Virus record (IMG/VR): IMGVR_UViG_3300005977_000041 | Location: 1-10,513 of that record | Strand: one strand, 5' to 3' | DNA length: 10,513 nt | Shown here: one piece after another, positions 1 to 10,513 of the stretch | How the letters are laid out: every line of letters starts with the position of its first letter | Numbering within the stretch: the stretch's first letter is position 1 | Position numbers and translations under genes: made by a program | The notes under the pieces: model-generated | Database searches by the model: none | Seen by the model: only the letters and a program-made list of their open reading frames with translations | What the model was told of the DNA's origin: nothing

Positions 1-1
1 T

Positions 2-112
2 CCTCAGCCTTACGCGAAACAAGTAGATTCAATAAATCAAAAATTTAAAGAAGATGAGAATTTAAATTTAGATAATTTAGAAGAAGAAATGGAGGGAATA
101 AAAGATGAGTGA
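2..112 (+). CDS. 3' end of a CDS entering from the left edge (partial; ...PQPYAKQVDSINQKFKEDENLNLDNLEEEMEGIKDE*)
   Basis: Frame 2 is open from the window edge to TGA at 110-112. It overlaps the next ATG (105) by 8 nt and contains that gene's GGAGG RBS, typical operon coupling. Confidence 0.6.
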   Translation, partial: PQPYAKQVDSINQKFKEDENLNLDNLEEEMEGIKDE

Positions 113-332
113 AATAACTCTTATTCTAACTATAATTTCAACATTTATAACTACATTATTTGCGATTGTTCAACTTTATCTCAAAATTAAAAATGCATTG
201 AAAGAGGCAGTTAAAGAAATTGTAAACTCCGAATTGCAAAATTTAAAAATAGAAATTGAAGAATTGAAAATAAATCAGAATGAATTAAAACAACAAATTG
301 AAGAAATAAAAATAAGACTAGGTAAAACTTGA
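105..332 (+). CDS. Small membrane-anchored coiled-coil protein (75 aa)
   Basis: Hydrophobic N-terminal helix (ITLILTIISTFITTLFAIVQLYL) followed by heptad-rich C-terminus; GGAGG upstream. Confidence 0.85.
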   Translation: MSEITLILTIISTFITTLFAIVQLYLKIKNALKEAVKEIVNSELQNLKIEIEELKINQNELKQQIEEIKIRLGKT

Positions 333-369
333 TATTTGTCATATTGTAGATTTCTATCTACGTGAGAAA

Positions 370-564
370 ATGATAAAAAAGATAGATTTAATAAAATTTG
401 AGATTTTACTTGAGTTACAACTTGGATTAATTACCGAAATTAATGAAAATGAAGATCTTAAAGAAGACGAAATATTGGAAGCTTTAGAGATAATCAAAAA
501 TATATCTGAAGAAATAAACAAAGATATATCTGTTTTACTAAATCAAAACTCAGAAAAAAGATAA
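370..564 (+). CDS. Hypothetical acidic helical protein (64 aa)
   Basis: ORF track; GTGA RBS-like motif and an AT-box-TGTCA element upstream; D/E-rich. Confidence 0.75.
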   Translation: MIKKIDLIKFEILLELQLGLITEINENEDLKEDEILEALEIIKNISEEINKDISVLLNQNSEKR

Positions 565-579
565 AAAAAGAAAAAAGAA

Positions 580-879
580 TTATAACTTTTTCATCATTCT
601 TTGTATATTGAATTTGATGTAATTATCAATTTTTAAATCTTTATCATGAAGAATATTTGTACTATTTGCTTCTTTGCACAAAATTGCTAAATCTCTTAAT
701 AAAATTGCTTTTCTTCTATATCCTAGATGATAATATGCTAAATGTATTGATAAATTTTTAGTTTTCATATTGCAATATGGACATCTTTCATTATGAAAAT
801 GTATCTGTGCATGTTTCTTAAACTCTTTTTTGCCAGATATTGAAATTTTACATAAATAGCAATAATAGAATTTTGGCAT
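580..879 (-). CDS. Double C2H2 zinc-finger protein (99 aa)
   Basis: CYLC...HAQIH and CPYC...HLAYYH motifs; GGTG RBS lies in the end of the upstream small ORF. Confidence 0.85.
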   Translation of the reverse strand: MPKFYYCYLCKISISGKKEFKKHAQIHFHNERCPYCNMKTKNLSIHLAYYHLGYRRKAILLRDLAILCKEANSTNILHDKDLKIDNYIKFNIQRMMKKL

Positions 880-882
880 TTT

Positions 883-1008
883 TTAATACACCTTAATTTC
901 TAGATTGTAACTTTGACACATTTGTATTATACGTTTCATTAATTCTCCATCTTCTTTTTTAACGTGAAAGCTTGTTAAATCCTTACACTCAATTATTATT
1001 TTCTCCAT
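883..1008 (-). CDS. Small hypothetical protein (41 aa, MEKIIIECKDLTSFHVKKEDGELMKRIIQMCQSYNLEIKVY), not in ORF track
   Basis: Manual translation; own BRE/TATA (GAAAAA-TTTATA) and GTGAG RBS; stop lies 3 nt before the zinc-finger ATG. Confidence 0.65.
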   Translation of the reverse strand: MEKIIIECKDLTSFHVKKEDGELMKRIIQMCQSYNLEIKVY

Positions 1009-1071
1009 GTTCTCACTATAATCATATATCATATAAAGCATATAAATTTTTCGATTAATCAGCTCTTGAAG

Positions 1072-2079
1072 TCATTCTAAAAATCTGACATATAAATTTT
1101 CTATATTATATCTCTTAGCTAATTCTTTTAGATTTCTACTTCTTTCATCTCTATCTTTTAATTCTGAAGCTATCAATATTGCATTTACCATGTCATGAAT
1201 GTCAAATTTGTGAATTTTCCATTTTTGTCCATGAGTTTTATCATAATATTCCTCAATCTCTGAAGATTTAATTAGTAAATTCCATTGCCATCTAGTAAAT
1301 TCATCAAATGGCGGCATTAGTTGATGAATGACTGGAGTTCCCATGGCCATGCTTTCTAGAACCGGCATTCCGAAACCTTCCGTTCCTGAAGGAACTATTA
1401 CAAAATCCATAACTTTATAGAATGCAAAAATGTATTCTCTCGGATTATACCCAAATTCGCTAACAAAATGCACATTTTCGGGAACTTCAAAATCTTTAAA
1501 TGCTTTATGAGAAATCACAAAGAAATGCACTTTTTTGGCTAATTCTGGAATTTTAGTATTTATCTCCTGAAAAACTCTTATCATAAGATCCATATTCTTT
1601 CTTTTAGTTAGACCTGAAACTATTCCAAATTTTATTGTATCTGGAAAATCTTTATCTATTTTTTGTTTCAATTGAATAGCTAATTGTTCAGCTTTTTCTA
1701 CAATTTCAAAATTTATACCATGGAAAACTGGCAATTCAACATTTAAACCGACCTCTTGCAAATTTTGAGCTGTAAACTTTGAATTTGGTATAAATATTAT
1801 ATTTTCTAATAGATATTGATTTATAATATTTAAATTAGGCTGACCGTCACAAGTTGTATAAAAATACTTAATTCCGCGAAATTCATGAAATGCATACAAA
1901 TATGGATTTAGAGATGGGGGATGAAACGGCATAAAAATTATTAATTTATCAGATTGTGGAATTAAATATGGATTTGTAGAAATTGTTACAATTTCTCCAT
2001 TTTTTCTTAGAACTTGTGCAATATCTTCCGATACATTTCTTATAGATGAGTAATTCATAGTTAAAATTACGGTTTTCAT
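1072..2079 (-). CDS. Glycosyltransferase, GT-B fold family 4 (rudivirus ORF335-like)
   Basis: E-X7-E motif EGFGMPVLE followed by SMAMGTPVI; RKN motif; 335 aa and position near the MCP match the SIRV core. Confidence 0.95.
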   Translation of the reverse strand: MKTVILTMNYSSIRNVSEDIAQVLRKNGEIVTISTNPYLIPQSDKLIIFMPFHPPSLNPYLYAFHEFRGIKYFYTTCDGQPNLNIINQYLLENIIFIPNSKFTAQNLQEVGLNVELPVFHGINFEIVEKAEQLAIQLKQKIDKDFPDTIKFGIVSGLTKRKNMDLMIRVFQEINTKIPELAKKVHFFVISHKAFKDFEVPENVHFVSEFGYNPREYIFAFYKVMDFVIVPSGTEGFGMPVLESMAMGTPVIHQLMPPFDEFTRWQWNLLIKSSEIEEYYDKTHGQKWKIHKFDIHDMVNAILIASELKDRDERSRNLKELAKRYNIENLYVRFLE

Positions 2080-2115
2080 GTGAATTTTTTATTTGTCATG
2101 ACACTAAAAAATATC
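2080..2115. promoter_or_regulatory. Overlapping divergent promoters centred on palindrome TGTCATGACA (2094-2103)
   Basis: 36 bp between two divergent ATGs; T6A box plus TGTCA on each strand. Confidence 0.7.
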
Positions 2116-2286
2116 ATGGGTATCTTTTTATTTGAGTGTCCAGTTTGTAAAAGAATAACTAAAACTAGAAAAGCTATGATTACACACTTGAAAAAACATC
2201 ATCCTAATGTAAAAATTAGTGATTGCAAAAGAATAAGTAAAACAAATTATGAGTATATAGAAACAGAAATTGATGATAATGATTAA
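2116..2286 (+). CDS. C2H2 zinc-finger protein (56 aa; SIRV ORF55-like)
   Basis: FECPVC...HLKKHH motif. ATG 2116 preferred over the track's 2080 because it leaves room for the promoter and matches the leaderless spacing. Confidence 0.85.
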   Translation: MGIFLFECPVCKRITKTRKAMITHLKKHHPNVKISDCKRISKTNYEYIETEIDDND

Positions 2287-2397
2287 TTTCAAGTTAAAAA
2301 GTTAAAAGTATTTTTTTAAAAATTTTAAATTTGAACTAAAGTTCTGAAAAAGAAAAAATAAAAAAATAAAATAGCTTAAAAGATATTCTATAATTTT
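2287..2397. terminator. Bidirectional oligo-T terminator region between convergent zinc-finger and MCP genes
   Basis: T7 run at 2311-2317 on +; several A-runs at about 2347-2371 (U-runs for the MCP transcript). Confidence 0.55.
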
Positions 2398-2802
2398 TTA
2401 GCTTACATATCCAGTTGGGCTTCCAGTTATAATGTTGGTGACTGCATCTAATACTGTGGGGTTTGCATTAAACGCTGAAATATAATATGCCTTCAATCCG
2501 TTAATCATATTAACAAGTGCTGGTCCGCCTCCCAATCTGTTTAAAGCTCTAGCAACTTTGAGACCGAAACCTTGATAAACTGCCCTATTAGGACCAGTTA
2601 TTCCATATTCTGATAATACTGCAGATACTTGTTCATTCACAGATGTAAATTTAGGAACGTGAGTTTGGAAATTTTGTTGTGCAACTGGAGATACATTTGA
2701 TAATATAGTAGATGCTACGGTAGGATTTGAAAATGATGCAAATTTAGCTTGCCATTTTGCGTATCTTTGGCTATAGGATCTTGGTGTTCTTCCTTTCGCC
2801 AT
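2398..2802 (-). CDS. mcp: Rudivirus major capsid protein (SIRV ORF134 family)
   Basis: 134 aa; MAKGRTPRSYSQRYAKWQAKF...GITGPNRAVYQGFGLKVARALNR...TGSPTGYVS is the SIRV coat protein signature. Confidence 0.98.
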   Translation of the reverse strand: MAKGRTPRSYSQRYAKWQAKFASFSNPTVASTILSNVSPVAQQNFQTHVPKFTSVNEQVSAVLSEYGITGPNRAVYQGFGLKVARALNRLGGGPALVNMINGLKAYYISAFNANPTVLDAVTNIITGSPTGYVS

Positions 2803-3074
2803 TTTTGGTCAATTAAAAATTTTAATTTCTACAATATAAATTTTCACGTCTTATATACTATATAATGTATATTAGTTGATGAAATTGGCGTAAAATTCAA
2901 GACAAAAGTTATATAAATAATATAATGTATATTGCTTTTTCTTTACGTGATGAATCAATCTTGACAATTTATGAACTAAAAAATTGGGATAATTCTGAGA
3001 ATTAAACGATATGTAATACATTATATCTAAAGTAATACAAAATTTTTAAATTGTCACATTGTAAAGATTGAAAT
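2803..3074. promoter_or_regulatory. Divergent intergenic control region (MCP promoter, ORF105 promoter, repeated motifs)
   Basis: Minus-strand GAAAA-TTTATA at about 2835-2845; plus-strand TTTAAA-TTGTCA at 3045-3056; ATATAATGTAT x3; WGTAATACA x2. Confidence 0.7.
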
Positions 3075-3392
3075 ATGAGTGATTTTGCAAAATATGAGTG
3101 TAGAAAATATACAGTTCAAATTTTTAAATGGTTGAAAAGTCGTTATCCTGACAATGTTTATGATTTTCTAGTTTTAGAAGATGAGAACTTAGTAACTATA
3201 AAAATTATAATGAATGTAACAATAAAATTTTATGAAAAAAGAGGTCTAGGAATTGTAAATTATATAATTAAAACTTTTAGACGTCCAGAATTAATAAAAA
3301 TAAATTGGAGATATAATAGAAATATGTTTAATATTGTTGTCTTTTGTGACGAAGTTAGTAAGAGTATAAATTTGTCAGAAAACGAAAAATAA
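3075..3392 (+). CDS. Hypothetical protein (105 aa)
   Basis: ORF track; TATA-TGTCA promoter at leaderless spacing. Confidence 0.8.
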   Translation: MSDFAKYECRKYTVQIFKWLKSRYPDNVYDFLVLEDENLVTIKIIMNVTIKFYEKRGLGIVNYIIKTFRRPELIKINWRYNRNMFNIVVFCDEVSKSINLSENEK

Positions 3393-3404
3393 GAATGATA
3401 AAGT

Positions 3405-3680
3405 ATGGGCAAATTAGCTTTTAGGTTATATATTTCTATAATGCTTTCAATTGTAATACTTAATATACTTTTAATATTTTCTGAAGGAATTTTATCTAAA
3501 AATCTACAAAATATAGTTTTATATTCCGCAATTACATCAATTTTATTAGCAATAATTTTCACATGGATAATAGATTTGATAGATGATTTAGATACAAGAA
3601 TTAATAAACTTGAACTAGAAATTGAAAGATTAAAAAGAGAAAGAAGACAAGAAATATATATGTCAGATAACGAAAAATAA
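3405..3680 (+). CDS. Two-TM membrane protein with C-terminal coiled coil (paralog 1, 91 aa)
   Basis: Two hydrophobic helices then DTRINKLELEIERLKR. Confidence 0.85.
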   Translation: MGKLAFRLYISIMLSIVILNILLIFSEGILSKNLQNIVLYSAITSILLAIIFTWIIDLIDDLDTRINKLELEIERLKRERRQEIYMSDNEK

Positions 3681-3692
3681 AGATGAGAAAAA

Positions 3693-3935
3693 ATGGAAAG
3701 AGAATTTCGTGAAATAATAGTTTTCTTAATTTTTTTAGCTTTAATGTCTTTAGCTTTAATAGTCATGTCATTAGGAATTCTTGTAAAAAATATGCCAATA
3801 GTTATAATATCAACATTTTTTGCATCTGGAATTTTTGCAATTATATATGTAGCAATTTATGATATCTTTGCAGATATTTATGATGAAATTGATGAACTTA
3901 AAGCAGAAATTGAAAGATTAAAAAGAAAGAAATGA
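3693..3935 (+). CDS. Two-TM membrane protein with C-terminal coiled coil (paralog 2, 80 aa)
   Basis: Two hydrophobic helices then YDEIDELKAEIERLKR; colinear with paralog 1. Confidence 0.85.
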   Translation: MEREFREIIVFLIFLALMSLALIVMSLGILVKNMPIVIISTFFASGIFAIIYVAIYDIFADIYDEIDELKAEIERLKRKK

Positions 3936-4005
3936 CTAGAAATATATTTGTAAAAAAATGAAAAATAAAAAAATATTTTTTGCTTAATTTTCTCTTTTAT
4001 TTTTA

Positions 4006-4197
4006 TCAACTTTTGTACATGACCTTTACATTAAATTTTTCTTGATTCTCTATATCTTGTTTATAATTAGTATGATTACTTAAAAATTCTCTAATTGCTA
4101 ATCTAACAACTTCAGATCTGTTTAACTTATGATTTATAGCATATTTATCAAGTTTTTGCAAAAGATCTTCATCAATTTTTACTGTTATTACTCTCAT
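4006..4197 (-). CDS. Ribbon-helix-helix protein, aCcr1 / SIRV2 gp21-like cell-cycle regulator family
   Basis: [20 protein letters not shown]...[11 protein letters not shown] closely matches the recalled aCcr1-type RHH (MRVVTFK.EEDLL..LD.YA...LNRSE.IR.AI). Confidence 0.85.
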
Positions 4198-4355
4198 TTA
4201 ATTCCCCTTTTCTGAAGATATTCTTCTAAAGCTTCTTCAATTGCTTCTGTTAGCGTGATATTATTATTTGCACAATAAACTTTCAATTTCCTCTTTAACT
4301 CTTTATCTATATTAATTCCGAAAACTACTCTTTCTCTTTTAGTTTTCTCCATCAT
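4194..4355 (-). CDS. svtR: SvtR-like ribbon-helix-helix transcriptional repressor (53 aa), not in ORF track
   Basis: Manual translation [53 protein letters not shown] matches recalled SIRV1 ORF56b SvtR ([29 protein letters not shown]); GAGG RBS; ATGA overlap with the next gene. Confidence 0.92.
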
Positions 4356-4453
4356 TTTTCCTCAGTTTATAAACATACATTATGACATATTTATATATTT
4401 CGATTTTTTGCATAAACTTTATTACTAAGTAATTTGCATATAATAAAATTGAA

Positions 4454-4741
4454 ATGACACTAAGTGCAGATGCATTAGAAGGTTTTTTAGTACTAATGGG
4501 CGTATTGATAGGCTCATATGTTGTTGGAGAAATAGTATATCTCTACAATCAAAAGCAAGCAAATCAATCATTCCAAATTGCAGTAGATCAAATGACAAAA
4601 TCTACAATTTCAGCGATTGAATCAATAAAGGATACCACTACACTTGGCGTTAATGCACTCTTGAATATGGATACTCTTTCAGATGTAAATGCATTGGCAC
4701 AGAAAAAGCAAAGTTCTCAATCGCAAACACAAAGTAAATAA
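4454..4741 (+). CDS. Virus-associated pyramid protein PVAP (SIRV2 P98 / STIV C92 family)
   Basis: N-terminal TM plus GEIVYLYN.KQ.N..F..A.DQM.KST..AIESIKDTT..G.NALLNMDTL.DVN.LA, the P98 signature. Confidence 0.95.
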   Translation: MTLSADALEGFLVLMGVLIGSYVVGEIVYLYNQKQANQSFQIAVDQMTKSTISAIESIKDTTTLGVNALLNMDTLSDVNALAQKKQSSQSQTQSK

Positions 4742-4742
4742 T

Positions 4743-5087
4743 TTATTTTTGATTTTTTAACATATAAGTTAAAACTTTTTTTATATCTTTTTTTGTTTTT
4801 GGAACTAATTCAATTCTGATATCTGAATGTGGAGGCATTTTTTCATGAACTCTAGAATAATCTAAACGTTTATTCGTAAAAATAAGAACATGATAATGTA
4901 GACCATGAAATTTTGTTGTATATTCTTTAACTGAAAAAATATGAGCTGATGAGTCATGATTATACACATATTGCCGAAATTTTTTATAGATTGGAATCAC
5001 AGAATTATATCGATAATTCGTAGAAATTGTAACAAAATAAGTATAACTATAAAGAAAATGATAGCTAAAAACTTTTTTACCGTTCAC
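4743..5087 (-). CDS. rep: HUH-superfamily Rep endonuclease (SIRV ORF119 family)
   Basis: Motif I FVTIS, HUH motif GLHYHVLI, YxxK motif YMLK; GTG start at leaderless spacing from a TATA-TGTCA promoter. Confidence 0.93.
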   Translation of the reverse strand: MNGKKVFSYHFLYSYTYFVTISTNYRYNSVIPIYKKFRQYVYNHDSSAHIFSVKEYTTKFHGLHYHVLIFTNKRLDYSRVHEKMPPHSDIRIELVPKTKKDIKKVLTYMLKNQK

Positions 5088-5100
5088 ATATGCAATTGAA

Positions 5101-5130
5101 AATCTGACATTTAAATGTATATGTCATCTT
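5101..5130. promoter_or_regulatory. Bidirectional promoter with inverted repeat TGACAT-N10-ATGTCA
   Basis: TGACAT 5105-5110, ATGTCA 5121-5126; palindrome ACATTTAAATGT 5107-5118. Confidence 0.7.
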
Positions 5131-5158
5131 TTTATAGTATTCTGAAATATCTAAAATT

Positions 5159-5431
5159 ATGAAAAAGCAAAGAAATAAGTATATCGAATTAAGAATACCT
5201 GCAAGGTATAAAAATCTTTTTTATGAGAAAAGAGAGACAATAAAACAAGAGATTGACAGAATTCTAAATGAAGAAAAAGAATTCAAAGAAATTGAAAGTA
5301 ACGAAATTTATGATGAGCGTGTTTTTTTTACTGTCGATGAATTATATTATCACAAACTTGAAGAATTAGCAAATAAATACAACATGAAAATATCTAAATT
5401 AATAAGATCTATATTCTTTAAGTTAATTTAA
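5159..5431 (+). CDS. Putative RHH-type DNA-binding protein (90 aa), possibly two fused RHH-like units
   Basis: C-terminal RVFFTVDELYYHKLEELANKYNMKISKLIRSIF has beta-alpha-alpha RHH pattern; N-terminal YIELRIP resembles a second beta strand. Confidence 0.7.
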   Translation: MKKQRNKYIELRIPARYKNLFYEKRETIKQEIDRILNEEKEFKEIESNEIYDERVFFTVDELYYHKLEELANKYNMKISKLIRSIFFKLI

Positions 5432-5531
5432 ATATTTTTTTCATCTTTTTTTTAACTTCTAGATATCATAGCTTGTACTTTTATAAATATTTAAATTTGT
5501 CATATTTCAAACTTTTAATTAGGCGAAAAAT

Positions 5532-5933
5532 ATGGCTTCCCTTAAAGAAATAATAGATGAATTAGGTAAACAAGCTAAAGAAAATAATAAAATAGCTTCA
5601 AGAATTTTAAAAATCAAAGGTCTAAAAAGACTAGTGGTTCAACTAAATGCAGTCCCTCAAGATGGCAAAATAAGATATTCTATGACCATTCATAGTCAAA
5701 ATAATTTCAGAAAACAGTTAGGAATAACTGCAAATGACAGTGAAGATTTAAGATTAATTGCAGAATTCTTAAATAAATATGCTGATTTACTAAATGAATA
5801 TGTAAAATTTACGCCAAGGAATAATAATAATGTAAGAGAAGAAGAATTAGAATTAGAAGAAGATACAGAAAGCCAAAAAGAGCAAAAAAAAGAGAAAAAA
5901 AGAGAAAAGAAAAACGTAGAAGATGAATTTTAA
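5532..5933 (+). CDS. Single-stranded DNA-binding protein (SIRV2 gp17 / ORF131 family)
   Basis: RILKIKGLKRLVVQLNAVP...YSMTIHSQNNFRKQ.GI core and charged disordered tail ending EDEF; first gene of the conserved three-gene operon. Confidence 0.88.
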   Translation: MASLKEIIDELGKQAKENNKIASRILKIKGLKRLVVQLNAVPQDGKIRYSMTIHSQNNFRKQLGITANDSEDLRLIAEFLNKYADLLNEYVKFTPRNNNNVREEELELEEDTESQKEQKKEKKREKKNVEDEF

Positions 5934-5958
5934 AACGTCATAAGATAAATTTTTTTTC

Positions 5959-7266
5959 ATGAGTAGTTCAAATCACCTTCTTGAAAAGATAAAATCTCAT
6001 TCTTTTTTTTATAATCCAAGAGATACAGAAAGAGTTTTAAATATAATTCTCTCTGGAAAACAAATAGAAGACTCAAAAAAAATTGAAATTTTAAAAGCTT
6101 ACAAACGCGGAATTGATCAACAATATTTTCAGTCTTATTTATTATATAATAATGAAGTAAAATTTATTTCAAAAATTGTTAATTTTAAAGTTAAAGATGA
6201 TGAAATAATAGCAAAATTTCAAAATGGTTTTATTGCAAATTTCGATCCACATTTTATAGCTGATAATCCTGAAGATTTCTATAATTTGATAACTAGCTAT
6301 ATGTTTGTAAAAATTAGAAAAGGTATAAATGGCTGGTACATTAGCGATATTTATTCAATTGAGCCACCTAACAATTATGAAATTGCAAAAGAATTATTTG
6401 AATTAGCAAGTTCAGAATATTCAACTTATGCACTTTTATTGCAAAGTTTTGGATATGACCCGACTAGAATGGAAATAAATGATATTTTCCTCTTCTTGCC
6501 GAGATTATTTCCACTTTTCAAATCCCCAATTACAAAACGCCAAATTAATTATATTGAAATTTCTAATAGAGGAACTGGTAAAACTACAACTTTTATGATT
6601 TTACAAGAAGTTTTCAATTTTAGATATTATACAGAAGCTCCAACTTATGCCAATTTAGTATATGATGCTAGAAATAATATGTATGGAGCTGTATTTTTAT
6701 CAAATGGATTGATATTTGATGAAATTCAAAATTGGAAAGATGGTTTTTCAACAAAAGAACTAAATACTATAAATTCAACTCTGTCAACTGGAATTGAAAA
6801 TTGTATTTGGACTCGCGGTGCTGGAACAGAATCAAAATCTGCAACTATTCAAAAATGTATTCCAATTATTTACGCTGGAAATCCATATTCTTATACAATT
6901 AATAAATTAGTAAATCCAGATATAGAAGATTATCTACAAAATTATGAAATATTTACATCTGCAATTTTAGATAGAATTCATATTATTCAATTAGCAATTA
7001 AGAAAACTTATGATAAAATTATAAATGCAAGAGTATTATATCCTTCAATTTTAAAAGCATTAATTGAATTAATTCAACAGAAGATAAATAGCATTAATAA
7101 TTATGTAAATTGCGAAAATTTAGAATCTAGGAGACAAGAGCAAAGTATCGATATTCAAATTTTATTACAAGCTCTAGATATAGATCTACAAATTGGAAAA
7201 GTACAAAATGAAGAAATTTGTAATAGAATAATAAATTTAATGAGATTTAGCAATTTAGGTGGTTGA
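5959..7266 (+). CDS. AAA+ ATPase, putative helicase (SIRV2 gp18 / ORF436 family)
   Basis: Walker [10 protein letters not shown], Walker B LIFDE, sensor I YAGN, arginine-finger SAILDR. Confidence 0.93.
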
Positions 7267-7268
7267 AA

Positions 7269-7886
7269 ATGACAAATTATGAAGAATTTGTAAAACAAAG
7301 CTTCAAAATGAAATATCCAGAAGATACAATATTTCCTAGCGAAATTGGAATTTGCTTTAGAAAAAGCTATTTTAGTAGAAAATTTGAATTTGAGAAAGCC
7401 GTAAATGAAATTACTTTAGACCTAGGAGAACAATATCATGAAAAAGTAGAACATTATTTTCAAGAAAAACTAAATTGTAAAGCAGAAATTGAAGTGAAAG
7501 GCGAAATTGAAAATATAAAAATTTCTGGCAGAATTGATTTAATTTGCAATAATGATCTTATAGAACTTAAAACCATCACAAGCAATTACTTTAATATAAA
7601 GGAGTATCATCTCTATCAAGTCTCAATTTACTATTATTTATTACAACAACAAAACTATAAAATTGATAATATCTATATTATATATTTGAATAGATTAAAC
7701 AAAGAAGTTAAACAATTTCTAATAGATAAAAAAGTATTAGATGAATATATGAAAAAAGCAATTGAATGGATTAAGAAATTTAAAGAATTTATAAAATTAC
7801 AAGATTATAAAACTATACCTGGTGCAAATAATTATTTATGTAAAAATTGTGAATTCAAAGGAAAATGCTTTGGCTCTTTATTCTGA
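7269..7886 (+). CDS. Cas4-like RecB-family ssDNA nuclease with Fe-S cluster (SIRV2 gp19 / ORF207 family)
   Basis: [20 protein letters not shown], QxxxY, C-terminal [10 protein letters not shown]. Start is ATG 7269 or TTG 7263. Confidence 0.93.
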
Positions 7887-7938
7887 AAATATAAAAATCT
7901 TTTTATATGTCATAATTTATATGATTATTTGATGAGAT

Positions 7939-8202
7939 ATGAGTGAAAAATTTTTAGAACAAATGGAAAAAATAAAAAACAAAGTTGAAAATATGAAAGA
8001 AGAAGATATTCTAGACATATTAAATAAAGCTTTCATTTTTAACCAAAAACCAAGAATAATATTTTATACAAAAAATAAAAATAAAATCGCTGGCTATTTA
8101 GAAATTAACAATAAACTATTAAATTTTGAAATTTGGTTTTCAACTTTTGGCAATACAATAAATGTAACAATTGGAAAAGTTTCAAAAATTATAAAAGAGT
8201 GA
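7939..8202 (+). CDS. Hypothetical protein (87 aa)
   Basis: ORF track; own TTTATA-TGTCA promoter at about 7902-7912. Confidence 0.8.
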   Translation: MSEKFLEQMEKIKNKVENMKEEDILDILNKAFIFNQKPRIIFYTKNKNKIAGYLEINNKLLNFEIWFSTFGNTINVTIGKVSKIIKE

Positions 8203-8208
8203 TAAGAA

Positions 8209-8400
8209 ATGATAGATTATGATGAAATAATAACAGATCTTGAAGATGCAATAAAAGAATTACAAAATGCAAAAGAAAAATTAGAAGAAATTATGAAACT
8301 TATTGAAAACTATGAAGAACATAATTTTGAAAAAGAAAAAATTGAAGAAATAGAAGATATTATTTATGAGATAGAAAATTTAATTAGAGAATTAAAATAG
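8209..8400 (+). CDS. Highly acidic coiled-coil protein (63 aa)
   Basis: GTGA RBS overlapping the upstream stop; 22 D/E versus 8 K/R by hand count. Confidence 0.75.
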   Translation: MIDYDEIITDLEDAIKELQNAKEKLEEIMKLIENYEEHNFEKEKIEEIEDIIYEIENLIRELK

Positions 8401-8433
8401 AATTAAAAAAAAGAAAAAGCTTAAAGAAAAAAA

Positions 8434-8682
8434 TTATTGTTTTAAGTAAACTCTTTGCTTTGAACGACCGCTTTCCGGATTAAGTTCATAACGAATTTCT
8501 ATCAGCCCTTTTTTCTCTAAATTCTGTAACCTCTTATTGACAACTCCATCGTACTTACTAGCCCACGAAAAATGCCGAATAACTTCATCCTTCCATATTC
8601 CATTTGGAAACTGACTCAAAAAATTCAATACTGCTTTTTCTTTTCTCCCGATTCGAATTTTTTTCTTTTCTGTCTGACTCAT
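8434..8682 (-). CDS. Winged helix-turn-helix DNA-binding protein (82 aa)
   Basis: EKAVLNFL...VNKRLQNLEKKGLIEIRY...GRSKQRVYLK is a wHTH pattern. ATG 8682 preferred because the track's extension runs through the promoter. Confidence 0.85.
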   Translation of the reverse strand: MSQTEKKKIRIGRKEKAVLNFLSQFPNGIWKDEVIRHFSWASKYDGVVNKRLQNLEKKGLIEIRYELNPESGRSKQRVYLKQ

Positions 8683-8729
8683 TTTATCACTAATATCTAA
8701 TATGCAAAAACTTATATTTAAAGTTTTCT
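8682..8729 (-). promoter_or_regulatory. Conserved strong promoter/RBS block, copy 1
   Basis: AGAAAA-C-TTTAAATATAAGTTTTT...AGTGA; 42/48 identical to 9694-9741. Confidence 0.85.
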
Positions 8730-8795
8730 TCAAACTTTTACGTTTTCATTTTACGTTATCTAAATTCCTTCAAATTAGAAATAGTATGACAAACT

Positions 8796-8950
8796 TGAAA
8801 AAAATAAAACAAAAAAATAGAAAATAGAAAGTTAAAACTAAAAAAGAAAAAAATTAACTTTATTTTTGCAAAACATCAAAATAAGAAGCAGAAAAATGTT
8901 ACGTAAAAAATGAAAAAATCGAAAAATAAAAAAGAAAGATAAAATCGACA
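8796..8950 (-). terminator. Long A-rich spacer (U-rich 3' tail of the upstream minus-strand gene)
   Basis: Repeated A4-A7 runs immediately 3' of the stop at 8951. Confidence 0.55.
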
Positions 8951-9331
8951 TTACTCTTTAATTAAATCAATTGGATAATGTTTTTTCAAAATATAATATA
9001 ATTTGAAAAATATCGGCTCAGCATAATCAATATTTGATTCTGGTAATTTTTTCAAAATGTTAATAATATCTTCCGAAACATCGTATTCTTTAAAATATCT
9101 TAATTTTAAAACATTTTTGATAATTGAATAATCGTAAAAATAATATGCTTTATTATTTAAAACAAGAAGACATTTATATCCATTACTATCAGGAAAACTA
9201 GTAATATATTTTGTTTCATAATCAGAAACAAAAATTATAGCATTAATTAAATGATCATCTGTAATCTTTCTTAATTTTTCAAAAGTATTTTTTATATCTT
9301 CATCATATATTTGAACTTTATTTTCACTCAT
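8951..9331 (-). CDS. Hypothetical protein (126 aa)
   Basis: ATG 9331 preceded by GGAGG and a TTTATA-TTTGTCA promoter; the track's TTG start at 9352 is less likely. Confidence 0.8.
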   Translation of the reverse strand: MSENKVQIYDEDIKNTFEKLRKITDDHLINAIIFVSDYETKYITSFPDSNGYKCLLVLNNKAYYFYDYSIIKNVLKLRYFKEYDVSEDIINILKKLPESNIDYAEPIFFKLYYILKKHYPIDLIKE

Positions 9332-9435
9332 TTTCTTTCCTCCAAAAAACAACTAACTAGATATGACAAATATAAAAACATCTTTGGCTTTCAGTTTCAA
9401 AATTTCTTAAAATGGCAGAATTATTATTTGAAATT

Positions 9436-9523
9436 TGAAAAAAATTATTGATAAAAATAGATAATAAAGACAACAAAAATATAAAAATAAAAGAAAAAAT
9501 TGAAAATTAAAAAAAGAATAACT
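9436..9523 (-). terminator. A-rich spacer (U-rich 3' tail of the Gp1-like gene)
   Basis: A-runs 3' of the stop at 9524. Confidence 0.5.
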
Positions 9524-9691
9524 TTACCAACAATCAGACATATACTTCTTGACTTTTTTCTCACTAATTCCTAAAAATTGAGCTATTTGTTGAATTGAAT
9601 AACCTTGTTTTATTAATTGATGAACTAACGAAACTTCATCATCTCTTGAACTTATATAATATCTTGAATTTCCGACTTGTACGACTTTCAT
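9524..9691 (-). CDS. Rudivirus Gp1-like HTH DNA-binding protein (55 aa; SIRV1 ORF55/56a, SIRV2 ORF83 family), not in ORF track
   Basis: Manual translation MKVVQVGNSRYYISSRDDEVSLVHQLIKQGYSIQQIAQFLGISEKKVKKYMSDCW; QV...RYY..S.DD.VS..H.L.K.GY..QQIA..LG.SE.KV..Y...C signature; strong promoter and GGTGA RBS. Confidence 0.92.
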   Translation of the reverse strand: MKVVQVGNSRYYISSRDDEVSLVHQLIKQGYSIQQIAQFLGISEKKVKKYMSDCW

Positions 9692-9693
9692 CT

Positions 9694-9741
9694 TTTTATC
9701 ACCAATATAACATATGTAAAAACTTATATTTAAACTTTTCT
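9694..9741 (-). promoter_or_regulatory. Conserved strong promoter/RBS block, copy 2
   Basis: AGAAAA-G-TTTAAATATAAGTTTTTACATATG...TTGGTGA. Confidence 0.85.
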
Positions 9742-9831
9742 CTCTCTTTTTATCTTTTGATTTTTCGAAACTTTTAACGTTAAACCTCTTAACTTACAAT
9801 TTCTGTTAACTTTGAAATTTGATTTGAAAAC

Positions 9832-9965
9832 TGAAAAAAATTAAACATAGAAATAGAAAATAATGAGAATAAAACTAAAAAGCTAAAAAATAAAATTATA
9901 AAACTAGAAAAATAGAAAATATAAAATAGAAGATAATAAAAATAAAAATAAAAAAAACAATTAAC
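9832..9965 (-). terminator. Long A-rich spacer with AAAATA(G)/AAAACTA short repeats
   Basis: About 130 nt almost entirely A-runs, 3' of the stop at 9966. Confidence 0.55.
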
Positions 9966-10304
9966 TTACATTATTTGCATGCTTTTCCAGCCAACAGGGT
10001 AACTAAAAACGTATACTATTTGTTGTTTTTGACTTTGTGAATTATATTTAATTCTTTCTTCAATCAACACTATTATTGTATCGCTTTTTGGAATAATCGC
10101 ATATTCAAATTCTCTAGTTTCATCATTAATGTCATTAGTACTCATTAATATCAATTCATATTCACCATAAACTTGTCTAATCTTTATATACCCATCTCTT
10201 CCTCTGTACTCCTTAACTATCAAAAAATATTTGGACTCATCTTTGCCTTCATCAATCGCCTTCTTTATTAATTCACTGATTTGTTCATCAGTTAAGTTTT
10301 TCAT
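9966..10304 (-). CDS. Hypothetical protein (112 aa), candidate early gene
   Basis: ORF track; GGTGA RBS and promoter block copy 3. Confidence 0.85.
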   Translation of the reverse strand: MKNLTDEQISELIKKAIDEGKDESKYFLIVKEYRGRDGYIKIRQVYGEYELILMSTNDINDETREFEYAIIPKSDTIIVLIEERIKYNSQSQKQQIVYVFSYPVGWKSMQIM

Positions 10305-10308
10305 CTTT

Positions 10309-10353
10309 TCACCAATTTTACATATGTATCTCCCCCTTTATAAAGTTTTCTCT
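10309..10353 (-). promoter_or_regulatory. Conserved strong promoter/RBS block, copy 3 (diverged middle)
   Basis: Ungapped alignment with 9699-9743: AGAGAAAA-C-TTTATA...TACATATG...ATTGGTGA. Confidence 0.75.
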
Positions 10354-10363
10354 ACTTTTTTAC

Positions 10364-10407
10364 ATCTCTATCTCTCTATCTCTCTCCATTAACTCTCTCT
10401 ATAGAGA
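10364..10407. repeat. TC/TCTCTA simple repeat with palindrome TCTCTATAGAGA (10396-10407)
   Basis: Seen directly in sequence. Confidence 0.6.
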
Positions 10408-10513
10408 ACGTGCAAATTCTGTCTCTCCAATTTCTTTCAACGTTGCAGAGATAAATTGTTTTGGAACGGTGAAATCGCGTAAAAAAACCTATTTCAAACC
10501 TGACTCTAAATTA

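What the first reader, a model, noticed from the sequence alone, without database searches (positions are those of the whole stretch)
3373..3968. Exact 288-bp tandem duplication of a promoter plus 2-TM/coiled-coil gene unit, with strongly diverged membrane segments
Seen: TGTCAGAAAACGAAAAATAA (3373), TGTCAGATAACGAAAAATAA (3661) and degenerate TGTAAAAAAATGAAAAATAA (3949) recur every 288 bp. ATGs (3405/3693) and an identical 22-mer encoding EIERLKR (3617/3905) share the same offset, with no net indel. The boundary repeat is both the end of the previous gene (SENEK*/SDNEK*) and the TATA-TGTCA promoter of the next. Copy 2 is shortened by AGA to TGA at 3933, and the third, gene-less repeat has lost TGTCA. 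TM regions are highly diverged while the coiled coil is conserved. Inference: a gene accordion producing diversified membrane proteins that hetero-oligomerise, for example in superinfection exclusion or receptor/membrane-defence interference.
Basis: partly seen in the sequence, partly recalled or inferred. Interest (0 to 1): 0.7.

Follow-up and report, generated by a model that had tools for sequence, protein, structure and literature searches.

The report
Tandem membrane-protein paralogs in a rudivirus
A Yellowstone rod-shaped archaeal virus carries two old, diverged tandem copies of a small membrane-protein gene, each with its own promoter; close relatives gain or lose one copy exactly at the repeated promoter, and the protein's function is still unknown.

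Summary
The window is a usarudivirus fragment (88% to SIRV8/9). Positions 3373-3968 hold two 288-nt units in exact register with no net indel, but only 58% nucleotide identity. They encode a 91-aa "A" and an 80-aa "B" protein, both full-length members of PHROG 9310 (function unknown). Each is a two-transmembrane helical hairpin whose second helix continues into a heptad-patterned C-terminal helix.

The 20-mer boundary repeat is the known rudiviral promoter (TATA plus GTC, 32 nt before each ATG) plus a family-specific leader. The tail codons of the upstream gene overlap it.

The pair is old: the two clades are deep and each is conserved. B-type omega is 0.32 overall, 0.10 in the C-helix and about 1 in TM2.

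Copy number does vary, but only between one and two. Eight genomes or contigs carry A+B, 19 carry B only, 3 carry an A-like gene only, and none carries three. SIRV5 minus its 276-nt A unit equals SIRV6 with zero mismatches over 3.1 kb, and the breakpoint lies in a 28-nt perfect promoter repeat.

This is a one-or-two-copy cassette polymorphism in a cassette hot spot, not an expanding accordion. Hetero-oligomerisation and superinfection exclusion are untested. A g/e' charge swap hints at homotypic assembly instead.

The parts
3075..3392 (+). Upstream 105-aa gene (homolog of SIRV2 ORF103c, PHROG 8699). Its last codons (...INLSENEK*) run through boundary repeat 1.
3364..3404 (+). Boundary repeat 1: TATA-like box, TGTCA (GTC element) at 3373, and the family-specific leader. 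Inferred promoter and 5' leader of gene A.
   Evidence: In SIRV8/9 and V60 the same element is intergenic, so it is conserved as a regulatory element and not as coding sequence.
3405..3680 (+). Gene A, 91 aa: two TM helices, conserved loop S-x-G-I-L-x-K-N, and a C-terminal heptad helix. An 11-residue tail overlaps the promoter of gene B.
3617..3638 (+). 22-mer encoding EIERLKR, identical to 3905-3926.
   Evidence: Given codon bias, identical codon choice has P about 0.036.
3652..3692 (+). Boundary repeat 2: TATA-like box, TGTCA at 3661, and leader. Inferred promoter of gene B, lying inside the 3' end of gene A.
3693..3935 (+). Gene B, 80 aa: a paralog of A with a stop at codon 81 (TGA in register with AGA of A).
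3940..3968 (+). Boundary repeat 3: a relic of the tail/promoter/leader with GTC lost (TGTAA). No gene follows on this strand.
3976..3981 (+). First run of 5 or more T after the pair (T6), a candidate archaeal termination signal. There is none between 3373 and 3700, so A transcripts probably read into B (inferred).

Best explanation
Positions 3373-3968 hold an old tandem pair of paralogous cassettes. Each cassette is a rudiviral GTC-class promoter, a short family-specific leader, and a gene for a small membrane protein of PHROG 9310.

The protein is a helical hairpin. TM1 is followed by a tight conserved turn, and TM2 runs without a break into a C-terminal helix of about 25 residues with a 3-4 hydrophobic heptad. 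Rudivirus virions have no membrane, so the proteins most likely sit in the host cytoplasmic membrane. There they would form parallel oligomers held by TM2 (invariant S45-xxx-A49) and the cytoplasmic coiled coil. Each paralog would probably pair with itself.

The promoter and leader of each downstream cassette is overprinted by the dispensable C-terminal tail of the upstream gene. The units are therefore bounded by 20-28-nt direct repeats. Recombination or slippage between these repeats removes (or adds) exactly one unit. This gives a one-or-two-copy polymorphism in which the A gene is the optional one.

Shown here: the paralogy, promoter motif, domain-specific constraint, exact excision and narrow distribution. 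Inferred: transcription, topology, homo-oligomerisation and the host-membrane site.

The biological role is not established. My ranking:
- about 0.35: an accessory factor acting on the cell envelope, such as blocking entry or superinfection or altering surface structures;
- about 0.2: a viroporin- or holin-like permeabiliser or timer;
- the rest: other or unknown.
For: - Origin: 88% nucleotide identity to SIRV9/8 over 92% of the window.
- Unit identity 58% in exact register, z about 8. Proteins E 2e-12, and both are full-length hits to phrog_9310 at E 4e-36 and 1.5e-41.
- AlphaFold model of A: helices 3-31 and 34-90, mean pLDDT 81. Hydropathy shows two TM segments.
- Heptad positions 55, 59, 62, 66, 69, 73 and 76 are hydrophobic in both paralogs. 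The only PDB sequence hits are designed coiled coils.
- Promoter: motif enrichment and its fixed distance to start codons, plus the literature on the GTC element.
- The repeat is conserved even where it is non-coding.
- Two deep clades with 100/100 support. Every A-bearing genome has a B of one subclade, and A and B co-diverge.
- B-type omega: 0.32 overall, 0.10 C-helix, 0.37 N-terminus plus TM1, 0.97 TM2 (NG86 values).
- SIRV5 minus 276 nt equals SIRV6 with 0 mismatches in 3127 nt. The breakpoint lies in a 28-nt perfect repeat. SIRV9 and L020 show the same geometry.
- Charge swap: A and A-like proteins have R/K65 and E70 in 23/23; B proteins have E65 in 37/41 and K/R70 in 40/41.
- Family size: 42 clusters among 5.8 billion proteins, and 8 clusters among 1.84 billion representatives.
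Against: - There are no expression data, so promoters and read-through are motif-based inferences.
- Topology and oligomerisation are predicted only, and only a monomer could be modelled.
- The charge swap is a single evolutionary event, and 4 of 41 B proteins carry K/R at 65.
- With only five A-type nucleotide sequences, the A C-helix shows pN/pS near 1, unlike B.
- In-situ duplication cannot be told apart from stacking of two alleles (see rivals).
- Icelandic SIRV1/2 lack the family at this position, so it is not essential to the rudiviral cycle.
- Nothing links it to a particular host target.
Confidence: 0.6

Rival explanations
1. Active gene accordion. The array expands and contracts rapidly under selection, and new copies diversify in their membrane segments to track a changing host or competitor target.
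For: Copy number differs between very close relatives, and the change is repeat-mediated. TM2 of the B type evolves at omega about 1, and NG86 pairwise pN/pS is 2.2. A gene-less third promoter/leader after B could be the scar of a lost third unit.
Against: No array of more than two genes occurs in about 30 genomes and contigs, and no contig has more than three boundary repeats. The copies are about 30% identical and fall in two deep, internally conserved clades. A and B are no more alike within a genome than between genomes. Overall omega is 0.32, and TM2 is not significantly above 1.
Confidence: 0.1
2. Allele stacking rather than in-situ duplication. A-like and B genes diverged as alternative occupants of the same slot in different rudivirus lineages. 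Unequal recombination between co-infecting genomes, at the shared promoter core, then placed them in tandem.
For: A-like 80-aa genes occupy the slot alone in other rudivirus contigs (L055, L033, L034). The slot is a cassette hot spot with at least 8 architectures, and nearly every cassette begins with the same TATA-TGTCA core. The junction repeats are near-identical while the coding regions are saturated.
Against: The junction is conserved by function in all genomes, so its identity says little about age. The same pattern arises from one old duplication followed by reciprocal losses. Equal unit length and register fit both models.
Confidence: 0.3
3. A and B form a functional hetero-oligomer or an antagonist pair, in the manner of a holin and antiholin. 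A would modulate B.
For: All a/d core positions of the C-helix are shared by A and B. A never occurs without B in the sampled usarudiviruses. Probable co-transcription, because no T-run separates them.
Against: The g65/e'70 pairs would be R-K and E-E in a parallel A:B pair, but R-E and E-K in homo-pairs. B functions alone in most genomes. No holin or lysis family matches.
Confidence: 0.15
4. The coding strand is misassigned, and the real gene is the 168-aa antisense ORF at 3260-3766.
For: A stop-free antisense stretch of 171-198 codons is present in the window, SIRV9, SIRV5 and L013.
Against: The antisense frame shares its wobble positions with the sense frame, which is the classic shadow ORF. 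It is broken in L017 (80 codons) and in single-copy genomes. No promoter motif lies upstream of it on the minus strand. The sense genes have conserved lengths, promoters at a fixed distance, and omega 0.10 in the C-helix.
Confidence: 0.02

Closest known systems
PHROG 9310 (hypothetical proteins of Yellowstone SIRV4-11, e.g. SIRV9 ORF21/ORF20 and SIRV8 ORF23/ORF22)
   Same: Both window proteins are full-length members. Gene order and unit length match SIRV8/9.
   Different: The family has no assigned function. I found no paper that describes the tandem paralogy, the promoter-in-tail design or the exact A-unit indel.
Poxvirus-type gene accordion (K3L amplification), from my own knowledge
   Same: Tandem units bounded by direct repeats, with copy number changing by recombination between them.
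   Different: Accordion copies are near-identical, reach many units and collapse again within passages. Here there are two copies at about 30% identity, never more than two, and the pair is older than the sampled lineage.
Class II holins and pinholins of bacteriophages (e.g. phage 21 S68), from my own knowledge
   Same: Size of 80-91 aa, two TM helices joined by a short turn, and a highly charged C-terminus ending in basic residues. Holins are sometimes paired with a related modulator.
   Different: There is no sequence or profile match to any holin or lysis family, no endolysin partner, and rudiviruses exit through PVAP pyramids. SIRV2 lacks the family yet lyses.
PVAP (SIRV2 P98 / STIV C92), encoded 520 nt downstream at 4454-4741
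   Same: A small viral protein of the host membrane with a helical C-terminal part, in the same gene neighbourhood.
   Different: PVAP has one TM helix rather than two. Profile-profile comparison finds nothing (probability 0.1%).
Rudiviral GTC-class promoters (Kessler et al. 2004, as summarised in PMC5569661)
   Same: An A/T-rich TATA-like box directly followed by GTC, seen before A, before B and before most neighbouring cassettes.
   Different: Here the promoter and leader is also the coding tail of the preceding gene, and it acts as the recombination substrate.

Membership tests
PHROG 9310 | Full-length profile match | tested here: met
   A: E 4.2e-36, positions 1-80 of 80. B: E 1.5e-41, positions 1-80 of 80.
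Rudiviral GTC-class promoter | TATA-like box immediately followed by GTC, upstream of the gene | tested here: met
   TGTCA lies 32 nt before both ATGs. The motif occurs 10 times against 2.15 expected, with 0 of 200 shuffles reaching 10, and 7 of 10 sites lie 31-37 nt before an ORF start.
Rudiviral GTC-class promoter | Mapped transcription start | not testable with these tools
   No transcript data are available for this virus.
Gene accordion | Near-identical tandem copies | tested here: not met
   58% nucleotide and about 30% protein identity. Synonymous sites in the TM region are saturated.
Gene accordion | Copy number reaching more than two and varying among close relatives | tested here: not met
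   Only 1 or 2 genes in about 30 genomes and contigs, and at most three boundary repeats per contig.
Gene accordion | Gain or loss of whole units by recombination between flanking direct repeats | tested here: met
   SIRV5 minus 276 nt equals SIRV6 with 0 mismatches in 3127 nt, and the breakpoint lies within a 28-nt perfect repeat.
PVAP (virus-associated pyramid protein) | Sequence or profile homology and a single N-terminal TM helix | tested here: not met
   hhalign probability 0.1%. Two TM helices are predicted.
Class II holin | Small size, two TM helices, charged C-terminus | tested here: met
   80-91 aa, helices 3-31 and 34-90, two hydrophobic segments, C-terminal charges 8+/11- in A and 6+/8- in B.
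Class II holin | Match to a holin or lysis family, or linkage to a lysis cassette | tested here: not met
   No Pfam, PHROG or NCBIfam holin or lysis hit for any family member. The neighbours are the capsid gene, RHH regulators, dut and PVAP.
Class II holin | Membrane permeabilisation on expression | not testable with these tools
   This needs an experiment.
Parallel coiled coil | Continuous 3-4 hydrophobic heptad over at least 3 heptads | tested here: met
   Positions 55, 59, 62, 66, 69, 73 and 76 are hydrophobic in A and B and nearly invariant across the family. PDB sequence hits are SYNZIP coiled coils only.
Parallel coiled coil | Oligomeric state and partner specificity | not testable with these tools
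   Only monomer prediction is offered. The g65/e'70 charge pattern is the sole indirect evidence.
Archaeal-virus early / anti-defence regulon (Bhoobalan-Chitty et al. 2024) | Listed as a putative anti-defence gene or carrying the early regulatory motif | tested here: not met
   The SIRV7/8/9 orthologs do not appear in the paper's supplementary lists. The A and B promoters differ from the palindrome-bearing upstream repeats of the terminal genes in this window.

The most novel reading that the evidence does not exclude
The promoter-in-tail design may be a general plug-and-play system. Each cassette's dispensable C-terminal tail would encode the promoter and leader of the next. Units could then be stacked, swapped or excised at the shared TATA-GTC core without losing expression. 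Under this reading, A and B are deliberately insulated homo-oligomeric membrane paralogs (charge-swapped g/e' pair) that act on different host or competitor targets at the cell envelope, for example as two specificities of entry or superinfection block.
Probability: 0.15. Interest if true: 0.6.

Novelty: new variant of a known kind. Interest (0 to 1): 0.4.

Why it matters
- It gives a clean, sequence-level example of how rudiviruses vary accessory genes. Whole promoter-plus-gene cassettes are gained or lost at conserved promoter repeats in a hot spot between the capsid and pyramid genes.
- It identifies a ready-made natural comparison: SIRV5 and SIRV6 are identical over 3.1 kb of this locus except for gene A. 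That pair could be used to test what an uncharacterised, lineage-restricted membrane-protein family does.
- It yields a specific, testable prediction about paralog insulation, through the 65/70 charge swap.
- It does not by itself reveal a new mechanism or the function.

Tried and rejected
- tblastn of protein A against the phage collection returned only N-terminal fragments, because of the low-complexity filter. I used local HMM searches instead.
- IQ-TREE codon fits did not optimise omega and kappa for the 22-codon TM2 partition. I replaced them with my own GY94 pruning likelihood on the fixed tree.
I did not attempt it by any other route, so substitutions were not mapped to branches.
- Foldseek against the PDB gave nothing below E 4. 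The viral-structure library and a second structure prediction (for B) were unavailable.
- Pfam, NCBIfam and PADLOC gave no hit above threshold.
- Homology to PVAP was rejected.
- Homology to the 75-aa TM-plus-coiled-coil protein at 105-332 was rejected. Only 14 coiled-coil residues align, with probability 12%.
- Ongoing gene conversion between A and B was rejected, because there is no extra within-genome similarity.
- Three IMG/VR hits to the 20-mer (L050, L053, L054) showed no family gene. L053, the one I inspected, is an unrelated phage-like contig in which the 20-mer ends a 310-aa ORF.
- Literature searches found no description of this family or of a rudiviral superinfection-exclusion gene.

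Full report
**Origin of the window.** The window is 88% identical over 92% of its length to Sulfolobus islandicus rod-shaped viruses 9 and 8, which are Usarudivirus isolates from Yellowstone. It is the IMG/VR contig 3300005977_000041. Gene order matches SIRV8/9: glycosyltransferase, major capsid protein, ORF103c-like gene, the two genes of the finding, two RHH regulators, the pyramid protein PVAP, and then the gp17-19 block.

**The observation.** All stated coordinates are correct.
- The 20-mer at 3373 recurs at 3661 (19/20) and at 3949 (17/20).
- The ATGs at 3405 and 3693 and the identical 22-mers at 3617 and 3905 keep the 288-nt offset.
- The B stop (TGA at 3933) is in register with AGA in A.
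- In ungapped register the units are 58% identical, against a background of 32.5% (SD 3.2%). No other offset in the window comes close.
- The proteins align at E 2e-12. Without the C-helix they still align at E 3e-4, with a permutation p of 1.5e-4.
- The signal comes from the inter-helix loop (6/9 identical) and weakly from TM2. TM1 is no longer recognisably similar.

**What the proteins are.** Both are full-length members of PHROG 9310, a family of unknown function. No Pfam, NCBIfam or PADLOC family passes threshold for them or for 24 relatives.
- The AlphaFold model of A, built from a 24-sequence alignment, has mean pLDDT 81. It is a helical hairpin with helix 3-31, a two-residue turn and a continuous helix 34-90. 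Hydropathy gives two TM segments.
- After TM2 the hydrophobic residues fall at 55, 59, 62, 66, 69, 73 and 76. This is a regular 3-4 heptad shared by both paralogs and nearly invariant in the family.
- The only PDB sequence hits are designed coiled coils. Foldseek against the PDB finds nothing.
- S45 and A49 in TM2 (a small-xxx-small pattern) and the loop motif S-x-G-I-L-x-K-N are the other conserved features.
- There is no homology to PVAP.
- The family is tiny. It has 42 clusters at 90% identity among 5.8 billion proteins, and 8 clusters among 1.84 billion representatives read exhaustively. All members are 60-91 aa, and every one whose context I could examine lies on a rudivirus genome or a rudivirus-like contig.

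**The boundary repeat is a promoter.**
- The motif WWWTWTGTCA occurs 10 times in the window against 2.15 expected, and none of 200 shuffles reached 10.
- Seven of the ten sites lie 31-37 nt upstream of an ATG that opens an ORF. Both family genes are at exactly 32 nt.
- A GTC element directly after the TATA box is the published hallmark of SIRV1/2 promoters (Kessler et al. 2004, as summarised in PMC5569661).
- Nearly every cassette of this locus in the related contigs examined has the same core at the same distance. The 20 nt after TGTCA are specific to this family's genes.
- In SIRV8/9 and V60 an extra 48-52-aa gene separates ORF103c from gene A. There the repeat is intergenic yet unchanged. 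It is therefore conserved as a regulatory element, and the ...SENEK tails are overprinted on it.
- The tail is dispensable. B and the A-like proteins stop at codon 81, while one B-type gene (L018) keeps the 91-aa form.
- No run of five or more T lies between A and B. The first is at 3976. A transcripts probably continue through B, but this is inferred.

**Age and selection.**
- A family tree of 63 proteins splits into (A plus A-like) and B with 100/100 support, and about two substitutions per site separate the two clades.
- Within each type, orthologs are 76-100% identical among the isolates, apart from the divergent SIRV11 B copy at 56-63%.
- Every A-bearing genome has a B of one subclade. 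L017 is the most divergent member for both genes, so the pair has been inherited together.
- A and B are no more similar within a genome than between genomes, so there is no ongoing conversion. Given codon bias, the identical 22-mer has P about 0.036. This is suggestive only.
- For 19 unique B-type sequences, a GY94 likelihood on the fixed tree gives these omega values:

| Region | omega | Test against omega = 1 |
|---|---|---|
| Whole gene | 0.32 | p 1e-9 |
| C-helix | 0.10 | p 3e-11 |
| N-terminus plus TM1 | 0.37 | p 8e-4 |
| TM2 | 0.97 | not different |

- NG86 values point the same way. There is strong constraint on the coiled coil and near-neutral change in TM2, but no demonstrated positive selection.

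**Copy number.** Counts come from twelve isolates and about nineteen further contigs.
- Eight carry A+B: the window, SIRV5, 7, 8, 9, L013, L014 and L017.
- Nineteen carry B only.
- Three carry a single A-like gene in the same slot: L055, L033 and L034.
- None carries three genes.
- SIRV5 and SIRV6 are classified in the same species, and their samples came from the same spring 11 days apart. Deleting 276 nt from SIRV5 reproduces the SIRV6 locus with zero mismatches over 3127 nt. The breakpoint can lie anywhere within a 28-nt perfect direct repeat made of the promoter and leader.
- SIRV9 has a 27-nt perfect repeat, and it differs from the single-copy contig L020 by the same 288-nt unit.
- In the window the repeats carry a mismatch, so their perfect runs are only 7 and 12 nt. 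That should make this copy of the pair more stable.

**Context.** The interval between ORF103c and the RHH genes is a cassette hot spot with at least eight architectures. The cassettes are an AbrB-like 52-aa gene, A, B, small Cys-rich proteins, a 41-aa TM peptide, a DNA methyltransferase and dut. SIRV2 has only dut there and no family member.

**Interpretation.**
- The finding is a genuine, old tandem pair of promoter-plus-gene cassettes. Its repeated promoters make the upstream copy facultative.
- It is not an expanding accordion.
- The pair may have arisen by in-situ duplication or by stacking of two alleles from different lineages. This is unresolved, and the A-like singletons keep the second option open.
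- For assembly, the g65/e'70 pair is R/K and E in all 23 A and A-like proteins. In B it is E (37/41) and K/R (40/41). In a parallel bundle this favours A:A and B:B over A:B. The evidence is indirect and rests on one evolutionary event.
- Function remains unknown. The genes are not in the published anti-defence (early-promoter) lists, and they use the GTC promoter class rather than the palindrome-bearing upstream repeats of the terminal genes.
- I rank an envelope-directed accessory role first, and a viroporin- or holin-like role second.

**Novelty and score.** The genes are already deposited as hypothetical proteins and grouped in PHROGs. In the searchable literature I found no description of the paralogy, the promoter-in-tail design, the exact A-unit indel or the charge swap. 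I rate this a new variant of a known kind, namely repeat-mediated cassette copy-number variation of a viral accessory gene. Interest is 0.4.

Noticed in passing
L001 (SIRV9) 3325-3483; L002 (SIRV8) 1298-1456; L011 (V60) 1286-1432; absent from the window between 3392 and 3405: A 48-52-aa soluble gene sits between ORF103c and gene A in SIRV8/9, V60 and many contigs, but is missing here. The SIRV8/9 proteins are the arCOG07934, AbrB-like, possibly antitoxin-related family discussed in PMC11065993.
   Followed up: partly
window 3645-3656 versus L004 (SIRV5) and L017: The A unit is 288 nt here and in SIRV8/9, but 276 nt in SIRV5/7 and L017. The difference is a 12-nt (four-codon, RERR) indel. 12-bp indels inside ORFs are a described peculiarity of rudiviruses (PMC4390879).
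   Followed up: partly
window 3260-3766, minus strand: A 168-aa antisense ORF spans the whole A unit. It shares wobble positions with the sense frame, stays open in four relatives and is broken in L017. It is most likely a shadow ORF.
   Followed up: yes
L018 1973-2899 and 3213-3501; L021 3228-3501; L030 835-1095; L027 3246-3413: The same slot in other rudivirus contigs holds a 308-aa DNA methyltransferase-like gene, small Cys-rich proteins and a 41-aa TM peptide. Except for the 41-aa peptide, each sits behind a TATA-TGTCA core. The locus is a cassette hot spot.
   Followed up: partly
window 8679-8755, 9691-9767, 10301-10377 (repeat family D3) and 8778-9952 (D1/D2): Three minus-strand genes near the right end (starts at 8733, 9691 and 10304) share a 77-nt upstream repeat. 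The copies at 9691 and 10304 contain a TTTAAATA-like box, an ACATATGT palindrome and GGTGA. This is a different promoter class from the GTC type, and it resembles the early or anti-defence regulatory sequences of PMC11065993. The 55-aa HTH protein at 9524-9691 is labelled 'terminase small subunit' in PHROGs, which looks like a misnomer.
   Followed up: partly
window 105-332: A 75-aa protein with one TM helix and a coiled coil (PHROG 7330) carries an LKIEIEELK stretch resembling the family's C-helix. Profile comparison aligns only 14 residues (probability 12%), so homology is not supported.
   Followed up: yes
L055 (IMGVR 3300005859_000094) 4520-4762 minus strand; L033 174-416; L034 535-777: A-like 80-aa members combine A-type TM segments with a B-like C-helix and stop position. 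They occur as the only family gene in the slot. They may be mosaics, or they may be closer to the ancestral form.
   Followed up: partly
window 1086-1095, minus strand: Another TATA-TGTCA motif lies inside the 3' end of the glycosyltransferase gene, 49 nt before the 52-aa ORF at 883-1041. Promoters embedded in the preceding gene's end are therefore not unique to the finding.
   Followed up: no

What the first reader, a model, noticed from the sequence alone, without database searches (positions are those of the whole stretch)
8434..10353. Array of monocistronic cassettes sharing one strong promoter block: candidate early anti-defence regulon with its own wHTH regulator
Seen: three unrelated minus-strand genes (wHTH, Gp1-like, 112-aa orphan) carry homologous upstream blocks. 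8682-8729 and 9694-9741 are 42/48 identical with a 17-nt perfect core AAAAACTTATATTTAAA; 10309-10353 aligns ungapped with 9699-9743. The block spans BRE, TATA, initiator region and RBS and lacks the TGTCA element of the core genes. Known: rudivirus terminal regions hold early genes, including anti-CRISPRs such as AcrID1, behind conserved strong regulatory sequences. Inference: these are co-regulated immediate-early host-takeover or anti-defence genes, and the wHTH may be an Aca-like repressor.
Basis: partly seen in the sequence, partly recalled or inferred. Interest (0 to 1): 0.8.

Follow-up and report, generated by a model that had tools for sequence, protein, structure and literature searches.

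The report
Rudivirus early anti-defence promoter cassettes

Summary
Three minus-strand genes carry a shared 51-nt upstream block at 8686-8736, 9698-9748 and 10308-10358. It has a purine-rich BRE, a TATA box, about 20 conserved bases and a GGTGA ribosome site. The 126-aa gene between them uses the ordinary rudiviral TATA+TGTCA promoter instead.

The window is an IMG/VR contig of a Usarudivirus, about 80% identical to SIRV8 and SIRV9 across this terminal region.

A matrix built from the three blocks alone hits only terminal genes in the complete SIRV2, SIRV4, SIRV8 and SIRV9 records. The SIRV2 hits include the AcrID1 family, gp47 (AcrIA3) and gp01/gp54.

This is the early anti-defence regulatory sequence of Bhoobalan-Chitty et al. 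2024 (PMC11065993). Their tables list the SIRV9 orthologues of all three genes as Aca8 (55 aa), ADG.02 (82-aa wHTH) and ADG.05 (112 aa).

The published regulator candidate is the Gp1-like Aca8, not the wHTH, and binding is proven for neither.

New here: the promoter blocks and T-rich spacers are better conserved than the coding sequences, and gene-content differences end at the blocks. No timing or function was tested.

The parts
10341..10513 (.). ITR-like terminal sequence. The contig stops before the true genome end.
   Evidence: 87% identical to SIRV4 1092-1264, to SIRV4 1341-1513 and to the SIRV4 right end. The window is the whole IMG/VR contig.
10308..10358 (-). Block C, a divergent early-type promoter. 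It has a purine-rich BRE, TATA TTTATAAA, a G-rich stretch, ACATATGT and an SD GGTGA. The ATG follows 3 nt later.
   Evidence: It is 82% identical to the SIRV9 gp01 promoter.
9966..10304 (-). 112-aa protein of the ADG.05 family, a predicted anti-defence gene of unknown function.
   Evidence: 73% identical to SIRV9 gp01, which PMC11065993 Supp. Data 1 lists as ADG.05. PHROG 10536. No Pfam or PDB match. The AlphaFold2 model is poor, pLDDT 47.
9749..9965 (-). T-rich spacer: oligo-T terminator tracts after ADG.05, plus sequence upstream of block B.
   Evidence: Six runs of T>=5 within 120 nt of the stop. 9909-9965 is 57/57 identical to SIRV9. It is a member of the A-rich repeat family D2.
9698..9748 (-). 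Block B, an early-type promoter. It has a purine-rich BRE, TATA TTTAAATA, GTTTTT, ACATATGT and an SD GGTGAT. The ATG follows 6 nt later.
   Evidence: It is 88% identical to the SIRV9 aca8 promoter, while the CDS is 68% identical.
9524..9691 (-). 55-aa HTH protein, an Aca8 (SIRV2 gp01/Gp1) homologue. It is the putative repressor of the early regulon.
   Evidence: 45% identical to the short form of SIRV2 gp01, E 5e-22. PDB 2X48, E 2e-15. Pfam HTH_7. The SIRV9 orthologue is listed as Aca8.
9401..9523 (-). T-rich terminator spacer after aca8.
   Evidence: Six runs of T>=5. Repeat family D2.
9358..9382 (-). Ordinary rudiviral promoter (TATA followed by TGTCA, the 'GTC' type) of the 126-aa gene. It is not an early-type block.
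   Evidence: The GTC motif is known from Kessler 2004, as cited in PMC5569661.
8951..9331 (-). 126-aa protein of unknown function, embedded in the array but outside the shared-block regulon.
   Evidence: PHROG 12890. 77% identical to SIRV9 gp08, which is absent from the published ADG list.
8737..8950 (-). T-rich spacer: terminator tracts after the 126-aa gene, plus sequence upstream of block A.
   Evidence: Seven runs of T>=5. 192/214 identical to SIRV9, which is higher than either flanking CDS.
8686..8736 (-). Block A, an early-type promoter. It has a purine-rich BRE, TATA TTTAAATA, GTTTTT, GCATAT and an SD GTGAT. The ATG follows 3 nt later.
   Evidence: It is 78-92% identical to six orthologous promoters, while the CDS is 67-80% identical.
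8434..8682 (-). 82-aa minimal winged-helix protein of the ADG.02 family, a second putative DNA-binding regulator.
   Evidence: 73% identical to SIRV9 gp09, which is listed as ADG.02 'putative transcriptional regulator'. AlphaFold2 pLDDT 86.6 with an H-H-H-beta-hairpin layout. Foldseek matches Lrs14 AbfR2, MepR, PadR and Stf76 and the ARV1 regulator.
8401..8433 (-). Convergent terminator spacer between the wHTH gene and the plus-strand 63-aa gene.
   Evidence: T7, T5 and T8 runs directly after the stop. 32/33 identical to SIRV9.

Best explanation
The three blocks are copies of the rudiviral early anti-defence-gene regulatory sequence.

**How it most likely works.**
- Each block holds a very strong archaeal core promoter: a purine-rich BRE (AGAGAAAAC type) directly upstream of a TTTAAATA or TTTATAAA TATA box.
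- About 20 conserved bases and a GGTGA Shine-Dalgarno site follow, 3-6 nt before the ATG.
- Host TBP, TFB and RNA polymerase should load on these promoters as soon as the genome enters the cell. No viral factor is needed.
- The result would be three separate short transcripts, each ended by oligo-T tracts.

**The products.**
- Aca8, the 55-aa HTH protein homologous to SIRV2 Gp1.
- ADG.02, an 82-aa minimal winged helix.
- ADG.05, a 112-aa protein of unknown fold.

**Shut-off.** Later repression of the set is most plausibly done by Aca8, possibly together with ADG.02, binding in or next to the block.

**The exception.** The 126-aa gene inside the array has the TATA+TGTCA promoter of the core genes and is not part of the set.

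**Shown:** the blocks, their significance, their family membership, the protein homologies and the wHTH fold.

**Inferred:** early timing (by homology to SIRV2), monocistronic transcription, repression by either HTH protein, and any anti-defence activity.
For: **Block statistics.** A-B and B-C are the two best of 276 upstream-pair comparisons. The three copies form one repeat family.

**Matrix scan.** A matrix built from the three blocks alone, at 15 bits or more, gives 9, 8, 6 and 9 hits in the complete SIRV9, SIRV8, SIRV4 and SIRV2 records.
- Every hit lies in the terminal regions of its genome (within about 5 kb of an end).
- All but one are followed within 1-6 nt by the start codon of an ORF.
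- No hit lies in a core gene.
- The SIRV2 hits give the same corrected start codons as Supp. Data 1 of PMC11065993 for gp01/54, gp02, gp03, gp08 and gp53.
- They include the AcrID1 family and gp47 (AcrIA3).

**Published description.** The paper describes this motif, its immediate-early expression in SIRV2 and the concept of 'early antidefense regulons'. It lists the SIRV9 orthologues as Aca8, ADG.02 and ADG.05.

**Protein homologies:**. **wHTH fold:**

**Conservation.** The promoter blocks are 0.82-0.92 identical to most orthologous promoters, against 0.67-0.80 for the coding sequences.

**Terminators.** Oligo-T tracts follow each gene.
Against: - There are no expression data for this virus or for any Usarudivirus. 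Timing rests entirely on SIRV2.
- Block C differs from A and B across the 10 bases after the TATA box (G-rich instead of AGTTTTT). It may be regulated differently.
- The same BRE/TATA type also occurs at strong host promoters, so part of the similarity could reflect selection for strength alone.
- Binding of Aca8 to the motif has never been shown. A 55-aa form (SIRV1 Gp1) did not bind DNA in an EMSA.
- No protein in this region is homologous to a validated Acr. The 112-aa protein is unrelated to SIRV2 ORF112.
Confidence: 0.8

Rival explanations
1. The 82-aa wHTH (ADG.02), rather than Aca8, is the repressor that binds the blocks and shuts off the regulon.
For: - It has a genuine winged-helix fold whose nearest structures are DNA-binding repressors.
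- It is present in every sequenced Usarudivirus and is always preceded by the motif.
- Its own promoter (A) is the closest relative of the aca8 promoter (B). Both carry the imperfect dyad GAAAAC-N11-GTTTTT around the TATA box.
- In one metagenome-assembled contig it is encoded next to aca8.
- The 55-aa SIRV1 Gp1 did not bind DNA in an EMSA.
Against: - SIRV2 has the same motif and the same early pattern but no ADG.02 homologue (tblastn best E 1.1).
- ARV1 has ADG.02 but lacks Aca8, and the paper derives a separate motif for it.
- The paper files it as a regulated gene, not as the regulator.
- The protein is a bare wHTH with no visible dimerisation module.
Confidence: 0.25
2. There is no dedicated regulator. 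The blocks are simply maximal-strength host-type promoters plus a ribosome site, and their similarity reflects convergence on TFB/TBP optima. Early timing follows from promoter strength, and shut-off follows from competition or host factors.
For: - The most invariant positions are in the BRE and the TATA box.
- The paper notes that the same promoter sequence occurs at highly expressed host genes and at the host I-A cas promoter.
- The ACATATGT palindrome is complete in only 7 of 35 unique sites, and the dyad around the TATA box appears in 9 of 35.
Against: - Positions outside the BRE, TATA box and SD are also strongly conserved. G at +4 after the TATA box is present in 31/35 sites, and C in ACATA in 29/35. 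This holds across Icelandic and Yellowstone viruses.
- The A-B identity of 42/48 extends through non-core positions.
- An HTH gene (aca8) carries the motif in every virus that has it (motif prevalence 1).
Confidence: 0.2
3. The similarity is historical rather than functional. The blocks are copies spread by duplication and recombination of cassettes at the genome ends. They are kept alike by gene conversion, not by selection for co-regulation.
For: - Non-coding flanks are more alike between viruses than the coding sequences. Spacers are 0.75-1.00 identical in most comparisons and blocks mostly 0.82-0.92, against 0.67-0.80 for the coding sequences, where dS runs from 0.5 to saturation.
- The window lacks five SIRV9 cassettes, and the right breakpoint lies at the edge of block B.
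- The aca8 + 126-aa pair sits at the opposite terminus in SIRV4.
- Block C lies at the edge of ITR-like sequence.
Against: - Recombination does not exclude function.
- The motif sits at a fixed distance from start codons of unrelated genes in viruses from two continents.
- In SIRV2 it tracks early expression.
- Homologues that lack the motif are not early.
Confidence: 0.15
4. The early genes serve replication or host takeover rather than defence inhibition. One example would be Aca8/Gp1 acting through host PCNA and the viral Holliday-junction resolvase.
For: Published interactions of SIRV2 Gp1 with PCNA3 and with the resolvase are cited in PMC5537682. No anti-defence activity has been shown for Aca8, ADG.02 or ADG.05. 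Two of the three products are DNA-binding folds.
Against: The same motif drives the validated Acr genes in SIRV2. The genes are variable and lie at the genome periphery, and in SIRV2 such genes are dispensable in CRISPR-deficient hosts.
Confidence: 0.2

Closest known systems
Early anti-defence-gene (ADG) regulatory sequence of Aca8-encoding rudiviruses (Bhoobalan-Chitty et al. 2024, Nat Commun, PMC11065993)
   Same: - The same BRE + TTTAWATA TATA core with conserved flanks.
- The same placement before single small genes at the genome ends.
- The same three gene families (Aca8, ADG.02, ADG.05), already listed for SIRV4-11.
- A matrix built from the window's blocks recovers the SIRV2 acr promoters.
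   Different: - This contig (IMGVR_UViG_3300005977_000041) was not in their set.
- It is about 80% identical to the nearest isolate across this terminal region.
- Its array is shorter: three motif genes where SIRV9 has about five on the same side.
Orthologous left-terminal region of SIRV9 and SIRV8 (NC_034620, NC_034623)
   Same: Collinear gene order ADG.05 ... Aca8 - 126 aa - ADG.02, followed by convergent core genes. Promoter blocks are 82-88% identical.
   Different: - SIRV9 gp02-gp06 (about 1.95 kb, five genes) are absent from the window.
- Coding sequences are only 67-80% identical, with dN 0.17-0.34, against 0.02-0.07 in core genes.
Bacteriophage acr-aca operons
   Same: A strong early promoter drives small fast-evolving genes, together with an HTH gene that carries the same promoter. 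The proposed logic is a burst of expression followed by repression.
   Different: - Here every gene is its own transcription unit with its own copy of the promoter, rather than one operon.
- No validated acr lies next to the HTH genes.
- No clear inverted-repeat operator is present.
- Repression is unproven.
Rudiviral 'GTC' promoters (Kessler et al. 2004, cited in PMC5569661)
   Same: Virus-specific conserved sequence directly downstream of the TATA box. This type is used by the 126-aa gene and about a dozen other genes in the window.
   Different: The three blocks lack GTC altogether. At the same position they carry AGTTTTT or a G-rich run.

Membership tests
Rudiviral early/ADG regulatory sequence (PMC11065993) | Strong core promoter: a purine-rich BRE directly upstream of a TTTAWATA TATA box | tested here: met
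   A and B have TTTAAATA preceded by GAAGAAAAC and GAGAGAAAAG. C has TTTATAAA, one base off the consensus, preceded by GAGAAAAC.
Rudiviral early/ADG regulatory sequence (PMC11065993) | Sequence around the core promoter is shared among several single genes of the same genome | tested here: met
   A-B 41/48 and B-C 35/48 are the top two of 276 pairs. They form one 77-nt repeat family. A-C alone is not above background.
Rudiviral early/ADG regulatory sequence (PMC11065993) | Precedes single (non-operon) genes near a genome terminus | tested here: met
   Each gene has its own promoter and SD, followed by oligo-T tracts. The region abuts ITR-like sequence.
Rudiviral early/ADG regulatory sequence (PMC11065993) | Matches the motif upstream of validated rudiviral acr genes | tested here: met
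   The matrix from the three blocks scores the SIRV2 gp02, gp03, gp05, gp08, gp52 and gp53 promoters (AcrID1 family) at 18-35 bits, gp47 at 27 bits and gp01/54 at 54 bits. gp48 (AcrIIIB1) reaches only 11 bits.
Rudiviral early/ADG regulatory sequence (PMC11065993) | The authors' numerical criterion (MEME p or RSAT e below 1e-8 against the virus-specific matrix) | not tested
   MEME and RSAT are not available here, and only 10.5 kb of this genome is in hand.
Rudiviral early/ADG regulatory sequence (PMC11065993) | Transcription immediately after infection | not testable with these tools
   It rests on SIRV2 transcriptomes quoted in the paper.
Aca8 (SIRV2 gp01/gp54 family) | A protein of about 55 aa with an HTH motif, homologous to the short form of SIRV2 gp01 | tested here: met
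   45% identity over 53 residues, E 5e-22. PDB 2X48 (SIRV1 variant XX, 55 aa) E 2e-15. Pfam HTH_7 above its cut-off.
Aca8 (SIRV2 gp01/gp54 family) | The gene is itself preceded by the virus's early regulatory sequence | tested here: met
   Block B is the best-scoring copy in the window (59.5 bits).
Aca8 (SIRV2 gp01/gp54 family) | Binds the regulatory sequence and represses it | not testable with these tools
   This is not shown in the literature either. The EMSA in PMC5537682 used the mis-annotated long form and a probe upstream of that long ORF, and the 55-aa SIRV1 form did not bind DNA.
ADG.02 (putative wHTH regulator cluster) | Sequence homology to listed members, a winged-helix fold, and the motif upstream | tested here: met
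   73% identical to SIRV9 gp09. AlphaFold2 pLDDT 86.6 with Foldseek wHTH matches. Block A lies upstream.
ADG.05 cluster | Sequence homology to listed members, and the motif upstream | tested here: met
   73% identical to SIRV9 gp01. Block C lies upstream. The family has 27 representative clusters, all small single-domain proteins.
ADG.05 / ADG.02 as anti-defence proteins | Inhibits a host defence system | not testable with these tools
   No similarity to AcrID1, AcrIIIB1, AcrIA3 or any solved structure. No usable model for ADG.05.
Classical Aca (bacteriophage type) | HTH gene co-transcribed with, or directly adjacent to, a validated acr gene | tested here: not met
   The genes are monocistronic, and none of the neighbours is homologous to a validated Acr.
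Classical Aca (bacteriophage type) | Inverted-repeat operator in the regulated promoter | tested here: inconclusive
   An imperfect GAAAAC-N11-GTTTTT dyad is present in A and B but absent from C. It occurs in 9 of 35 unique sites across viruses. The ACATATGT palindrome occurs in 7 of 35.

The most novel reading that the evidence does not exclude
The 82-aa wHTH (ADG.02) may be a sensor-less copy of the DNA-binding domain of a host CARF-wHTH regulator (Csa3-like).

Made at once from an early promoter, it would sit on the BRE/TATA type that the viral early genes share with the host type I-A cas interference promoter. It would then act both as a transcription-level anti-CRISPR and as the Usarudivirus-specific shut-off switch of the regulon.

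**Lead.** 25 of 30 family members match the C-terminal ~70 positions of ~205-position PADLOC 'CARF3--CARF' profiles (best E 1.9e-5). That is better than their match to any Pfam or NCBIfam wHTH family.

**Against.**
- No Csa3 chain in the PDB is found at E<=10.
- There is no TIGR01884 hit.
- No genomic relative was found.
- That these profiles represent Csa3-like proteins is my inference. I could not check it in the literature.
Probability: 0.08. Interest if true: 0.6.

Novelty: new member of a known kind. Interest (0 to 1): 0.25.

Why it matters
**Limited discovery value.** The concept, the motif and the three gene families were published in 2024 for the same virus genus.

**What the result does show.**
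- A reader working from raw sequence recovered a real regulatory class.
- The published motif transfers to an uncultivated Yellowstone contig.

**Two side results that could sharpen open questions.**
- The non-coding promoter and terminator flanks are better conserved than the genes they frame, and gene-content differences end at the blocks. This fits cassette exchange by recombination at these flanks.
- Aca8 is the only cassette protein shared between the virus genera that share the motif. That is the best comparative argument so far for Aca8 as the regulator. The only biochemical test of the 55-aa form was negative, and the long-form EMSA used a probe upstream of the mis-annotated ORF.

Tried and rejected
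- **ADG.05 structure.** AlphaFold2 on a 20-sequence alignment gave pLDDT 47, so I ran no fold search. Profile searches of the PDB and Pfam, including a deeper 28-sequence alignment, gave nothing significant.
- **ADG.05 against SIRV2 ORF112.** I tested whether the 112-aa protein is related to SIRV2 ORF112 (gp47, AcrIA3), which has the same length. It is not (E 1.4).
- **ACATATGT as a dimer operator.** Rejected as a general feature. It is complete in only 7 of 35 unique sites, and its right half is poorly conserved.
- **A link between ADG.02 and the host activator Sta1.** 12 of 30 members hit the NCBIfam Sta1 model weakly (best E 8.6e-4). MarR, PadR and OmpR-type families score similarly, so this is generic wHTH similarity.
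- **Cellular relatives of ADG.02.** The pattern scan of 185,579 genomes found none.
- **A structured RNA in the blocks or spacers.** Rfam gave no credible match.
- **Small ORFs in the spacers.** Only short, low-complexity ORFs are present.
- **Literature on 'CARF3'.** Two searches and two look-ups by id found nothing usable.
- **The 17-mer alone, with 3 mismatches.** It is not informative in this AT-rich DNA: 4 hits found, 2.8 expected.
Full report
**What the window is.** The 10,513-base window is the whole IMG/VR contig IMGVR_UViG_3300005977_000041. It has 24.6% G+C. Positions 8400-10513 are about 80% identical to the left terminal region of the Yellowstone Sulfolobus islandicus rod-shaped viruses SIRV9 and SIRV8, genus Usarudivirus. 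Core genes such as the major capsid protein, a glycosyltransferase, the Cas4-like nuclease and the 435-aa ATPase-like protein are 86-95% identical to SIRV9. The last about 170 bases (10341-10513) match sequence that SIRV4 carries at both ends and in a tandem duplicate. The right end of the window therefore lies inside ITR-like sequence but does not reach the true terminus.

**The observation.**
- Four minus-strand genes lie between 8434 and 10304.
8682-8729 against 9694-9741 is 42/48 identical, with a 17-nt exact core that occurs exactly twice in the window. 10309-10353 against 9699-9743 is 33/45 without gaps.
- The repeat finder returns the three copies on its own as a single 77-nt family.
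- I compared the 80-nt upstream regions of 24 genes, 276 pairs. A-B (41/48) and B-C (35/48) rank first and second. The median is 25 and the largest shuffle value is 32. A-C (30/48) is not above background, so C is a divergent variant.
- In the direction of transcription each block reads as follows: a purine-rich BRE, a TATA box (TTTAAATA in A and B, TTTATAAA in C), about 20 bases including ACATATG, a GGTGA-type Shine-Dalgarno site, and the ATG 3-6 nt later.
- None of the blocks contains TGTCA or GTC. A TATA box followed by TGTCA precedes about a dozen other genes in the window, including the 126-aa gene that sits between the cassettes. This is the known rudiviral 'GTC' element of Kessler et al. 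2004, cited in PMC5569661.
- Each of the four genes is followed by five to seven runs of at least five T within 120 nt. The T fraction there is 0.60-0.69, against 0.40 for the strand as a whole. By established knowledge of archaeal termination this fits separate transcription units.

- I built a 51-position matrix from the three window blocks only and scanned complete genome records.
- At 15 bits or more it gives 9 hits in SIRV9, 8 in SIRV8, 6 in SIRV4 and 9 in SIRV2.
- Every hit lies in the terminal regions of its genome (within about 5 kb of an end). All but one are followed within 1-6 nt by the start codon of an ORF. None lies in a core gene.
- In SIRV2 the hits are upstream of gp01/gp54, gp02, gp03, gp05, gp08, gp52, gp53 and gp47.
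- For gp01/54, gp02, gp03, gp08 and gp53 the implied start codons are the amended ones printed in Supplementary Data 1 of Bhoobalan-Chitty et al. 2024.
- gp02, 03, 05, 08, 52 and 53 are the AcrID1 family. gp47 is AcrIA3 (bioRxiv 10.1101/2024.04.02.587611). gp48 (AcrIIIB1) scores only 11 bits.
- Over 35 unique sites the invariant positions are in the BRE (AGAGAAA) and the TATA box. Bases outside the core promoter are also conserved: G four bases after the TATA box in 31/35 sites, the following T run, C of ACATA in 29/35, and the TG at the start of the SD.

**What is already known.** PMC11065993 describes this feature.
- It is a consensus regulatory sequence with a strong BRE and a TTTAWATA box.
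- It precedes small single genes at rudiviral termini and drives immediate-early expression of acrID1, acrIIIB1 and aca8 in SIRV2.
- The authors interpret it as 'early antidefense regulons'.
- They analysed SIRV4-11 individually.
- Their table lists SIRV9 gp07 as Aca8 with a corrected 55-aa start, gp09 as ADG.02 ('putative transcriptional regulator') and gp01 as ADG.05. gp08, the 126-aa homologue, is not listed.

**The window's proteins.**
- The 55-aa protein is 45% identical to the short form of SIRV2 gp01 (E 5e-22). It matches the solved 55-aa SIRV1 protein PDB 2X48 (E 2e-15).
- The 82-aa protein is 73% identical to SIRV9 gp09.
- The 112-aa protein is 73% identical to SIRV9 gp01.

All three genes are thus new alleles of published families, sitting behind the published motif.

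**The wHTH.** Pfam matches for the single sequence fall below threshold. An AlphaFold2 model from a 30-sequence alignment is confident, with pLDDT 86.6. It shows three helices and a beta hairpin. Foldseek places it among Lrs14 (AbfR2), MarR/MepR, PadR, TFE-alpha and Stf76 winged helices, and next to the ARV1 'putative transcriptional regulator'.

**Which protein regulates.** The literature assigns it to the Gp1-like protein.
- Comparative evidence favours Aca8. SIRV2 has the same motif, and of the four cassette proteins it encodes only Aca8 (tblastn E 1.6e-17; the other three have E of at least 0.24).
- aca8 is preceded by the motif in every virus that has the gene.
- Binding is unproven. Peeters et al. 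2017 found non-specific DNA condensation by the 83-aa form, through an N-terminal extension that the 2024 paper regards as an annotation artefact containing the promoter. Their probe lay upstream of that long ORF. The 55-aa SIRV1 form did not bind DNA.
- Promoters A and B, which serve the two HTH genes, are the most similar pair. Both carry an imperfect GAAAAC-N11-GTTTTT dyad around the TATA box. That dyad occurs in 9 of 35 unique sites, nearly all of them aca8 or ADG.02 promoters. This is a hint of autoregulation, not evidence.
- My estimates are about 0.4 for Aca8, 0.25 for ADG.02 and 0.2 for no dedicated viral repressor.

**ADG.05.**
- The family is small: 23 clusters at 90% identity, and 27 representatives among 1.84 billion proteins. 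All members are 107-148 aa.
- G47 and P72 are invariant, and a C-terminal GWKS-like motif is conserved.
- There is no Pfam, NCBIfam, PADLOC or PDB relative.
- The structure prediction failed (pLDDT 47).
- Its function remains a prediction by association.

**Additional findings.**
- Between the window and SIRV9 the cassette coding sequences are 67-80% identical, with dN 0.17-0.34 and dS from 0.5 to saturation. Core genes have dN 0.02-0.07.
- The promoter blocks (0.82-0.88) and the T-rich spacers (0.79-1.00) are more conserved than those coding sequences. For example, 57/57 bases after ADG.05 and 192/214 between the 126-aa gene and block A are identical.
- The same holds in five of six further comparisons for the wHTH cassette.
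- The window lacks SIRV9 918-2868 (gp02-gp06). The right breakpoint lies at the upstream edge of block B, and part of block B is 91% identical to the SIRV9 gp02 promoter.
- In SIRV4 the aca8 + 126-aa pair lies at the other end of the genome.
- Together these points suggest that the repeated promoter and terminator flanks also serve as substrates for cassette gain, loss and exchange. Bautista et al. 2017 had already noted variable genes at SIRV termini and recombination among SIRVs. They did not, in the passages I read, note the conservation of the flanks.

**Verdict.** The regulon interpretation is supported by comparison with validated acr promoters, but it has already been published for this genus. 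The specific claim that the wHTH is the Aca-like repressor is not favoured over Aca8 and remains open. Early timing and anti-defence activity were not and could not be tested here.

Noticed in passing
window 8737-8950, 9401-9523, 9909-9965 and blocks A-C, against L002 (SIRV9), L004, L008-L010, L012: Non-coding spacers and promoter blocks are more conserved between viruses than the cassette coding sequences. Spacers reach up to 57/57 and 192/214 identical, while the coding sequences are 67-80% identical with near-saturated dS.
   Followed up: partly
window 9757-9909 against L002 918-2868: The window lacks five SIRV9 cassettes (gp02-gp06, about 1.95 kb). The right breakpoint lies at the upstream edge of block B. 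In SIRV4 the aca8 + 126-aa pair sits at the opposite terminus. This fits cassette exchange between the repeated promoter blocks.
   Followed up: partly
window 8778-8875, 9418-9515, 9814-9911: A second repeat family of about 98 nt lies in the spacers downstream of three of the genes. It is A-rich on the plus strand and the copies are 62-74% alike. It overlaps the oligo-T terminator tracts.
   Followed up: no
window 9524-9691; L002 2899-3102: RefSeq and PHROG 7067 label the Aca8 homologue 'terminase small subunit', and the SIRV9 record starts it 36 nt too early. Rudiviruses have no terminase, so the label is a generic HTH artefact.
   Followed up: yes
window 8434-8682: The ADG.02 family matches the C-terminal wHTH part of PADLOC 'CARF3--CARF' profiles in 25 of 30 members (best E 1.9e-5). 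It may derive from a CARF-wHTH host regulator. The PDB and NCBIfam searches do not corroborate this.
   Followed up: partly
window 5095-5160: The divergent promoter region between the Rep-like 114-aa gene and the 90-aa gene carries TATA+TGTCA elements on both strands in a near-palindromic arrangement.
   Followed up: no
window 3366-3408, 3599-3681 and 3887-3969: The two adjacent small membrane-protein genes (91 aa and 80 aa) look like tandem paralogues. Their 3' ends and downstream sequence repeat at a 288-nt spacing (82% over 83 nt), as do the promoter regions in front of them (81% over 43 nt).
   Followed up: no
L004 1247-1297, 1496-1546 and 34792-34842: In SIRV4 one identical early-type promoter block occurs three times: twice in a tandem duplication at the left end and once at the right end. 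It drives different genes (ADG.01 and ADG.07), and one copy has no ORF behind it. The inner part of the ITR therefore carries an early promoter.
   Followed up: no

What the first reader, a model, noticed from the sequence alone, without database searches (positions are those of the whole stretch)
9966..10304. 112-aa uncharacterised protein behind the early-type promoter: best new anti-defence candidate
Seen: outermost gene of the window, mixed alpha/beta with a distinctive EYAIIPK...VYVFSYPVGW C-terminus, promoter block copy 3 and GGTGA RBS. It does not resemble the AcrID1 or AcrIII-1 (DUF1874) sequences as I recall them. Inference: a separate family of early inhibitor.
Basis: inference. Interest (0 to 1): 0.6.

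Follow-up and report, generated by a model that had tools for sequence, protein, structure and literature searches.

The report
Early rudivirus gene of family ADG.05
This is a real 112-residue gene at the end of a hot-spring rod-shaped archaeal virus genome; it belongs to a small virus-only family that a 2024 paper already listed as a predicted, still untested anti-defence gene (ADG.05), so it is a sensible candidate but not a new one.

Summary
The ORF at 9966-10304 (minus strand, 112 aa) is real. It has its own promoter block, a GGTGA ribosome site and a T8 terminator. It is under purifying selection (dN/dS 0.07-0.24).

The window is a fragment of a Yellowstone-type Usarudivirus, about 88% identical to SIRV8 and SIRV9. 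In those viruses the ortholog is gp01 or gp03, the outermost gene.

I also found no relation to AcrIIIB1, AcrIIIB2 or AcrIA3.

The family is not new. Bhoobalan-Chitty et al. 2024 (PMC11065993) list these orthologs as ADG.05. All 11 homologs carry the early regulatory motif. AcrNET says yes and DeepAcr says no. I found no experiment on it.

New here:
- An exhaustive profile search finds only 27 clusters, all 107-148 aa.
- AlphaFold2 (pLDDT 90.6) gives an N-terminal helix pair plus a seven-strand Ig-like beta-sandwich with no convincing PDB match (best Z 6.0).
- No polar residue is invariant across the family, and this protein has no Cys or His.
- The conserved residues lie in turns that, by strand order, share one pole. 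The opposite turns carry the variation and indels.

Most likely it is an immediate-early, Aca8-controlled protein that binds a host factor without catalysis. The target is unknown.

The parts
9966..10304 (-). CDS of 112 aa (13.3 kDa, pI 5.1, no Cys or His), a member of family ADG.05 / PHROG 10536
10309..10313 (-). Shine-Dalgarno-like GGTGA, 4 nt before the ATG
   Evidence: read directly; the TTGGTG part also matches at the Aca8 gene
10320..10327 (-). Palindrome ACATATGT between the TATA box and the ribosome site, at about the expected transcription start. Inferred to be an operator for the Aca8-type repressor.
   Evidence: the same element lies at 9710-9717 in front of Aca8; also present in front of SIRV1-XX ORF134b; the operator role is inference
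10337..10352 (-). Core promoter: purine-rich BRE-like GAGAAAAC followed by the TATA box TTTATAAA
   Evidence: three matches at 8715-8730, 9727-9742 and 10337-10352; resembles the published SIRV2 early consensus
10301..10377 (-). Third copy of the 77-nt early regulatory block
   Evidence: family D3; alignment
9950..9957 (-). T8 run starting 9 nt after the TAA stop, followed by more T runs. This is an archaeal-type terminator, so the gene is a single-gene unit.
   Evidence: read directly; the terminator role is from general knowledge of archaeal oligo-T termination
9524..9691 (-). Neighbouring 55-aa HTH protein, an Aca8 homolog and the presumed repressor of the block. Its own copy of the block is at 9691-9767.
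   Evidence: (45% identity to the C-terminal 55 aa of SIRV2 ORF83b)
8434..8682 (-). 82-aa winged-helix protein (family ADG.02 of the same paper) behind the first copy of the block at 8679-8755

Best explanation
The gene is a new sequence variant of the published rudivirus/lipothrixvirus family ADG.05. It is the outermost gene of a Usarudivirus genome and forms a single-gene unit. The unit has a strong BRE/TATA promoter within a regulatory block shared with the adjacent Aca8 repressor gene, a short leader with GGTGA, and an oligo-T terminator.

By analogy with SIRV2 genes that carry this kind of block, it would be transcribed immediately after infection and then shut off by Aca8. The ACATATGT palindrome at the transcription start is the likely site of that repression.

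The product is a small, mildly acidic, soluble protein. It has an N-terminal helix pair packed on a seven-strand Ig-like beta-sandwich and no catalytic-type residues. The most likely action is stoichiometric binding to a host protein, probably a component of a defence system.

The contact surface is probably the conserved pole. That pole is formed by the turns carrying Y46-G47-E48, I71-P72-K73 and G105-W106-K107. The opposite, indel-rich pole is free to vary.

Shown: the gene, the promoter block, family membership, the fold model, the conservation pattern along the sequence, and accessory terminal status.

Inferred: that the conserved turns share one pole (deduced from strand order, not measured on coordinates), early timing, Aca8 control, binding, and any anti-defence role. 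The target is unknown.
For: Family membership:
- tblastn gives 69-73% identity to SIRV5-10 terminal genes, and 30-37% to isolates V3/V60/V65, ARV2 and SIRV1-XX.
- PHROG 10536 matches at E 4e-45.
- Those same genes are listed as ADG.05 with motif prevalence 11 of 11.

Promoter:
- Three block copies lie in the window.
- The block is conserved in front of the orthologs in SIRV9, SIRV5 and SIRV1-XX.

Accessory, fast-evolving gene:
- The family profile finds nothing in the whole SIRV2 and SIRV3 records.
- Identity to SIRV9 is 64-77% for the four terminal genes, against 88-97% for most of the genes further inside (two small ORFs, 67% and 78%, fall lower).
- dN is 0.18, against 0.02-0.04 for two core genes, with dN/dS still 0.07-0.24.
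- In five IMG/VR loci the gene lies 152-1559 nt from the contig end.

Binder rather than enzyme:
- Only G47 and P72 are invariant. L28, F100, G105 and W106 are nearly so. This protein has no Cys or His.
- The confident model is an Ig-like sandwich.
- No Pfam, NCBIfam or PADLOC family matches.

Conservation pattern: per-residue entropy and indel counts are.
Against: - No member of the family has been tested. No RNA data exist for this virus or for any ADG.05 carrier that I could find.
- DeepAcr scores the family as not an Acr.
- In the Yellowstone SIRV host-range study, the viruses that escaped CRISPR immunity did not share a set of variable genes. Two escapers, SIRV4 and SIRV11, lack this gene.
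- The conserved glycine, proline and tryptophan residues could be purely structural turn and core residues rather than a binding surface.
- The same promoter logic also picks up regulators such as ADG.02, so the block does not by itself show an inhibitor.
Confidence: 0.55

Rival explanations
1. It is an early host-takeover protein unrelated to immunity. It would bind and redirect a host replication, transcription, cell-cycle or membrane factor, as other rudiviral terminal genes are thought to do.
For: The features are the same as for the best explanation: early-type promoter, small non-catalytic binder fold, accessory status. Nothing links it specifically to a defence system. DeepAcr is negative. 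There is no correlation with CRISPR escape.
Against: - The patchy distribution and fast amino-acid change fit an arms-race gene better than a takeover factor aimed at conserved host machinery.
- It lies beside Aca8 in an island of predicted anti-defence genes.
Confidence: 0.25
2. It is a chagasin-like (Inhibitor_I42) protease inhibitor. Three loops at one pole of an Ig-like sandwich would plug the active site of a host protease.
For: - The top structural neighbour in three searches is the Entamoeba cysteine protease inhibitor EhICP2 or the I42 family: Z 5.8-6.0, Foldseek probability 0.84-0.90, ESM Atlas TM 0.48.
- The family's conserved residues lie in three turns that should share one pole.
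Against: - Z is below 8 and rmsd is about 5 A, within the tool's stated background for unrelated sandwiches.
- Ig, adhesin and DsbD-N domains score almost the same.
- No Pfam PF09394 hit in any of 32 members.
- The chagasin loop motifs, as I recall them (NPTTG, GxGG, RPW), are absent from the sequence.
Confidence: 0.05
3. It is a second regulator of the early gene set, an Aca-like protein that binds DNA.
For: It shares the regulatory block with two DNA-binding proteins, Aca8 and the winged-helix ADG.02. The promoter method is known to pick up regulators.
Against: - No HTH, RHH or zinc motif; no Pfam hit.
- Net charge is negative, pI 5.1.
- The model is a beta-sandwich, not a DNA-binding fold.
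Confidence: 0.05
4. It is a virion or replication protein. This is the outcome the reader named as refuting the anti-defence idea.
For: None found.
Against: - No similarity to capsid, Rep, nuclease or SSB families, all of which are recognisable elsewhere in the window.
- Absent from SIRV2, SIRV3, SIRV4 and SIRV11, so it is not essential for the rudivirus life cycle.
Confidence: 0.03

Closest known systems
ADG.05, predicted anti-defence gene family of Bhoobalan-Chitty et al. 2024 (PMC11065993). Members: SIRV5/6/7/9 gp01, SIRV8 gp03, SIRV10 gp49, ARV2 gp39, AFV7 gp14, isolates V3/V60, SIRV1-XX ORF134b. Equivalent to PHROG 10536.
   Same: - Homologous over the full length (69-73% identity to the Usarudivirus members, 30-37% to the rest).
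- Same terminal position.
- Same single-gene organisation behind the virus's shared BRE/TATA regulatory block.
- Same length class.
   Different: - It is a new sequence variant: 73% identity to the nearest named virus, 96% to unnamed metagenome proteins.
- In this genome it sits directly beside Aca8. The five genes that separate the two in SIRV9 are missing.
AcrID1 (SIRV3 gp02; PDB 6EXP and 6THH; relative SIFV0014, 2H36)
   Same: A small, early, terminal rudivirus/lipothrixvirus protein behind the same kind of promoter. It presumably acts by binding rather than by catalysis.
   Different: - No sequence or profile similarity.
- The family profile finds nothing in SIRV2 or SIRV3, which carry several AcrID1 paralogs.
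- 6EXP, 6THH and 2H36 are not among the rows shown by any fold search.
AcrIII-1 (DUF1874 ring nuclease, SIRV1 gp29)
   Same: Encoded by rudiviruses and of similar size.
   Different: - AcrIII-1 is an enzyme with a Pfam family; this protein has no Pfam hit and no histidine.
- DUF1874 genes rarely carry the early motif (prevalence 0.13).
Chagasin / Inhibitor_I42 cysteine protease inhibitors (EhICP2, PDB 3M86 and 3M88)
   Same: The best, though weak, structural neighbour. It is an Ig-like sandwich of about 100 residues whose function rests on three loops at one pole.
   Different: Z is only 5.8-6.0 at about 5 A rmsd. There is no sequence or profile match. This family has an extra N-terminal helix pair. 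The chagasin loop motifs are absent.

Membership tests
ADG.05 (PMC11065993) | Protein sequence similarity to the listed members (families were defined by sequence clustering) | tested here: met
   - tblastn E 1e-51 to 3e-6 to SIRV5-10, V3/V60/V65, ARV2 and SIRV1-XX.
- Profile hits E 4.6e-42, 9.7e-41 and 5.7e-30 in SIRV1-XX, SIRV9 and ARV2.
- The listed accessions are the same genes.
ADG.05 (PMC11065993) | Preceded by the virus's shared regulatory sequence with a strong BRE/TATA promoter | tested here: met
   Third copy of the 77-nt block, with BRE/TATA at 10337-10352. The block is conserved in front of the orthologs.
ADG.05 (PMC11065993) | Single gene, not part of an operon | tested here: met
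   It has its own promoter, and a T8 run follows 9 nt after the stop. A 274-nt AT-rich spacer separates it from the next gene.
ADG.05 (PMC11065993) | Actual anti-defence activity, which is the claim behind the family name | not testable with these tools
   I found no experiment for any member. No RNA runs hold the sequence.
AcrID1 | Sequence or profile similarity to SIRV3 gp02 and its relatives | tested here: not met
   - BLASTP E 2.3.
- hhalign probability 0.8%.
- phmmer against PDB does not find 6EXP.
- No profile hit in SIRV2 or SIRV3.
AcrID1 | Fold of 6EXP / 2H36 | tested here: not met
   These entries are absent from the rows shown by Foldseek PDB, VIA wide and VIA re-alignment. Caveat: no direct pairwise superposition was possible.
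AcrIII-1 (DUF1874) | Match to the DUF1874 Pfam family | tested here: not met
   Zero Pfam families at E <= 1. No DUF1874 match among the 32 family members scanned at E <= 0.1.
AcrIII-1 (DUF1874) | Catalytic histidine of the ring nuclease (from my knowledge of the family) | tested here: not met
   The protein has no histidine.
AcrIIIB1 / AcrIA3 / AcrIIIB2 | Similarity to SIRV2 gp48, SIRV2 gp47 (ORF112) or SIRV3 gp40 | tested here: not met
   The family profile finds no match anywhere in the SIRV2 and SIRV3 records. hhalign against SIRV2 ORF112 gives probability 0.2%.
Chagasin / Inhibitor_I42 | Pfam PF09394 match and the conserved loop motifs | tested here: not met
   No Pfam hit. The motifs, as I recall them, are not in the sequence.
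Chagasin / Inhibitor_I42 | Same fold | tested here: inconclusive
   It is the top neighbour, but at Z 5.8-6.0, rmsd 5.1-5.3 A and TM 0.36-0.48. That is within the background for unrelated sandwiches.

The most novel reading that the evidence does not exclude
ADG.05 may be a structurally new class of archaeal-virus defence inhibitor. In this reading, an Ig-like beta-sandwich inserts a conserved three-turn pole (YGE, IPK[ST], GWK) into the active or assembly site of a host defence protein, the way chagasin plugs proteases. Its target would be one not yet known to be inhibited in Sulfolobales, such as a type I-A or III-B subunit, or a non-CRISPR system.
Probability: 0.12. Interest if true: 0.7.

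Novelty: new member of a known kind. Interest (0 to 1): 0.3.

Why it matters
Only a few archaeal anti-defence proteins have been tested. AcrID1, AcrIIIB1, AcrIIIB2 and AcrIII-1 were the four known Acrs before 2024. Since then there have been a type I-A inhibitor, AcrIA3/AcrIA4 in a preprint, and one toxin-antitoxin inhibitor.

ADG.05 is one of the few predicted families that spans both Rudiviridae and Lipothrixviridae. Every known copy carries the early motif. That makes it a good family to test next.

This window does not add a new idea. It adds a new variant, evidence of purifying selection, a confident fold model, and a concrete surface to mutate. It also shows that the promoter-based argument can be rediscovered from raw sequence alone.

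Tried and rejected
- **Homodimer prediction** (two copies): no verdict (score 0.16, mark 0.42). Not evidence either way.
- **Weak profile hit to RmlC-type sugar epimerases** (E 0.011 over about 65 residues): rejected. No cupin appears in any fold search, and the match covers only part of the sandwich.
- **NCBIfam Taw2 and PDB KNL1/Spc105 or PH0793 hits**: E 0.016-0.3, far below cut-offs. Treated as chance.
- **Relation to neighbouring families:** hhalign against SIRV9 ORF4 (ADG.07) and against the window's 126-aa neighbour gave probabilities below 1%.
- **ESM Atlas feature search:** no usable hit.
  - With the close alignment, IMG/VR gave only 5 loci.
  - The species-genome collection gave none. 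That scan is pattern-limited, so it does not exclude distant host copies.
- **Profile search of host genomes by taxonomy:** not possible, because the window is a virus record and the metagenome loci are not held.
- **RNA evidence:** none of the 16 runs that hold the stretch is RNA.
The result shows presence and population variants only.
- **Genetic code and the large search:** no alternative genetic code was used. The large representative search was used once, because the word search and family scans left the function open.

Full report
**What the window is.** It is a 10,513-base IMG/VR virus record, estimated 34% complete. It matches the left end of Yellowstone Sulfolobus islandicus rod-shaped viruses in reverse orientation. 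Identity is about 88.5% over 92% of its length to SIRV9, and similar to SIRV8.

Recognisable core genes are present:
- the 134-aa major capsid protein
- a 335-aa protein in the position of the gene annotated as glycosyltransferase in SIRV9
- a Rep-like 114-aa protein
- the PHA01746-like 133-aa protein
- a 435-aa ATPase
- a 207-aa Cas4-like nuclease

**The observation.**
- The ORF at 9966..10304 on the minus strand encodes 112 residues and is the outermost gene.
- On the coding strand, GGTGA lies 4 nt before the ATG.
- A 77-nt block occurs three times, at 8679-8755, 9691-9767 and 10301-10377. Each copy lies directly in front of a minus-strand gene: an 82-aa winged-helix protein, a 55-aa HTH protein, and this gene.
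- The block holds a purine-rich stretch followed by a TATA box (three matches to the pattern).
- Two of the three copies also hold the palindrome ACATATGT followed by TTGGTG.
- A T8 run starts 9 nt after the stop codon.
- So the gene is a self-contained unit: promoter, short leader, ORF and oligo-T terminator.

**Is it a real gene?**
- Orthologs in SIRV5 to SIRV10 are 69-73% identical at E 1e-51 to 3e-49.
- Nei-Gojobori dN/dS is 0.24 against SIRV9 and 0.07 against SIRV5.
- Contigs from four independent hot-spring metagenome runs carry 35 listed single-base variants inside the gene. Fifteen are synonymous and 20 are mostly conservative replacements. None is a stop or a frameshift.
- AlphaFold2 with a 32-sequence alignment gives mean pLDDT 90.6 and pTM 0.77.

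**What family is it?**
- Pfam, NCBIfam and PADLOC give nothing meaningful.
- PHROGs gives phrog_10536, function unknown, at E 3.8e-45.
- The word search found 23 proteins, all 63% identical or more. Most come from short metagenome contigs, plus SIRV5 gp01, SIRV8 gp03 and a SIRV10 protein.
- In SIRV5 and SIRV9 the ortholog is ORF1, the first gene of the record.
- More distant tblastn hits are the isolates V3/V60/V65 (37%), ARV2 (30%) and ORF134b of SIRV1 variant XX (30%).

**Already published.** Bhoobalan-Chitty et al. 2024 (PMC11065993) predicted anti-defence genes in archaeal viruses. In SIRV2 such genes are expressed immediately after infection.

Their Supplementary Data 1 lists these orthologs as family ADG.05:
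- SIRV5, 6, 7 and 9 gp01
- SIRV8 gp03
- SIRV10 gp49
- ARV2 gp39
- AFV7 gp14
- isolates V3 and V60
- SIRV1-XX CAG38864

Further details from that paper:
- The family has 11 homologs and all 11 carry the motif, a prevalence of 1.0. That is as high as Aca8 itself.
- AcrNET calls it an Acr and DeepAcr does not.
- ADG.05 is not mentioned in the main text. The proteins tested there were SIFV2 gp09-17 and SMV1 gp44.
- I found no later paper that tests it.

It is a rediscovery, and 'inhibitor' remains a prediction.

**Relation to known archaeal Acrs.**
- AcrID1 (SIRV3 gp02, PDB 6EXP/6THH, with SIFV0014 2H36 as a relative) shows no similarity. BLASTP gives E 2.3 and hhalign gives 0.8% probability.
- A profile of the family finds nothing in the complete SIRV2 and SIRV3 records. 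It finds one copy each in SIRV1-XX, SIRV9 and ARV2.
- SIRV2 and SIRV3 encode AcrID1 paralogs, AcrIIIB1 (gp48), AcrIA3 (gp47, coincidentally also 112 aa), AcrIII-1 and AcrIIIB2 (SIRV3 gp40). This result excludes a detectable relation to all of them.
- hhalign against SIRV2 ORF112 gives 0.2%.
- DUF1874 is excluded by the empty Pfam result and by the absence of any histidine.

**How large is the family?** An exhaustive HMM search of 1.84 billion cluster representatives, using a profile of 20 close members, found only 27 clusters at E <= 0.001. All are 107-148 residues long. The extra length is a variable, acidic N-terminal extension.
- Contexts I looked at are short viral-type contigs.
- In one 29-kb contig the gene lies 3.8 kb from an end, among genes without Pfam hits.
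- In the five IMG/VR loci the gene lies 152 to 1559 nt from the contig end.
- A pattern-limited scan of 185,579 species genomes found no close relative.

**Fold.** The model has helices at 6-19 and 22-26 and seven consecutive antiparallel strands.
- Foldseek against PDB has no hit at E <= 0.001.
- The Foldseek-independent search of 48,161 representative chains has a best Z of 5.8. The re-alignment of Foldseek's top 1000 has a best Z of 6.0.
- In both, the best match is the chagasin-type cysteine protease inhibitor EhICP2, at about 5 A rmsd over 83-85 residues. Ig domains, adhesins and DsbD-N follow within 1 Z unit.
- The ESM Atlas gives TM 0.48-0.50 to Inhibitor_I42 and DsbD_N clusters.
- By the tool's own calibration this is background for a common sandwich arrangement. 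I call it Ig-like and nothing more.
- In BFVD, independently predicted models agree with the fold: SIRV10 TM 0.77, ARV2 0.80 and a betalipothrixvirus protein 0.82. AFV2 ORF119 (TM 0.61, E 3e-5) may be a remote relative.

**Clues to mechanism.**
- Across 32 diverse members only G47 and P72 are invariant. L28, F100, G105 and W106 are nearly invariant.
- No polar residue is invariant across the family. This protein has no cysteine or histidine, and its pI is 5.1. An enzyme or a metal site is unlikely. It is also not acidic enough to suggest a DNA mimic.
- Per-residue entropy shows a clear pattern:
  - The low-entropy residues sit at the start of strand 1 and in the turns between strands 2-3, 4-5 and 6-7 (Y46-G47-E48, I71-P72-K73, G105-W106-K107).
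  - The turns between strands 1-2, 3-4 and 5-6 (residues 34-41, 55-66, 81-96) carry the highest entropy and nearly all insertions and deletions.
- In an up-and-down antiparallel sandwich, alternate turns lie at opposite poles. So the family should have one conserved pole and one free pole. This is an inference from strand order. I could not inspect coordinates.
- The conserved pole is my candidate binding surface. It could also be purely structural.

**Evolutionary behaviour.**
- Most of the genes further inside the window are 88-97% identical in protein to SIRV9. Four small ORFs fall lower: 44% (partial match), 67%, 78% and 82%.
- The four terminal genes are 64-77% identical: the winged-helix protein, the 126-aa protein, Aca8 and this gene.
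- This gene's dN is 0.18, against 0.04 for the capsid and 0.02 for the 435-aa ATPase. dS is comparable to the capsid.
- The gene is missing from SIRV2, SIRV3, SIRV4 and SIRV11.
- This fits the published view that variable terminal genes, not core genes, carry the host-virus arms race in SIRVs.
- The same paper notes that viruses escaping CRISPR immunity did not share a set of variable genes. Two of those escapers lack this gene. That is mild evidence against a simple anti-CRISPR role.

**Verdict.**
It is a distinct family behind an early-type promoter, and it is unrelated to the Acrs named.
- It is a new member of a family already published as a predicted anti-defence gene. Its function is untested.
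- My confidence is about 0.9 that it is an ADG.05 member in an Aca8-type early unit. It is about 0.5 that the function is anti-defence. The target cannot be named from sequence.

- The reads tool was given 2,114 letters.
- No alternative genetic code was used.
- No broken toxin or effector gene, and no virus of animals, people or crops, is involved.

Noticed in passing
window 9692-9965 compared with L007 (SIRV9) 9786-11823: In SIRV9, five genes (ORF2-ORF6, about 2 kb, including members of ADG.08, ADG.17 and ADG.07) lie between Aca8 and the ADG.05 gene. In this window the two are direct neighbours, separated only by a 274-nt AT-rich spacer. The terminal island is a cassette-like mosaic.
   Followed up: partly
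window 8743-10334 (tables 5 and 5c): Metagenome contigs show joints whose ends fall in or next to the repeated promoter blocks and AT-rich spacers, for example 9702 to 10334 with 21 other letters between, 8844 to 9509, and 9768 back to 8955. These may be alternative gene orders in the virus population, created by recombination at the shared blocks. They may also be assembly-graph branches at repeats. The flanks are only 21-37 nt, so this is weak.
   Followed up: no
window 10317-10513: Summed contig depth rises about ten-fold or more here in all four runs (for example X1: about 2,500-41,000 inside the gene, against 205,000-450,000 here). The stretch upstream of the gene, towards the genome terminus, seems to be shared by many more virus genomes than the gene itself. 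It aligns to SIRV9 and SIRV5 up to about 10495.
   Followed up: partly
window 10396-10407: A perfect 12-nt palindrome, TCTCTATAGAGA, lies about 45 nt upstream of the BRE/TATA of this gene. It is fully conserved in SIRV9 and partly in SIRV5. It occurs once in the window and is absent from the other two block copies. It may be an extra operator or a terminal-region element.
   Followed up: partly
window 3405-3680 and 3693-3935 (+): Two adjacent small proteins (91 and 80 aa) both have a hydrophobic N-terminal half and a similar charged coiled-coil tail ending in ...IERLKR.... They look like tandem paralogs. RefSeq annotation of the matching SIRV9 region includes a pyramid-forming protein.
   Followed up: no
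window 5959-7266 (+): The only Pfam match of the 435-aa core protein is the ATPase domain of the BREX Lon-like protein BrxL (PF13337, E 1.9e-14). So a core rudivirus ATPase shares a domain family with a bacterial defence protein.
   Followed up: no
window 8951-9331 (-): The 126-aa gene between Aca8 and the winged-helix gene has a different upstream region: a weaker TATA, a GGAGG ribosome site and no shared block. Its SIRV9 ortholog (gp08) is not in the published ADG list. Yet it diverges as fast as its neighbours (77% identity to SIRV9).
   Followed up: partly
window 8434-8733 (-): The mechanical ORF call starts at a TTG and gives 99 aa. The promoter block lies inside that extension, and homologs start at the internal ATG. 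The real product is therefore the 82-aa protein (8434-8682). This is the same kind of over-long annotation that the 2024 paper corrected for Aca8.
   Followed up: partly
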